Below, piece by piece: positions 1 to 64,000 of a DNA stretch of 64,000 nt. Source of the DNA: Eledone cirrhosa. Taxonomy: Eukaryota. Positions within the stretch are counted from its first letter, which is position 1, and every line of letters starts with the position of its first letter. The notes beneath the pieces were generated by a model. The model searched no databases, had not been told where the DNA came from, and saw only the letters and a program-made list of their open reading frames with translations. A program made the position numbers and the translations under genes. Location: positions 11,346,001 through 11,410,000 of the forward strand of contig OZ024740.1 in NCBI GenBank assembly GCA_964016885.1. The letters are read 5' to 3'.

Positions 1-3000
1 TTGTTGGAGGTAGTGATGTTGTTGTTGTTGTTACAGATGTTATTGTTGTTGGAGCTAGTGATGTTGTTGTTGTTGTTAGTGATGTTGTTGTTGTTGGAGG
101 TAGTGCTGTTGTTGTTGTTGGTAATGATGTTGTTGTTGGAAGTAGTGTTGTTGTTGTTGTTGTTGGTAGTGATGTTGTTGTTGTTGGTAGTGATGTTGTT
201 GTTGGAGGTAGTGATGTTGTTGTTGTTGTTGGTAGTGATGTTGTTGTTTTGGTAGTGATGTTGTTGTTGTTGTTGGTAGTGATGTTGTTGTTGTTGGAGG
301 TAGTGAAATTGTTGTTGTTGGAGGTAGTGATGTTGTTGTTGTTGGAGGTAGTGATGTTGTTATTATTGGAGGTAGTGATGTTGTTGTTGTTGTTGTTGTT
401 GGAGGTAGAGATGTTGTTGTTATTGTTGTTGGTATTAATGTTGTTGTTGTTGGAGGTAGTGATGTTGTTGTTCTAGGAGGTAGTTTTGTTGTTGTTGGAG
501 GTAGTGATGTTGTTGTTGGTGGTAGTGATGTTGTTGTTGTTGGAGGTAGTGATGTAGTTGTTGTTGGTAGTGATGTTGTTGTTGTTGGAGGTAGTGATGT
601 TGTTGTTGTTGGAGGTAGTGATGTTGTTGTTGGGGGGGTAGTGATGTTGTTGTTGTTGGAGGTAGTGATGTCGTTGGTGTTGGAAGTAGTGATGTTGTTG
701 TTGTTGGAGGTAGTGATTTTGTTGATGTTGGGGGTGGTGATGTTGTTGATTGTTGGTAGTGATGTTGTTGTTGTTGGAAATAGTGATGTTGTTGTTGGAG
801 GTAGTGATGTTGTTGTCGTTGGAGGTAGTGATGTTGTTGTTGTTGGAGGTAGTGATGTTGTTGTTGTTGTTGGTAGTGATGTTGTTGTTGTTGTTGGAGG
901 TAGTGATATTGTTGTTTTGGTAGTGATGTTGTTGTTGTTGGAGGTAGTGATGTTGTTGTTGTTGGTAGTGATGTTGTTGTTGTTGGAGGTAGTGATGTTG
1001 TTGTTCTTGTTGTTGTTGGTAGTGATGTTGTTGTTGTTGGAGGTAGTGATGTTGTTGTTGTTGTTGGTAGTGATGTTGTTGTTGTTGGTAGTGATGTTGT
1101 TGTTGTTGGAAGTAGTGATGTTGTTGTTGTTGGTAGTGATGTTGTTGTTGTTGGAAGTAGTGATGTTGTTGTTGTTGTTGGTAGTGATGTTGTTGTTGTT
1201 GTTGGTAGTGATGTTGTTGTTGTTGTTGGTAGTGATGTTGTTGTTGTTGTTGGTAGTGATTTTGTTGTTGTTGGTAGTGATATTGTTGTTGTTGGAGGTA
1301 GTGATGTTGGTGTTGTTGGAGGTAGTGATGTTGTTGTTGTTGAAGTAGTGATGTTGTTGTTGTTGTTGGTCGTAATGTTGTTGTTCGAAGTAGTGATGTT
1401 GTTGTTGTTGGAAGTAGTGATGTTGTTGTTGTTGGTAGTGATGTTGTTGTTGTTGGAAGTAGTGATGTTGTTGTTGTTGTTGTAGGTAGTGATGTTGTTG
1501 TTGTTGGAAGTAGTGATGTTGTTGTTGTTGTTGGTAGTGATGTTGTTGTTGTTGGTAGTAATGTTGTTGTTGTTGTTGGAGGTAGTGATTTTGTTGTTGT
1601 TGGTAGTGATGTTGTTGTTGTTGTAGGTAGTGATGTTGTTGTTGTTGTTGTTGGAGGTAGTGATGTTGTTGTTGGAGGTAGTGATGTTGTTGTTGTTGGA
1701 GGTAGTAATGTTGTTGTTGTTGTTGTTGGTAGTGATGTTGTTGTTGTTGTTGTTGTTGGAGGTAGTGATGTTGTTGTTGTTGGTAGTGATGTTGTTGTTG
1801 TTGTCGGTAGTGATGTTGTTGTTGTTGGAAGTAGTAATGTTGTTGTTGTTGGAGGTAGTAGTGTTGTTGTTGTTGTTGGTAGTGATGTTGTTGTTGTTGG
1901 AGGTAGGGATGTTGTTGTTGTTGTTACTGATGTTTTTGTTGTTGGAGCTAGTGATGTTGTTGTTGTTGTTAGTGATGTTGTTGTTGTTGTTGGAAATAGT
2001 GATGTTGTTGTTGTTGGAGGTAGTGATGTTGTTGTTGTTGGTAGTGATGTTGTTGTTGTTGGAGGTAGTGATGTTGTTGTTGTTGTTGGTAGTGATGTTT
2101 TTGTTGTTGGAGGTAGTGATGTTGTTGTTGTTGGAGGTAGTGATGTTGTTGTTGTTGTTGGTAGTGATGTTGTTGTTGTTGGAGGTAGTGAAATTGTTGT
2201 TGTTGGAGGTAGTGATGTTGTTGTTGTTGGAGGTAGTGATGTTGTTGTTATTGGAGGTAGTGATGTTGTTGTTGTTGTTGTTGTTGGAGGTAGAGATGTT
2301 GTTGTTATTGTTGTTGGTATTAATGTTGATGTTGTTGGAGGTAGTGATGTTGTTGTTCTAGGAGGTAGTTTTGTTGTTGTTGGAGGTAGTGATGTTGTTG
2401 TTGGTGGTAGTGATGTTGTTGTTGTTGGAGGTAGTGATGTAGTTGTTGTTGGTAGTGATGTTGTTGTAGTTGGAGGTAGTGATGTTGTTGTTGTTGGAGG
2501 TAGTGATGTTGTTGTTGGGGGGTAGTGATGTTGTTGTTGTTGGAGGTAGTGATGTTGTTGGTGTTGGAGGTAGTGATTTTGTTGTTGTTGGAGGTGGTGA
2601 TGTTGTTGATTGTTGGTAGTGATGTTGTTGTTGGAAATAGTGATGTTGTTGTTGGAGGTAGTGATGCTGTTGTCGTTGGAGGTAGTGATGTTGTTGTTGT
2701 TGGAGGTAGTGATGTTGTTGTTGTTGTTGTTGGAGGTAGTGATGTTGTTGTTTTGGTAGTGATGTTGTTGTTGTTGGAGGTAGTGATGTTGTTGTTGTTG
2801 GTAGTGATGTTGTTGTTGTTGGAGGTAGTGATGTTGTTGTTGTTGGTAGTGAAGTGATTTGTTGTTGTTTTTGGTATTGATGTTGTTGTTGGTAGTGATG
2901 TTGTTGTTGGAGCTAGTGATGTTGTTGTTGTTGGTAGTGATGTTGTTGTTGTTGGAGGTAGTGATGTTCTTGTTGTTGTTAGTGATGTTGTTGTTGTTGT

Positions 3001-6000
3001 CGGTAGTTATGTTGTTGTTGTTGGAGGTAGTGATGTTGTTGTTGTTGTTGGTAGTGATGTTGTTGTTGTTGGTAGTGATGTTGTTGTTGTTGGAAGTAGT
3101 GATGTTGTTGTTGTTGTTGGTAGTGATGTTGTTGTTGTTGTAAGTAGTGATGTTGTTGTTGTTGGTAGTGATGTTGTTGTTGTTGTTGGTAGTGATGTTG
3201 TTGTTGTTGTTGTTGGTAGTGATGTTGTTGTTGTTGGTAGTGATGTTGTTGTTGTTGGAGGTAGTGATGTTGTTGTTATTGTTGTTGGTAGTGATATTGT
3301 TGTTGTTGGAGGTAGTGATGTTGGTGTTGTTGGAGGTAGTGATGTTTTTGTTGATTGTTGGTAGTGATGTTGTTGTTGGAAATAGTGATGTTGTTGTTGG
3401 AGGTAGTGATGCTGTTGTCGTTGGAGGTAGTGATGTTGTTGTTGTTGGAGGTAGTGATGTTGTTGTTGTTGTTGTTGGAGGTAGTGATGTTGTTGTTTTG
3501 GTAGTGATGTTGTTGTTGTTGGAGGTAGTGATGTTGTTGTTGTTGGTAGTGATGTTGTTGTTGTTGGAGGTAGTGATGTTGTTGTTGTTGGTAGTGAAGT
3601 GATTTGTTGTTGTTTTTGGTATTGATGTTGTTGTTGGTAGTGATGTTGTTGTTGGAGCTAGTGATGTTGTTGTTGTTGGTAGTGATGTTGTTGTTGTTGG
3701 AGGTAGTGATGTTCTTGTTGTTGTTAGTGATGTTGTTGTTGTTGTCGGTAGTTATGTTGTTGTTGTTGGAGGTAGTGATGTTGTTGTTGTTGTTGGTAGT
3801 GATGTTGTTGTTGTTGGTAGTGATGTTGTTGTTGTTGGAAGTAGTGATGTTGTTGTTGTTGTTGGTAGTGATGTTGTTGTTGTTGTAAGTAGTGATGTTG
3901 TTGTTGTTGGTAGTGATGTTGTTGTTGTTGTTGGTAGTGATGTTGTTGTTGTTGTTGTTGGTAGTGATGTTGTTGTTGTTGGTAGTGATGTTGTTGTTGT
4001 TGGAAGTAGTGATGTTGTTGTTGTTGGTAGTGATGTTGTTGTTGTTGGAAGTAGTGATGTTGTTGTTGTTGTTGGTAGTGATGTTGTTGTTGTTGTTGGT
4101 AGTGATGTTGTTGTTGTTGTTGGTAGTGATGTTGTTGTTGTTGTTGGTAGTGATGTTGTTGTTGTTGGTAGTGATGTTGTTGTTGTTGGAGGTAGTGATG
4201 TTGTTGTTATTGTTGTTGGTAGTGATATTGTTGTTGTTGGAGGTAGTGATGTTGGTGTTGTTGGAGGTAGTGATGTTGTTGTTGTTGAAGTAGTGATGTT
4301 GTTGTTGTTGTTGGTCGTAATGTTGTTGTTCGAAGTAGTGATGTTGTTGTTGTTGGAAGTAGTGATGTTGTTGTTGTTGGTAGTGATGTTGTTGTTGTTG
4401 GAAGTAGTGATGTTGTTGTTGTTGTTGTAGGTAGTGATGTTGTTGTTGTTGGAAGTAGTGATGTTGTTGTTGTTGTTGGTAGTGATGTTGTTGTTGTTGG
4501 TAGTAATGTTGTTGTTGTTGTTGGTCGTGATGTTGTTGTTGGAAGTAGTGATGTTGTTGTTGTTGTTGTTGGTAGTAATGTTGTTGTTGTTGTTGGAGGT
4601 AGTGATTTTGTTGTTGTTGGTAGTGATGTTGTTGTTGTTGTAGGTAGTGATGTTGTTGTTGTTGTTGTTGGAGGTAGTGATGTTGTTGTTGGAGGTAGTG
4701 ATGTTGTTGTTGTTGGAGGTAGTAATGTTGTTGTTGTTGTTGTTGGTGGTGATGTTGTTGTTGTTGTTGTTGTTGGAGGTAGTGATGTTGTTGTTGTTGG
4801 TAGTGATGTTGTTGTTGTTGTCGGTAGTGATGTTGTTGTTGTTGGAAGTAGTAATGTTGTTGTTGTTGGAGGTAGTAGTGTTGTTGTTGTTGTTGGTAGT
4901 GATGTTGTTGTTGTTGGAGGTAGGGATGTTGTTGTTGTTGTTACTGATGTTTTTGTTGTTGGAGCTAGTGATGTTGTTGTTGTTGTTAGTGATGTTGTTG
5001 TTGTTGGAGGTAGTGATGTTGTTGTTGTTGGTAATGATGTTGTTGTTGGAAGTAGTGTTGTTGTTGTTGTTGTTGGTAGTGATGTTGTTGTTGTTGGTAG
5101 TGATGTTGTTGTTGGAGGTATTGATGTTGTTGTCGTTGGAGGTATTGATGTTGTTGTTGTTGGAGGTAGTGATGTTGTTGTTGTTGTTGGTAGTGATGTT
5201 GTTGTTGTTGGAGGTAGTGATGTTGTTGTTTTGGTAGTGATGTTGTTGTTGTTGGAGGTAGTGATGTTGTTGTTGTTGGTATTGATGTTGTTGTTGTTGG
5301 TGGTAGTGATGTTGTTGTTGTTGTTGTTGGTAGTGATGTTGTTGTTGTTGGAGGTAGTGATGTTGTTGTTGTTGTTGGTAGTGATGTTGTTGTTGTTGGT
5401 AGTGATGTTGTTGTTGTTGGAAGTAGTGATGTTGTTGTTGTTGTTGGTAGTGATGTTGTTGTTGTTGGAAGTAGTGGTGTTGTTGTTGTTGTTGGTAGTG
5501 ATGTTGTTGTTGTTGTTGGTAGTGATGTTGTTGTTGTTGTTGGTAGTGATGTTGTTGTTGTTGGTAGTGATGTTGTTGTTGGAGGTAGTGATGTTGTTGT
5601 TATTGTTGTTGGTAGTGATATTGTTGTTGTTGTTGGTAGTGATGTTGTTGTTGTTGTAGGTAGTGATGTTGTTGTTGTCGTTTGTCGTGATGTTGTTGTT
5701 GTTGTTGGAAATAGTGATGTTGTTGTTGTTGGAGGTAGTGATGTTGTTGTTGTTGGTAGTGATGTTGTTGTTGTTGGAGGTAGTGATGTTGTTGTTGTTG
5801 TTTGTCGTGATGTTGTTGTTGTTGTTGGAAATAGTGATGTTGTTGTTGTTGGAGGTAGTGATGTTGTTGTTGTTGGTAGTGATGTTGTTGTTGTTGGAGG
5901 TAGTGATGTTGTTGTTGTTGTTGGTAGTGATGTTTTTGTTGTTGGAGGTAGTGATGTTGTTGTTGTTGGAGGTAGTGATGTTGTTGTTGTTGTTGGTAGT

Positions 6001-9000
6001 GATGTTGTTGTTGTTGGAGGTAGTGAAATTGTTGTTGTTGGAGGTAGTGATGTTGTTGTTGTTGGAGGTAGTGATGTTGTTGTTATTGGAGGTAGTGATG
6101 TTGTTGTTGTTGTTGTTGTTGGAGGTAGAGATGTTGTTGTTATTGTTGTTGGTATTAATGTTGATGTTGTTGGAGGTAGTGATGTTGTTGTTCTAGGAGG
6201 TAGTTTTGTTGTTGTTGGAGGTAGTGATGTTGTTGTTGGTGGTAGTGATGTTGTTGTTGTTGGAGGTAGTGATGTAGTTGTTGTTGGTAGTGATGTTGTT
6301 GTAGTTGGAGGTAGTGATGTTGTTGTTGTTGGAGGTAGTGATGTTGTTGTTGGGGGGTAGTGATGTTGTTGTTGTTGGAGGTAGTGATGTTGTTGGTGTT
6401 GGAGGTAGTGATTTTGTTGTTGTTGGAGGTGGTGATGTTGTTGATTGTTGGTAGTGATGTTGTTGTTGGAAATAGTGATGTTGTTGTTGGAGGTAGTGAT
6501 GCTGTTGTCGTTGGAGGTAGTGATGTTGTTGTTGTTGGAGGTAGTGATGTTGTTGTTGTTGTTGTTGGAGGTAGTGATGTTGTTGTTTTGGTAGTGATGT
6601 TGTTGTTGTTGGAGGTAGTGATGTTGTTGTTGTTGGTAGTGATGTTGTTGTTGTTGGAGGTAGTGATGTTGTTGTTGTTGGTAGTGAAGTGATTTGTTGT
6701 TGTTTTTGGTATTGATGTTGTTGTTGGTAGTGATGTTGTTGTTGGAGCTAGTGATGTTGTTGTTGTTGGTAGTGATGTTGTTGTTGTTGGAGGTAGTGAT
6801 GTTCTTGTTGTTGTTAGTGATGTTGTTGTTGTTGTCGGTAGTTATGTTGTTGTTGTTGGAGGTAGTGATGTTGTTGTTGTTGTTGGTAGTGATGTTGTTG
6901 TTGTTGGTAGTGATGTTGTTGTTGTTGGAAGTAGTGATGTTGTTGTTGTTGTTGGTAGTGATGTTGTTGTTGTTGTAAGTAGTGATGTTGTTGTTGTTGG
7001 TAGTGATGTTGTTGTTGTTGTTGGTAGTGATGTTGTTGTTGTTGTTGTTGGTAGTGATGTTGTTGTTGTTGGTAGTGATGTTGTTGTTGTTGTTGGTAGT
7101 GATGTTGTTGTTGTTGTTGGTAGTGATGTTGTTGTTGTTGTTGGTAGTGATGTTGTTGTTGTTGTTGGTAGTGATGTTGTTGTTGTTGTTGGTAGTGATG
7201 TTGTTGTTGTTGGTAGTGATGTTGTTGTTGTTGGAGGTAGTGATGTTGTTGTTATTGTTGTTGGTAGTGATATTGTTGTTGTTGGAGGTAGTGATGTTGG
7301 TGTTGTTGGAGGTAGTGATGTTGTTGTTGTTGAAGTAGTGATGTTGTTGTTGTTGTTGGTCGTAATGTTGTTGTTCGAAGTAGTGATGTTGTTGTTGTTG
7401 GAAGTAGTGATGTTGTTGTTGTTGGTAGTGATGTTGTTGTTGTTGGAAGTAGTGATGTTGTTGTTGTTGTTGTAGGTAGTGATGTTGTTGTTGTTGGAAG
7501 TAGTGATGTTGTTGTTGTTGTTGGTAGTGATGTTGTTGTTGTTGGTAGTAATGTTGTTGTTGTTGTTGGTCGTGATGTTGTTGTTGGAAGTAGTGATGTT
7601 GTTTTTGTTGTTGTTGGTAGTAATGTTGTTGTTGTTGTTGGAGGTAGTGATTTTGTTGTTGTTGGTAGTGATGTTGTTGTTGTTGTAGGTAGTGATGTTG
7701 TTGTTGTTGTTGTTGGAGGTAGTGATGTTGTTGTTGGAGGTAGTGATGTTGTTGTTGTTGGAGGTAGTAATGTTGTTGTTGTTGTTGTTGGTGGTGATGT
7801 TGTTGTTGTTGTTGTTGTTGGAGGTAGTGATGTTGTTGTTGTTGGTAGTGATGTTGTTGTTGTTGTCGGTAGTGATGTTGTTGTTGTTGGAAGTAGTAAT
7901 GTTGTTGTTGTTGGAGGTAGTAGTGTTGTTGTTGTTGTTGGTAGTGATGTTGTTGTTGTTGGAGGTAGGGATGTTGTTGTTGTTGTTACTGATGTTTTTG
8001 TTGTTGGAGCTAGTGATGTTGTTGTTGTTGTTAGTGATGTTGTTGTTGTTGGAGGTAGTGATGTTGTTGTTGTTGGTAATGATGTTGTTGTTGGAAGTAG
8101 TGTTGTTGTTGTTGTTGTTGGTAGTGATGTTGTTGTTGTTGGTAGTGATGTTGTTGTTGGAGGTAGTGATGTTGTTGTTGTTGTTGGTAGTGATGTTGTT
8201 GTTGGAGGTATTGATGTTGTTGTCGTTGGAGGTGGTGATGTTGTGTTGTTGGAGGTAGTGATGTTGTTGTTGTTGTTGGTAGTGATGTTGTTGTTGTTGG
8301 AGGTAGTGATGTTGTTGTTTTGGTAGTGATGTTGTTGTTGTTGGAGGTAGTGATGTTGTTGTTGTTGGTATTGATGTTGTTGTTGTTGGTGGTAGTGATG
8401 TTGTTGTTGTTGTTGTTGGTAGTGATGTTGTTGTTGTTGGAGGTAGTGATGTTGTTGTTGTTGTTGGTAGTGATGTTGTTGTTGTTGGTAGTGATGTTGT
8501 TGTTGTTGGAAGTAGTGATGTTGTTGTTGTTGTTGGTAGTGATGTTGTTGTTGTTGGAAGTAGTGATGTTGTTGTTGTTGTTGGTAGTGATGTTGTTGTT
8601 GTTGTTGGTAGTGATGTTGTTGCTGTTGTTGGTAGTGATGTTGTTGTTGTTGGTAGTGATGTTGTTGTTGGAGGTAGTGATGTTGTTGTTGTTGTTGGTA
8701 GTGATGTTGTTGTTGTTGGTAGTGATGTTGTTGTTGTTGGAAGTAGTGATGTTGTTGTTGTTGTTGGTAGTGATGTTGTTGTTGTTGTAAGTAGTGATGT
8801 TGTTGTTGTTGGTAGTGATGTTGTTGTTGTTGTTGGTAGTGATGTTGTTGTTGTTGTTGTTGGTAGTGATGTTGTTGTTGTTGGTAATGATGTTGTTGTT
8901 GGAAGTAGTGTTGTTGTTGTTGTTGTTGGTAGTGATGTTGTTGTTGTTGGTAGTGATGTTGTTGTTGGAGGTAGTGATGTTGTTGTTGTTGTTGGTAGTG

Positions 9001-11234
9001 ATGTTGTTGTTGGAGGTATTGATGTTGTTGTCGTTGGAGGTGGTGATGTTGTGTTGTTGGAGGTAGTGATGTTGTTGTTGTTGTTGGTAGTGATGTTGTT
9101 GTTGTTGGAGGTAGTGATGTTGTTGTTTTGGTAGTGATGTTGTTGTTGTTGGAGGTAGTGATGTTGTTGTTGTTGGTATTGATGTTGTTGTTGTTGGTGG
9201 TAGTGATGTTGTTGTTGTTGTTGTTGGTAGTGATGTTGTTGTTGTTGGAGGTAGTGATGTTGTTGTTGTTGTTGGTAGTGATGTTGTTGTTGTTGGTAGT
9301 GATGTTGTTGTTGTTGGAAGTAGTGATGTTGTTGTTGTTGTTGGTAGTGATGTTGTTGTTGTTGGAAGTAGTGATGTTGTTGTTGTTGTTGGTAGTGATG
9401 TTGTTGTTGTTGTTGGTAGTGATGTTGTTGTTGTTGTTGGTAGTGATGTTGTTGTTGTTGGTAGTGATGTTGTTGTTGGAGGTAGTGATGTTGTTGTTAT
9501 TGTTGTTGGTAGTGATATTGTTGTTGTTGTTGGTAGTGATGTTGTTGTTGTTGTAGGTAGTGATGTTGTTGTTGTCGTTTGTCGTGATGTTGTTGTTGTT
9601 GTTGGAAATAGTGATGTTGTTGTTGTTGGAGGTAGTGATGTTGTTGTTGTTGGTAGTGATGTTGTTGTTGTTGGAGGTAGTGATGTTGTTGTTGTTGTTT
9701 GTCGTGATGTTGTTGTTGTTGTTGGAAATAGTGATGTTGTTGTTGTTGGAGGTAGTGATGTTGTTGTTGGTAGTGATGTTGTTGTTGTTGGAGGTAGTGA
9801 TGTTGTTGTTGTTGTTGGTAGTGATGTTTTTGTTGTTGGAGGTAGTGATGTTGTTGTTGTTGGAGGTAGTGATGTTGTTGTTGTTGTTGGTAGTGATGTT
9901 GTTGTTGTTGGAGGTAGTGAAATTGTTGTTGTTGGAGGTAGTGATGTTGTTGTTGTTGGAGGTAGTGATGTTGTTGTTATTGGAGGTAGTGATGTTGTTG
10001 TTGTTGTTGTTGTTGGAGGTAGAGATGTTGTTGTTATTGTTGTTGGTATTAATGTTGATGTTGTTGGAGGTAGTGATGTTGTTGTTCTAGGAGGTAGTGA
10101 TGTTGTTGTTGGAGGTAGTGATGTTGTTGTTGTTGGAGGTAGTGATGTTGTTGTTATTGGAGGTAGTGATGTTGTTGTTGTTGTTGTTGTTGGAGGTAGA
10201 GATGTTGTTGTTATTGTTGTTGGTATTAATGTTGATGTTGTTGGAGGTAGTGATGTTGTTGTTGTTGTAGGTAGTGATGTTGTTGTTGTCGTTTGTCGTG
10301 ATGTTGTTGTTGTTGTTTGAAATAGTGATGTTGTTGTTGTTGGAGGTAGTGATGTTGTTGTTGTTGGAGGTAGTGATGTTGTTGTTGTTGTTGGTAGTGA
10401 TGTTGTTGTTGTTGGAGGTAGTGAAATTGTTGTTGTTGGAGGTAGTGATGTTGTTGTTGTTGGAGGTAGTGATGTTGTTGTTATTGGAAGTAGTGATGTT
10501 GTTGTTATTGTTGTTGTTGGAGGTAGAGATGTTGTTGTTATTGTTGTTGGTATTAATGTTGATGTTGTTGGAGGTAGTGATGTTGTTGTTCTAGGAGGTA
10601 GTGATGTTGTTGTTGTTGTTGGAAATAGTGATGTTGTTGTTGTTGTTTGTCGTGATGTTGTTGTTGTTGTTGGAAATAGTGATGTTGTTGTTGTTGGAGG
10701 TAGTGATGTTGTTGTTGTTGGTAGTGATGTTGTTGTTGTTGGAGGTAGTGATGTTGTTGTTGTTGTTGGTAGTGATGTTTTTGTTGTTGGAGGTAGTGAT
10801 GTTGTTGTTGTTGGAGGTAGTGATGTTGTTGTTGTTGTTGGTAGTGATGTTGTTGTTGGAGATAGTGATGTTGTTGTTGTTGTTGGGAGTGATGTTGTTG
10901 TTGTTGGACGTAGTGATGTTGTTGTTGTTGGTAGTGATGTTGTTGTTGTTGGAGGTAATGATGTTGTTGTTGTTGTTGGTAGTGATGTTTTTGTTGTTGG
11001 AGGTAGTGATGTTGTTGTTGTTGGAGGTAGTGATGTTGTTGTTGTTGGTAGTGATGTTGTTGTTGTTGGAGATAGTGATGTTGTTGTTGTTGGTAGTGAT
11101 GTTGTTGTTGTTGGAGGTAGTGATGTTGTTGTTGGTAGTGATGTTGTTGTTGTTGGAGGTAGTGATGTTGTTGTTGTTGGTAGTGATGTTGTTGTTGTTG
11201 GAGGTAGTGATGTTGTTGTTGTTGGAGGTAGTGA

Positions 11235-11265
<31 letters not shown>

Positions 11266-11732
11266 GGTAGTGATGTTGTTGTTGTTGGAGGTAGTGATGT
11301 TGTTGTTGGAGGTAGTGATGTCGTTGTTGTTGGAGGTAGTAGTGTTGTTGTTGTTGTTGGTAGTGATGTTGTTGTTGTTGGAAGTAGTAATGTTGTTGTT
11401 GTTGGAGGTAGTAGTGTTGTTGTTGTTGTTGGTAGTGATGTTGTTGTTGTTGGAAGTAGTGATGTTGTTGTTGTTGTTACAGATGTTATTGTTGTTGGAG
11501 CTAGTGATGTTGTTGTTGTTGTTAGTGATGTTGTTGTTGTTGGAGGTAGTGATGTTTTTGTTGTTGGAGGTAGTGATGTTGTTGTTGTTGGAGGTAGTGA
11601 TGTTGTTGTTGTTGGTAGTGATGTTGTTGTTGTTGGAGATAGTGATGTTGTTGTTGTTGGTAGTGATGTTGTTGTTGTTGGAGGTAGTGATGTTGTTGTT
11701 GGTAGTGATGTTGTTGTTGTTGGAGGTAGTGA

Positions 11733-11763
<31 letters not shown>

Positions 11764-14700
11764 GGTAGTGATGTTGTTGTTGTTGGAGGTAGTGATGTTG
11801 TTGTTGGAGGTAGTGATGTCGTTGTTGTTGGAGGTAGTAGTGTTGTTGTTGTTGTTGGTAGTGATGTTGTTGTTGTTGGAAGTAGTAATGTTGTTGTTGT
11901 TGGAGGTAGTAGTGTTGTTGTTGTTGTTGGTAGTGATGTTGTTGTTGTTGGAAGTAGTGATGTTGTTGTTGTTGTTACAGATGTTATTGTTGTTGGAGCT
12001 AGTGATGTTGTTGTTGTTGTTGGTAATGATGTTGTTGTTGGAAGTAGTGTTGTTGTTGTTGTTGTTGGTAGTGATGTTGTTGTTGTTGGTAGTGATGTTG
12101 TTGTTGGAGGTAGTGATGTTGTTGTTGTTGTTGGTAGTGATGTTGTTGTTTTGGTAGTGATGTTGTTGTTGTTGTTGGTAGTGATGTTGTTGTTGTTGGA
12201 GGTAGTGAAATTGTTGTTGTTGGAGGTAGTGATGTTGTTGTTGTTGGAGGTAGTGATGTTGTTGTTATTGGAGGTAGTGATGTTGTTGTTGTTGTTGTTG
12301 TTGGAGGTAGAGATGTTGTTGTTATTGTTGTTGGTATTAATGTTGATGTTGTTGGAGGTAGTGATGTTGTTGTTCTAGGAGGTAGTTTTGTTGTTGTTGG
12401 AGGTAGTGATGTTGTTGTTGGTGGTAGTGATGTTGTTGTTGTTGGAGGTAGTGATGTAGTTGTTGTTGGTAGTGATGTTGTTGTAGTTGGAGGTAGTGAT
12501 GTTGTTGTTGTTGGAGGTAGTGATGTTGTTGTTGGGGGGTAGTGATGTTGTTGTTGTTGGAGGTAGTGATGTTGTTGGTGTTGGAGGTAGTGATTTTGTT
12601 GTTGTTGGAGGTGGTGATGTTGTTGATTGTTGGTAGTGATGTTGTTGTTGGAAATAGTGATGTTGTTGTTGGAGGTAGTGATGCTGTTGTCGTTGGAGGT
12701 AGTGATGTTGTTGTTGTTGGAGGTAGTGATGTTGTTGTTGTTGTTGTTGTTGGAGGTAGTGATGTTGTTGTTTTGGTAGTGATGTTGTTGTTGTTGGAGG
12801 TAGTGATGTTGTTGTTGTTGGTAGTGATGTTGTTGTTGTTGGAGGTAGTGATGTTGTTGTTGTTGGTAGTGAAGTGATTTGTTGTTGTTTTTGGTATTGA
12901 TGTTGTTGTTGGTAGTGATGTTGTTGTTGGAGCTAGTGATGTTGTTGTTGTTGGTAGTGATGTTGTTGTTGTTGGAGGTAGTGATGTTCTTGTTGTTGTT
13001 GTTGTCGGTAGTTATGTTGTTGTTGTTGGAGGTAGTGATGTTGTTGTTGTTGTTGGTAGTGATGTTGTTGTTGTTGGTAGTGATGTTGTTGTTGTTGGAA
13101 GTAGTGATGTTGTTGTTGTTGTTGGTAGTGATGTTGTTGTTGTTGTAAGTAGTGATGTTGTTGTTGTTGGTAGTGATGTTGTTGTTGTTTTTGGTAGTGA
13201 TGTTGTTGTTGTTGTTGTTGGTAGTGATGTTGTTGTTGTTGGTAGTGATGTTGTTGTTGTTGGAGGTAGTGATGTTGTTGTTATTGTTGTTGGTAGTGAT
13301 ATTGTTGTTGTTGGAGGTAGTGATGTTGGTGTTGTTGGAGGTAGTGATGTTTTTGTTGTTGTTTGTCGTAATCTTGTTGTTGGAAGTAGTGATGTTGTTG
13401 TTGTTGGAAGTAGTGATGTTGTTGTTGTTGGTAGTGATGTTGTTGTTGTTGGAAGTAGTGATGTTGTTGTTGTTATTGTAGGTAGTGATGTTGTTGTTGT
13501 TGGAAGTAGTGATGTTGTTGTTGTTGTTGGAAGTAGTGATGTTGTTGTTGTTGTTGTTGGTAGTAATGTTGTTGTTGTTGGAGGTAGTGATGTTGTTGTT
13601 GTTGGTAGTGATGTTGTTGTTGTTGTAGGTAGTGATGTTGTTGTTGTTGTTGGAGGTAGTGATGTTGTTGTTGGAGGTAGTGATGTTGTTGTTGTTGGAG
13701 GTAGTAATGTTGTTGTTGTTGGAGGTAGTGATGTTGTTGTTGTTGGTAGTGATGTTGTTGTTGTTGGTAGTGATGTTGTTGTTGTTGGTAGTAATGTTGT
13801 TGTTGTTGGAGGTAGTGATGTTGTTGTTGTTGGAGGTAGTGATGTTGTTGTTGTTGGTAGTGATGTTGTTGTTGTTGTTGTTGTTGGAGGTAGTGATGTT
13901 GTTGTCGTTGTTTGTAGTGATGTTGTTGTTGTTGTTGGTAGTGATGTTGTTGTTTTTGGAAGTAGTAATGTTGTTGTTGTTGGAGGTAGTAGTGTTGTTG
14001 TTGTTGTTGGTAGTGATGTTGTTGTTGTTGGAGGTAGTGATGTTGTTGTTGTTGTTAAAGATGTTATTGTTGTTGGAGCTAGTGATGTTGTTGTTGTTGT
14101 TAGTGATGTTGTTGTTGTTGGAGGTAGTGATGTTGTTGTTGTTGGAGGTAGTGATTTTGTTGTTGTTGGAGGTAGTGATTTTGTTGTTGTTGGAGGTAGT
14201 GATGTTGTTGTTGTTGGGGGGTAGTGATGTTGTTGTTGTTGGAGGTAGTGATGTTGTTGTTGTTGGTAGTGATGTTGTTGTTGTTGGAGGTAGTGATGTT
14301 GTTGTTGTTGTTGTTGTTGGTAGTGATGTTGTTGTTGTTGGAGGTAGTGATGTTGTTGTTGGAGGTAGTGATGTCGTTGTTGTTGGAGGTAGTGGTGTTG
14401 TTGTTGTTGTTGTTGTTGGAAGTAGTAATGTTGTTGTTGTTGGAGGTAGTAGTGTTGTTGTTGTTGTTGGTAGTGATGTTGTTGTTGTTGGAGGTAGTGA
14501 TGTTGTTGTTGTTGTTGTTACTGATGTTATTGTTGTTGGAGCTAGTGATGGTGTTGTTGTTGTTAGTGATGTTGTTGTTGTTGGAGGTAGTGATGTTGTT
14601 GTTGTTGGTAATGATGTTGTTGTTGGAAGTAGTGTTGTTGTTGTTGTTGTTGGTAGTGATGTTGTTGTTGTTGGTAGTGCTGTTGTTGTTGGAGGTAGTG

Positions 14701-17700
14701 ATGTTGTTGTTGTTGTTGGTAGTGATGTTGTTGTTTTGGTAGTGATGTTGTTGTTGTTGTTGGTAGTGATGTTGTTGTTGTTGGAGGTAGTGAAATTGTT
14801 GTTGTTGGAGGTAGTGATGTTGTTGTTGTTGGAGGTAGTGATGTTGTTGTTATTGGAGGTAGTGATGTTGTTGTTGTTGTTGTTGGAGGTAGAGATGTTG
14901 TTGTTATTGTTGTTGGTATTAATGTTGTTGTTGTTGGAGGTAGTGATGTTGTTGTTCTAGGAGGTAGTTTTGTTGTTGTTGGAGGTAGTGATGTTGTTGT
15001 TGGTGGTAGTGATGTTGTTGTTGTTGGAGGTAGTGATGTTGTTGTTGTTGGAGGTAGTGATGTTGTTGTTGTTGGAGGTAGTGATGTTGTTGTTGGGGGT
15101 AGTGATGTTGTTGGTGTTGGAAGTAATGATGTTGTTGTTGTTGGAGGTAGTGATTTTGTTGTTGTTGGAGGTGGTGATGTTGTTGATTGTCGGTAGTGAT
15201 GTTGTTGTTGTTGGAAATAGTGATGTTGTTGTTGGAGGTATTGATGTTGTTGTCGTTGGAGGTGGTGATGTTGTTGTTGTTGGAGGTAGTGATGTTGTTG
15301 TTGTTGTTGGTAGTGATGTTGTTGTTGTTGTTGGAGGTAGTGATGTTGTTTTGGTAGTGATGTTGTTGTTGTTGGAGGTAGTGATGTTGTTGTTGTTGGT
15401 AGTGATGTTGTTGTTGTTGGAGGTAGTGATGTTGTTGTTGTTGTTGTTGGTAGTGATGTTGTTGTTGTTGGAGGTAGTGATGTTGTTGTTGTTGTTGGTA
15501 GTGATGTTGTTGTTGTTGGTAGTGATGTTGTTGTTGTTGGAAGTAGTGATGTTGTTGTTGTTGTTGGTAGTGATGTTGTTGTTGTTGTTGGTAGTGATGT
15601 TGTTGTTGTTGTTGGTAGTGATGTTGTTGTTGTTGGTAGTGATGTTGTTGTTGGAGGTAGTGATGTTGTTGTTATTGTTGTTGGTAGTGATATTGTTGTT
15701 GTTGTTGGTAGTGATGTTGTTGTTGTTGGAGGTAGTGATGTTGTTGTTGTTGTTTGTCGTGATGTTGTTTTTGTTGTTGGAAATAGTGATGTTGTTGTTG
15801 TTGGAGGTAGTGATGTTGTTGTTGTTGGTAGTGATGTTGTTGTTGTTGGAGGTAGTGATGTTGTTGTTGTTGTTTGTCGTGATGTTGTTGTTGTTGTTGG
15901 GAGTGATGTTGTTGTTGTTGGACGTAGTGATGTTGTTGTTGTTGGTAGTGATGTTGTTGTTGTTGTTGGAGGTAGTGATGTTGTTGTTGTTGTTGGTAGT
16001 GATGTTTTTGTTGTTGGAGGTAGTGATGTTGTTGTTGTTGGAGGTAGTGATGTTGTTGTTGTTGGTAGTGATGTTGTTGTTGTTGGAGATAGTGATGTTG
16101 TTGTTGTTGGTAGTGATGTTGTTGTTGTTGGAGGTAGTGATGTTGTTGTTGGTAGTGATGTTGTTGTTGTTGGAGGTAGTGATGTTGTTGTTGTTGGTAG
16201 TGATGTTGTTGTTGTTGGAGGTAGTGATGTTGTTGTTGTTGGAGATAGTGATGTTGTTGTTGTTGGTAGTGATGTTGTTGTTGTTGGAGGTAGTGATGTT
16301 GTTGTTGGAGGTAGTGATGTCGTTGTTGTTGGAGGTAGTAGTGTTGTTGTTGTTGTTGGTAGTGATGTTGTTGTTGTTGGAAGTAGTAATGTTGTTGTTG
16401 TTGGAGGTAGTAGTGTTGTTGTTGTTGTTGGTAGTGATGTTGTTGTTGTTGGAGGTAGTGATGTTGTTGTTGTTGTTGTTGTTACTGATGTTATTGTTGT
16501 TGGAGCTAGTGATGTTGTTGTTGTTGTTAGTGATGTTGTTGTTGTTGGAGGTAGTGATGTTGTTGTTGTTGGTAATGATGTTGTTGTTGGAAGTAGTGTT
16601 GTTGTTGTTGTTGTTGGTAGTGATGTTGTTGTTGTTGGTAGTGATGTTGTTGTTGGAAGTAGTGATGTTGTTGTTGTTGTTGGTAGTGATGTTGTTGTTT
16701 TGGTAGTGATGTTGTTGTTGTTGTTGGTAGTGATGTTGTTGTTGTTGGAGGTAGTGAAATTGTTGTTGTTGGAGGTAGTGATGTTGTTGTTGTTGGAGGT
16801 AGTGATGTTGTTATTATTGGAGGTAGTGATGTTGTTGTTGTTGTTGTTGGAGGTAGAGATGATGTTGTTATTGTTGTTGGTATTAATGTTGTTGTTGTTG
16901 GAGGTAGTGATGTTGTTGTTCTAGGAGGTAGTTTTGTTGTTGTTGGAGGTAGTGATGTTGTTGTTGGTGGTAGTGATGTTGTTGTTGTTGGAGGTAGTGA
17001 TGTAGTTGTTGTTGGTAGTGATGTTGTTGTTGTTGGAGGTAGTGATGTTGTTGTTGGGGGGTAGTGATGTTGTTGTTGTTGGAGGTAGTGATGTTGTTGG
17101 TGTTGGAAGTAGTGATGTTGTTGTTGTTGGAGGTAGTGATTTTGTTGATGTTGGAGGTGATGATGTTGTTGATTGTTGGTAGTGATGTTGTTGTTGTTGG
17201 AAATAGTGATGTTGTTGTTGGAGGTAGTGATGTTGTTGTCGTTGGAGGTAGTGATGTTGTTGTTGTTGGAGGTAGTGATGTTGTTGTTGTTGTTGGTAGT
17301 GATGTTGTTGTTGTTGTTGGAGGTAGTGATATTGTTGTTTTGGTAGTGATGTTGTTGTTGTTGGAGGTAGTGATGTTGGTGTTGTTGGTAGTGATGTTGT
17401 TGTTGTTGGAGGTAGTGATGTTGTTGTTGTTGTTGTTGGTAGTGATGTTGTTGTTGTTGGAGGTAGTGATGTTGTTGTTGTTGTTGGTAGTGATGTTGTT
17501 GTTGTTGGTAGTGATGTTGTTGTTGTTGGAAGTAGTGATGTTGTTGTTGTTGGTAGTGATGTTGTTGTTGTTGGAAGTAGTGATGTTGTTGTTGTTGTTG
17601 GTAGTGATGTTGTTGTTGTTGTTGGTAGTGATGTTGTTGTTGTTGTTGGTAGTGATGTTGTTGTTGTTGTTGGTAGTGATGTTGTTGTTGTTGGTAGTGA

Positions 17701-20700
17701 TGTTGTTGTTGTTGGTGGTAGTGATGTTGTTGTTATTGTTGTTGGTAGTGATATTGTTGTTGTTGGAGGTAGTGATGTTGGTGTTGTTGGAGGTAGTGAT
17801 GTTGTTGTTGTTGGAAGTAGTGATGTTGTTGTTGTTGTTGTTGGTCGTAATGTTGTTGTTCGAAGTAGTGATGTTGTTGTTGTTGGAAGTAGTGATGTTG
17901 TTGTTGTTGGTAGTGATGTTGTTGTTGTTGGAAGTAGTGATGTTGTTGTTGTAGGTAGTGATGTTGTTGTTGTTGGAAGTAGTGATGTTGTTGTTGTTGT
18001 TGGTAGTGATGTTGTTGTTGTTGGTAGTAATGTTGTTGTTGTTGTTGGTCGTGATGTTGTTGTTGGAAGTAGTGATGTTGTTGTTGTTGTTGTTGTTGGT
18101 AGTAATGTTGTTGTTGTTGGAGGTAGTGATTTTGTTGTTGTTGGTAGTGATGTTGTTGTTGTTGTAGGTAGTGATGTTGTTGTTGTTGTTGTTGGAGGTA
18201 GTGATGTTGTTGTTGGAGGTAGTGATGTTGTTGTTGTTGGAGGTAGTAATGTTGTTGTTGTTGTTGGAGGTAGTGATGTTGTTGTTGTTGTTGTTGGTAG
18301 TGATGTTGTTGTTGTTGGTAGTGATGTTGTTGTTGTTGGTAGTAATGTTGTTGTTGTTGGAGGTAGTGATGTTGTTGTTGTTGGAGGTAGTGATGTTGTT
18401 GTTGTTGGTAGTGATGTTGTTGTTGTTGTTGTTGTTGGAGGTAGTGATGTTGTTGTTGTTGTTGGTAGTGATGTTGTTGTTGTTGTCGGTAGTGATGTTG
18501 TTGTTGTTGGAAGTAGTAATGTTGTTGTTGTTGGAGGTAGTAGTGTTGTTGTTGTTGTTGGTAGTGATGTTGTTGTTGTTGGAGGTAGTGATGTTGTTGT
18601 TGTTGTTACTGATGTTTTTGTTGTTGGAGGTAGTGATGTTGTTGTTGTTGTTAGTGATGTTGTTGTTGTTGGAGGTATTGATGTTGTTGTTGTTGGTAAT
18701 GATGTTGTTGTTGGAAGTAGTGTTGTTGTTGTTGTTGTTGGTAGTGATGTTGTTGTTGTTGGTAGTGATGTTGTTGTTGGAGGTAGTGATGTTGTTGTTG
18801 TTGTTGGTAGTGATGTTGTTGTTTTGGTAGTGATGTTGTTGTTGTTGTTGGTAGTGATGTTGTTGTTGTTGGAGGTAATGAAATTGTTGTTTTTGGAGGT
18901 AGTGATGTTGTTGTTGTTGTTGGAGGTAGTGATGTTGTTGTTATTGGAGGTAGTGATGTTGTTGTTGTTGTTGTTGTTGGAGGTAGAGATGTTGTTGTTA
19001 TTGTTGTTGGTATTAATGTTGTTGTTGTTGGAGGTAGTGATGTTGTTGTTCTAGGAGGTAATTTTGTTGTTGTTGGAGGTAGTGATGTTGTTGTTGGTGG
19101 TAGTGATGTTGTTGTTGTTGGAGGTAGTGATGAAGTTGTTGTTGGTAGTGATGTTGTTGTTGTTGGAGGTAGTGATGTTGTTGTTGTTGGAGGTAGTGAT
19201 GTTGTTGTTGGGGGTAGTGATGTTGTTGTTGTTGGAGGTAGTGATGTTGTTGGTGTTGGAAGTAGTGATGTTGTTGTTGTTGGAGGTAGTGATTTTGTTG
19301 TTGTTGGAGGTGGTGATGTTGTTGATTGTTGGTAGTGATGTTGTTGTTGTTGGAAATAGTGATGTTGTTGTTGGAGGTAGTGATGCTGTTGTCGTTGGAG
19401 GTAGTGATGTTGTTGTTGTTGGAGGTAGTGATGTTGTTGTTGTTGTTGTTGGAGGTAGTGATGCTGTTGTTTTGGTAGTGATGTTGTTGTTGTTGGAGGT
19501 AGTGATGTTGTTGTTGTTGGTAGTGATGATGTTGTTGTTGTTGGAGGTAGTGATGTTGTTGTTGTTGTTGGTAGTGAAGTGATTTGTTGTTGTTTTTGGT
19601 ATTGATGTTGTTGTTGGTAGTGATGTTGTTGTTGGAGCTAGTGATGTTGTTGTTGTTGGTAGTGATGTTGTTGTTGTTGGAGGTAGTGATGTTCTTGTTG
19701 TTGTTAGTGATGTTGTTATTGTCGGTAGTTATGTTGTTGTTGTTGGAGGTAGTGATGTTGTTGTTGTTGTTGGTAGTGATGTTGTTGTTGTTGGTAGTGA
19801 TGTTGTTGTTGTTGGAAGTAGTGATGTTGTTGTTGTTGTTGGTAGTGATGTTGTTGTTGTTGTAAGTAGTGATGTTGTTGTTGTTGGTAGTGATGTTGTT
19901 GTTGTTGTTGGTAGTGATGTTGTTGTTGTTGTTGTTGGTAGTGATGTTGTTGTTGTTGGTAGTAATGTTGTTGTTGTTGGAGGTAGTGATGTTGTTGTTA
20001 TTGTTGTTGGTAGTGATATTGTTGTTGTTGGTAGTGATGTTGTTGTTGTTGGTAGTAATGTTGTTGTTGTTGGAGGTAGTGATGTTGTTGTTGTTGGTAG
20101 TGATGTTGTTGTTGTTGGAAGTAGTGATGTTGTTGTTGTTGTTGTAGGTAGTGATGTTGTTGTTGTTGGAAGTAGTGATGTTGTTGTTGTTGTTGGTAGT
20201 GATGTTGTTGTTGTTGTTGGTAGTAATGTTGTTGTTGTTGGTCGTGATGTTGTTGTTGTTGTTGGAAGTAGTGATGTTGTTGTTGTTGTTGTTGGTAGTA
20301 ATGTTGTTGTTGTTGGAGGTAGTGATGTTGTTGTTGTTGGTAGTGATGTTGTTGTTGTTGGAGGTAGTGATGTTGTTGTTGTTGGTAGTGATGTTGTTGT
20401 TGTTGAAGGTAGTGATGTTGTTGTTGTTGGAGGTAGTGATGTTGTTGTTGGAGGTAGTGATGTTGTTGTTGTTGGAGGTAGTAATGTTGTTGTTGTTGGA
20501 GGTAGTGATGTTGTTGTTGTTGTTGTTGGTAGTGATGTTGTTGTTGTTGGTAGTGATGTTGTTGTTGTTGGTAGTAATGTTGTTGTTGTTGGAGGTAGTG
20601 ATGTTGTTGTTGTTGGAGGTAGTGATGTTGTTGTTGTTGGTAGTGATGTTGTTGTTGTTGTTGTTGTTGGAGGTAGTGATGTTGTTGTCGTTGTTGGTAG

Positions 20701-23700
20701 TGATGTTGTTGTTTTTGGAAGTAGTAATGTTGTTGTTGTTGGAGGTAGTAGTGTTGTTGTTGTTGTTGGTAGTGATGTTGTTGTTGTTGGAGGTAGTGAT
20801 GTTGTTGTTGTTGTTAATGATGTTATTGTTGTTGGAGCTAGTGATGTTGTTGTTGTTGTTAGTGATGTTGTTGTTGTTGGAGGTAGTGATGTTGTTGTTG
20901 TTGGAGGTAGTGATTTTGTTGTTGTTGGAGGTAGTGATGTTGTTGTTGTTGGGGGTAGTGATGTTGTTGTTGTTGGGGGTAGTGATGTTGTTGTTGTTGG
21001 AGGTAGTGATGTTGTTGTTGTTGGTAGTGATGTTGTTGTTGTTGGAGGTAGTGATGTTGTTGTTGTTGGAGGTAGTGATGTTGTTGTTGTTGTTGTTGTT
21101 GGTAGTGATGTTGTTGTTGTTGGAGGTAGTGATGTTGTTGTTGGAGGTAGTGATGTCGTTGTTGTTGGAGGTAGTGGTGTTGTTGTTGTTGTTGGAAGTA
21201 GTAATGTTGTTGTTGTTGGAGGTAGTAGTGTTGTTGTTGTTGTTGGTAGTGATGTTGTTGTTGTTGGAGGTAGTGATGTTGTTGTTGTTGTTACTGATGT
21301 TATTGTTGTTGGAGCTAGTGATGGTGTTGTTGTTGTTAGTGATGTTGTTGTTGTTGTTGGAGGTAGTGATGTTGTTGTTGTTGTTGGTAGTGATGCTGTT
21401 GTTGTTGGAGGTAGTGATGTTGTTGTTGTTGGAGGTAGTGATGTTGTTGTTGTTGTTGGTAGTGATGTTGTTGTTGTTGGAGGTAGTGATGTTGTTGTTG
21501 TTGGTAGTGATGTTGTTGTTGTTGGAGGTAGTGATGTTGTTGTTGTTGGTAGTGATGTTGTTGTTGGAGGTAGTGATGCTGTTGTTGGAGGTAGTGATGT
21601 TGTTGTTGTTGTTGGTAGTGATGTTGTTGTTTTGGTAGTGATGTTGTTGTTGTTGTTGGTAGTGATGTTGTTGTTGTTGGAGGTAGTGAAATTGTTGTTG
21701 TTGGAGGTAGTGATGTTGTTGTTGTTGGAGGTAGAGATGTTGTTGTTATTGTTGTTGGTATTAATGTTGTTGTTGTTGGAGGTAGTGATGTTGTTGTTCT
21801 AGGAGGTAGTTTTGTTGTTGTTGGAGGTAGTGATGTTGTTGTTGGTGGTAGTGATGTTGTTGTTGTTGGAGGTAGTGATGTAGTTGTTGTTGGTAGTGAT
21901 GTTGTTGTTGTTGGAGGTAGTGATGTTGTTGTTGTTGGAGGTAGTGATGTTGTTGTTGGGGGGTAGTGATGTTGTTGTTGTTGGAGGTAGTGATGTTGTT
22001 GGTGTTGGAAGTAGTGATGTTGTTGTTGTTGGAGGTAGTGATTTTGTTGATGTTGGAGGTGGTGATGTTGTTGTTGTTGGTAGTGATGTTGTTGTTGTTG
22101 GAGGTAGTGATGTTGTTGTTGTTGTTAAAGATGTTATTGTTGTTGGAGCTAGTGATGTTGTTGTTGTTGTTAGTGATGTTGTTGTTGTTGGAGGTAGTGA
22201 TGTTGTTGTTGTTGGAGGTAGTGATTTTGTTGTTGTTGGAGGTAGTGATGTTGTTGTTGTTGGGGGTAGTGATGTTGTTGTTGTTGGGGGGTAGTGATGT
22301 TGTTGTTGTTGGAGGTAGTGATGTTGTTGTTGTTGGTAGTGATGTTGTTGTTGTTGGAGGTAGTGATGTTGTTGTTGTTGTTGTTGTTGGTAGTGATGTT
22401 GTTGTTGTTGGAGGTAGTGATGTTGTTGTTGGAGGTAGTGATGTCGTTGTTGTTGGAGGTAGTGGTGTTGTTGTTGTTGTTGTTGTTGGAAGTAGTAATG
22501 TTGTTGTTGTTGGAGGTAGTAGTGTTGTTGTTGTTGTTGGTAGTGATGTTGTTGTTGTTGGAGGTAGTGATGTTGTTGTTGTTGTTACTGATGTTATTGT
22601 TGTTGGAGCTAGTGATGGTGTTGTTGTTGTTAGTGATGTTGTTGTTGTTGGAGGTAGTGATGTTGTTGTTGTTGGTAATGATGTTGTTGTTGGAAGTAAT
22701 GTTGTTGTTGTTGTTGTTGGTAGTGATGTTGTTGTTGTTGGTAGTGATGTTGTTGTTGGAGGTAGTGATGTTGTTGTTGTTGTTGGTAGTGATGTTGTTG
22801 TTTTGGTAGTGATGTTGTTGTTGTTGTTGGTAGTGATGTTGTTGTTGTTGGAGGTAGTGAAATTGTTGTTGTTGGAGGTAGTGATGTTGTTGTTGTTGGA
22901 GGTAGTGATGTTGTTGTTATTGGAGGTAGTGATGTTGTTGTTGTTGTTGTTGGAGGTCGTGATGTTGTTGTTATTGTTGTTGGTATTAATGTTGTTGTTG
23001 TTGGAGGTAGTGATGTTGTTGTTCTAGGAGGTAGTTTTGTTGTTGTTGGAGGTAGTGATGTTGTTGTTGGTGGTAGTGATGTTGTTGTTGTTGGAGGTAG
23101 TGATGTAGTTGTTGTTGGTAGTGATGTTGTTGTTGTTGGAGGTAGTGATGTTGTTGTTGTTGGAGGTAGTGATGTTGTTGTTGGGGGTAGTGATGTTGTT
23201 GGTGTTGGAAGTAGTGATGTTGTTGTTGTTGGAGGTAGTGATTTTGTTGTTGTTGGAGGTGGTGATGTTGTTGATTGTTGGTAGTGATGTTGTTGTTGTT
23301 GGAAATAGTGATGTTGTTGTTGGAGGTATTGATGTTGTTGTCGTTGGAGGTGGTGATGTTGTTGTTGATGGAGGTAGTGATGTTGTTGTTGTTGTTGGTA
23401 GTGCTGTTGTTGTTGTTGGAGGTAGTGATGTTGTTGTTTTGGTAGTGATGTTGTTGTTGTTGGAGGTAGTGATGTTGTTGTTGTTGGTATTGATGTTGTT
23501 GTTGTTGGTGGTAGTGATGTTGTTGTTGTTGTTGTTGGTAGTGATGTTGTTGTTGTTGGAGGTAGTGATGTTGTTGTTGTTGTTGGTAGTGATGTTGTTG
23601 TTGTTGGTAGTGATGTTGTTGTTGTTGGAAGTAGTGATGTTGTTGTTGTTGTTGGTAGTGATGTTGTTGTTGTTGGAAGTAGTGATGTTGTTGTTGTTGT

Positions 23701-24570
23701 TGGTAGTGATGTTGTTGTTGTTGTTGGTAGTGATGTTGTTGTTGTTGTTGGTAGTGATGTTGTTGTTGTTGGTAGTGATGTTGTTGTTGGAGGTAGTGAT
23801 GTTGTTGTTATTGTTGTTGGTAGTGATATTGTTGTTGTTGTTGGTAGTGATGTTGTTGTTGTTGGAGGTAGTGATGTTGTTGTTGTCGATTGTCGTGATG
23901 TTATTGTTGTTGTTGGAAATAGTGATGTTGTTGTTGTTGGAGGTAGTGATGTTGTTGTTGTAGGTAGTGATGTTGTTGTTGTTGGAGGTAGTGATGTTGT
24001 TGTTGTTGTTGTTTGTCGTGATGTTGTTGTTGTTGGAGGTAGTGATGTTGTTGTTGTTGGTAGTGATGTTGTTGTTGTTGGAGGTAGTGATGTTGTTGTT
24101 GTTGTTGGTAGTGATGTTTTTGTTGTTGGAGGTAGTGATGTTGTTGTTGTTGGAGGTAGTGATGTTGTTGTTGTTGGTAGTGATGTTGTTGTTGGAGATA
24201 GTGATGTTGTTGTTGTTGTTGGGAGTGATGTTGTTGTTGTTGGACGTAGTGATGTTGTTGTTGTTGGTAGTGATGTTGTTGTTGTTGGAGGTAATGATGT
24301 TGTTGTTGTTGTTGGTAGTGATGTTTTTGTTGTTGGAGGTAGTGATGTTGTTGTTGTTGGAGGTAGTGATGTTGTTGTTGTTGGTAGTGATGTTGTTGTT
24401 GTTGGAGATAGTGATGTTGTTGTTGTTGGTAGTGATGTTGTTGTTGTTGGAGGTAGTGATGTTGTTGTTGGTAGTGATGTTGTTGTTGTTGGAGGTAGTG
24501 ATGTTGTTGTTGTTGGTAGTGATGTTGTTGTTGTTGGAGGTAGTGATGTTGTTGTTGTTGGAGGTAGTGA

Positions 24571-24601
<31 letters not shown>

Positions 24602-27600
24602 GGTAGTGATGTTGTTGTTGTTGGAGGTAGTGATGTTGTTGTTGGAGGTAGTGATGTCGTTGTTGTTGGAGGTAGTAGTGTTGTTGTTGTTGTTGGTAGT
24701 GATGTTGTTGTTGTTGGAAGTAGTAATGTTGTTGTTGTTGGAGGTAGTAGTGTTGTTGTTGTTGTTGGTAGTGATGTTGTTGTTGTTGGAGGTAGTGATG
24801 TTGTTGTTGTTGTTACAGATGTTATTGTTGTTGGAGCTAGTGATGTTGTTGTTGTTGTTGTTGGAGGTAGTGCTGTTGTTGTTGGTGGTAATGATGTTGT
24901 TGTTGGAAGTAGTGTTGTTGTTGTTGTTGTTGGTAGTGATGTTGTTGTTGTTGGTAGTGATGTTGTTGTTGGAGGTAGTGATGTTGTTGTTGTTGTTGGT
25001 AGTGATGTTGTTGTTTTGGTAGTGATGTTGTTGTTGTTGTTGGTAGTGATGTTGTTGTTGTTGGAGGTAGTGAAATTGTTGTTGTTGGAGGTAGTGATGT
25101 TGTTGTTGTTGGAGGTAGTGATGTTGTTATTATTGGAGGTAGTGATGTTGTTGTTGTTGTTGTTGTTGGAGGTAGAGATGTTGTTGTTATTGTTGTTGGT
25201 ATTAATGTTGTTGTTGTTGGAGGTAGTGATGTTGTTGTTCTAGGAGGTAGTTTTGTTGTTGTTGGAGGTAGTGATGTTGTTGTTGGTGGTAGTGATGTTG
25301 TTGTTGTTGGAGGTAGTGATGTAGTTGTTGTTGGTAGTGATGTTGTTGTTGTTGTTGTTGTTGGAGGTAGTGATGTTGTTGTTGGGGGGTAGTGATGTTG
25401 TTGTTGTTGGAGGTAGTGATGTTGTTGGTGTTGGAAGTAGTGATGTTGTTGTTGTTGGAGGTAGTGATTTTGTTGATGTTGGGGGTGGTGATGTTGTTGA
25501 TTGTTGGTAGTGATGTTGTTGTTGTTGGAAATAGTGATGTTGTTGTTGGAGGTAGTGATGTTGTTGTCGTTGGAGGTAGTGATGTTGTTGTTGTTGGAGG
25601 TAGTGATGTTGTTGTTGTTGTTGGTAGTGATGTTGTTGTTGTTGTTGGAGGTAGTGATATTGTTGTTTTGGTAGTGATGTTGTTGTTGTTGGAGGTAGTG
25701 ATGTTGTTGTTGTTGGTAGTGATGTTGTTGTTGTTGGAGGTAGTGATGTTGTTGTTGTTGTTGTTGTTGGTAGTGATGTTGTTGTTGTTGGAGGTAGTGA
25801 TGTTGTTGTTGTTGTTGGTAGTGATGTTGTTGTTGTTGGTAGTGATGTTGTTGTTGTTGGAAGTAGTGATGTTGTTGTTGTTGGTAGTGATGTTGTTGTT
25901 GTTGGAAGTAGTGATGTTGTTGTTGTTGTTGGTAGTGATGTTGTTGTTGTTGTTGGTAGTGATGTTGTTGTTGTTGTTGGTAGTGATGTTGTTGTTGTTG
26001 TTGGTAGTGATGTTGTTGTTGTTGGTAGTGATGTTGTTGTTGTTGGAGGTAGTGATGTTGTTGTTATTGTTGTTGGTAGTGATATTGTTGTTGTTGGAGG
26101 TAGTGATGTTGGTGTTGTTGGAGGTAGTGATGTTGTTGTTGTTGAAGTAGTGATGTTGTTGTTGTTGTTGGTCGTAATGTTGTTGTTGGAAGTAGTGATG
26201 TTGTTGTTGTTGGTAGTGATGTTGTTGTTGTTGGAAGTAGTGATGTTGTTGTTGTTGTTGTAGGTAGTGATGTTGTTGTTGTTGGAAGTAGTGATGTTGT
26301 TGTTGTTGTTGGTAGTGATGTTGTTGTTGTTGGTAGTAATGTTGTTGTTGTTGTTGGTCGTGATGTTGTTGTTGGAAGTAGTGATGTTGTTGTTGTTGTT
26401 GTTGGTAGTAATGTTGTTGTTGTTGTTGGAGGTAGTGATTTTGTTGTTGTTGGTAGTGATGTTGTTGTTGTTGTAGGTAGTGATGTTGTTGTTGTTGTTG
26501 TTGGAGGTAGTGATGTTGTTGTTGGTAGTGATGTTGTTGTTGTTGTTGTTGTTGGAGGTAGTGATGTTGTTGTTGTTGTTGGTAGTGATGTTGTTGTTGT
26601 CGGTAGTGATGTTGTTGTTGTTGGAAGTAGTAATGTTGTTGTTGTTGGAGGTAGTAGTGTTGTTGTTGTTGTTGGTAGTGATGTTGTTGTTGTTGGAGGT
26701 AGGGATGTTGTTGTTGTTGTTACTGATGTTTTTGTTGTTGGAGCTAGTGATGTTGTTGTTGTTGTTAGTGATGTTGTTGTTGTTGGAGGTAGTGATGTTG
26801 TTGTTGTTGGTAATGATGTTGTTGTTGGAAGTAGTGTTGTTGTTGTTGTTGTTGGTAGTGATGTTGTTGTTGTTGGTAGTGATGTTGTTGTTGGAGGTAG
26901 TGATGTTGTTGTTGTTGTTGGTAGTGATGTTGTTGTTTTGGTAGTGATGTTGTTGTTGTTGTTGGTAGTGATGTTGTTGTTGTTGGAGGTAGTGAAATTG
27001 TTGTTGTTGGAGGTAGTGATGTTGTTGTTGTTGGAGGTAGTGATGTTGTTGTTATTGGAGGTAGTGATGTTGTTGTTGTTGTTGTTGTTGTTGGAGGTAG
27101 AGATGTTGTTGTTATTGTTGTTGGTATTAATGTTGATGTTGTTGGAGGTAGTGATGTTGTTGTTCTAGGAGGTAGTTTTGTTGTTGTTGGAGGTAGTGAT
27201 GTTGTTGTTGGTGGTAGTGATGTTGTTGTTGTTGGAGGTAGTGATGTAGTTGTTGTTGGTAGTGATGTTGTTGTAGTTGGAGGTAGTGATGTTGTTGTTG
27301 TTGGAGGTAGTGATGTTGTTGTTGGGGGTAGTGATGTTGTTGTTGTTGGAGGTAGTGATGTTGTTGGTGTTGGAGGTAGTGATTTTGTTGTTGTTGGAGG
27401 TGGTGATGTTGTTGATTGTTGGTAGTGATGTTGTTGTTGGAAATAGTGATGTTGTTGTTGGAGGTAGTGATGCTGTTGTCGTTGGAGGTAGTGATGTTGT
27501 TGTTGTTGGAGGTAGTGATGTTGTTGTTATTGTTGTTGGTAGTGATATTGTTGTTGTTGGAGGTAGTGATGTTGGTGTTGTTGGAGGTAGTGATGTTTTT

Positions 27601-30600
27601 GTTGTTGTTTGTCGTAATGTTGTTGTTGGAAGTAGTGATGTTGTTGTTGTTGGAAGTAGTGATGTTGTTGTTGTTGGTAGTGATGTTGTTGTTGTTGGAA
27701 GTAGTGATGTTGTTGTTGTTATTGTAGGTAGTGATGTTGTTGTTGTTGGAAGTAGTGATGTTGTTGTTGTTGTTGGTAGTGATGTTGTTGTTGTTGGTAG
27801 TAATGTTGTTGTTGTTGGTCGTGATGTTGTTGTTGTTGTTGGAAGTAGTGATGTTGTTGTTGTTGTTGTTGGTAGTAATGTTGTTGTTGTTGGAGGTAGT
27901 GATGTTGTTGTTGTTGGTAGTGATGTTGTTGTTGTTGTAGGTAGTGATGTTGTTGTTGTTGTTGGAGGTAGTGATGTTGTTGTTGGAGGTAGTGATGTTG
28001 TTGTTGTTGGAGGTAGTAATGTTGTTGTTGTTGGAGGTAGTGATGTTGTTGTTGTTGGTAGTGATGTTGTTGTTGTTGGTAGTGATGTTGTTGTTGTTGG
28101 TAGTAATGTTGTTGTTGTTGGAGGTAGTGATGTTGTTGTTGTTGGAGGTAGTGATGTTGTTGTTGTTGGTAGTGATGTTGTTGTTGTTGTTGTTGTTGTT
28201 GGAGGTAGTGATGTTGTTGTCGTTGTTTGTAGTGATGTTGTTGTTGTTGTTGGTAGTGATGTTGTTGTTTTTGGAAGTAGTAATGTTGTTGTTGTTGGAG
28301 GTAGTAGTGTTGTTGTTGTTGTTGGTAGTGATGTTGTTGTTGTTGGAGGTAGTGATGTTGTTGTTGTTGTTAAAGATGTTATTGTTGTTGGAGCTAGTGA
28401 TGTTGTTGTTGTTTTTAGTGATGTTGTTGTTGTTGGAGGTAGTGATGTTGTTGTTGTTGGAGGTAGTGATTTTGTTGTTGTTGGAGGTAGTGATGTTGTT
28501 GTTGTTGGGGGTAGTGATGTTGTTGTTGTTGGGGGTAGTGATGTTGTTGTTGTTGGAGGTAGTGATGTTGTTGTTGTTGGTAGTGATGTTGTTGTTGTTG
28601 GAGGTAGTGATGTTGTTGTTGTTGTTGTTGTTGGTAGTGATGTTGTTGTTGTTGGAGGTAGTGATGTTGTTGTTGGAGGTAGTGATGTCGTTGTTGTTGG
28701 AGGTAGTGGTGTTGTTGTTGTTGTTGTTGTTGGAAGTAGTAATGTTGTTGTTGTTGGAGGTAGTAGTGTTGTTGTTGTTGTTGGTAGTGATGTTGTTGTT
28801 GTTGGAGGTAGTGATGTTGTTGTTGTTGTTGTTACTGATGTTATTGTTGTTGGAGCTAGTGATGGTGTTGTTGTTGTTAGTGATGTTGTTGTTGTTGGAG
28901 GTAGTGATGTTGTTGTTGTTGGTAATGATGTTGTTGTTGGAAGTAGTGTTGTTGTTGTTGTTGTTGGTAGTGATGTTGTTGTTGTTGGTAGTGCTGTTGT
29001 TGTTGGAGGTAGTGATGTTGTTGTTGGTAGTGATGTTGTTGTTTTGGTAGTGATGTTGTTGTTGTTGTTGGTAGTGATGTTGTTGTTGTTGGAGGTAGTG
29101 AAATTGTTGTTGTTGGAGGTAGTGATGTTGTTGTTGTTGGAGGTAGTGATGTTGTTGTTATTGGAGGTAGTGATGTTGTTGTTGTTGTTGTTGGAGGTAG
29201 AGATGTTGTTGTTATTGTTGTTGGTATTAATGTTGTTGTTGTTGGAGGTAGTGATGTTGTTGTTCTAGGAGGTAGTTTTGTTGTTGTTGGAGGTAGTGAT
29301 GTTGTTGTTGTTGGAGGTAGTGATGTTGTTGTTGTTGGAGGTAGTGATGTTGTTGTTGGGGGTAGTGATGTTGTTGGTGTTGGAAGTAGTGATGTTGTTG
29401 TTGTTGGAGGTAGTGATTTTGTTGTTGTTGGAGGTGGTGATGTTGTTGATTGTTGGTAGTGATGTTGTTGTTGTTGGAAATAGTGATGTTGTTGTTGGAG
29501 GTATTGATGTTGTTGTCGTTGGAGGTGGTGATGTTGTTGTTGTTGGAGGTAGTGATGTTGTTGTTGTTGTTGGTAGTGATGTTGTTGTTGTTGTTGGAGG
29601 TAGTGATGTTGTTGTTTTGGTAGTGATGTTGTTGTTGTTGGAGGTAGTGATGTTGTTGTTGTTGGTAGTGATGTTGTTGTTGTTGGAGGTAGTGATGTTG
29701 TTGTTGTTGTTGTTGGTAGTGATGTTGTTGTTGTTGGAGGTAGTGATGTTGTTGTTGTTGTTGGTAGTGATGTTGTTGTTGTTGGTAGTGATGTTGTTGT
29801 TGTTGGAAGTAGTGATGTTGTTGTTGTTGTTGGTAGTGATGTTGTTGTTGTTGTTGGTAGTGATGTTGTTGTTGTTGTTGGTAGTGATGTTGTTGTTGTT
29901 GGTAGTGATGTTGTTGTTGGAGGTAGTGATGTTGTTGTTATTGTTGTTGGTAGTGATATTGTTGTTGTTGTTGGTAGTGATGTTGTTGTTGTTGGAGGTA
30001 GTGATGTTGTTGTTGTTGTTTGTCGTGATGTTGTTGTTGTTGTTGGAAATAGTGATGTTGTTGTTGTTGGAGGTAGTGATGTTGTTGTTGTTGGTAGTGA
30101 TGTTGTTGTTGTTGGAGGTAGTGATGTTGTTGTTGTTGTTTGTCGTGATGTTGTTGTTGTTGTTGGGAGTGATGTTGTTGTTGTTGGACGTAGTGATGTT
30201 GTTGTTGTTGGTAGTGATGTTGTTGTTGTTGGAGGTAGTGATGTTGTTGTTGTTGTTGGTAGTGATGTTTTTGTTGTTGGAGGTAGTGATGTTGTTGTTG
30301 TTGGAGGTAGTGATGTTGTTGTTGTTGGTAGTGATGTTGTTGTTGTTGGAGATAGTGATGTTGTTGTTGTTGGTAGTGATGTTGTTGTTGTTGGAGGTAG
30401 TGATGTTGTTGTTGGTAGTGATGTTGTTGTTGTTGGAGGTAGTGATGTTGTTGTTGTTGGTAGTGATGTTGTTGTTGTTGGAGGTAGTGATGTTGTTGTT
30501 GTTGGAGGTAGTGATGTTGTTGTTGTTGTTGTTGTTGTTGTTGGTAGTGATGTTGTTGTTGTTGGAGGTAGTGATGTTGTTGTTGGAGGTAGTGATGTCG

Positions 30601-33600
30601 TTGTTGTTGGAGGTAGTAGTGTTGTTGTTGTTTTTGGTAGTGAAGTTGTTGTTGTTGGAAGTAGTAATGTTGTTGTTGTTGGAGGTAGTAGTGTTGTTGT
30701 TGTTGTTGGTAGTGATGTTGTTGTTGTTGGAGGTAGTGATGTTGTTGTTGTTGTTGTTGTTACTGATGTTATTGTTGTTGGAGCTAGTGATGTTGTTGTT
30801 GTTGTTAGTGATGTTGTTGTTGTTGGAGGTAGTGATGTTGTTGTTGTTGGTAATGATGTTGTTGTTGGAAGTAGTGTTGTTGTTGTTGTTGTTGGTAGTG
30901 ATGTTGTTGTTGTTGGTAGTGATGTTGTTGTTGGAGGTAGTGATGTTGTTGTTGTTGTTGGTAGTGATGTTGTTGTTTGGGTAGTGATGTTGTTGTTGTT
31001 GTTGGTAGTGATGTTGTTGTTGTTGGAGGTAGTGAAATTGTTGTTGTTGGAGGTAGTGATGTTGTCGTTGTTGGAGGTAGTGATGTTGTTATTATTGGAG
31101 GTAGTGATGTTGTTGTTGTTGTTGTTGGAGGTAGAGATGTTGTTGTTATTGTTGTTGGTATTAATGTTGTTGTTGTTGGAGGTAGTGATGTTGTTGTTCT
31201 AGGAGGTAGTTTTGTTGTTGTTGGAGGTAGTGATGTTGTTGTTGGTGGTAGTGATGTTGTTGTTGTTGGAGGTAGTGATGTAGTTGTTGTTGGTAGTGAT
31301 GTTGTTGTTGTTGGAGGTAGTGATGTTGTTGTTGGGGGGTAGTGATGTTGTTGTTGTTGGAGGTAGTGATGTTGTTGGTGTTGGAAGTAGTGATGTTGTT
31401 GTTGTTGGAGGTAGTGATTTTGTTGATGTTGGAGGTGATGATGTTGTTGATTGTTGGTAGTGATGTTGTTGTTGTTGGAAATAGTGATGTTGTTGTTGGA
31501 GGTAGTGATGTTGTTGTCGTTGGAGGTAGTGATGTTGTTGTTGTTGGAGGTAGTGATGTTGTTGTTGTTGTTGGTAGTGATGTTGTTGTTGTTGTTGGAG
31601 GTAGTGATATTGTTGTTTTGGTAGTGATGTTGTTGTTGTTGGAGGTAGTGATGTTGGTGTTGTTGGTAGTGATGTTGTTGTTGTTGGAGGTAGTGATGTT
31701 GTTGTTGTTGTTGTTGGTAGTGATGTTGTTGTTGTTGGAGGTAGTGATGTTGTTGTTGTTGTTGGTAGTGATGTTGTTGTTGTTGGTAGTGATGTTGTTG
31801 TTGTTGGAAGTAGTGATGTTGTTGTTTTTGGTAGTGATGTTGTTGTTGTTGGAAGTAGTGATGTTGTTGTTGTTGTTGGTAGTGATGTTGTTGTTGTTGT
31901 TGGTAGTGATGTTGTTGTTGTTGTTGGTAGTGATGTTGTTGTTGTTGTTGGTAGTGATGTTGTTGTTGTTGGTAGTGATGTTGTTGTTGTTGGTGGTAGT
32001 GATGTTGTTGTTATTGTTGTTGGTAGTGATATTGTTGTTGTTGGAGGTAGTGATGTTGGTGTTGTTGGAGGTAGTGATGTTGTTGTTGTTGGAAGTAGTG
32101 ATGTTGTTGTTGTTGTTGTTGGTCGTAATGTTGTTGTTCGAAGTAGTGATGTTGTTGTTGTTGGAAGTAGTGATGTTGTTGTTGTTGGTAGTGATGTTGT
32201 TGTTGGAAGTAGTGATGTTGTTGTTGTTGTAGGTAGTGATGTTGTTGTTGTTGGAAGTAGTGATGTTGTTGTTGTTGTTGGTAGTGATGTTGTTGTTGTT
32301 GGTAGTAATGTTGTTGTTGTTGTTGGTCGTGATGTTGTTGTTGGAAGTAGTGATGTTGTTGTTGTTGTTTTTGTTGGTAGTAATGTTGTTGTTGTTGGAG
32401 GTAGTGATTTTGTTGTTGTTGGTAGTGATGTTGTTGTTGTTGTAGGTAGTGATGTTGTTGTTGTTGTTGTTGGAGGTAGTGATGTTGTTGTTGGAGGTAG
32501 TGATGTTGTTGTTGTTGGAGGTAGTAATGTTGTTGTTGTTGTTGGAGGTAGTGATGTTGTTGTTGTTGTTGGTAGTGATGTTGTTGTTGTTGGTAGTGAT
32601 GTTGTTGTTGTTGGTAGTAATGTTGTTGTTGTTGGAGGTAGTGATGTTGTTGTTGTTGGAGGTAGTGATGTTGTTGTTGTTGGTAGTGATGTTGTTGTTG
32701 TTGTTGTTGTTGGAGGTAGTGATGTTGTTGTTGTTGTTGGTAGTGATGTTGTTGTTGTTGTTGTTGTTGGAGGTAGTGATGTTGTTGTTGTTGTCGGTAG
32801 TGATGTTGTTGTTGTTGTTGTTGTTGGAGGTAGTGATGTTGTTGTTGTTGTTGGTAGTGATGTTGTTGTTGTTGTTGTTGTTGGAGGTAGTGATGTTGTT
32901 GTTGTTGTCGGTAGTGATGTTGTTGTTGTTGGAAGTAGTAATGTTGTTGTTGTTGGAGGTAGTAGTGTTGTTGTTGTTGTTGTTGGTAGTGATGTTGTTG
33001 TTGTTGGAGGTAGTGATGTTGTTGTTGTTGTTACTGATGTTTTTGTTGTTGGAGGTAGTGATGTTGTTGTTGTTGTTAGTGATGTTATTGTTGTTGGAGG
33101 TATTGATGTTGTTGTTGTTGGTAATGATGTTGTTGTTGGAAGTAGTGTTGTTGTTGTTGTTGTTGGTAGTGATGTTGTTGTTGTTGGTAGTGATGTTGTT
33201 GTTGGAGGTAGTGATGTTGTTGTTGTTGTTGGTAGTGATGTTGTTGTTTTGGTAGTGATGTTGTTGTTGTTGTTGGTAGTGATGTTGTTGTTGTTGGAGG
33301 TAATGAAATTGTTGTTTTTGGAGGTAGTGATGTTGTTGTTGTTGGAGGTAGTGATGTTGTTGTTATTGGAGGTAATGATGTTGTTGTTGTTGTTGTTGTT
33401 GGAGGTAGAGATGTTGTTGTTATTGTTGTTGGTATTAATGTTGTTGTTGTTGGAGGTAGTGATGTTGTTGTTCTAGGAGGTAGTTTTGTTGTTGTTGGAG
33501 GTAGTGATGTTGTTGTTGGTGGTAGTGATGTTGTTGTTGTTGGAGGTAGTGATGAAGTTGTTGTTGGTAGTGATGTTGTTGTTGTTGGAGGTAGTGATGT

Positions 33601-36600
33601 TGTTGTTGTTGGAGGTAGTGATGTTGTTGTTGGGGGTAGTGATGTTGTTGTTGTTGGAGGTAGTGATGTTGTTGGTGTTGGAAGTAGTGATGTTGTTGTT
33701 GTTGGAGGTAGTGATTTTGTTGTTGTTGGAGGTGGTGATGTTGTTGATTGTTGGTAGTGATGTTGTTGTTGTTGGAAATAGTGATGTTGTTGTTGGAGGT
33801 AGTGATGCTGTTGTCGTTGGAGGTAGTGATGTTGTTGTTGTTGGAGGTAGTGATGTTGTTGTTGTTGTTGTTGGAGGTAGTGATGCTGTTGTTTTGGTAG
33901 TGATGTTGTTGTTGTTGGAGGTAGTGATGTTGTTGTTGTTGGTAGTGATGTTGTTGTTGTTGGAGGTAGTGATGTTGTTGTTGTTGTTGGTAGTGAAGTG
34001 ATTTGTTGTTGTTTTTGGTATTGATGTTGTTGTTGGTAGTGATGTTGTTGTTGGAGCTAGTGATGTTGTTGTTGTTGGTAGTGATGTTGTTGTTGTTGGA
34101 GGTAGTGATGTTCTTGTTGTTGTTAGTGATGTTGTTATTGTCGGTAGTTATGTTGTTGTTGTTGGAGGTAGTGATGTTGTTGTTGTTGTTGGTAGTGATG
34201 TTGTTGTTGTTGGTAGTGATGTTGTTGTTGTTGGAAGTAGTGATGTTGTTGTTGTTGTTGGTAGTGATGTTGTTGTTGTTGTAAGTAGTGATGTTGTTGT
34301 TGTTGGTAGTGATGTTGTTGTTGTTGTTGGTAGTGATGTTGTTGTTGTTGTTGGTAGTGATGTTGTTGTTGTTGTTGTTGGTAGTGATGTTGTTGTTGTT
34401 GGTAGTGATGTTGTTGTTGTTGGAGGTAGTGATGTTGTTGTTATTGTTGTTGGTAGTGATATTGTTGTTGTTGGAGGTAGTGATGTTGGTGTTGTTGGAG
34501 GTAGTGATGTTTTTGTTGTTGTTTGTCGTAATGTTGTTGTTGGAAGTAGTGATGTTGTTGTTGTTGGAAGTAGTGATGTTGTTGTTGTTGGTAGTGATGT
34601 TGTTGTTGTTGGAAGTAGTGATGTTGTTGTTGTTATTGTAGGTAGTGATGTTGTTGTTGTTGGAAGTAGTGATGTTGTTGTTGTTGTTGGTAGTGATGTT
34701 GTTGTTGTTGGTAGTAATGTTGTTGTTGTTGGTCGTGATGTTGTTGTTGTTGTTGGAAGTAGTGATGATGTTGTTGTTGTTGTTGGTAGTAATGTTGTTG
34801 TTGTTGGAGGTAGTGATGTTGTTGTTGTTGGTAGTGATGTTGTTGTTGTTGGAGGTAGTGATGTTGTTGTTGGAGGTAGTGATGTTGTTGTTGTTGGAGG
34901 TAGTAATTTTGTTGTTGTTGGAGGTAGTGATGTTGTTGTTGTTGTTGTTGGTAGTGATGTTGTTGTTGTTGGTAGTGATGTTGTTGTCGGAGGTTGTGAT
35001 GTTGTTGTTATTGTTGTTGGTAGTGATGTTGTTGTTGTTGTTGGTAGTGATGGTGTTGTTGTTGGAAGTAGTGATGTTGTTGTTGTTGGAAGTAGTGATG
35101 TTGTTGTTGTTTTTGTAGGTAGTAATGTTGTTGTTGTTGGAAGTAGTGATGTTGTTGTTGTTGTTGGTAGTGATGTTGTTGTTGTTGGTAGTAATGTTGT
35201 TGTTGTTGGAGGTAGTGATGTTGTTGTTGTTGGAAGTAGTGATGTTGTTGTCGTTGTTGGTCGTGATGTTGTTGTTGTTGGAAGTAGTGATGTTGTTGTT
35301 GTTGGAGGTAGTGATGATGTTGTTGTTGTTTGTAGTAATGTTGTTGTTGTTGGAGGTAGTGATGTTGTTGTTGTTGGAGGTAGTAATGTTGTTGTTGTTG
35401 GAGGTAGTGATGTTGTTGTTATTGTTGTTGGTAGTAATGTTGTTGTTGTTGGAGGTAGTGATGTTGTTGTTCTAGGAGGTTGTGTTGTTGTTGTTGTTGG
35501 AGGTAGTGATGTTGTTGTTGGTGGTAGTGATGTTGTTGTTGTTGGAGGTAGTGATGTAGTTTTTGTTGGTAGTGATGTTGTTGTTGTTGGAGGTAGTGAT
35601 TTTGTTGTTCTTGGAGGTAGTGATGTTGTTGTTGTTATTTGTCGTGATGTTGTTGTTGTTGGAAATAGTGATGTTGTTGTTGTTGTTGGAGGTAGTGATG
35701 TTGTTGTCGTTGGAGGTAGTGATGTCGTTGTTTTTGGAGGTAGTGATGTTGTTGTTGTTGTTGTTGGTAGTGATGTTGTTGTTGTTGGCGGTAGTGATGT
35801 TGTTGTTTTGGTAGTGATGTTGTTGTTGTTGGAAGTAGTAATATTGTTGTTGTTGGAGGTAGTAATGTTGTTGTTGTTGTCGGTAGTTATGTTGTTGTTG
35901 TTGTTGGAGGTAGTGATGTTGTTGTTGTTGGTAGTAATGTTGTTGTTGTTGGAGTTAGTGATGTTGTTGTTGTTGTTGGTAGTGATGTTTTTGTTGTTGT
36001 TGGTAGTGATGTTGTTGTTGGTAGTAATGTTGTCGTTGTTGTTGATAGTGATGTTTTTGTTGTTGGAGGTAGTGATGTTGTTGTTGTTGGAGGTATTTAT
36101 ATTGTTGTTGTTGTTGGTAGTGATGTTGTTGTTGTTGGAGGTAGTGATGTTGTTGTTGTTGGTAGTGATGTTGTTGTTGGAGTTAGTGATGTTGTTGTTG
36201 TTGGAGGTAGTGATGTTGTTGTTGTTGGAGGTAGTGATGTTGTTGTTGTTGTTGTTGGTAGTGATGTTGTTGTTGTTGGAGGTAGTGATGTTGTTAATGT
36301 TGGTCGTGATGTTGTTGTTGGAGGTAATGATGTCGTTGTTGTTGGAGGTAGTGATGTTGTTGTTGTTGGAGGTAGTGATGTTGTTGTTGTTGGAGGTAGT
36401 GATGTTGTTGTTGTTGGAGGTAGTGATGATGTTGTTGTTGTTGGTTGTGATGTTGTTGTTGTTGGAGGTAGTGATGTTGTTGTTGTTGGTAGTGATGTTG
36501 TTGTTGTTGGATGTGGTGATGTTGTTGTTGTTGTTGGTAGTGTTGTTGTTGTTGTTGGAAGTAGTGCTGCTGTTGTTGGAGGTAGTGATTTTGTTGTTGT

Positions 36601-39600
36601 TGGAAGTAGTGATGTTGTTGTTGTTGGTAGTGATGTTATTGTTGTTGGAAGTAGTGATGTTGTTGTTGTTGGAAGTAGTGATGTTGTTGTTGTTGGTAGT
36701 GATGTTGTTGGAGGTAGTGATGTCGTTGTTGTTGTTGTTGGTCGTGATGTTGTTGTTGGAGGTAGTGACGTTGTTGTTGTTGGAGGTAGTGATGTTGTTG
36801 TTGTTGGAGGTAGTGATGTTGTTGTTGTTGGTAGTGATGTTGCTGTTGTTGGGGTAGTGATTTTGTTGTTGTTGGAGGTAGTGACGTTGTTGTTGTTGGA
36901 GGTAGTGATGTTGTTGTTGTTGGTAGTGATGTTGTTGGAGGTAGTGATGTCGTTGTTGTTGTTGTTGGTCGTGATGTTGTTGTTGGAGGTAGTGACGTTG
37001 TTGTTGTTGGAGGTAGTGATGTTGTTGTTGTTGGAGGTAGTGATGTTGTTGTTGTTGGTAGTGATGTTGTTGTTGTTGGAGGTAGTGATGTTGTTGTTGT
37101 TGGAAGTAGTGATGTTGTTGTTGTTGGTGGTAGTGATGTTGTTGTTGTTGGTAGTAATGTTGTTGTTGTTGGAGGTAGTGATGTTGTTGTTGTTGGAAGT
37201 AGTGATGTTGTTGTTGTTGTTGGTCGTGATGTTGTTGTTGTTGTTGTAAGTAGTGATGTTGTTGTTGTTGGAGGTAGTGATGTTGTTGTTGTTGGTAGTG
37301 ATGTTGTTGTTGTTGTTGGAGGTAGTGATGTTGTTGTTGTTGTTGGAGGTAGTGATGTTGTTGTTGGAGGTAGTGATGTTGTTGTTGTTGGAGGTAGTAA
37401 TGTTGTTGTTGTTGGAGGTAGTGATGTTGTTGTTGTTGTTGTTGGTAGTGATGTTGTTGTTGTTGGTAGTGATGTTGTTGGAGGTAGTGATGTCGTTGTT
37501 GTTGTTGTTGGTCGTGATGTTGTTGTTGGAGGTAGTGACGTTGTTGTTGTTGGAGGTAGTGATGTTGTTGTTGTTGGAGGTAGTGATGTTGTTGTTGTTG
37601 GTAGTGATGTTGTCGTTGTTGTTGGAGGTAGTGATGTTGTTTTTGTTGGAGGTAGTGATGTTGTTGTTGTAGGTAGTGACGTTCTTGTTGTTGGAGGTAG
37701 TGATGTTGCTGTTGTTGGGGTAGTGATTTTGTTGTTGTTGGAGGTAGTGACGTTGTTGTTGTTGGAGGTAGTGATGTTGTTGTTGTTGGTAGTGATGTTG
37801 TTGGAGGTAGTGATGTCGTTGTTGTTGTTGTTGGTCGTGATGTTGTTGTTGGAGGTAGTGACGTTGTTGTTGTTGGAGGTAGTGATGTTGTTGTTGTTGG
37901 AGGTAGTGATGTTGTTGTTGTTGGTAGTGATGTTGTTGTTGTTGGAGGTAGTGATGTTGTTGTTGTTGGAAGTAGTGATGTTGTTGTTGTTGGTGGTAGT
38001 GATGTTGTTGTTGGTAGTAATGTTGTTGTTGTTGGAGGTAGTGATGTTGTTGTTGTTGGAAGTAGTGATGTTGTTGTTGTTGTTGGTCGTGATGTTGTTG
38101 TTGTTGTTGTAAGTAGTGATGTTGTTGTTGTTGGAGGTAGTGATGTTGTTGTTGTTGGTAGTGATGTTGTTGTTGTTGTTGGAGGTAGTGATGTTGTTGT
38201 TGTTGTTGGAGGTAGTGATGTTGTTGTTGGAGGTAGTGATGTTGTTGTTGTTGGAGGTAGTAATGTTGTTGTTGTTGGAGGTAGTGATGTTGTTGTTGTT
38301 GTTGTTGGTAGTGATGTTGTTGTTGTTGGTAGTGATGTTGTTGGAGGTAGTGATGTCGTTGTTGTTGTTGTTGGTCGTGATGTTGTTGTTGGAGGTAGTG
38401 ACGTTGTTGTTGTTGGAGGTAGTGATGTTGTTGTTGTTGGAGGTAGTGATGTTGTTGTTGTTGGTAGTGATGTTGTCGTTGTTGTTGGAGGTAGTGATGT
38501 TGTTTTTGTTGGAGGTAGTGATGTTGTTGTTGTAGGTAGTGACGTTCTTGTTGTTGGAGGTAGTGATGTTGTTGTTGTTGGAGGTAGTGATGTTGTTGTT
38601 GTTGGTAGTGATGTTGTCGTTGTTGTTGGAGGTAGTTATGTTGTTGTTGTTGGAGGTAGTGATGTTGTTGTTGTTGGAGGTAGGTATGTTGTTGTTGTTG
38701 GAGGTAGTGATGTTGTTGCTGTTGGAGGTAGTGATGCTGTTGTTGTTGGTAGTGATGTTGTTGTTTTTGTTGTTGGAGGTAGTGATGTTGTTGTTGGAGG
38801 TAGTGATGTTGTTGTTGTTGTTGTTGTTGTTGGAGGTAGGGATGTTGTTGTTGTTGGTAGTGATGTTGTTGTTGTTGTTGGTAGTGATGTTGTTGTTGTT
38901 GGTAGTGATGTTGTTGTTGTTGTTGGTAGTGATGTTGTTGTTGGAGGAAGTGATGTTGTTGTTGTTGGTAGTGATGTTGTTGTTGTTGGTAGTGATGTTG
39001 TTGTTGTTGGAAGTAGTGATGTTGTTGTTGTGGGAAGTAGTGATGTTGTTGTTGTTTGTAGTGATGTTGTTGTTGTTGGAAGTAGTGATGTTGTTGTTGT
39101 TGTTGGTAGTGATGTTGTTGTTGCTGGAAGTAGTGATGTTGTTGTTGTTGTTGGTAGTGTTGTTGTTGTTGTTGGAAGTAGTGCTGCTGTTGTTGTTGTT
39201 GGTAGTGATGTTGTTGTTGTTGTTGGTAGTGATGTTGTTGTTGTTGTTGGTAGTGATGTTGTTGTTGTTGTTGGTAGTGATGTTGTTGTTGGAGGTAGTG
39301 ATGTTGTTGTTGTTCGAAGTAGTGATGTTGTTGTTGTTGGTAGTGATGTTGTTGTTGTTGTTGTTGTTGGTAGTGATATTGTTGTTGTTGGTAGTGATGT
39401 TGTTGTTGGAGGTAGTGATGTTGTTATTGTTGTTGTTGTTGGTAGTGATATTGTTGTTGTAGGTAGTGATGTTGTTGTTGGAGGTAGTGATGATGTTGTT
39501 GTTGTTGTTGTTGGTAGTGATATTGTTGTTGTAGGTAGTGATGTTGTTGTTGGAGGTAGTGATGATGTTGTTGTTGGAGGTAGTGATGTTGTTGTTGTTG

Positions 39601-42600
39601 TTGGTAGTGATGTTGTTGTTGTTGGTAGTGATGTTGTTGTCGGAGGTTGTGATGTTGTTGTTATTGTTGTTGGTAGTGATGTTGTTGTTGTTGTTGGTAG
39701 TGATGGTGTTGTTGTTGGAAGTAGTGATGTTGTTGTTGTTTGTAGTGATGTTGTTGTTGTTGGAAGTAGTGATGTTGTTGTTGTTTTTGTAGGTAGTAAT
39801 GTTGTTGTTGTTGGAAGTAGTGATGTTGTTGTTGTTGTTGGTAGTGATGTTGTTGTTGTTGGTAGTAATGTTGTTGTTGTTGGAGGTAGTGATGTTGTTG
39901 TTGTTGGAAGTAGTGATGTTGTTGTCGTTGTTGGTCGTGATGTTGTTGTTGTTGGAAGTAGTGATGTTGTTGTTGTTGGAGGTAGTGATGATGTTGTTGT
40001 TGTTTGTAGTAATGTTGTTGTTGTTGGAGGTAGTGATGTTGTTGTTGTTGGTGGTAGTAATGTTGTTGTTGTTGGAGGTAGTGATGTTGTTGTTATTGTT
40101 GTTGGTAGTAATGTTGTTGTTGTTGGAGGTAGTGATGTTGTTGTTCTAGGAGGTTGTGTTGTTGTTGTTGTTGGAGGTAGTGATGTTGTTGTTGGTGGTA
40201 GTGATGTTGTTGTTGTTGGAGGTAGTGATGTAGTTTTTGTTGGTAGTGATGTTGTTGTTGTTGGAGGTAGTGATTTTGTTGTTGTTGGAGGTAGTGATGT
40301 TGTTGTTGTTTGTCGTGATGTTGTTGTTGTTGGAAATAGTGATGTTGTTGTTGTTGTTGGAGGTAGTGATGTTGTTGTCGTTGGAGGTAGTGATGTCGTT
40401 GTTGTTGGAGGTAGTGATGTTGTTGTTGTTGTTGTTGGTAGTGATGTTGTTGTTGTTGGCGGTAGTGATGTTGTTGTTTTGGTAGTGATGTTGTTGTTGT
40501 TGGAAGTAGTAATATTGTTGTTGTTGGAGGTAGTAATGTTGTTGTTGTTGTCGGTAGTTATGTTGTTGTTGTTGTTGGAGGTAGTGATGTTGTTGTTGTT
40601 GGTAGTAATGTTGTTGTTGTTGGAGTTAGTGATGTTGTTGTTGTTGTTGGTAGTGATGTTGTTGTTGTTGTTGGTAGTGATGTTGTTGTTGTTGGAGGTA
40701 GTGATGTTGTTGTTGGTAGTAATGTTGTCGTTGTTGTTGATAGTGATGTTTTTGTTGTTGGAGGTAGTGATGTTGTTGTTGTTGGAGGTAGTGATATTGT
40801 TGTTGTTGTTGGTAGTGATGTTGTTGTTGTTGGAGGTAGTGATGTTGTTGTTGTTGGTAGTGATGTTGTTGTTGGAGTTAGTGATGTTGTTGTTGTTGGA
40901 GGTAGTGATGTTGTTGTTGTTGGAGGTAGTGATGTTGTTGTTGTTGTTGTTGGTAGTGATGTTGTTGTTGTTGGAGGTAGTGATGTTGTTAATGTTGGTC
41001 GTGATGTTGTTGTTGGAGGTAATGATGTCGTTGTTGTTAGAGGTAGTGATGTTGTTGTTGTTGGAGGTAGTGATGTTGTTGTTGTTGGAGGTAGTGATGT
41101 TGTTGTTGTTGGAGGTAGTGATGTTGTTGTTGTTGTTGGTTGTGATGTTGTTGTTGTTGGAGGTAGTGATGTTGTTGTTGTTGGTAGTGATGTTGTTGTT
41201 GTTGGATGTGGTGATGTTGTTGTTGTTGTTGGTCGTGAAATTGTTGTTGTTGTTGTTGGTCGTGATGTTGTTGTTGTTGGAGGTAGTGATGTTGTTGTTG
41301 TTGGAGGTAGTGATGTTGTTGTTGTTGTTGTTGGTAGTGATGTTGTTGTTGTTGTTGGAGGTAGTGATGTTGTTGTTGTTGTTGTTGGTAGTGATGTTGT
41401 TGTTGTTGGTAGTGATGTTGTTGTTGTTGGTAGTAATGTTGTTGTTGTTGGAGGTAGTGATGTTGTTGTTGTTAGAGGTAGTGATGTTGTTGTTGTTGGT
41501 AGTGATGTTGTTGTTGTTGTTGGTAGTGATGTTGTTGTTGTTGGAAGTAGTGACGTTGTTGTTGGTAGTGATGTTGTTGTTGTTGTTGTTGGTAGTGATG
41601 TTGTTGTTGTTGGAGGTAGTGATGTTGTTGTTGGTAGTGATGTTGTTGTTGTTGTTGTTGGTAGTGATGTTGTTGTTGTTGTTGGAAGTAGTGATGTTGT
41701 TGTTGGAGGTAGTGATGTTGTTGTTGTTGGTAGTAATGTTGTTGTTGTTGGAGGTAGTGATGTTGTTGTTGTTAGAGGTAGTGATGTTGTTGTTGTTGGT
41801 AGTGATGTTGTTGTTGTTGTTGGTAGTGATGTTGTTGTTGTTGGAAGTGATGTTGTTGTTGTTGGAAGTAGTGATGTTATTGTTGTTGTTGGTAGTGATG
41901 TTGTTGTTGTTGGAGGTAGTGATGTTGTTGTTGTTGCTATTAATGTTGTTGTTGTTGGAGTTAGTGATGTTGTTGTTGATGTTGGTAGTGATGTTGTTGT
42001 TGTTGTTGGTAGTGATGTTGTTGTTGTTGGAGGTAGTGATGTTGTTGTTAAAGGTAGTGATGTTTTTGTTGTTGTTGGTAGTGATGTTGTTGTTAAAGGT
42101 AGTGATGTTTTTGTTGTTGTTGGTAGTGAAGTTGTTGTTGGAGGTAGTGATGTTGTTGTTGTTGTTGGTAGTGATGTTGTTGTTGTTGGTAGTGATGTTG
42201 TTGTTGTTGGAAGTAGTGATGTTATTGTTGTTGTTGGTAGTGATGTTGTTGTTGTTGGAGGTAGTGATGTTGTTGTTGTTGCTATTAATGTTGTTGTTGT
42301 TGGAGTTAGTGATGTTGTTGTTGTTGGTAGTGATGTTGTTGTTGTTGTTGGTAGTGATGTTGTTGTTGTTGGAGGTAGTGATGTTGTTGTTGGTAGTAAT
42401 GTTGTCGTTGTTGTTGATAGTGATGTTTTTGTTGTTGGAGGTAGTGATGTTGTTGTTGCTGGAAGTAGTGATGTTGTTGTTGTTGTTGGTAGTGTTGTTG
42501 TTGTTGTTGGAAGTAGTGCTGCTGTTGTTGTTGTTGGTAGTGATGTTGTTGTTGTTGTTGGTAGTGATGTTGTTGTTGTTGTTGGTAGTGATGTTGTTGT

Positions 42601-45600
42601 TGTTGTTGGTAGTGATGTTGTTGTTGGAGGTAGTGATTTTGTTGTTGTTGGAAGTAGTGATGTTGTTGTTGTTGGTAGTGATGTTATTGTTGTTGGAAGT
42701 AGTGATGTTGTTGTTGTTCGAAGTAGTGATGTTGTTGTTGTTGGTAGTGATGTTGTTGTTGTTGTTGTTGTTGGTAGTGATATTGTTGTTGTTGGTAGTG
42801 ATGTTGTTGTTGGAGGTAGTGATGTTGTTATTGTTGTTGTTGTTGGTAGTGATATTGTTGTTGTAGGTAGTGATGTTGTTGTTGGAGGTAGTGATGATGT
42901 TGTTGTTGTTGTTGTAGGTAGTGATGTTGTTGTTGGAGGTAGTGATGATGTTGTTGTTGGAGGTAGTGATGTTGTTGTTGTTGTTGGTAGTGATGTTGTT
43001 GTTGTTGGTAGTGATGTTGTTGTCGGAGGTTGTGATGTTGTTGTTATTGTTGTTGGTAGTGATGTTGTTGTTGTTGTTGGTAGTGATGGTGTTGTTGTTG
43101 GAAGTAGTGATGTTGTTGTTGTTTGTAGTGATGTTGTTGTTGTTGGAAGTAGTGATGTTGTTGTTGTTTTTGTAGGTAGTAATGTTGTTGTTGTTGGAAG
43201 TAGTGGTGTTGTTGTTGTTGTTGGTAGTGATGTTGTTGTTGTTGGTAGTAATGTTGCTGTTGTTGGAGGTAGTGATGTTGTTGTTGTTGGAAGTAGTGAT
43301 GTTGTTGTCGTTGTTGGTCGTGATGTTGTTGTTGTTGGAAGTAGTGATGTTGTTGTTGTTGGAGGTAGTGATGATGTTGTTGTTGTTGTTGGAGGTAGTG
43401 ATGTTGTTGTTGGTGGTAGTGATGTTGTTGTTGTTGGAGGTAGTGATGTAGTTTTTGTTGGTAGTGATGTTGTTGTTGTTGGAGGTAGTGATTTTGTTGT
43501 TGTTGGAGGTAGTGATGTTGTTGTTGTTTGTCGTGATGTTGTTGTTGTTGGAAATAGTGATGTTGTTGTTGTTGTTGGAGGTAGTGATGTTGTTGTCGTT
43601 GGAGGTAGTGATGTCGTTGTTGTTGGAGGTAGTGATGTTGTTGTTGTTGTTGTTGGTAGTGATGTTGTTGTTGTTGGCGGTAGTGATGTTGTTGTTTTGG
43701 TAGTGATGTTGTTGTTGTTGGAAGTAGTAATATTGTTGTTGTTGGAGGTAGTAATGTTGTTGTTGTTGTCGGTAGTTATGTTGTTGTTGTTGTTGGAGGT
43801 AGTGATGTTGTTGTTGTTGGTAGTAATGTTGTTGTTGTTGGAGTTAGTGATGTTGTTGTTGTTGTTGGTAGTGATGTTGTTGTTGTTGTTGGTAGTGATG
43901 TTGTTGTTGTTGGAAGTAGTGATGTTGTTGTTGGTAGTAATGTTGTCGTTGTTGTTGATAGTGATGTTTTTGTTGTTGGAGGTAGTGATGTTGTTGTTGT
44001 TGGAGGTAGTGATATTGTTGTTGTTGTTGGTAGTGATGTTGTTGTTGTTGGAGGTAGTGATGTTGTTGTTGTTGGTAGTGATGTTGTTGTTGGAGTTATT
44101 GATGTTGTTGTTGTTGGAGGTAGTGATGTTGTTGTTGTTGGAGGTAGTGATGTTGTTGTTGTTGTTGTTGGTAGTGATGTTGTTGTTGTTGGAGGTAGTG
44201 ATGTTGTTAATGTTGGTCGTGATGTTGTTGTTGGAGGTAATGATGTCGTTGTTGTTGGAGGTAGTGATGTTGTTGTTGTTGGAGGTAGTGATGTTGTTGT
44301 TGTTGGAGGTAGTGATGTTGTTGTTGTTGGAGGTAGTGATGTTGTTGTTGTTGTTGGTTGTGATGTTGTTGTTGTTGGAGGTAGTGATGTTGTTGTTGTT
44401 GGTAGTGATGTTGTTGTTGTTGGATGTGGTGATGTTGTTGTTGTTGTTGGTCGTGAAATTGTTGTTGTTGTTGTTGGTCGTGATGTTGTTGTTGTTGGAG
44501 GTAGTGATGTTGTTGTTGTTGGAGGTAGTGATGTTGTTGTTGTTGTTGTTGGTAGTGATGTTGTTGTTGTTGTTGGAGGTAGTGATGTTGTTGTTGTTGT
44601 TGTTGGTAGTGATGTTGTTGTTGTTGGTAGTGATGTTGTTGTTGGTAGTAATGTTGTTGTTGTTGGAGGTAGTGATGTTGTTGTTGTTAGAGGTAGTGAT
44701 GTTGTTGTTGTTGGTAGTGATGTTGTTGTTGTTGTTGGTAGTGATGTTGTTGTTGTTGGAAGTAGTGACGTTGTTGTTGGTAGTGATGTTGTTGTTGTTG
44801 TTGTTGGTAGTGATGTTGTTGTTGTTGGAGGTAGTGATGTTGTTGTTGGTAGTGATGTTGTTGTTGTTGTTGTTGGTAGTGATGTTGTTGTTGTTGTTGG
44901 AAGTAGTGATGTTGTTGTTGGAGGTAGTGATGTTGTTGTTGTTGGTAGTAATGTTGTTGTTAAAGGTAGTGATGTTTTTGTTGTTGTTGGTAGTGAAGTT
45001 GTTGTTCTTGTTGGTAGTGATGTTGTTGTTGGAGGTAGTGATGTTGTTGTTGTTGGTAGTAATGTTGTTGTTGTTGGAGGTAGTGATGTTGTTGTTGTTA
45101 GAGGTAGTGATGTTGTTGTTGTTGGTAGTGATGTTGTTGTTGTTGTTGGTAGTGATGTTGTTGTTGTTGGAAGTGATGTTGTTGTTGTTGGAAGTAGTGA
45201 TGTTATTGTTGTTGTTGGTAGTGATGTTGTTGTTGTTGGAGGTAGTGATGTTGTTGTTGTTGCTATTAATGTTGTTGTTGTTGGAGTTAGTGATGTTGTT
45301 GTTGTTGTTGGTAGTGATGTTGTTGTTGTTGGAAGTGATGTTGTTGTTGTTGGAAGTAGTGATGTTTTTGTTGTTGTTGGTAGTGAAGTTGTTGTTCTTG
45401 TTGGTAGTGATGTTGTTGTTGGAGGTAGTGATGTTGTTGTTGTTGTTGGTAGTGATGTTGTTGTTGTTGGTAGTGATGTTGTTGTTGTTGGAAGTAGTGA
45501 CGTTATTGTTGTTGTTGGTAGTGATGTTGTTGTTGTTGGAGGTAGTGATGTTGTTGTTGTTGCTATTAATGTTGTTGTTGTTGGAGTTAGTGATGTTGTT

Positions 45601-47325
45601 GTTGTTGTTGGTAGTGATGTTGTTGTTGTTGTTGGTAGTGATGTTGTTGTTGTTGGAGGTAGTGATGTTGTTGTTGGTAGTAATGTTGTCGTTGTTGTTG
45701 ATAGTGATGTTTTTGTTGTTGGAGGTAGTGATGTTGTTGTTGTTGGAGGTAGTGATGTTGTTGTTGTTGTTGTTGGTAGTGATGTTGTTGTTGTTGGAGA
45801 TAGTGATGTTGTTGTTGTTGGTAGTGATGTTGTTGTTGTTGGAGGTAGTGATGTTGTTGTTGTTGGAGGTAGTGATGTTGTTGTTGTTAGAGGTAGTGAT
45901 GTTGTTAATGTTGGTCATGATGTTGTTGTTGGAGGTAATGATGTCGTTGTTGTTGGAGGTAGTGATGTTGTTGTTGTTGGAGGTAGTGATGTTGTTGTTG
46001 TTGGAGGTAGTGATGTTGTTGTTGTTGGAGGTAGTGATGTTGTTGTTGTTGTTGGTAGTGATGTTGTTGTTGTTGGAGGTAGTGATGTTGTTGTTGTTGT
46101 TGGTAGTGATGTTGTTGTTGTTGTTGGTAGTGATGTTGTTGTTGTTGGAGGTAGTGATGTTGTTGTTGGTAGTAATGTTGTCGTTGTTGTTGATAGTGAT
46201 ATTTTTGTTGTTGGAGGTAGTGATGTTGTTGTTGTTGGAGGTAGTGATGTTGTTGTTGTTGTTGGTAGTGATGTTGTTGTTGTTGGAGATAGTGATGTTG
46301 TTGTTGTTGGTAGTGATGTTGTTGTTGTTGGAGGTAGTGATGTTGTTGTTGTTGGAGGTAGTGATGTTGTTGTTGTTAGAGGTAGTGATGTTGTTAATGT
46401 TGGTCATGATGTTGTTGTTGGAGGTAATGATGTCGTTGTTGTTGGAGGTAGTGATGTTGTTGTTGTTGGAGGTAGTGATGTTGTTGTTGTTGGAGGTAGT
46501 GATGTTGTTGTTGTTGGAGGTAGTGATGTTGTTGTTGTTGTTGGTAGTGATGTTGTTGTTGTTGGATTTAGTGATGTTGTTGTTGTTGGTAGTGATGTTG
46601 TTGGAGGTAGTGATGTTGTTGTTGTTGGTAGTGATGTTGTTGTTGTTGGATGTGGTGATGTTGTTGTTGTTGGAGGTAGTGATGTTGTTGTTGTTGTTGG
46701 AGGTAGTGATGTTGTTGTTGTTGGTAGTGATGTTGTTTTTGTTGTTGGTAGTGATGTTGTTGTTGGAGGTAGTGATGTTGTTGTTGTTGGTAGTGATGTT
46801 GTTGTTGTTGGATGTGGTGATGTTGTTGTTGTTGGAGGTAGTGATGTTGTTGTTGTTGTTGGAGGTAGTGATGTTGTTGTTGTTGGTAGTGATGTTGTTT
46901 TTGTTGTTGGTAGTGATGTTGTTGTTGGAGGTAGTGATGTTGTTGTTGTTGGAAGTAGTGATGTTGTTGTTGTTGGTAGTGATGTTGTTTTTGTTGTTGG
47001 TAGTGATCTTGTTGTTGGAGGTAGTGATGTTGTTGTTGTTGGTAGTGATGTTGTTGTTGTTGGATGTGGTGATGTTGTTGTTGTTGGAGGTAGTGATGTT
47101 GTTGTTGTTGTTGGAGGTAGTGATGTTGTTGTTGTTGGTAGTGATGTTGTTGTTGTTGGGGGTAGTGATTTTGTTCTTGTTGGAGGTAGTGATGTTGTTG
47201 TTGTTGGAAGTAGTGATGTTGTTGTTGTTGGAGGTAGTGATTTTGTTGTTGTTGGAGGTAGTGATGTTGTTGTTGGAGGTAGTGATGTTGTTGTTGTTGG
47301 TAGTAATGTTGTTGTTGTTGTTGTT
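1..47325. repeat. Large minisatellite/satellite array, unit GGTAGTGAT(GTT)2-8(GGA)0-1 (~18-30 bp), with higher-order repeats; open at the left edge of the window
   Basis: Continuous reiteration of gtagtgat followed by (gtt)n with optional gga. The + strand is almost devoid of C. Rare variants (ttctaggagg, ggtattaatg, gaaatagt, ggagctag, gtgaaatt) recur in a fixed order. Confidence 0.98.
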
Positions 47326-47401
47326 TTTATTCACAGTTAATTATTATGTTGGCAACATTTTGTTGTTATTTTTCTTGTTGATATTGTCGTTAATTTTAAT
47401 G

Positions 47402-48170
47402 TAGGTGATGGTGATGGTGATGGTATGGTGATAGTAATGGTGATGGTATGGTGATGGTAATGGTGATGATGATGGTGATGGTATGGTGATGTTAATGGTC
47501 ATGGTGATGGTGATGATGATGGTGATGGTATGGTGATGGTAATGGTGATGGTGATGGTGATGGTATGGTGATGGTAATGGTGATGGTGATGGTGATGGTA
47601 TGGTGATGGTGATGGTCATGGTGATGGTGATGGTATGGTGATGGTGATGGTAATGGTGATGTGATGTTATGGTGATGGTAATGGTGATTGTGATTGTGAT
47701 GGTATGGTGATGGTGATTGTAATGGTGATGGTGATGTTATGGTGATGGTAATGGTGATTGTGATGGTGATGGTATGGTGATGGTGATGGTGATGGTGATG
47801 GTGGTGATGATGGTATGGTGATGGTAATGGTGATGGTGATGGTGATGGTATGGTGATGGTAATGGTGATGGTGATGGTGATGGTAATGGTGATGGTGATG
47901 GTGATGGTTTGGTGATGGTGATGGTGATGGCGATGGTGATGGTGATTTTAATTGTGATGTTAATGGTGATGGTGATGGTGATGGTATGGTTATGTTAATG
48001 TTGATGGTGATGGTGATGTTAATGGTGATGGTGATGTTAATGGTGATGGTGGTGTTAATGGTGATGGTGATGGTGATGGTGATGTTAATTTTGTTGTAGG
48101 TGATGGTGATAGTGATAGTGATGGTAATGGTGATGGTGAAGGTATGGTGATGGTATGGTAAGGGTGATAG
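47402..48170. repeat. Degenerate (GGTGAT)n microsatellite with GGTAT/GGTAAT variants
   Basis: ggtgatggtgatggtatggtgatggtaat reiterations seen directly. Confidence 0.95.
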
Positions 48171-48772
48171 TATGGTGGTGATGGTGATGGTGGTGATGGT
48201 GGTGGGGATTGTGCTGGTGGTGTTGGTGATGATGATAGTGTTGGTGGTGGTGGTGATTGTGGTGATGATAGTGGTGGTGGTGATGATGATAGTGGTGGTG
48301 GTGGTGGTAGTGATAGTGGTGGTCGTGGTCCTGGTGGTGGTGGTGATGATAGTGGTGGTGGTGGTGGTGATGATGATAGTGGTGGTGGTGGTGATGGTGA
48401 TTGTGGTGGTGGTGGTGGTGGTAGTGATAGTGGTGGTCGTGGTCCTGGTGGTGGTGGTGGTGGTGGTGATGATAGTGGTGGTGGTGATGATAGTGGTGGT
48501 GGTAGTGGTGATGATGATAGTGGTGGTGGTGGTGATGGTGATTGTGGTGGTGGTGGTGGTGGTAGTGATAGTGGTGGTTGTGGTCCTGGTGGTGGTGGTG
48601 GTGGTGGTGGTGTTGGTGATGATAGTGGTGGTGGTGGTGGTGGTGGTGGTGATGATAGTGGTGGTGGTGGTGGCGATGATGATAGTGGTGGTGGTGGTGA
48701 TGCACAAGGAAGGGCAACAGAAATAACGCCACCACCACCGCCACCACCACTATCACCACCACCACCACCACT
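48171..48772. repeat. Degenerate (GGT)n/(GAT)n compound microsatellite, followed by a short inverted (ACC)n tract at 48729-48772
   Basis: ggtggtggtgatgatagtggt runs. The marker ggtagtgatagtggtggt(c/t)gtggtcctgg occurs three times (~48306, 48420, 48561). Confidence 0.93.
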
Positions 48773-49016
48773 ACATGTCTTGTGTTCACCTTCTATTCGG
48801 TTTGTTTACTTCGTTTTTTCCTCTTTCCCTTTTTTCTTTCTTCCTCTCTCTTCACTATCAATTCTTTCCTCCGTGGCCTTTTGATGGATAAAAGGCCTCG
48901 GGCGCGCTGCCGATCGATGCCCTGTTTTTAAGCGCCGAAACATATCTATGATCCGCAGTAATCAGCTGATGAAGGGCTACTTTGCTTCTCTTGTTTATGT
49001 CCCTATTACCATCTTA

Positions 49017-49050
<34 letters not shown>

Positions 49051-49317
49051 GGAAAAAATGAAACGAAATTTCATTTCTCACTCTTAGTACGGCTGTTACT
49101 TAAATATAAGTATGTATACGTACATACATATATGTATACAGACGTACAGTAGTATGTATATATATATACATACATGCACACATATATATATATATGTACG
49201 TATGGATTCACCGAACATTTATTATAATGCTCGGTGTGTTTGTAAACAAACATCCCGAATTAAGCCGTACAGTGTCAAGCAACCATCGTTGCTCATTTGT
49301 TCAACACTGACAAAGGA

Positions 49318-49360
49318 ACGCTGTACTAGTTTCAAGCTTATTAGCTATCGTCAGCAACGT
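49318..49360 (-). ncRNA. Minimal type I hammerhead ribozyme (family A)
   Basis: Minus strand reads ACGUUG CUGACGA UAGCU AAUA AGCUU GAAA CUAG UA^ CAGCGU: 6-bp stem I, canonical core, 4-bp stem II closed by U.U, palindromic stem III ACUAGU, GUA triplet. Confidence 0.88.
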
Positions 49361-49872
49361 ATACCTTCCTGCCAGATGGTTGAACGTCTGAAAGTATATA
49401 CCTTCCTTATGCATATTAACGGCTGAGCAGCCAAATTTGTATATCCAGTGAGTTAATCGGCCGGGTTACCGAAAACGATAAACGGCAAAAATGAAATGAA
49501 ATTTCATTTCTCACTCTTAGTACGGCAGTTACTTAAATATAAGTATGTATACGTACATACATATATGTATACAGACGTACAGTAGTATGTATATATACAT
49601 ATATGCACACATATATATATGTACGTATGGATTCACCGAACATTTATTATAATGCTCGGTGTGTTTGTAAACAAACATCCCGAATTAAGCCGTACAGTGT
49701 TTAGCAACCATCGTTGCTCATTTGTTCAACACTGACATTCATTTTTTCCGTTTATCGTTTTCGGTACCGCGGCCGATTAACTCACTCGATATGCAAATTA
49801 GGCTGCTCCGCCGTTAATATGCATAAGGAAGGTATATATTTTCAGACGTTCAACCATCTGGCAGGAAGGTAT

Positions 49873-49915
49873 ACGTTGCTGACGATAGCTAATAAGCTTT
49901 AAACTAGTACAGGGT
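49873..49915 (+). ncRNA. Hammerhead family A, inactivated copy
   Basis: acgttg ctgacga tagctaataagctt TAAA ctag ta caggg: G12 is mutated to U. Confidence 0.75.
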
Positions 49916-50118
49916 TCCTTTGTCAGTGTTGAACAAATGAGCAACGATGGTTGCTAGACACTGTACGGCTTAATTCGGGATGTTTGTTTACAAACACACC
50001 GAGCATTATAATAAATGTTCGGTGAATCCATACGAACATATATATATGTGTGCATGTATGTGTATATATATACATACTACTGTACGTCTGTATACATATA
50101 TGTATGTATGTATACATA

Positions 50119-50192
<74 letters not shown>

Positions 50193-50425
50193 TTAGAAAC
50201 ACACAGATACATGCGGACACACACATATATACATGAATGCATCCGCACCCAACTGTGAGTTAAGGGTGCCAACTTCACCGATGTTGCTCAATGAATGACT
50301 GGGACAGACCAATTCAGTTGAACCAGACTGAACCAGTATCAGAGTTAAAAATACATTATGAAGAGAGAAGAAACATTTAGATATAATTAGTAATAAAATG
50401 TATCATACCTAAACTGTTCCTAAAT

Positions 50426-50515
50426 TCCTCGACTACGTAGTTTCGTGGCATAAACAAAAACAATATATCATAAAGACATAGAGTCCTTGCGAGGTCTGCC
50501 GACTTATCAAGAGGA
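50426..50515 (-). ncRNA. Hammerhead family B (U3-A8 variant), inverted copy
   Basis: Reverse complement of 51348-51437 with core and stems intact. Confidence 0.8.
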
Positions 50516-51347
50516 TACCTCATTTTACTAGTCTCAAGAACGCGTCTACACGACGTGAGAAAGAATCCCAAAAGGCGGAGGGGGAGATAGTCACGCGATA
50601 TAACGGTCGAGAAACAGAGCTAAGCCTCTTATAACCCCGAAGAAAATACCACGGAGGCGGAGGGGGTATTTATATCGAGGCCGTAGAAGAGGTGGCGAAG
50701 AAGGCGAGAAGTATGAGTAATGGAAGCTATCCAGCTGTCCCCACACTTCAAAGATTGCTCGACCAGAGGGAGTTATTAACAATATATTTGGAAACACACA
50801 GATACATGCGGACACACACATATATACATGAATGCATCCGCACCCAAGGAGCAGTTTAGGTATGATACATTTTATTACTAATTATATCTAAATGTTTCTT
50901 CTCTCTTCATAATGTATTTTTAACTCTGATACTGGTTCAGTCTGGTTCAACTGAATTGGTCTGTCCCAGTCATTCATTGAGCAACATCGGTGAAGTTGGC
51001 ACCCTTAACTCACAGTTGGGTGCGGATGCATTCATGTATATATGTGTGTGTCCGCATGTATCTGTGTGTTTCTAAATATATTGTTAATAACTCCCTCTGG
51101 TCGAGCAATCTTTGAAGTGTGGGGACAGCTGGATAGCTTCCATTACTCATACTTCTCGCCTTCTTCGCCACCTCTTCTACGGCCTCGATATAAATACCCC
51201 CTCCGCCTCCGTGGTATTTTCTTCGGGGTTATAAGAGGCTTAGCTCTGTTTCTCGACCGTTATATCGCGTGACTATCTCCCCCTCCCCCTTTTGGGATTC
51301 TTTCTCACGTCGTGTAGACGCGTTCTTGAGACTAGTAAAATGAGGTA

Positions 51348-51437
51348 TCCTCTTGATAAGTCGGCAGACCTCGCAAGGACTCTATGTCTTTATGATATAT
51401 TGTTTTTGTTTATGCCACGAAACTACGTAGTCGAGGA
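51348..51437 (+). ncRNA. Type I hammerhead ribozyme family B, U3-A8 core variant, long stem II
   Basis: UCCUC UUGAUAA GUcGGCA..(~45 nt)..UGCCAC GAAA CUACGUAG UC^ GAGGA: 5-bp stem I, palindromic stem III ACUACGUAGU, GUC triplet. Confidence 0.82.
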
Positions 51438-51506
51438 ATTTAGGAGCAGTTTAGGTATGATACATTTTATTACTAATTATATCTAAATGTTTCTTCTCTC
51501 TTCATA

Positions 51507-51540
<34 letters not shown>

Positions 51541-51544
<4 letters not shown>

Positions 51545-53047
51545 ATACTTTGGGAGGGTCATGTTGCCAATAAGAAACACACGCACCAGTTGCTTTCACT
51601 TCAATTTATTATAATAAATTTATAAATTTAGGAATTTATAAATTTCCTGTTGGTTGGTTGGTTCCACAACCAGATGGTTGTTTATATATTGTCAAAGTTC
51701 TTTCGTCACACATTCTGTGACCTCTTCAGTGACTGGGGGTTCTTTTCTTTGTTTTTGTGCCTCTCCTTTGTTCTGTCCTACGCCATCTTGTTTTTGTGTG
51801 TGTGTGTTGTTTGCTTAGTTTGCGCATGTGTTACATCCGGGTGTCTGTGTGTGTTTATATTCGTTTATTTATTTGTTTATTTACTTGTTACTGGTTGGTT
51901 GTTTGTTCTATGTGCGTGTGTGTTTTCATTTTGTCCTTAATTGTAAGTTGTGATGTTGCTGTTCCACTCATGTTTTCTATTTAATTTTGGTTGTAATTCA
52001 TTTATGTTTATTGCCTCTGTGATTTGTCTAAACATTGCGTCTTTTCTGTGTGTAGATTCTATTTTTATTTCTATGTTCTCTAATTTACCCTTATGTTCTA
52101 TTTTAGCATGTTGGTAGAGTACAGATGATTCTTTACTATCTTGAAGGTCTCGCCAGTGTTCATTTATCCGTTCCCCTATACTACGAGCTGTCTCAACTAT
52201 GTACACTATATTTTTATCTCTACATTCTCCTTCAGTACATCTTATGCTATATACTACATTTCTAGTTTTACAGTTAATATGGGGGCTTAATTTACAGATT
52301 ATACATTTCTTATCTATACAGGGAGGTCTTTGAAAAGGGTGTCTTGCTAATAAGTGTTTTTATGGAGGTACCTGGTCTTTCTACTATCTTAATATTGAGT
52401 TTATGTTTATCTAGGGTCCTTCTAAATTTGTAAGCTAATTCACCTCTAGGGGTTGTATCGATGAACATTACACTCTGGTATTTATTGCTATCATACCATG
52501 AGTTTATTCTATTAGCCTTATTCCTAGTTCTTTCTATTCTATTCCAAAATGTGTTCCTATACAAGGAGCAGGTCCCATTTGTGTCATTATTTACCATTTT
52601 TTTCCCATTTGGTTCTGGCTCCTCTATACACTCTGATTTTATCTCTCTGATTGTAACCAGAGAACTGCATACGGTGGATGAAGTGTTGTATGTGTCTCTC
52701 TAGTTCTTCAGGGTTGCACATGCGGGACACGTTTCTCATCACCCGTACCAAATCCGCAATCAGTATGTTCATTTTGGTATGGTCCGAAACAGCTGAGTTT
52801 CGGTGGATCAGATAATTGGAAGTCATGGGTTTGGCATAATGGGAATGGATAATTTGTTTTTGGTTATTAATGGTATCTAACCAGAGCTCTGTGTCTAGTA
52901 CAGGTTATCGATGGTTGGGGTGTTTGCTTGGGTAGTCTATAGTAACTCTCATACTCTGGTGGATGGAGTTAACTATTTGCTGGATGCTTTCCATGAAGTG
53001 TTGTATGTGTCTCTCTAGTTCTTCAGGGTTGCACATGCGGGACACGT
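51541..53047 (-). mobile_element. Penelope-like retroelement, 5'-truncated inverted copy (RT C-terminal part, GIY-YIG, 3' UTR), frameshifted
   Basis: Minus-strand ORF pieces 52587-52826, 52310-52597 and 51937-52206 match the + copy protein. The 3' end abuts (TA)n at 51540. Confidence 0.93.
51691..51733 (-). ncRNA. Hammerhead of the PLE 3' UTR, inverted copy
   Basis: Reverse complement of 54803-54845. Confidence 0.72.
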
Positions 53048-53080
53048 AGATAATTATTACTATATGTATAGTAATATATA

Positions 53081-54613
53081 CTTAAACTTACCTATAGTAA
53101 TAATTATCTAGACACATATGACCTTAGCAACCTGTGCCCTACAAGACCAGCAAGAGGCAGACCACCTACCATTACCTCAATGGCCAAGGAAACCCACACA
53201 GATAGATGGAACGGGTAGACCAGAGCCATACGGACCCCCGAAAAGCACGATGAACTAAAGAAAATGATTGCACATGCGGTGGGGGCCAGCATAAAATTAA
53301 CGCTTAAGGAACATATGTTCAAATTTAATGGAAAAACATATGGCCAAGAGGAGGGAGCAGCCATTGGTGTTAGCATTGCAGGTGACATAGCTAACTTATT
53401 CATGGTATGGTGGGACAGTAGACTTAAACTTAAACTTAAAGAACAATTAGAAGACCCCTTAACCCTGATAATGTACTCCCGCTACGTTGATGATATAAAC
53501 ATCTTAGTTAAAACACCCCCACTAGAGAACAGTCAAGAATTAGAGAAAAACACAATGGAAAGCATCCAGCAAATAGCTAACTCCATCCACCAGAGTATTA
53601 GAGTTACTATAGACTACCCAAGCAAACACCCCAACCATCGATTACCTGTACTAGACACAGAGCTCTGGTTAGATACCATTAATAACCAAAAACAAATCCT
53701 CCATTCCCATTATGCCAAACCCATGACTTCCAAATATCTGATCCACCAAAACTCAGCTGTTTCGGACCATACCAAAATGAACATACTGATTGCGGATTTG
53801 GTACGGGTGATGAGAAACGTATCCCGCATGTGCAACCCTGAAGAACTAGAGAGACACATACAACACTTCATCCACCGTATGCAGTTCTCTGGTTACAATC
53901 AGAGAGATAAAATCAGAGTGTATAGAGGAGCCAGAACCAAATGGGAAAAAATGGTAAATAATGACACAAATGGGACCTACCCCTTGTATAGGAACACATT
54001 TTGGAATAGAATATAAAGAACTAGGAATAAGGCTAATAGAATAAACTCATGGTATGATAGCAATAAATACCAGAGTGTAATGTTCATCGATACAACCCCT
54101 AGAGGTGAATTAGCTTACAAATTTAGAAGGACCCTAGATAAACATAAACTCAATATTAAGATAGTAGAAAGACCAGGTACCTCCATAAAAACACTTATTA
54201 GCAAGACATACCCTTTTCAAAGACCTCCCTGTATAGATAAGAAATGTATAATCTGTAAATTAAGCCCCCATATTAACTGTAAAACTAGAAATGTAGTATA
54301 TAGCATAAGATGTACTGAAGGAGAATGTAGAGATAAAAATATAGTGTACATAGGTGAGACAGCTCGTAGTATAGGGGAACGGATAAATGAACACTGGCGA
54401 GACCTTCAAGATAGTAAAGAATCATCTGTACTCTACCAACATGCTAAAATAGAACATAAGGGTAAATTAGAGAACATAGAAATAAAAATAGAATCTACAC
54501 ACAGAAAAGACGCAATGTTTAGACAAATCACAGAGGCAATAAACATAAATGAATTACAACCAAAATTAAATAGAAAACATGAGTGGAACAGCAACATCAC
54601 AACTTACAATTAA
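53081..54613 (+). pseudogene. PLE reverse transcriptase plus GIY-YIG endonuclease, 5'-truncated, with in-frame stops at 53216 (TAG) and 54014 (TAA)
   Basis: Motifs FKFNGKTYGQEEGAAIG..ANLFM, YSRYVDD, LPVLD, HYAKP, the Cys-rich linker CIDKKCIICK..NCKT, and NVVYSIRC..C..YIGETAR..ERINEH..H..H..RQITEA. The inverted copy has GAA (Glu) where this copy has TAA. Confidence 0.93.
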
Positions 54614-54802
54614 GGACAAAATGAAAACACACACGCACGTAGAACAAACAACCAACCAGTAACATGTAAATAAACGAATATAAACACAAACAGACACCTG
54701 AATGTAACACATGCGCAAACTAAGCACACAACACACACACAAAAACAAGATGGCGTAGGACAGAACAAAGGAGAGGCACAAAAAACAAAGAAAAGAACCC
54801 CA

Positions 54803-54845
54803 GTCACTGAAGAGGTCACAGAATGTGTGACGAAAGAACTTTGAC
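54803..54845 (+). ncRNA. Minimal type I hammerhead in the PLE 3' UTR
   Basis: GUCA CUGAAGA G GUCACA GAAUG UGUGAC GAAA GAAC UU^ UGAC: 4-bp stem I, one extra G after A9, 6-bp stem II, very short non-palindromic stem III. Confidence 0.75.
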
Positions 54846-55051
54846 AATATATAAACAACCATCTGGTTGTGGAACCAACCAACCAACAGGAAATTTATAA
54901 ATTCCTAAATTTATGAATTTATTATAATAAATTGAAGTGAAAGCAACTGGTGCGTGTGTTTATTATTGGCAACATGACCCTCCCAAAGTATAACAATATC
55001 GGTTTCAACACACGTTTTCAGATAAAGAATCTTGCTAAACAAATTCAGAAA

Positions 55052-55094
<43 letters not shown>

Positions 55095-55348
55095 TGTAAT
55101 AAACAACATAAGGCAATTATTTCATTTACCAGTAAGCTCTGTAACATACATAGAGCACTCTTTTTTCCTGGACCTTTCCGACGGAATTACTTCATATATA
55201 TATATATATATTAGAAAGTGAGGTTTTTTTTACAAATTGAAAAATAACCGAGGTGTCCTACACGAGTGAAAGTATAAAGAAAAAGAGATGAAATCGAAAA
55301 TGCAACTGGAGTCTTATTTTTTTTTTAAATATATATATTTATTTGGTT

Positions 55349-55386
55349 CCTTTACCGGTTTTGCAGTTCTTCTGCTTTTCAAAAGG
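55349..55386 (-). ncRNA. Hammerhead family C, inactivated copy (GAAA to AAAA at a CpG)
   Basis: Reverse complement of 55478-55515 with tttcgc changed to ttttgc. Confidence 0.75.
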
Positions 55387-55477
55387 TGAGTTGACATGGA
55401 GAGTCTGTGGTTTTTCTCACATCTGGTGAGAAAAATGTGAGATGTGAGAAAAACCACAGACCCTCCATCTCAACTCA

Positions 55478-55515
55478 CCTTTTGAAAAGCAGAAGAACTG
55501 CGAAACCGGTAAAGG
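55478..55515 (+). ncRNA. 38-nt minimal type I hammerhead family C, U3-A8 variant
   Basis: CCUU UUGAAAA GCAG AAGAA CUGC GAAA CCGG UA^ AAGG: all three stems pair perfectly; palindromic stem III ACCGGU. Confidence 0.87.
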
Positions 55516-55583
55516 AACCAAATAAATATATATATTTTTTAAAAAAAATAAGACTCCAGACTCCAGTTGCATTTTCGATTTCA

Positions 55584-55649
<66 letters not shown>

Positions 55650-55771
55650 TTAGTTAAGCAAAATAGGACCACGAATTTCACAAGGAAGACATTAAAAGAT
55701 TGTCAAAATATTTTAGTTTGATGTAAGGAATGTAGAGAATAATAATAATAATATTAATAATAATAATGTCT

Positions 55772-55890
55772 GTTTACAATTGTTTCGCTACTCCATATAA
55801 TATTTCTGGATCAGATGACTATATATCATTATTTATCTGGTTCAGTTGAAAATAATTAACATATTTAAAAACAGAGCGGCTCATCGGAAC
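55772..55890 (-). ncRNA. Hammerhead-like motif family D (core CCGAUGA, ~95-nt stem II region)
   Basis: Minus strand GUU CCGAUGA GCcGCUCUG...UGGAGUaGC GAAA CAAUUG UA^ AAC; palindromic stem III ACAAUUGU; stem I only 3 bp. Confidence 0.62.
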
Positions 55891-56077
55891 TTCAAAGGAA
55901 TAAATTAAAATAAGGAGATACCCATAGGCAGATCTCACACAATGCAGCCTCGACAGATGAATACTGCTTGATTATGGCTGACAACTGATACAACCAGGTC
56001 ACCATAGTGAAATACCAATATATGGAACATTACATTATGTAACATTCTCTCCTTATTTTAATTTATATTCCTTTGAA

Positions 56078-56196
56078 GTTCCGATGAGCCGCTCTGTTTT
56101 TAAATATGTTAATTATTTTCAACTGAACCAGATCAATAATGATATATAGTCACCTGATCCAGAAATATTATATGGATTAGCGAAACAATTGTAAAT
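56078..56196 (+). ncRNA. Hammerhead-like motif family D, second arm
   Basis: gtt ccgatga gccgctctg...tggattagc gaaa caattg ta aat. Confidence 0.58.
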
Positions 56197-56499
56197 GGAC
56201 ATTATTATTATTAATATTATTATTATTATTCTCTACATTTCTTACATCAAACTAAAATATGTTGACAATCTTTTAATAATGTCTTCCTTGTGAAATTCGT
56301 GGTCTTGTTTTGCTTAACTAATGAATATTTCCAGCTCTGCGCGCCTAACTTCTGCATGAACCCAGCCACCTAGCTGCTTTCTACTGCATATTGCACATTG
56401 AGCACATGCCTTTACGCTTTGGCTTCTAACTAATTCACGAATCTCTCCTCTCTTATCTCCTTCTCTCCCTTTAAGATTGGTTACTCTTGAATTGTGTAT

Positions 56500-56755
56500 A
56501 TATATACAGTGTATTTTGCAATACACTGTATGCTTAATTAAAAGCATTTTGAAGACCTTACGCTATTGTTTTAGAGTAGTGACAGTCTCACTTACTTTAA
56601 ATTTTCAGCAAAAAGGGGGAGATAAAGCTTTATCTCCCCCTGTTTGCTGAAAATTTAAAGTAAGTGAGACTGTCACTACTCTAAAACAATAGCGTAAGGT
56701 CTTCAAAATGCTTTTAATTAAGTGTACAGTGTATTGCAAAATACACTATATATAC
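56500..56755. repeat. Spacer-less ~256-bp palindrome centred on AAAG|CTTT (56627/56628), element E
   Basis: Arms are reverse complements with few mismatches; each arm contains a further hairpin TACAGTGTATT-TTGC-AATACACTGTA. No convincing HHR seen. Confidence 0.9.
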
Positions 56756-56973
56756 ATTCCTATATATATCGCTATTTCAGAGCACCAATTCTAATATATA
56801 TATACACACATATATATATATATAATTATAAGTTTGAAGAACAGTCAGACAAAATATATCCAATTTTTCTTCTCCTTAGTAAAAATTAACTAGACAAATA
56901 ATCAATTAAACGGAGCTAAATCTAAAATGCAAGTTTGAAGAAAAATTGTATATCAACTTTACCAAAGTCCTTC

Positions 56974-57078
56974 TAGTCCTGACTATCGATAGTTTCACTC
57001 GTACTTTGTGGATATGTCCAATCCTGGTTATTATCCATGAGGTTTCGAGCTTCTAAAGAGACTCCCTCAAGAGGACTA
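56974..57078 (-). ncRNA. Degenerate hammerhead candidate (family F) in a ~350-bp fragment between (TA)n runs
   Basis: Minus strand GAAA CUAUCGAUAG UC^ AGGACUA with palindromic stem III and a 7-bp partner UAGUCCU upstream. The CUGANGA box is degenerate (CUUGAGG or UUUAGAA). Confidence 0.45.
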
Positions 57079-57212
57079 ACATTTCTACAGTGATCGCCGC
57101 CAGAAATAAATTCAAAATGGGTAAGAACTATCACGTGGTTAGCGGTCAGAGAAGGGTGGCAGGTATGTTTCCTGATATATATATATATACCCATTTTCTA
57201 CTAGCATTTCAA

Positions 57213-57274
57213 GGGGTCCGTCGAGCCGCAGATTACAGAGTCGAGTAAGATCGATACAGATTGAACCTTGAGTT
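57213..57274 (+). mobile_element. Fragment of a diverged relative of element H (5' half of its hammerhead)
   Basis: ggtccgtcgagccgcagattacagagtcgagtaagatcgatacagattgaaccttgag aligns with 58156-58213. Confidence 0.7.
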
Positions 57275-57293
57275 ATATATATATATATATATG

Positions 57294-57324
<31 letters not shown>

Positions 57325-57468
57325 ATGGAAGGAATTTGTAGTATACTTGAAGCATTGTATATGGTATAAAGAATTAAAAGTTTGAAAGCCACAACAATGC
57401 AGGTTTGGACGGGGATAATTAAATGGTAAGAAACTGGGGTTGTTTTTTTACCTTAATTTATTCATATG

Positions 57469-57506
57469 TCCTGATATTTCGAGATTAATATCTCTTCTTC
57501 CGAGGA
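57469..57506 (-). ncRNA. 38-nt minimal type I hammerhead family G (core CGGAAGA, extra A after A9) within a ~280-bp fragment (57327-57605)
   Basis: Minus strand UCCU CGGAAGA A GAGAU AUUA AUCUC GAAA UA UC^ AGGA; palindromic stem III AUAU. Confidence 0.72.
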
Positions 57507-57811
57507 AAATAAAGGAACTATTCCAGTGTCCGATGTGGCTTGTTATACACATATATAGTTGTAGGAACAAACGAAAGAGTAATCAAGATAATGTGGAAGT
57601 TGAGTATATATATATATCTAATATATAAATAATTAATAACAATATACCGTATTTGCCGGCCTATTGGACGCTCCCTCTTTTTTAAATTATATTTTACGTT
57701 ATATTTTGACGTTTATAGGCATTTTTATGGACCACATCAAATATTGGCAGTTTTTCACTCTCCGTGGGTTCTCTAGGAACATAACCCCCGCCAATACCGG
57801 GGGACTACTAT

Positions 57812-57886
<75 letters not shown>

Positions 57887-58007
57887 GTTGACGGGATTAG
57901 CATAAGGTTTCCCTGCTAGTACTGGGTTGCATCTCATATATATATATATATAATAAAATAAAATAAAAGAAGGACGAGTGGTTACTCCTTCATTACGTTT
58001 ATTAGTT

Positions 58008-58092
58008 GGTGACGCGCGTTTCGCCACCGATCAGCTCAAGGTTCGATCTGTATCGATCTTGCCCGACTCTGTAATCAATGGCTCTTCGAACC
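58008..58092 (-). ncRNA. Hammerhead family H (core YCGANGA, long stem II)
   Basis: Minus strand GGU UCGAAGA GCCAUUGAUU...GAUCGGUGGC GAAA CGCGCG UC^ ACC: 10-bp stem II base, palindromic stem III ACGCGCGU. Confidence 0.7.
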
Positions 58093-58155
58093 TCTTTGGT
58101 GGTAATGATAGAATTCTATCATTACCACCATGAAATCTATCATTACCACCAAAGA

Positions 58156-58240
58156 AGTCCGACGAGCCATTGATTACAAAGTCGGGCTAGATTGATACAG
58201 ATCGAACCTTGAGCTGATTGGTGGTGAAACGCGCATCACC
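58156..58240 (+). ncRNA. Hammerhead family H, second arm (core CCGACGA, CpG-decayed stems)
   Basis: agt ccgacga gccattgatt...gattggtggt gaaa cgcgca tc acc. Confidence 0.65.
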
Positions 58241-58394
58241 AACTAATAAACGTAATGACGGAGTAACCACTCGTCCTTCTTTTATTTTATTTTATTTTAT
58301 TATATATATATATGAGATGCAACCCAGTACTAGCAGGGAAACCTTATGCTAATCCCGTCAACTTCACACACATATATATATATATATATATATT

Positions 58395-59273
58395 TCGTTT
58401 CTGAATTTGTTTAGCAAGATTCTTTATCTGAAAACGTGTGTTGAAACCGATATTGTTATACTTTGGGAGGGTTATGTTGCCAATAAGAAACAAACGCACC
58501 AGTTGCTTTCATTCCAATTTATTATAAATTAAATTATAAATAAAAAAATTTTTTAAAAATGTATAATACAACCCCTAGAGGTGAACTAGCTTACAAATTT
58601 AGAAGGGCCCTAGATAAACTTAAACTAAATATTGAGATAGTGGAAAGACCAGGTACCTCCATAAAAACACTTATTAGTAATACATACCCTTTTCAAAGAC
58701 CTCCCTGTATAGATAAGAATATAATGTACATAGGTGAGACAGCTCGTATAGGAGAACGATTAAATGAACACTGGCGAAAGCTTCAAGATAGAAAAGACTC
58801 ATCAGTACTCCACCAACATGCTAAAATAGAACATAAGGGCAAATTAGAGAACATAGAAATAAAAATAGAATCTACACACAGAAAAGACGCAATGTTTAGA
58901 CAAATCACAGAGGCAATAAACATAAATGAACTCCAACCAAAATTAAATAGAAAACATGAATGGAATAGCAACATCACAACTTACAATTAAGGACAAAATG
59001 AAAACACACACGCACATAGAACAAACAACCAACCAGTAACATGTAAATAAACAAATAAAAACACAGAGACACCCGAATGTAACACATGCGCAAACTAAGC
59101 ACACAACACACACAAAAACAAGATGGCGTAGGACAGAACAAAGGAGTGGCACAAAACAAAGAAAAGAATCCCCGGTCACTGATGAGGTCACAGAATGTGT
59201 GACGAAAGAACCTTGACAATATATGAACAACCGTCCGGTTGTGGAACCAACCAGCCAACCGGAAATTTATAAA
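58395..59273. mobile_element. Third, more diverged PLE copy: 3' tail on - (58395-~58545) plus endonuclease and 3' UTR segment on + (58566-59273)
   Basis: ORF 58559-58990 matches 54080-54613 with a 32-codon deletion. 58395-58530 is the reverse complement of ~54915-55054. Confidence 0.92.
59175..59217 (+). ncRNA. PLE 3' UTR hammerhead, third copy (CUGAUGA core, U16.1 mutated to C)
   Basis: gtca ctgatga g gtcaca gaatg tgtgac gaaa gaac ct tgac. Confidence 0.68.
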
Positions 59274-59632
59274 AAATGTTATATATATATATATGTGTGT
59301 GAGTGTACAGATAAGTCGCTAGCAACATATACTTACAGACACACACACGCACTTTTTCCGCTTCGTATATATATGCGTATGTGTGCGCGCGCGCTTATTG
59401 TTTGTTTATGTTCCCTACTTCGCGGTTCGACAAATAGAGATCGATAAGACTTGATAAAATAACTGGTGGGTTCGATAAATATGCACACACACACACATAT
59501 TCATGAAGAGTGAGAGGTAGGGGGGACAAGCATGTTTTCAGTGTAGTACACGTATAGACACATAGTCACACACATGTACATAGACGTACACACACATATT
59601 CATTCATAAACACTGAGTTTTAGTGTTTATGA

Positions 59633-59735
59633 ATGAGTGTGTGCATGTGTATGAGTGTGTGCATGTGTATGAGTGTGTGCATGTGTATGAGTGTGTGCAT
59701 GTGTATGAGTGTGTGCATGTGTATGAGTGTGTGTG
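59633..59735. repeat. 18-bp tandem repeat (ATGAGTGTGTGCATGTGT) x ~5.5, preceded by a 14-bp-stem hairpin at 59601-59635
   Basis: Seen directly; it produces the ECVHVY repeat ORF. Confidence 0.9.
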
Positions 59736-60462
59736 TAAGAAACCGAGCCAGAGAGGGAGATTGTTTCGGTATTTATCAATGAGGATGCCTGTTTATAACC
59801 ACTCCCTCTGCCTTTTTATCTATCTATATATTCATCTATAGATATCTACCCTCTCATAGCTATGTGTACCCCTCTCTCTGTATCTATCTATTTATCCATC
59901 TATCTATGTAACTACCTATCCATCTATCTACATATCTATCTTCCTACCTATCTATATTCCCATACACACTGCGAGAGTGTCTATTTCACATATTCACACA
60001 AACATACACATTCACATACACACACCACATAACCACATACACGAACAAGTACAAACATATATGCATACGCACACGCAATCTGTCTCACATATTCATACAA
60101 ATACACACACCTACTATATTTCACACTCACACATAGATATCGATACACACTGACACAGTCATATACAGAGGTTTACTACAAACTATTATTGATTATATAT
60201 CATCAACCATGAAACAACTATCATCCCCACTGTTTATACATTTTCCGTTGTGATTTATAGTGGCGTGTGATATCAGATTATATATTTTCACTGATCTTTT
60301 TTCACTGAAAATTTATCTGCACATTTAGAGGTTACAGGTTAAATGTTAATATCTGACCGACTCTTTCTTTCTTCTTTCCCCACGCCGCCAAGTTGGGCCT
60401 TCAAAGATTGACGATGGCGACCGCCATAGCTTTCTGTTCTCAGTTTGTGTTGCTATTGCACG

Positions 60463-60880
60463 GACGCTGCATGGCTGTGTGGTTAAGAAGTTCGTTTCAT
60501 AGTCGTGAGGTTCTAGGTTTGGTTCTACAGTGTGGCAGACCTGTCAACTTTTCCCGGGGTATTTGCAATAGCCTTTGGGGTGGGTAAGAGATGTCTTTTG
60601 TGAAAATGAGTACAGCTTTCATTATGTAAAATCTCCCCATTTTGGGGCACATTTTTCATGTTTGGGTTTTTAGAGGTTGACAGGTCTGCCATCTTGGGAA
60701 AGTGTCCTCCAGCTCTACTGTACCGTACTGAATCTCCCTGAGAATGACACTAATATTCACTTATTTTCACTCTAATAAAAGATGGACTACATGTGCAATT
60801 CAAACATCCAGCTTTGTCACGCTGAATTTCCTAGAGAATTGTGTTAAGGGTACCCATATTTGTGGCATATTTAACCAAAA
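60463..60880 (+). mobile_element. Degenerate tRNA-derived SINE, interrupted by a MITE
   Basis: A-box-like tggctgtgtggttaagaag, degenerate B-box region, cttgggaaagtgtc, and later gtcacgctgaatttcctagagaattgtgttaagggtac. Resembles octopus SINEs as recalled. Confidence 0.6.
60534..60690. mobile_element. MITE-like element, 157 bp, with perfect 15-bp terminal inverted repeats GGCAGACCTGTCAAC
   Basis: TIRs at 60534-60548 and 60676-60690 split the SINE motif gtgg|catcttggg. Target-site duplication is ambiguous. Confidence 0.75.
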
Positions 60881-60919
60881 TAAGCCAGATGAATTCTTCA
60901 ACACAACTGTATTACACAG

Positions 60920-61470
60920 AAAAATGGCAACCATCAACCACATAGATATAAAGGTAAAATATGTAATATCAGTCATAGATGAAATGAAACCAAATTAGCA
61001 GCTAGCCCTGATGGTCTCCCAGCAATCCTAAAAACCTGCAAGTGAACATTAGCAAAAACAATGCATATACTCTTACAAAGATTCCTTGCAAATGGTAAAC
61101 TAAAAAAAGGCATAATATATCCTATCTATAAAAGAGGAAGCAGAGTAGGTGCTAAAAACTACTGGCCTGTCTTCCTGACCTCACATACCAGCAAAGTCAT
61201 GGAACGAATCATCAGAAGGAAACTGATAATTTTGCCCAGGTAGAAGTTGTCTTACGCAGCTCTTACAGCATTATGACTGAATACTCAAAGAGTTGCTAGA
61301 CAGTTTGAACGTAGATGTGATATATCTTGACTTGTAAAAGCCTTGAACAAGGTTGATCATGGAACGAAATTCACAAACTACATAGCTGGATCACTAGGTG
61401 AATGGCTTCATGACTTCTCGAAAGAAGTGTCAATAACAAGAGGCATGTCCCAGAGAACTGTCTAGAGGTC
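60920..61470 (+). pseudogene. Degraded CR1-like LINE reverse-transcriptase fragment
   Basis: Translated motifs A.SPDGLPA.ILK, IYPIYKRGSR..AKNYWPVFLTSHTSKVMERII, GRSCLTQLL, VDVIYLD..KALNKVDH, with stops and frameshifts. Confidence 0.85.
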
Positions 61471-61614
61471 GCTACTGTAAAGAAACAACAGCACATGTTC
61501 GGCCATTCCCCTGTATCAAGAAAATGACAAGTTTTTTCCAAGGAAGCTTTTTGATTTTTTAATTTAAAGATTTGTTGAGGAACTTTGAATGTTTTCAAGT
61601 TTTTATAGGTTTTC

Positions 61615-61726
61615 CTGTCTGAAGAGCTCAGGCTGTCACAACTGATAGTTCTCAGTGAAATATGTATAACGTCTGAAGAGCTCAGGCTATCACAATTGAT
61701 AGTTCTCAGTGAACTATGTATAACAG
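61615..61726 (+). ncRNA. Two tandem 54-bp copies of a decayed minimal hammerhead (family I)
   Basis: CUGU CUGAAGA GCUcAGG CUAUCA CAAU UGAUAG uUCUcAGU GAAA UAUGUA UA^ ACAG; units 61617-61670 and 61671-61724. Stem III AUAUGUAU is one CpG transition from the palindrome AUACGUAU. The second copy has GAAC. Confidence 0.68.
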
Positions 61727-61789
61727 AGTTTTGAATAAACCTGAATCAACTGATTATGGCCCCCGATATTTTAATATTATATATATAAA

Positions 61790-61980
61790 GGGTGGTGAAT
61801 TGGCAGTATCGGTAGAGGGTCGGGTGCCGCCATGCTTTGACATATAGAGTTACGGCCCTTGGCATTCTGAGTTCAAATCCCGCTGAGGTTAACTTTGCCT
61901 TTCACCCTTACGGGGTCGATAAAATAAAGTACCATTGATGCACTGGAATAATTGCTGGCCTGGTGCCAAAAATAAAAACA
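61790..61980 (+). mobile_element. tRNA-derived SINE (octopus OR/CORE-type as recalled)
   Basis: A box tggcagtatcgg, B box gagttcaaatccc, central aactttgcctttcacccttacggggtcgataaaataaagtacca, tail ggcctggtgccaaaa. Confidence 0.72.
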
Positions 61981-62074
61981 ATTACTATATACATACATAT
62001 ATATATACATATATATATATGCACATACATATATATATATATATACACATACATATGTATATACAGACATATAT

Positions 62075-62363
62075 CTCTATATATAAAACTAATGTTGTCT
62101 GTGTGTGTGTGTCATCATTTTTGCAAAGTCTATACAAATCCACATTTCTACTCCAATTGACTTCAAACTTGCATTTATATATTCCTTGCGGTCTAAAGAT
62201 ACTAATTGCCACTTTTATTTTTCAATTTTCTGTTGTTAAAGGGGTGTTAGGCGTCGGTTATCGATCGCCGTCGAGCCCTTATAATATCTGTCTGTATGTC
62301 TGGCTGTCTGACTAACGACATTCTGACGAACACGTCATTGCTGACGTATTATCTTCGCTACAT

Positions 62364-62365
<2 letters not shown>
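62075..62365 (+). mobile_element. Possible non-autonomous Helitron-like remnant
   Basis: Starts TCTATATATAAAA..gtctgtgtg, then ccaattgacttcaaact, resembling invertebrate Helitron 5' ends. No clear 3' CTRR. Confidence 0.3.
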
Positions 62366-62440
<75 letters not shown>

Positions 62441-62457
62441 CTTATATATACATATAT

Positions 62458-62640
62458 ATCATCATCATCATCATCATCATCGTTTAACGTCCATCTTCCA
62501 CGCTTGCATGGATTTGGACGGGAAATTTTCCCACTTGAGGCAAGATTGGTTGTCTTGCTCGTGTAGGACTGTCTGGCGGGTTTTCTACGGCTGGATGCCC
62601 TTCCTAACACCAACCACATTTACAGTGTGGGGCTGGGAAC
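62458..62640 (-). mobile_element. SINE 3' half with RTE-like tail ending in (GAT)n
   Basis: Minus strand GGTTGGTGTTAGGAAGGGCATCCAGCCGTAGAAA central motif and tail ...gaagatggacgttaaacgatgatgat; recalled from mollusc SINEs. Confidence 0.65.
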
Positions 62641-62854
62641 TTTTTACCGTGTTACCTACACGGCCACATTACAGCATGGACTGTGTGTTTTTTTGTCGTG
62701 ACACCTACACGACCTCATTTGTTTCGGACTATATATACATATACACACACATATATACACATATACATATATACATATGCAAACATATACACATATATAG
62801 ATATACACATATACACATATATAAATATACACATAAAAATATATGTATATATAT

Positions 62855-62916
<62 letters not shown>

Positions 62917-62922
<6 letters not shown>

Positions 62923-63552
62923 TGCCCCCTCGTCATCGAGTATGGCTCTTGCACGAGAAAAAAAAAATATATATATATATATTAATAACAATAATAATGA
63001 TTTCATTTATTAGCCACAAGGGCCGACATAATAATAATAACAACAATAATAATAACGATAACAACAACAACAATAATAATATACATATATATATATATAC
63101 ACACACACGCACACACATAAACATATCTATACACACACACACACGATAGCAACTAACAGCGCTGCGATCGAATGTGGCTTTTTAGCCCAGCCAATGATCT
63201 AAAATGTCTTGCACTGAGTCGGGAACCAAAACATTCACTGGGAATAGTCGACTGTGGTTGGAGTTCGTGTACTTTTGCATGTCGCTTGAGCCCTCCTGCT
63301 GATTTACATTCTCTACCACATGTTTGGCAAGCATGATGAATAGCATCTCCAACTGCAGCCTGGTAGTCAACCACTGGTCCTACTTTATGACTGCGAAGAT
63401 GACTTTCGAGTCCAGCTTTGCTTAGGCAGAGTCTCGCACAGACGCTGCATGTCAGCACCATAGGAGGACCCTCACCGTCTGGAAGCAACAGCAATGCCCT
63501 TCCTCACATCCCGCTTTACTTTCTCGTATGCGATTCGAGATGCCTCAAAAGC

Positions 63553-63553
<1 letters not shown>
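62917..63553 (-). mobile_element. RTE-clade LINE 3' end: C-terminal C2H2-like repeats (63153-63553) and probable 3' terminus (62917-62957), split by microsatellites
   Basis: [18 protein letters not shown], then [42 protein letters not shown] and a degenerate third FRSLAGLKSHIRS. The CxxCxRxCxSxxGLxSHxRxH motif is typical of RTE/BovB ORF ends. Confidence 0.72.
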
Positions 63554-63879
<326 letters not shown>

Positions 63880-64000
63880 CGAAGGAAATGTGGTAAGGAA
63901 CCAGGTGGACCATAACGCACCAAAGTACTCAATACTTGAGGTAGTAGAGTGGGTAATAGGAACCAGTAAGACCCCGACAGCTGAGCTCAAGCCGTTTCGA

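Follow-up and report, generated by a model that had tools for sequence, protein, structure and literature searches.

A TA microsatellite of Eledone cirrhosa with nine hammerhead-bearing repeat families, probably written by Penelope-like element proteins

Penelope-like elements (PLEs) of the EN+ type encode a GIY-YIG domain C-terminal to the reverse transcriptase (RT) and carry a minimal type I hammerhead near the 3' end. Published accounts (PMC4209133, PMC8557442) describe for them U3-A8 hammerhead variants, an extra base after A9, a palindromic stem III, opposite-strand pairs 100-700 bp apart, an inverted 5'-truncated arm, a tail of 30-40 bp on one end, and targeting of (TA)n. Metazoan non-LTR retrozymes (PMC7229834, 10.64898/2026.07.22.740005) consist of non-coding monomers arranged head to tail, each bearing one type I hammerhead; RNA circles have been demonstrated for them, and PLEs proposed as the mobilizer. 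Those reported in 2020 had canonical hammerheads and monomers of ~170-400 nt (PMC7229834), and a 2026 preprint also admits minimal motifs (10.64898/2026.07.22.740005). The PLE Poseidon of Anolis carolinensis cuts and extends both strands in vitro, prefers AT-rich DNA, and initiates at two internal sites that lie within the beginning of the ORF and bound the tail; the available text of that study covers neither ORF-less RNAs nor circles (PMC11167929). Among cephalopods, Octopus vulgaris has 31 active PLE families and about 900 SINE families, with ribozymes unmentioned in the available text (PMC13282606), and the giant squid has 235 Rfam hammerhead hits (PMC6962438).

The window studied here is a 64,000-nt stretch of E. 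cirrhosa (contig OZ024740.1, positions 11,346,001 to 11,410,000). At 49020-59295 it holds nine repeat families separated by (TA)n runs, about 13 of which, each at least 12 nt long, lie between the units up to 59294, in addition to the run at the left edge (Table 1). We consider it likely that nine hammerhead-bearing elements inserted in succession into a single TA microsatellite, with PLE RT/GIY-YIG proteins as the writers. In nearly all units two inverted arms meet head to head and their 3' ends face outward, an arrangement overlooked in a preliminary description that had correctly recognized the pile and its (TA)n spacing. That description also held that the families share no primary sequence, and a word-7 BLAST among the nine family references agreed, the sole match being 22 nt long (E = 0.023).

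Table 1 Features of the pile, in window coordinates; hammerheads are predictions, and offsets (+) count from the predicted cut site
Feature	Position	Strand	Remarks
(TA)14 run	49020..49047	.	left edge of pile
A left arm	49045..49737	-	1.6 units; 3' end at long site (+279 from cut)
A hammerhead	49318..49360	-	core CUGACGA, intact
A right arm	49738..50128	+	0.9 unit; 3' end at short site (+223); GAAA mutated
B left arm	50186..50847	-	1.1 units; ends +245
B left-arm hammerhead	50426-50515		intact, U3-A8 core
B right arm	50847..51512	+	1.1 units; ends +80
B right-arm hammerhead	51348-51437		intact
P inverted arm	51537..52994	-	ends +164; hammerhead 51691-51733 intact
P forward arm	53079..55053	+	5'-truncated PLE, tail to +218
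P RT, C-terminal half	53219-54013	+	
P stop	54014-54016		between RT and GIY-YIG frames
P CX4CxxC linker and GIY-YIG	54017-54613	+	
P forward-arm hammerhead	54803-54845	+	intact
Additional piece	55091-55193		
C two-armed pair	55212..55594		- arm to +141, + arm to +75; third PLE family
C + arm hammerhead	55478-55515	+	intact, U3-A8
D two-armed pair	55643..56495		- arm to +135, + arm to +296; Hydra-like PLE 3' end
D - arm hammerhead	55772-55890	-	intact, core CCGAUGA, 94 nt between core halves
E two-armed pair	56495..56795		- arm to +135, + arm to +170
F single arm	56825..57172	-	hammerhead core decayed
G	57190..57274	+	fragment of H; first half of hammerhead only
I single arm	57327..57548	-	ends +152; 3' end of fourth PLE
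I hammerhead	57469-57506		intact, core CGGAAGA
Additional piece	57644-57812		
Additional piece, inverted 52-nt pair flanking H	57884-57935 and 58314-58371		
H two-armed pair	57951..58294		both arms end near +57; both hammerheads decayed
Third P copy, whole	58396..59279		
Third P copy, - arm	58396-58551	-	to +218
Third P copy, + arm	58565-59279	+	internal deletion; hammerhead at 59179 decayed

Type I minimal hammerheads were predicted in most copies of all nine families, and the majority sequence of each family folds as one, positions 3 and 8 forming a Watson-Crick pair and stem III being palindromic (its middle two bases are AA in P). In B, E, and F the core is of the U3-A8 type and stem III is a palindrome of 10-12 nt, and A has an unpaired U after A9; these four therefore lack the canonical architecture of the 2020 retrozyme definition. 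Cores of the types CCGANGA and CGGAAGA and stem II regions of 53-94 nt are absent from the available text of the EN+ PLE accounts (PMC4209133, PMC8557442). Rfam, at the gathering threshold and at E <= 10, returned no hammerhead in the window, only hairpin look-alikes, and a strict CUGANGA scan recovered A and P only. A, B, D, and H escaped a first relaxed scan; the final descriptor, loosened with these families in view, found eight intact motifs from six families (A, B twice, P twice, C, D, and I) and none in each of 40 shuffles. The early picture of a multi-family hammerhead pile, with the motif conserved in the family consensuses, was thus upheld, with corrections inside the window: the hammerheads of F, H, and the third PLE copy are decayed, the E copy has none because both of its arms begin at +1, the cut site, and G, once counted as a unit, belongs to H.

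P, D, C, and I are the 3' ends of four different PLEs, and H is probably that of a fifth, Hydra-like one. RT and GIY-YIG lie in one frame upstream of the 3' end in P, D, C, and I and only likely so in H; all five have a minimal type I hammerhead near the 3' end and an inverted 5'-truncated arm with a tail on one end. Tails here measure 26-165 nt, in contrast to those described for EN+ PLEs. An open P frame of 1042 codons was found at locus L287, and at L275 both fixed 3' sites of P fall within the first ORF codons, placed as in Poseidon. The P translation contains a CX2-5CxxC linker and a CCHH motif, matching the description of the Neptune or Nematis clade; there was no named reference among the 120 homologues listed. 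Judged by its top 29 loci C seemed to have no ORF, and its link to an RT plus GIY-YIG frame (L334/L381 and L337/L382) came to light only by chance; I is linked to a frameshifted GIY-YIG in L227 and L232. For H, a Hydra-like endonuclease lies 1.0 and 2.6 kb upstream in two loci. We rejected H as the end of the PLE at L288, a link seen in 0/19 loci; C forms the end of that element. By eye, D shares with the Hydra clade a CxCX5C linker, CxxC before E, CxH after N, and the TA target, and its RT motifs resemble those of Hydra-1_Obim (PMC8557442). Its hammerhead differs from the one listed for Hydra-1_Obim, and D is therefore another family (PMC8557442).

In contrast to EN+ PLEs, the other four families lack an ORF. 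Their monomers, repeated head to tail, measure 433 (A), 595 (B), 321 (E), and 684 nt (F) and have one predicted type I hammerhead per unit, and by these tandem ORF-less monomers we class them as the non-LTR retrozyme type, whose G+C content (34-42%) and extensive pairing as circles they share (PMC7229834, 10.64898/2026.07.22.740005); modeled as circles, the monomers fold at z = -5 to -8. They differ from the 2020 retrozymes in their PLE-type hammerhead variants and in their length. All four close on themselves, the sequence past the long site re-entering the hammerhead, and their longest ATG frames are 68 (A), 76 (B), 28 (E), and 49 (F) codons. Direct-repeat partners were present in 14/28, 29/29, 16/29, and 20/29 loci of A, B, E, and F, those of F being mostly its internal 140-nt repeat, with a full 685-nt period in L162. 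Arms crossed the cut site in 69/85 (A), 47/51 (B), 45/54 (E), and 30/39 (F) cases and exceeded one unit in 41/85, 37/51, 27/54, and 11/39. B is a young family (99% identical); at L286 it forms opposed arms of 6.7 and 7.5 units, in which five variants, one of them private, are present in all 13-15 copies. Across the 115 A, B, E, and F loci examined, drawn from 725-1818 candidates per family, PLE-protein matches occurred in 10, none of which was seen continuing into the monomer on the sense strand. One of these families may have a rare parent that bears an ORF, since the ORF link of C was missed in a sample of the same size.

What connects the two groups is how their copies end. The search of the animal's own genome gave 542-2554 candidates per family (a first look, not copy numbers), of which the best 28-29 loci were sampled; the 11 loci overlapping the window were left out throughout. 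All nine families have two fixed 3' ends leading into (TA)n: 223/279 in A, 80/245 in B, 144/170 in E, 307/414 in F, 80/141 in C, 114/151 in I, 57/133 in H, 164/218 in P, and 135/296 in D. TA followed the 3' end in most arms of B (48/50), E (47/53), D (45/49), and C (65/75) and less often in A (53/84), F (20/39), I (25/46), H (40/64), and P (68/122), in part because of alignment breaks. Of the 127 head-to-head pairs, both arms ended at a fixed site in 95, whereas 32 had an end elsewhere; 90 of the 95 used one of each site. The H pair of the window, which uses the short site twice, is an exception, and only 2 tail-to-tail pairs were seen. Comparison of the nine families revealed no sequence or fold common to the two priming sites; most short sites end in TA-like bases, unlike the priming of Poseidon, which is not homologous to the target (PMC11167929). 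Because the ORF-less families bear the same insertion marks as the PLEs, they were likely copied by the same enzymes.

These data recast several earlier claims. The tie of copies elsewhere to (TA)n held in all nine families, and the PLE of the window does encode RT and GIY-YIG, albeit 5'-truncated and interrupted by a stop. The proposed division into RT-joined elements and retrozymes probably survives for the four tandem families; the remaining five are PLE ends (H likely), the very outcome said to weaken the novelty if general. A single PLE machinery gives way to at least four or five PLE families, and a TA-targeting, hammerhead-bearing octopus PLE, Hydra-1_Obim, was already cataloged (PMC8557442). 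Nor are the RNAs visibly ribozyme-processed: the E copy had prompted the idea that 5' ends mark the cut site, which we rejected, as there was no enrichment there in A (2/85), B (1/51), E (4/54), or F (0/39). The accumulations of 5' ends at -55 in I and -258 in P reflect breaks in the alignment to the references used; one in C near -71 looks real for that subfamily.

The variants within B bear on the template. The variant counts of all families leave out 15 duplicate loci and insertions more than 6% from the majority. In 34 B insertions, 21 of 27 variants present in every unit were A>G on the sense strand and none was T>C (8 sites, p = 0.0005), whereas single-copy variants comprised 5 A>G and 12 T>C. 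Whole-insertion A>G excess was weak in A (10 versus 3 sites, p = 0.04) and F (7 versus 2, p = 0.04); E, C, D, and P showed none. The B pattern suggests an edited RNA monomer copied repeatedly; inheritance from a homogeneous source array may also yield unit-wide variants. Our literature search found no report of editing marks in retrozyme copies.

The footprint is observed; the cutting and priming chemistry we infer from the Poseidon work (PMC11167929). A PLE protein would likely cut both strands of the self-complementary (TA)n and use each of the two DNA ends to prime cDNA, synthesis beginning within the RNA at a pair of fixed sites that lie downstream of the hammerhead, one per DNA end. Once the two cDNAs were joined at their truncated 5' ends, the product would be a head-to-head pair flanked by TA. 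As other copies show, P, D, C, and I are truncated ends of autonomous PLEs, and H likely is one too; A, B, E, and F, having no ORF, would likely be copied in trans. For these four we lean slightly toward a circular monomer, released from a dimer by cleavage and closed by ligation, as the template, which would most readily account for read-through of the cut site and arms of more than one unit. To the fuller model, in which a dimeric PLE protein sends two RTs from two fixed starts round one ADAR-edited circle, yielding mirror-image arrays and placing ORF-less circles and autonomous PLEs under one end rule, we give an even chance.

Alternatively, the templates that the same PLE machinery copied for A, B, E, and F might have been long transcripts of tandem arrays that had never been cleaved, or the enzyme might have jumped between templates; no circle would be involved, and the hammerhead would be a passenger. 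We hold this to be possible, though somewhat unlikely: the Anolis PLE uses unprocessed RNA with a dispensable hammerhead in vitro (PMC11167929), minimal hammerheads cleave poorly in vitro (PMC4209133), cleavage failed in eight of nine Xenopus dimers (10.64898/2026.07.22.740005), the cut site shows no accumulation of 5' ends, and seven-unit arrays exist as possible sources. Yet editing of a multimer should leave unit-specific A>G, of which B has no excess, its A>G variants spanning whole insertions instead, and in seven of nine families the hammerhead core departs less from the majority than its flanks. It is improbable that all nine families are truncated pseudo-LTRs of autonomous PLEs with unsampled ORF-bearing copies, leaving nothing non-autonomous. 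That is true or likely for five of them, C shows how easily an ORF is missed, and partial tandems are known in PLEs (PMC8557442); against it, A, B, E, and F close on themselves with short frames, none of the PLE-protein matches in the 115 loci was seen entering their monomers on the sense strand, and the PLE ends C, D, H, and I had tandem partners in only 1, 0, 0, and 0 loci.

We regard as very unlikely indeed that the palindromes arose at the DNA level, as foldbacks (repair, gene conversion, or assembly artifact) or as MITE-like DNA transposons at TA. Tc1/mariner elements also target TA, the piece at 57644-57812 resembles a DNA transposon, and the arms of L286 are up to 100% identical; the use of different fixed sites by the two arms, centers that differ between copies, unmirrored flanks, and a strand-specific A>G bias all speak against it.

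Genuine as it is, the pile marks the dense extreme of a pattern that spans the genome. The relaxed descriptor gave ~0.85 motifs per 10 kb, which corresponds to roughly 250,000 genome-wide, a load far above the 235 Rfam hits of the giant squid; Rfam misses every motif of our window. With this descriptor the window has 8 motifs of 6 types, compared with at most 6 motifs and 4 types in any of 52 pieces. This count is the fair test, because the comparison of nine families here with 0-2 in random pieces is circular, the families having been defined in this window, and was dropped. Each insertion would leave TA on both sides for the next, as the preliminary description had proposed. The density of other hammerheads within 1 kb of a copy (9 duplicates removed) was 1.98 and 1.72, against 0.85 per 10 kb at random, an about two-fold local enrichment; at the level of families, neighbors showed no clustering (50/259 versus 18/120, p = 0.39).

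PLE hammerheads, TA targeting, tails, and PLE mobilization of retrozymes are already published. Our search found nothing on cephalopod hammerhead clusters or retrozymes and no paper showing a two-site footprint common to PLEs and ORF-less retrozymes; two-armed insertions, fixed ends, a TA target, and cephalopods are absent from the available text of the retrozyme papers (PMC7229834, 10.64898/2026.07.22.740005). Subscription papers, Repbase, the O. vulgaris repeat library, and the supplements of the 2026 preprint lay outside its scope, and any of these may already contain the families.

The pile as such is less interesting, since it is the extreme of a common process. The mover of animal retrozymes and the circle as template have been proposed since 2014 and 2020, backed only by co-occurrence and sequence kinship. 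Four ORF-less families beside five PLE ends, under one footprint, now supply exact priming coordinates, and the young family B, the TA target, and the open PLE frame enable a direct assay. If the model is true, the ~250,000 hammerheads of this genome would record the long-proposed circular-RNA route of retrotransposition, and the mapped start sites could be used for an in vitro test.

The Eledone cirrhosa genome is 3.0 Gb, and the pile of elements begins with the first long (TA)n past a 24/45-bp satellite, which was also found 38 kb upstream and is probably about 85 kb long; TA runs were absent from three 10-kb pieces between the two satellite stretches. Self-comparison of the window showed that most units are inverted pairs, with the 3' ends of every pair pointing outward into TA. 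Mapped to family references, the units run from left to right as A, B, the Penelope-like element (PLE) P, C, D, E, F, G, I, H, and one more copy of P, the third. Four families (A, B, E, and F) are ORF-less head-to-tail monomers of the non-LTR retrozyme type; C, D, I, P, and probably H are PLE-end families, and G is a fragment of H. The PLE protein has its best named homologue in Octopus vulgaris (69%). Identity to the family references falls from 99% (B) to 88% (H), so the pile has likely accumulated over a long period.

Features in the window and at other loci of the same genome (L-numbers)
Feature	Location	Strand	Remarks
24/45-bp satellite	window 1-47323; L408:1994-10000		
Tenth repeat family	window 48780-49019	+	1453 candidates; terminates in first TA run
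TATA-like motif in B	window 51188-51205		ahead of C-rich stretch; internal promoter possible
Piece of other repeat	window 55091-55193		internal inversion, TA at end; 29 matches among fetched loci
Repeat piece	window 57644-57812		3 matches in 2 loci; ends we take to resemble Tc1/mariner or Tigger terminal repeats
52-nt inverted pair around H pair	window 57884-57935 and 58314-58371		matches 3' end of other hammerhead element at L296; explained by nesting or by a chimeric RNA having been copied
54-bp tandem duplication	window 61617-61724		with CUGAAGA and downstream GAAA
Palindrome of B	L286:664-9134		8.5 kb; 14 B units, 99.8-100% identical
Nested locus	L287:739-8835		H arms around another hammerhead family, an A relative, and a long P
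Open frame of P copy in nested locus	L287:2939-6064		1042 codons
B insertion	L290:9853-9998 and L403		~23 kb to the right of the B copy in the window

The majority hammerhead cores are CUGACGA (A), CUGAAGA (P), UUGAUAA (B, E, and F), UUGAAAA (C), CCGAUGA (D), CCGACGA (H), and CGGAAGA (I); five families have C-G as the 3-8 pair and four have U-A, and positions 4, 7, and 17 are the main places of variation. The core was less divergent than its flanks in seven of nine families (B was level and E reversed). Compensatory changes were seen in stem III of I (U-A 41, A-U 6; n = 48) and in stem I of A (U-G 61, G-U 9, A-U 7; n = 83), where a recheck on 14 rows gave one compensatory pair. The tenth family has two 3' ends ~40 nt apart, and its majority sequence fits a type-SGC, non-circularly permuted hammerhead as defined in PMC10085705 (stem III 5 bp, stem I 6 bp, and stem II 5 bp with a bulge); no covariation was found among its 18 rows, and the window's copy has lost U16.1.

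A relaxed motif descriptor found eight intact hammerheads in the pile region and none in 40 shuffles of it; positions 59296-64000 contain one match. In a sample of 52 10-kb pieces, chosen at round coordinates of large contigs, the same descriptor found 44 motifs, giving a genome-wide estimate of ~250,000 (bootstrap 160,000-360,000); shuffled versions of the first 40 of these pieces contained none. With 8 motifs and 6 types, the pile tops every sampled piece (maxima, 6 motifs and 4 types). Many additional hammerhead families occur in the random pieces L291-L330; the most frequent of them has a stem I of 8 bp that is rich in AU. Around 250 focal copies, the density of other hammerheads was 1.98 per 10 kb up to a distance of 500 bp, 1.72 per 10 kb at 500-1000 bp, and 0.73 farther away (random, 0.85), a comparison that may include unmasked relatives and is confounded by TA-rich regions. 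The local enrichment is real yet modest, and a family-level neighbour test was flat. The preliminary description is partly confirmed: multiple hammerhead families lie in TA, and the region is the tail of a genome-wide pattern and not a distinct kind of thing.

Among the PLE-end families, D joins a Hydra-like RT/GIY-YIG frame, I continues into frameshifted GIY-YIG sequence at L227 and L232, and C is the terminal part of a third PLE at L334 and L337, the window's C subfamily having a short fixed 5' end. In two loci a Hydra-like endonuclease precedes H, with gaps between them, so that H is only likely to be a PLE end. A, B, E, and F are self-closing monomers of 433, 595, 321, and 684 nt, with a longest frame of 76 codons; because the loci sampled were the 28-29 best for each family, with bystander loci added, any of them may still have a rare parent elsewhere.

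In each family the 3' ends fall at two fixed sites past the predicted cut site, on its downstream side, and these lie 26-165 nt from each other. Both ends fell at fixed sites in 95 of 127 head-to-head pairs, and 90 of these 95 had one of each (A 11/12, B 15/16, E 13/14, F 3/3, C 16/18, I 10/10, H 8/8, P 7/7, and D 7/7), counts in which the query often set the end of one arm but not that of its partner. In P both sites fall in the first codons of the ORF. The footprint is the one-sided tail described for PLEs in PMC8557442, and agrees with the behaviour of an Anolis PLE protein, which starts at two internal sites and extends both strands (PMC11167929).

The 5' ends were scattered, without enrichment at the cut site, and most monomer arms read across that site; the template is therefore a circle or an uncleaved multimer. 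In B, variants shared by all copies of a site in an insertion were sense-strand A>G in 21 of 27 cases (8 sites versus 0 for T>C), and single-copy variants had no A>G excess. All 8 sites lack a G on their 5' side, and 7 fall within pairs of the predicted circular fold, features that match ADAR preferences. The A>G signal was weak in A and in F, and E, C, D, and P showed none. At L286 five variants were present in all 13-15 copies of both arms, and sites 107 and 549 of B were seen in all four combinations. The simplest reading would be that a B insertion derives from a single edited monomer through repeated copying from both ends; the same concordance can also arise when variants are inherited from source arrays that are homogeneous.

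PMC4209133 (2014) describes or proposes PLE minimal hammerheads, their U3-A8 variant, pairs on opposite strands, and a circular template, and PMC7229834 (2020) treats non-LTR retrozymes with PLEs as the likely mobiliser, for which a 2026 preprint (10.64898/2026.07.22.740005) gives kinship evidence. A Hydra PLE targeting TA, with a hammerhead, is already catalogued from Octopus bimaculoides in PMC8557442. Our literature searches found no paper that shows either this two-site, two-arm footprint or marks of editing in copies of retrozymes. The strongest evidence for movement of A, B, E, and F by PLE proteins is that these ORF-less families share the footprint. The proposal of a community using PLE machinery is partly supported: roughly half of the pile consists of ordinary PLE debris, and the remainder of retrozyme-type monomers with a PLE footprint.

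What the first reader, a model, noticed from the sequence alone, without database searches (positions are those of the whole stretch)
49047..50123. Element A: 433-nt retrozyme-like unit whose copy begins 11 nt after the ribozyme cut site
Seen: the - arm runs ~1.6 units through one intact HHR. Its 5' end (49737, UGUCAGUG...) maps 11 nt downstream of the predicted GUA^ site (GUA^CAGCGUUCCUU|UGUCAG). The + arm starts at the sequence where the - arm ends (ttcattttttccgttt). Inference: the template was a self-cleaved multimeric or circular non-coding RNA, as in animal non-LTR retrozymes.
Basis: partly seen in the sequence, partly recalled or inferred. Interest (0 to 1): 0.75.

Follow-up and report, generated by a model that had tools for sequence, protein, structure and literature searches.

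The report
Hammerhead retrozyme copy inserted head-to-head
This is a copy of a common animal mobile repeat that carries a self-cutting RNA motif and was probably pasted in by a Penelope-type retrotransposon; the kind is known, and the hint that the ribozyme cut sets where the copy begins remains unproven.

Summary
A 425-433-nt non-coding unit runs 691 nt on the minus strand (49737 to 49047) through one intact type I hammerhead (cut 49324/49323) and 391 nt on the plus strand (49738-50128; hammerhead broken), head-to-head between two (TA)n runs. The minus arm starts 11 nt after the cut; the plus arm starts on the last 18 nt of the minus arm. It is a decayed copy of a high-copy family with helix I changes that keep pairing: a new animal non-LTR retrozyme family. 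A Neptune/Nematis-type Penelope-like element (PLE) 1.4 kb away shares the inverted, TA-targeted layout, which is standard for PLEs. The abutting arms fit twin priming on one linear multimer of about 2.5 units better than a circle, which has no 5' end. Whether cleavage set the 5' end is open: neighbouring element B repeats the pattern (9-10 nt, p about 0.05), but only 1 of 22 arm ends in 11 displayed inversion joints of other copies lies within 15 nt after the cut (1.0 expected; a biased library). No RNA data were available.

The parts
49020..49047 (.). left (TA)n target run; 3' end of the minus arm joins it with a short TAT/TTTAT micro-homology
49047..49312 (-). minus arm, partial unit 2 (266 nt), ends at the left flank
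49313..49737 (-). minus arm, unit 1 (425 nt, 36.5% GC); first letter 49737 lies 11 nt after the cut site in unit coordinates
49307..49375 (-). intact type I hammerhead: core CUGACGA 49354-49348, helix II 4 bp over a U.U pair, GAAA 49333-49330, self-complementary helix III strand (6 nt), cut 49324/49323, helix I 6+4+6 bp
49101..49210 (-). TA-rich hairpin module of the unit (other copies at about 49534-49630 and 50026-50128); source of the 425/433 length difference and of spurious miRNA matches
49737..49738 (.). head-to-head (5' to 5') junction of the two arms, blunt
49738..49755 (+). 18 nt at the start of the plus arm identical to the last 18 nt of the minus arm (49062-49045): twin-priming-type overlap
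49738..50128 (+). plus arm (391 nt): rest of unit 2 and part of unit 3; ends in TATAT micro-homology with the right TA run
49858..49926 (+). broken hammerhead copy (G12 changed at 49900, helix I mismatch at 49913; would-be cut 49909/49910)
50120..50186 (.). right (TA)n run, shared with element B
50186..51512 (.). element B (context): 595-nt unit, head-to-head arms joined at 50847, U3-A8 hammerhead variant; plus arm starts 9-10 nt after its cut site (51432)
51537..55054 (.). Penelope-like element (context): inverted arms, RT (53219-54016) then CX4CxxC linker and GIY-YIG (54017-54613), minimal hammerhead at 54807-54841, TA runs on both sides
58394..59275 (.). second PLE insertion (context): plus arm ends at about element position 54901 and the minus arm starts at about 54909, again abutting

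Best explanation
Element A is one decayed insertion of a high-copy, non-coding tandem repeat with a type I hammerhead in each unit, that is an animal non-LTR retrozyme, mobilised in trans by a Penelope-like RT/GIY-YIG protein. Shown: the unit, the hammerhead fold, the head-to-head arms, the TA target with micro-homology at both 3' ends, the family's abundance and its other head-to-head copies. Inferred: a tandem array is transcribed into multimeric RNA; its hammerheads, with a weak self-complementary helix III, cut slowly or only as dimers, so multimers persist; a PLE protein nicks both strands of a (TA)n run; both 3' ends prime on AU-rich spots of the same RNA (twin priming); the downstream cDNA stops 18 nt past the upstream primer's start, the upstream cDNA runs 691 nt; end joining gives the inverted copy. 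The template was a linear RNA of at least about 1,064 nt (2.5 units). Family identity and PLE mobilisation about 0.8; twin priming on one RNA about 0.6; 5' end set by hammerhead cleavage with 11 nt trimmed about 0.3.
For: Hammerhead anatomy and shuffle control. Unit folds more stably than shuffles, z -8.2 as a circle and -5.2 without the TA hairpin. Family abundance: 64,833 of 12,467,656 reads in X17, 59,661 of 12,785,554 in X18, 9,098 contigs in X1; tandem joints across the unit in X17 and X18; 11 of the 15 displayed joints are strand switches, each in both X17 and X18, with side lengths that fit head-to-head geometry. No core position is among the 40 displayed variant rows; N7 C to U and helix I changes that keep pairing (U.G to G.U at 49357/49321, A-U to U.G at 49367/49313, A-U to G.U at 49366/49314) occur at similar counts in X17/X18 and at equal depth in X9. 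Both arms share a letter at 49402 that 99.8% of X1 depth lacks, so they come from one source. Neighbouring PLE with RT (Pfam E 7e-4, under cut-off), GIY-YIG (E 6e-5, over cut-off) and the same layout; a second PLE insertion also has abutting arms. Craig 2021 (PMC8557442, passages) gives the inverted 5'-truncated copy and TA bias as PLE features; Frangieh 2024 (PMC11167929, main text) shows a PLE protein nicking and extending both strands at AT-rich DNA; Li 2026 (10.64898/2026.07.22.740005, main text) and Cervera 2020 (PMC7229834, results and discussion) tie such repeats to PLEs.
Against: Element A has no homology to the neighbouring PLE's 3' region beyond 12-nt AT-rich matches (E 0.25-0.32), so its partner is not identified. 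Abutting within 20 nt has a chance of about 0.09 for A alone; in B the gap is about 99 nt and in the large PLE both arms start near the same 3' end, which needs two templates or a tandem RNA. The helix I changes are not phased by a call, 114 variant rows are hidden, and 49321 changes in 52% of X1 depth while its partner 49357 changes in 14%, so many copies may mismatch there. Rfam does not score the hammerhead. No TSD can be read in a TA run. Frangieh 2024 found PLE priming without homology to the target, whereas the junctions here show 3-5 nt micro-homology.
Confidence: 0.78

Rival explanations
1. Same element and mobiliser, but the +11 start is ordinary 5' truncation or an RT stall inside the long helix I of an uncleaved RNA; it only happens to lie near the cut.
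For: 1 of 22 arm ends in the 11 displayed inversion joints lies within 15 nt after the cut, 1.0 expected; 9 of 22 lie 15-61 nt before it, so RT often crossed the site. Position 49312 sits at a bulge in the extended helix I. Element C's arms start about 70 nt before its cut. Frangieh 2024: unprocessed RNA is the main substrate in vitro and no RNA-seq reads began or ended at the cut.
Against: Element B, an unrelated family, starts 9-10 nt after its own cut, on the arm that twin priming makes the upstream one (p about 0.05 with a window chosen from A). The library probably under-samples such junctions because their fragments are shorter, and 40 joints were hidden.
Confidence: 0.55
2. The template was a circular monomer copied by rolling-circle reverse transcription (Cervera 2020 model), primed twice.
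For: Retrozymes of coral, mussel and axolotl accumulate as circles (PMC7229834). The unit folds well as a circle. The 26 substitutions in 855 compared positions between units look largely private (5 of the 10 between unit 1 and the plus arm are unit 1 departing from the family majority), so units may have been identical at insertion; B's units differ at 5 of 869 positions.
Against: A circle gives no reason for a 5' end near the cut. On a 433-nt circle one cDNA would have to displace the other for a full turn while the other stops at its start. One unit 1 letter matches a variant at 28% of X1 depth (49276 equivalent), which hints at unlike units in the template.
Confidence: 0.25
3. The two arms are independent cDNAs from two RNA molecules held by a dimeric PLE particle; their abutting is chance.
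For: Craig 2021 describes the inverted arm simply as a 5'-truncated copy; Frangieh 2024 predicts a dimer; in the large PLE both arms start within about 55 nt of the same 3' end.
Against: Arms abut in A (18-nt overlap) and in the second PLE insertion (about 8 nt gap); the overlap carries the unit 2 letter, not the unit 1 letter.
Confidence: 0.3
4. A SINE-like or satellite repeat moved by a LINE with twin priming, or rearranged at DNA level (fold-back, break repair), with the PLE neighbours sharing only a permissive TA-rich region.
For: No sequence link to the neighbouring PLE. Twin priming was proposed for L1 (passage in PMC2246262). The window has other palindromes without a recognised hammerhead (55643-56328, 56498-56757).
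Against: No poly(A) or simple-repeat tail in the unit; both 3' ends are internal and differ; head-to-head joints recur at many positions in other copies; type I hammerheads in tandem units are the PLE/retrozyme hallmark (PMC4209133).
Confidence: 0.1
5. Assembly or library artefact (fold-back read).
For: Region is rich in microsatellites and palindromes.
Against: Arms are offset and differ by 2.3-5.5%, while B's arms differ by under 1%, so the differences are not read error; like joints occur in two independent read sets.
Confidence: 0.03

Closest known systems
Animal non-LTR retrozymes (Cervera and de la Pena 2020, PMC7229834; Li, Clavereau and Pollet 2026, 10.64898/2026.07.22.740005)
   Same: Non-coding tandem unit of a few hundred nt, under 50% GC, one type I hammerhead per unit, strongly self-paired, high copy, co-occurring with PLEs. 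The U.U pair at the base of helix II recalls axolotl HHR_Amex2.
   Different: Unit (425-433 nt) is a little above the 170-400 nt circles reported in 2020 but inside the 150-450 bp and 51-972 bp repeat ranges. Only one hammerhead is intact, so this copy fails Li's 'active' rule. Head-to-head arms with abutting ends are not described in the parts of these papers I read. Cleavage and circles untested.
Penelope-like element insertions, Neptune/Nematis type (Craig 2021, PMC8557442; Cervera 2014, PMC4209133; Frangieh 2024, PMC11167929)
   Same: Partial tandem plus an inverted 5'-truncated copy joined at the 5' end, (TA)n target, no readable TSD, type I hammerhead with palindromic helix III; Cervera 2014 already notes hammerhead pairs 100-700 bp apart on opposite strands.
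   Different: No ORF; hammerhead is canonical-like (6-bp helix I, 4-bp helix II), not minimal; no homology to the neighbouring PLE's terminal region; the two 3' ends are 56 nt apart in the unit, not the 30-40 nt tail.
L1 twin priming (Ostertag and Kazazian 2001; seen only as a passage in PMC2246262, details recalled)
   Same: Two target 3' ends prime on two regions of one RNA; the upstream part ends up inverted and the parts abut in RNA coordinates.
   Different: No poly(A) tail, no L1; target is (TA)n; template is a tandem non-coding RNA.

Membership tests
Type I hammerhead ribozyme | CUGANGA ... GAAA ... UH core with helices I, II, III | tested here: met
   Minus-arm motif complete; GUA triplet; 4 descriptor loci against 0.06 in shuffles. 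Plus-arm copy broken at G12.
Type I hammerhead ribozyme | Match to an Rfam hammerhead model | tested here: not met
   0 at gathering score; none among 83 matches to E 10. The model also missed the PLE's hammerhead in the same stretch, so this is weak.
Type I hammerhead ribozyme | Conservation of core and pairing across copies | tested here: inconclusive
   No core position among 40 displayed variant rows, three pair-keeping helix I changes; but 114 rows hidden, not phased, and 49321/49357 frequencies unequal in X1.
Type I hammerhead ribozyme | Self-cleavage in vitro | not testable with these tools
   Bench test needed; Li 2026 saw cleavage in only 1 of 9 predicted elements.
Animal non-LTR retrozyme | Tandem unit of about 150-450 bp with a type I hammerhead per unit | tested here: met
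   425-433 nt; hammerhead at both unit boundaries present in the copy; tandem joints in other copies.
Animal non-LTR retrozyme | Non-coding, GC under 50%, no LTRs | tested here: met
   36.5% GC; only stop-to-stop frames of 89-112 aa, largely TA-repeat translation, not scanned against Pfam; no terminal direct repeat.
Animal non-LTR retrozyme | Highly self-paired monomer | tested here: met
   Circular MFE -136.8 kcal/mol, z -8.2; z -5.2 without the TA hairpin.
Animal non-LTR retrozyme | Many genomic copies | tested here: met
   0.5% of reads in X17 and X18 and 9,098 contigs in X1 lie on one 346-nt stretch; no copy number can be given; organism A may not be the window's species (share of words 0.54).
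Animal non-LTR retrozyme | 'Active' copy: two consecutive units with complete hammerheads (Li 2026) | tested here: not met
   One intact, one broken. This bears on the copy's activity, not on family identity.
Animal non-LTR retrozyme | Expressed as linear and circular monomer RNA | not testable with these tools
   No RNA holder listed.
Animal non-LTR retrozyme | Large TSD when present | tested here: inconclusive
   Both flanks are (TA)n.
Penelope-like element (autonomous) | RT plus GIY-YIG ORF | tested here: not met
   Absent from element A; present in the neighbour 53219-54613.
PLE-type insertion | Partial tandem with inverted 5'-truncated copy at the 5' end; (TA)n target | tested here: met
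   features from Craig 2021 passages.
PLE-type insertion | 30-40 nt tail from two adjacent RT start sites | tested here: inconclusive
   A's 3' ends are 56 nt apart in the unit, the large PLE's about 55 nt.
PLE pLTR derivative (Li 2026) | Homology of the unit to a PLE terminal repeat | tested here: inconclusive
   None to the one PLE family in the window; no genome held to test other families.

The most novel reading that the evidence does not exclude
Inverted retrozyme insertions record their RNA template: PLE machinery twin-primes one linear multimer whose 5' end was made by hammerhead cleavage, and about 10 nt are lost on joining. Elements A (11 nt) and B (9-10 nt), two unrelated families, would be the first genomic footprints of in vivo hammerhead cleavage defining a PLE-type retrotransposition template, favouring linear multimers over circles and giving a genome-wide way to test what PLE hammerheads are for.
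Probability: 0.22. Interest if true: 0.65.

Novelty: new member of a known kind. Interest (0 to 1): 0.37.

Why it matters
The family itself is one more animal retrozyme. Its value is as a test bed: Craig 2021 calls hammerhead function in endonuclease-bearing PLEs unclear and the origin of their tandem/inverted structures unresolved, Cervera 2020 proposes circular templates, and Frangieh 2024 found uncleaved RNA used in vitro. Mapping arm-to-arm offsets and 5' ends over the many inverted copies of this family would decide between circle, cleaved multimer and uncleaved multimer, and between one and two templates, by computation alone.

Tried and rejected
Rfam: no hammerhead match; the miRNA matches are TA-hairpin noise under their gathering scores. 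No whole genome held, so copies could not be mapped in an assembly. No RNA holder listed. Pattern scans found 0 loci in metagenome contigs and 0 in viral contigs. Earlier findings: nothing by place, words or sequence. About 26,000 loose read ends at 49498-49500 in X17 (22,000 in X18) look like a dominant 3' terminus, but they fall on an AATT, the motif at which library molecules end elsewhere (49258, 49434-49437, 49503), and their continuation is random AT-rich sequence; ligation chimeras cannot be excluded, so I did not use them. I considered that the missing 9-11 nt equal the whole 3' strand of helix I; rejected for A because helix I extends 6 bp further. Pol III origin not pursued: the sense strand has T4-T6 runs. 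The homolog search for the neighbouring RT timed out, so its clade rests on the linker motif only. Paper searches: 'twin priming'+'Penelope' gave 3 papers, none on PLE twin priming by listing; 'Penelope-like'+'pLTR'+'inverted'+'cleavage site' gave 2; 'octopus'+'Penelope'+'hammerhead' gave 5, 4 listed, none describing this family by listing or passages. The library lacks most subscription papers, so this does not show absence from print.

Full report
Setting. The window is animal-type DNA: a 47-kb 24-nt satellite (1-47323), then microsatellite-rich sequence. No genome is held for it. A SINE-like stretch near 61880-61960 reminds me of octopus repeats; that is recalled and was not tested.

Anatomy of element A. 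Between (TA)n runs at 49020-49047 and about 50120-50186 lie two arms joined 5' to 5' at 49737/49738. The minus arm (49737 to 49047, 691 nt) holds unit 1 (425 nt) and 266 nt of unit 2. The plus arm (49738-50128, 391 nt) begins with 18 letters identical to the end of the minus arm, completes unit 2 (433 nt in all) and adds part of unit 3. Both 3' ends join the TA runs through 3-5 nt of micro-homology. Units differ by 6 of 260, 10 of 183, 5 of 204 and 5 of 208 aligned letters, plus (TA)n length changes.

The hammerhead. On the minus arm the core CUGACGA starts at 49354, helix II has 4 pairs over a U.U pair, GAAA lies at 49333-49330, the helix III strand is a 6-nt palindrome, and the cut falls at 49324/49323; helix I runs 6+4+6 pairs. 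Closing helix III within one motif costs 5.4 kcal/mol, while the strand pairs with a second copy at -4.8, the arrangement that Cervera 2014 (PMC4209133, results and discussion read) describes as working in dimers. My descriptor found 4 loci in 48700-64000 against a mean of 0.06 in 100 shuffles. Rfam found no hammerhead. The plus-arm copy has lost G12 and one helix I pair. The minus arm begins at the letter equivalent to 49312, so 11 nt after the cut are absent, with a blunt junction.

The family. 19 runs were listed, 16 holding part of the stretch, none on record as RNA. I laid 4 of them on 49200-49545. The unit is high-copy in organism A (64,833 of 12,467,656 reads in X17; 59,661 of 12,785,554 in X18; 9,098 contigs in X1) with several subfamilies. 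Among the 40 displayed variant rows (114 hidden) none is a core position; N7 varies C to U, and three helix I changes keep pairing, at similar counts in X17/X18 and at equal depth in X9, though no call phased them and in X1 49321 changes more often (52%) than its partner 49357 (14%). Tandem joints occur in X17 and X18. Both arms share a letter at 49402 that 99.8% of X1 depth lacks, which points to one source for both arms, unless the window's species differs from organism A there.

The neighbourhood. 51537-55054 is a Penelope-like element: RT (Pfam RVT_1 E 7e-4, under its cut-off), a CX4CxxC linker and GIY-YIG (E 6e-5, over cut-off; atlas hits 0.97 to eukaryotic clusters, GIY-YIG on 13-18% of members), a minimal hammerhead at 54807-54841, inverted arms and TA flanks. 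By the linker it is Neptune/Nematis type (Craig 2021, PMC8557442, passages); no tree was built. Craig 2021 gives partial tandems, an inverted 5'-truncated copy at the 5' end and TA bias as usual PLE features. So the layout of element A is ordinary for PLE-made insertions. A shares no sequence with this PLE beyond 12-nt AT-rich matches, so the partner is unknown. Li 2026 (bioRxiv, abstract through discussion read; supplements closed) argues that animal retrozymes are non-autonomous PLE derivatives; Cervera 2020 (PMC7229834, part of methods, results and discussion read; supplement not read, its Figure S9 integration model may bear on this) shows circles in coral, mussel and axolotl.

One template or two. 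In A the plus arm starts where the minus arm ends (18-nt overlap; chance about 0.09 for 20 nt either way). In a second PLE insertion (58394-59275) the plus arm ends at about element position 54901 and the minus arm starts at about 54909, in AT-rich sequence that blurs this by some 20 nt. This is the geometry of twin priming, proposed for L1 (passage in PMC2246262; details recalled), and fits a PLE protein that nicks and extends both strands of AT-rich DNA (Frangieh 2024, PMC11167929, main text read). In B the gap is about 99 nt, and in the large PLE both arms start near the same 3' end, so not every case abuts. For A the simplest template is a linear RNA of at least 691+391-18 = 1,064 nt. A monomeric circle is not excluded, since the unit differences may be later decay (5 of 10 differences between unit 1 and the plus arm are unit 1 leaving the family majority), but it needs one cDNA to displace the other for a whole turn, and it has no 5' end to explain +11.

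Does the cut set the 5' end? For: element B (50186-51512, 595-nt unit, U3-A8 core variant as in Cervera 2014) has its plus arm starting 9-10 nt after its own cut at 51432; chance about 0.05 with a 15-nt window chosen from A. Against: of 5 hammerhead-bearing inverted insertions in the window (A, B, C, two PLE insertions) only these 2 show it; C's arms start about 70 nt before its cut. In other copies, 11 of the 15 displayed joints (40 hidden) switch strand, all in both X17 and X18, and their side lengths fit head-to-head geometry (9 clearly, 2 less so). Of their 22 arm ends 1 lies within 15 nt after the cut (49315, 8 nt lost, one of the two less clear joints), 1.0 expected if uniform; 9 lie 15-61 nt before the cut, so RT often read across the site. 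This reduced-representation library probably disfavours the shorter fragments that a +11 junction would give, so the test is weak, but it gives no support. Both A and B also run through apparently intact hammerheads, and Frangieh 2024 found uncleaved RNA to be the main substrate. I put cleavage-defined 5' ends at about 0.3 for this copy, and stalling or chance higher.

Verdict. A real, decayed copy of a new animal non-LTR retrozyme family with PLE-type insertion structure. Membership is met on unit, hammerhead, composition, folding and copy number; cleavage and circles are untested; the copy fails the two-intact-hammerhead rule for 'active' elements. What is of interest is the testable reading that such inverted copies are twin-primed from one linear, possibly ribozyme-cut multimer; I found no such description in the searches, which cover only an open-access library.

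Noticed in passing
window 50186-51512: Element B: second hammerhead tandem family (595-nt unit, U3-A8 core, 10-nt palindromic helix III, long helix II loop), arms over 99% alike, inserted in the same TA run as A; plus arm starts 9-10 nt after its cut.
   Followed up: partly
window 51537-55054 and 58394-59275: Two insertions of one Neptune/Nematis-type PLE family, both inverted and TA-flanked; the ORF in the larger one is 5'-truncated and interrupted by a stop at 54014-54016; its junction (52993-53110) holds a 55-nt template-switch piece and an 18-nt inverted repeat.
   Followed up: partly
window 55278-55594: Element C: near-perfect palindrome with a 15-nt spacer and a minimal hammerhead (U3-A8 core at 55482, cut at 55511) on the plus arm, broken at G12 on the minus arm.
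   Followed up: partly
window 55643-56328, 56498-56757, 57884-58365: Three more palindromic insertions next to TA runs; the last has a GAAA plus 8-nt palindrome plus UC motif at 58022 (minus) without a clear CUGANGA, and a fragment of the same family at 57211-57272.
   Followed up: no
window 1-47323: 47-kb satellite of a 24-nt unit with extreme strand skew (GC skew about 0.97), followed by GGT/GAT-type repeats to 48700; all the inverted insertions cluster just beyond its end.
   Followed up: no
window 49493-49510: 18-nt perfect palindrome in the unit; about 26,000 X17 read ends turn to unlike sequence at its central AATT, either a main 3' terminus of the family or ligation chimeras.
   Followed up: partly
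window 49217-49228 and 54917-54932: A 12-nt AT-rich hairpin-loop word is shared by element A and the PLE 3' region (E 0.25); probably chance, possibly a shared recognition site.
   Followed up: no
window 61617-61724: 54-nt tandem duplication that begins with a CUGAAGAG hammerhead-core-like word; no full hammerhead passed the descriptor.
   Followed up: no
window 60990-61480 and 63153-63503: Decayed LINE RT-like text (recognised by eye) and a minus-strand frame with C2H2 zinc-finger-like motifs typical of LINE 3' ends.
   Followed up: no

Follow-up and report, generated by a model that had tools for sequence, protein, structure and literature searches.

Positions 1-48700 of the window (the whole 64,000-nt stretch of DNA that was analyzed) hold a 47-kb simple-repeat array with a 21-24-nt period and extreme strand skew. 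Its minus strand is open for thousands of codons, encoding Thr/Pro/Ser/Leu-rich (mucin-like) sequence and then Pro- and Thr-rich repeats; two readings of the array are possible, a satellite or a very large repetitive exon. From 48.7 kb onward the DNA is AT-rich and animal-like, with many (TA)n tracts and many inverted insertions whose arms stand head to head. At least eight such insertions (A-H), from seven unrelated families, are strung on (TA)n tracts between 49020 and 59300. Hammerhead-like motifs are present in seven of the eight (F has no ribozyme), and we therefore regard 49020-59300 as a hotspot for the insertion of Penelope-like elements (PLEs).

Element C (51537..55054) is a 5'-truncated PLE with RT and GIY-YIG sequence in head-to-head arms. 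Its hammerhead (cut after 54841) has the same orientation as the ORF, and a tail of 55 nt is present on one side only. Its profile matches (RT, E 7e-4; GIY-YIG, E 1.4e-4) each fall just under the Pfam cut-offs. The homologue search found 71 proteins, the best with 45-54% identity and none informatively named, and a PDB search with the RT fragment gave only one weak match, to an unrelated RT. The layout conforms to that described for PLEs in the available portions of PMC8557442 and PMC3846280. Element C fixes the polarity and shows the probable type of mobilizer. Between its arms the junction (52993-53110) is complex, with a 55-nt extra fragment and a 64-nt imperfect palindrome.

Several other features of the locus contain hammerhead-like or palindromic sequence. 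Element D (55213-55585) belongs to a second U3-A8 family, unrelated to element B, with UUGAAAA at 55482 and a palindromic helix III. Elements E and G (55643-56328; 57883-58366; also 57219-57270) have C at core position 4 (CCGANGA), a change that is found in both arms of E and is common to G, and their hammerhead-like motifs have very long loop II insertions. The U4C change is known from a viroid (PMC3088659, partial text). Element H (58372-59273) is an internally deleted copy of family C. On the element map its two arms adjoin (+60, +68), and its tail is on the short arm, a signature that resembles twin priming, a term from L1 work. A near-perfect 260-nt palindrome at 56498-56757, which lacks both a spacer and a hammerhead, may represent two short post-cut fragments. 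A 54-nt tandem duplication at 61617-61724 takes in one hammerhead almost exactly: it begins 2 nt ahead of the core and ends 2 nt past the predicted cut at 61668, so that its breakpoint lies beside the cut site. By eye, 60830-61480 resembles a decayed non-LTR retrotransposon RT fragment.

Element B and its hammerhead motif

Element B (50186-51511) lies within (TA)n and, by self-alignment, consists of two head-to-head arms of one non-coding unit, with a period of 595 nt in the + arm and the - arm alike. Unit positions are counted from the predicted hammerhead cut (after 51432 in the + arm; after 50431 in the - arm). The right arm (50847..51511, +) runs from unit +10/+11 through a full lap to ~+77/+80, which is 595 nt plus 70-71 nt of redundancy, and the left arm (50186..50847, -) runs from +179/+180 through a full lap to ~+245 (595 nt plus 67 nt). 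The terminal repeat of the + arm is 71 nt at 100% identity (50847-50917 vs 51442-51512), and that of the - arm is 67 nt at 98.5% identity, with one mismatch (50186-50252 vs 50781-50847). A previous sequence-only reading had described arms of ~1.1 units with terminal redundancy and different permutation points, and the alignment agrees. It had also placed the + arm start 9-10 nt past the cut, where we find it; the - arm, however, starts at +179/+180.

The two arms meet 5' end to 5' end at 50846..50848, where they share one nucleotide, the A at 50847, as microhomology. Since this A fits either arm, the + arm may start at +10 or +11. The outer ends of both arms run into (TA)n; the left tract (50110..50185) is common to B and element A, the right tract (51510..51540) to B and element C, and a target-site duplication would be masked by this microsatellite. 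The arms are of near-equal length (662 nt for - and 665 nt for +) and differ at three of 595 positions (+14, +236, +450). The near-identity of the arms, which had been taken as a sign of a young insertion, is upheld, and the insertion is young in relative terms, since arm divergence is ~0.5% here against ~5% in element A.

The unit is strongly self-paired, with z -6.98 when folded as linear RNA (0/100 shuffles as good) and z -6.1 when folded as a circle (40 shuffles). One predicted RNA hairpin (50847..50899, +; unit +10 to ~+62) has its 5' foot at the right-arm junction. A TATA-like motif with GC-rich boxes around it (51189..51196, +; unit +352) lies ~150 nt 5' of the hammerhead and, from its sequence, is possibly an internal promoter. 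A coding or rolling-circle ORF was considered and rejected: the longest stop-free stretch in the concatenated unit is only 87 aa in sense and 72 aa in antisense. BLAST found no similarity of B to element C or to anything else in 48.7-64 kb, and thus none there to the pLTR of an autonomous partner.

The B motif is a type I hammerhead, for which we predict self-cleavage at C17. In the right arm it occupies 51348..51437 (+), with the predicted cut after C17 at 51432; the identical left-arm copy is at 50426..50515 (-), with the cut after 50431. Helix I has five proximal pairs between its 5' strand (51348-51352) and 3' strand (51433-51437). The core consists of UUGAUAA at 51353-51359 with a U3-A8 pair, GAAA at 51419-51422, and a GUC cut triplet, and it fits the hammerhead consensus YUGANRA / GAAA / UH with a Watson-Crick 3-8 pair. 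Helix II is bulged and contains a long internal hairpin, and helix III is fully palindromic (3 bp plus a tetraloop). A constrained fold closes helices I, II and III at 3.3 kcal/mol above the free fold (131 nt).

A descriptor built for the B hammerhead, composed once the motif was already known, matched 0/5000 dinucleotide shuffles. It found no match on the opposite strand of the unit, which disposes of a ribozyme there. A broader hammerhead descriptor gave eight matches in 48700-64000 (15.3 kb), against a mean of 0.01 in 100 block-shuffled controls. A stricter descriptor missed the B motif owing to the helix II bulge. Rfam gave no hammerhead match for B, whether at the gathering score or with E relaxed to 10, a negative of little power given that the canonical motifs of neighboring elements were missed too; its matches in the locus were hairpin and microsatellite noise only.

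Neither the element type of B nor its U3-A8 core is new in kind, and U3-A8 is already a natural PLE variant that is active in vitro. The literature cited here and below by PMC or bioRxiv number is represented by partial texts. Natural covariation at 3-8 and earlier in-vitro activity of U3-A8 are stated in PMC3088659. About 1,300 U3-A8 motifs are reported from Schistosoma, from a search begun with a PLE, and pairs of hammerhead motifs 100-700 bp apart on opposite strands are noted (PMC4209133). The Schistosoma PLE hammerheads and the natural U3-A8 variants have the same compensatory core pair as B; B differs from the minimal U3-A8 motifs in its helix III of 3 bp and in a loop II that is long and structured.

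In architecture, B is like the endonuclease-containing PLEs and their non-autonomous derivatives (PMC8557442, PMC3846280, PMC11167929). It is inverted, 5'-truncated and head-to-head with partial-tandem redundancy, it is inserted at (TA)n, and it carries a type I hammerhead with a palindromic helix III shortly upstream of its 3' ends. The hammerhead is in sense and shortly 5' of the 3' ends, as in neighboring element C, whose PLE layout B shares minus the ORF. B differs from PLEs in having no ORF and in that the 3' ends of its two arms lie ~166 nt apart, against a PLE tail of 30-40 nt; the one-sided tails of A and C are 55-60 nt. B is very probably a non-autonomous element mobilized by a PLE RT/endonuclease.

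B also shares features with metazoan non-LTR retrozymes (PMC7229834; bioRxiv 10.64898/2026.07.22.740005), whose units are likewise non-coding, strongly self-paired, circularly permuted and several hundred nt long, have one type I hammerhead, and lie beside PLEs, their proposed mobilizers. Retrozymes form a tandem array, whereas B has ~1.1 units and one ribozyme in each of two inverted arms. Its 595 nt exceed the range of 170-400 nt given for circRNAs of invertebrates but fall inside the 51-972 nt of the 2026 survey. We do not file B as a non-LTR retrozyme because two tandem units, which define that class, are absent at this locus; it is best read as a PLE-mobilized, non-autonomous element with the look of a dispersed non-LTR retrozyme copy.

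Junctions near the predicted hammerhead cut

The junction sample is 16 arms in the eight head-to-head insertions A-H (48.9-59.3 kb). Near its 3' end, an intact cut site is crossed by 13 of the 16 arms, the exceptions being those of F (no ribozyme) and the left arm of H (which starts at +68). Because of this read-through, uncleaved or re-ligated RNA appears to be the usual template. A second, upstream cut site is visibly reached by two arms only, and both stop at +10 to +12: the right arm of B (+10/+11) and the left arm of A (+12). No arm is seen to pass a second cut. Further second-site encounters may be hidden in D-H, so two of 16 is a count of visible cases.

Element A (49048..50110) is the comparator. 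Its unit is 425-433 nt and its hammerhead has a canonical C3-G8 core with the cut after 49324 (-). The left arm starts at +12 (49737) and the right arm at ~+260 (49738), overlapping the terminal 16-18 nt of the left arm. The partner arms of A and B thus both start far from the cut (~+260 in A; +179/+180 in the - arm of B). The earlier proposal of one and the same ~10-nt offset in two unrelated families is close to what we find, although the offsets are not equal (9-10 nt in B and 11 nt in A).

All probabilities calculated for the near-cut stops are post hoc, with n=2 and a window picked after inspection of the data. Under a constant stop rate, pooled from the remaining arms, the chance of both stops is 0.0004-0.002 (windows of 12-30 nt), or 0.0002-0.001 with one stop per insertion. 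With short elements only it is 0.003-0.018, the upper value coming from a 30-nt window at the most conservative rate. For the four arms of A and B, a uniform model gives 0.002-0.02. The near-equal lengths of the B arms have p ~0.02, in one element.

The literature searched, which covers only a minority of subscription papers, does not describe any clustering of 5' junctions at the hammerhead cut, either in PLEs or in retrozymes. The available portions of PMC6765202, PMC8782182 and PMC3884650 contain nothing on such clustering. The junction offset is plausibly a clue to the role of PLE hammerheads, and one that is apparently so far unreported.

Template models

We tentatively favor a model, taken as a whole just short of probable, in which the near-cut arms of B and A mark the 5' end of a cleaved linear template. 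It builds on the observed architecture, motif and junction positions, from which we infer the cleavage, the form of the template and the trimming. A PLE protein would nick (TA)n and prime two cDNAs internally, at ~+77/+80 and ~+245 downstream of the hammerhead. Both B cDNAs would extend toward the RNA 5' end and then be joined 5' end to 5' end. The likeliest template would be a linear, more-than-unit transcript of a tandem master copy, cut at the upstream hammerhead and uncut at the downstream one. The downstream hammerhead must remain joined, since RT begins just 3' of it. A completed cDNA would end at the upstream cut and lose ~10 nt in end-joining (right arm of B, left arm of A), and the partner arms (left in B, right in A) would be ordinary premature stops. 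The minimal RNA that holds both B arms extends from +1 at the cut to ~+245 of the next unit; for A it is +1 to +276.

Elements of this scheme have precedents. PLEs have inverted 5'-truncated arms, a (TA)n bias and tails (PMC8557442), their RT starts internally, and in vitro both target strands can be nicked and extended (PMC11167929). The HDV-like ribozyme of R2 is a functional analogue, in which the cut defines the template 5' end and genomic 5' junctions correlate with the cut sites (PMC3774820). When the template has no target homology, R2 insertions often lack a little of the 5' end, most truncations falling <50 nt from the end (PMC11331408). The link between cut and junction is established for R2, which has another ribozyme class and belongs to another RT clade; the texts searched show no such link for PLE hammerheads.

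Several observations go against the cleaved linear template. Passage of an intact cut site by 13 of 16 arms is one, although selection may account for it, because a more-than-unit cDNA needs a template that is intact at the downstream site. The model leaves the near-equal B arm lengths as a coincidence, and both near-cut junctions also lie at hairpin starts. Insertion by a reconstituted anole PLE was unaffected by hammerhead mutants, and the anole PLE RNA-seq had no reads beginning or ending at the cut, according to the available text of PMC11167929. Just one of nine Xenopus dimers cleaved in vitro (bioRxiv 10.64898/2026.07.22.740005).

Various sources of the ~10-nt offset and of the paired arms were rejected. 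An RT block at the outer edge of helix I is argued against because the near-cut junctions fall within the helix, which in A as in B is predicted to reach at least +20. Trimming of a cDNA 3' flap to a fold-back hairpin is weak as an explanation, given that the B cDNA end at +10 folds at only -2.2 kcal/mol (DNA parameters). Simple fold-back copying as the source of the second B arm fits F and G, but the B arms are not nested. The idea that an RT dimer generally couples the lengths of the two arms is not supported by A (690/373), C (1511/1945) or H (147/708).

The 5' truncations might instead be random or lie at hairpin feet, with hairpins that happen to occur ~10-13 nt past the cut in A and B; we consider this unlikely. 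That there are two cases only, found post hoc, is in keeping with it. Ranked by hairpin start, the near-cut junctions stand at 60/595 (B) and 72/620 (A), and B +179, at 12/595, is one of the strongest. Over the 16 arms, six starts rank in the top 12%, but ten have no hairpin at all. B +10 is not scored as an outermost helix foot once the upstream context is added, and the low stability of the cDNA end there as DNA also speaks against a hairpin. The double coincidence would still be unlikely under a several-fold hairpin bias (our estimate is ~0.01).

A circular template with limited overshoot is a slightly less probable reading, and again an unlikely one. Here the RT would go once around a retrozyme-type circRNA and stall ~65-70 nt into its own RNA:cDNA hybrid, so that B +10 would be the 3' start (~+77/+80) minus the overshoot. 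Such a circle, if strand displacement is limited, would yield near-equal arms and make +10 incidental. Both B arms are indeed one unit plus 67-71 nt from differing start points, and B is as highly structured as its z-scores indicate. Helix I is absent from the predicted circular MFE, which would protect a circle. Metazoan retrozymes produce abundant circRNAs (PMC7229834), and more-than-unit RT on circles was already proposed for PLEs (PMC4209133). Element A breaks the fixed overshoot, with a left arm that overshoots by ~260 nt and a right arm of less than one lap, and its +12 start becomes a chance event. An active hammerhead would still be needed to make the circle, though it would not set the junction.

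Use of a single template for both arms is improbable. Either a multimeric RNA would be twin-primed, or the first cDNA would fold back and be copied, with a jump over the terminal redundancy. The near-cut arm would in both cases be the 5'-most segment, ending at the RNA end (in one variant a transcription start or inherited master-copy boundary and not a cut), and the other start would arise by collision or fold-back. The overlapping arm starts of A, the contiguous arms of H, the fold-back centers in F and G, the known junction palindromes of PLEs (PMC3846280), and B identity that is similar within and between arms, as from one sequence, are in its favor, but the B arms are not nested, with a ~100-nt gap on a tandem RNA, and the sole TATA-like motif found, at +352, is distant from +10.

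A possible role of hammerhead cleavage in the PLE cycle

The proposal of the sequence-only reading, that cleavage sets the RNA 5' end, is partly supported: no other single reading accounts more simply for both near-cut junctions, and it outperforms crude chance models. Against it stand the post hoc nature of the two cases, the partner arms that start far from the cut, and a circular template that fits B equally well. The near-cut start in one arm each of A and B hints that the self-cut marks the start of the copied RNA; with n=2 it is not proof. For the further claim that U3-A8 is active in vivo, only the junction of B is informative, because A has a C3-G8 core; D is too short.

The function of PLE hammerheads has been called unclear and possibly parasitic (PMC8557442), and cleavage is dispensable in vitro in the sole reconstituted PLE (PMC11167929). 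At this locus, retrozyme-like units are inserted with the full PLE architecture, which fits the proposed mobilization of retrozymes by PLEs. It is possible, though doubtful, that PLE-mobilized elements preserve, across the genome, a fossil trace of hammerhead cleavage in vivo, with completed cDNAs ending ~10 nt past the upstream cut for canonical and U3-A8 ribozymes alike. If so, the ribozyme would set the template length and strip a promoter-proximal leader. A pile-up of junctions just past the cut across families would be evidence that cleavage takes place in vivo as part of the transposition cycle, and linear-cleaved and circular templates could then be told apart from genome sequence alone. 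Such pile-ups could also allow the activity of thousands of variant ribozymes, among them the C4-core motifs of this locus, to be assayed from genomes only.
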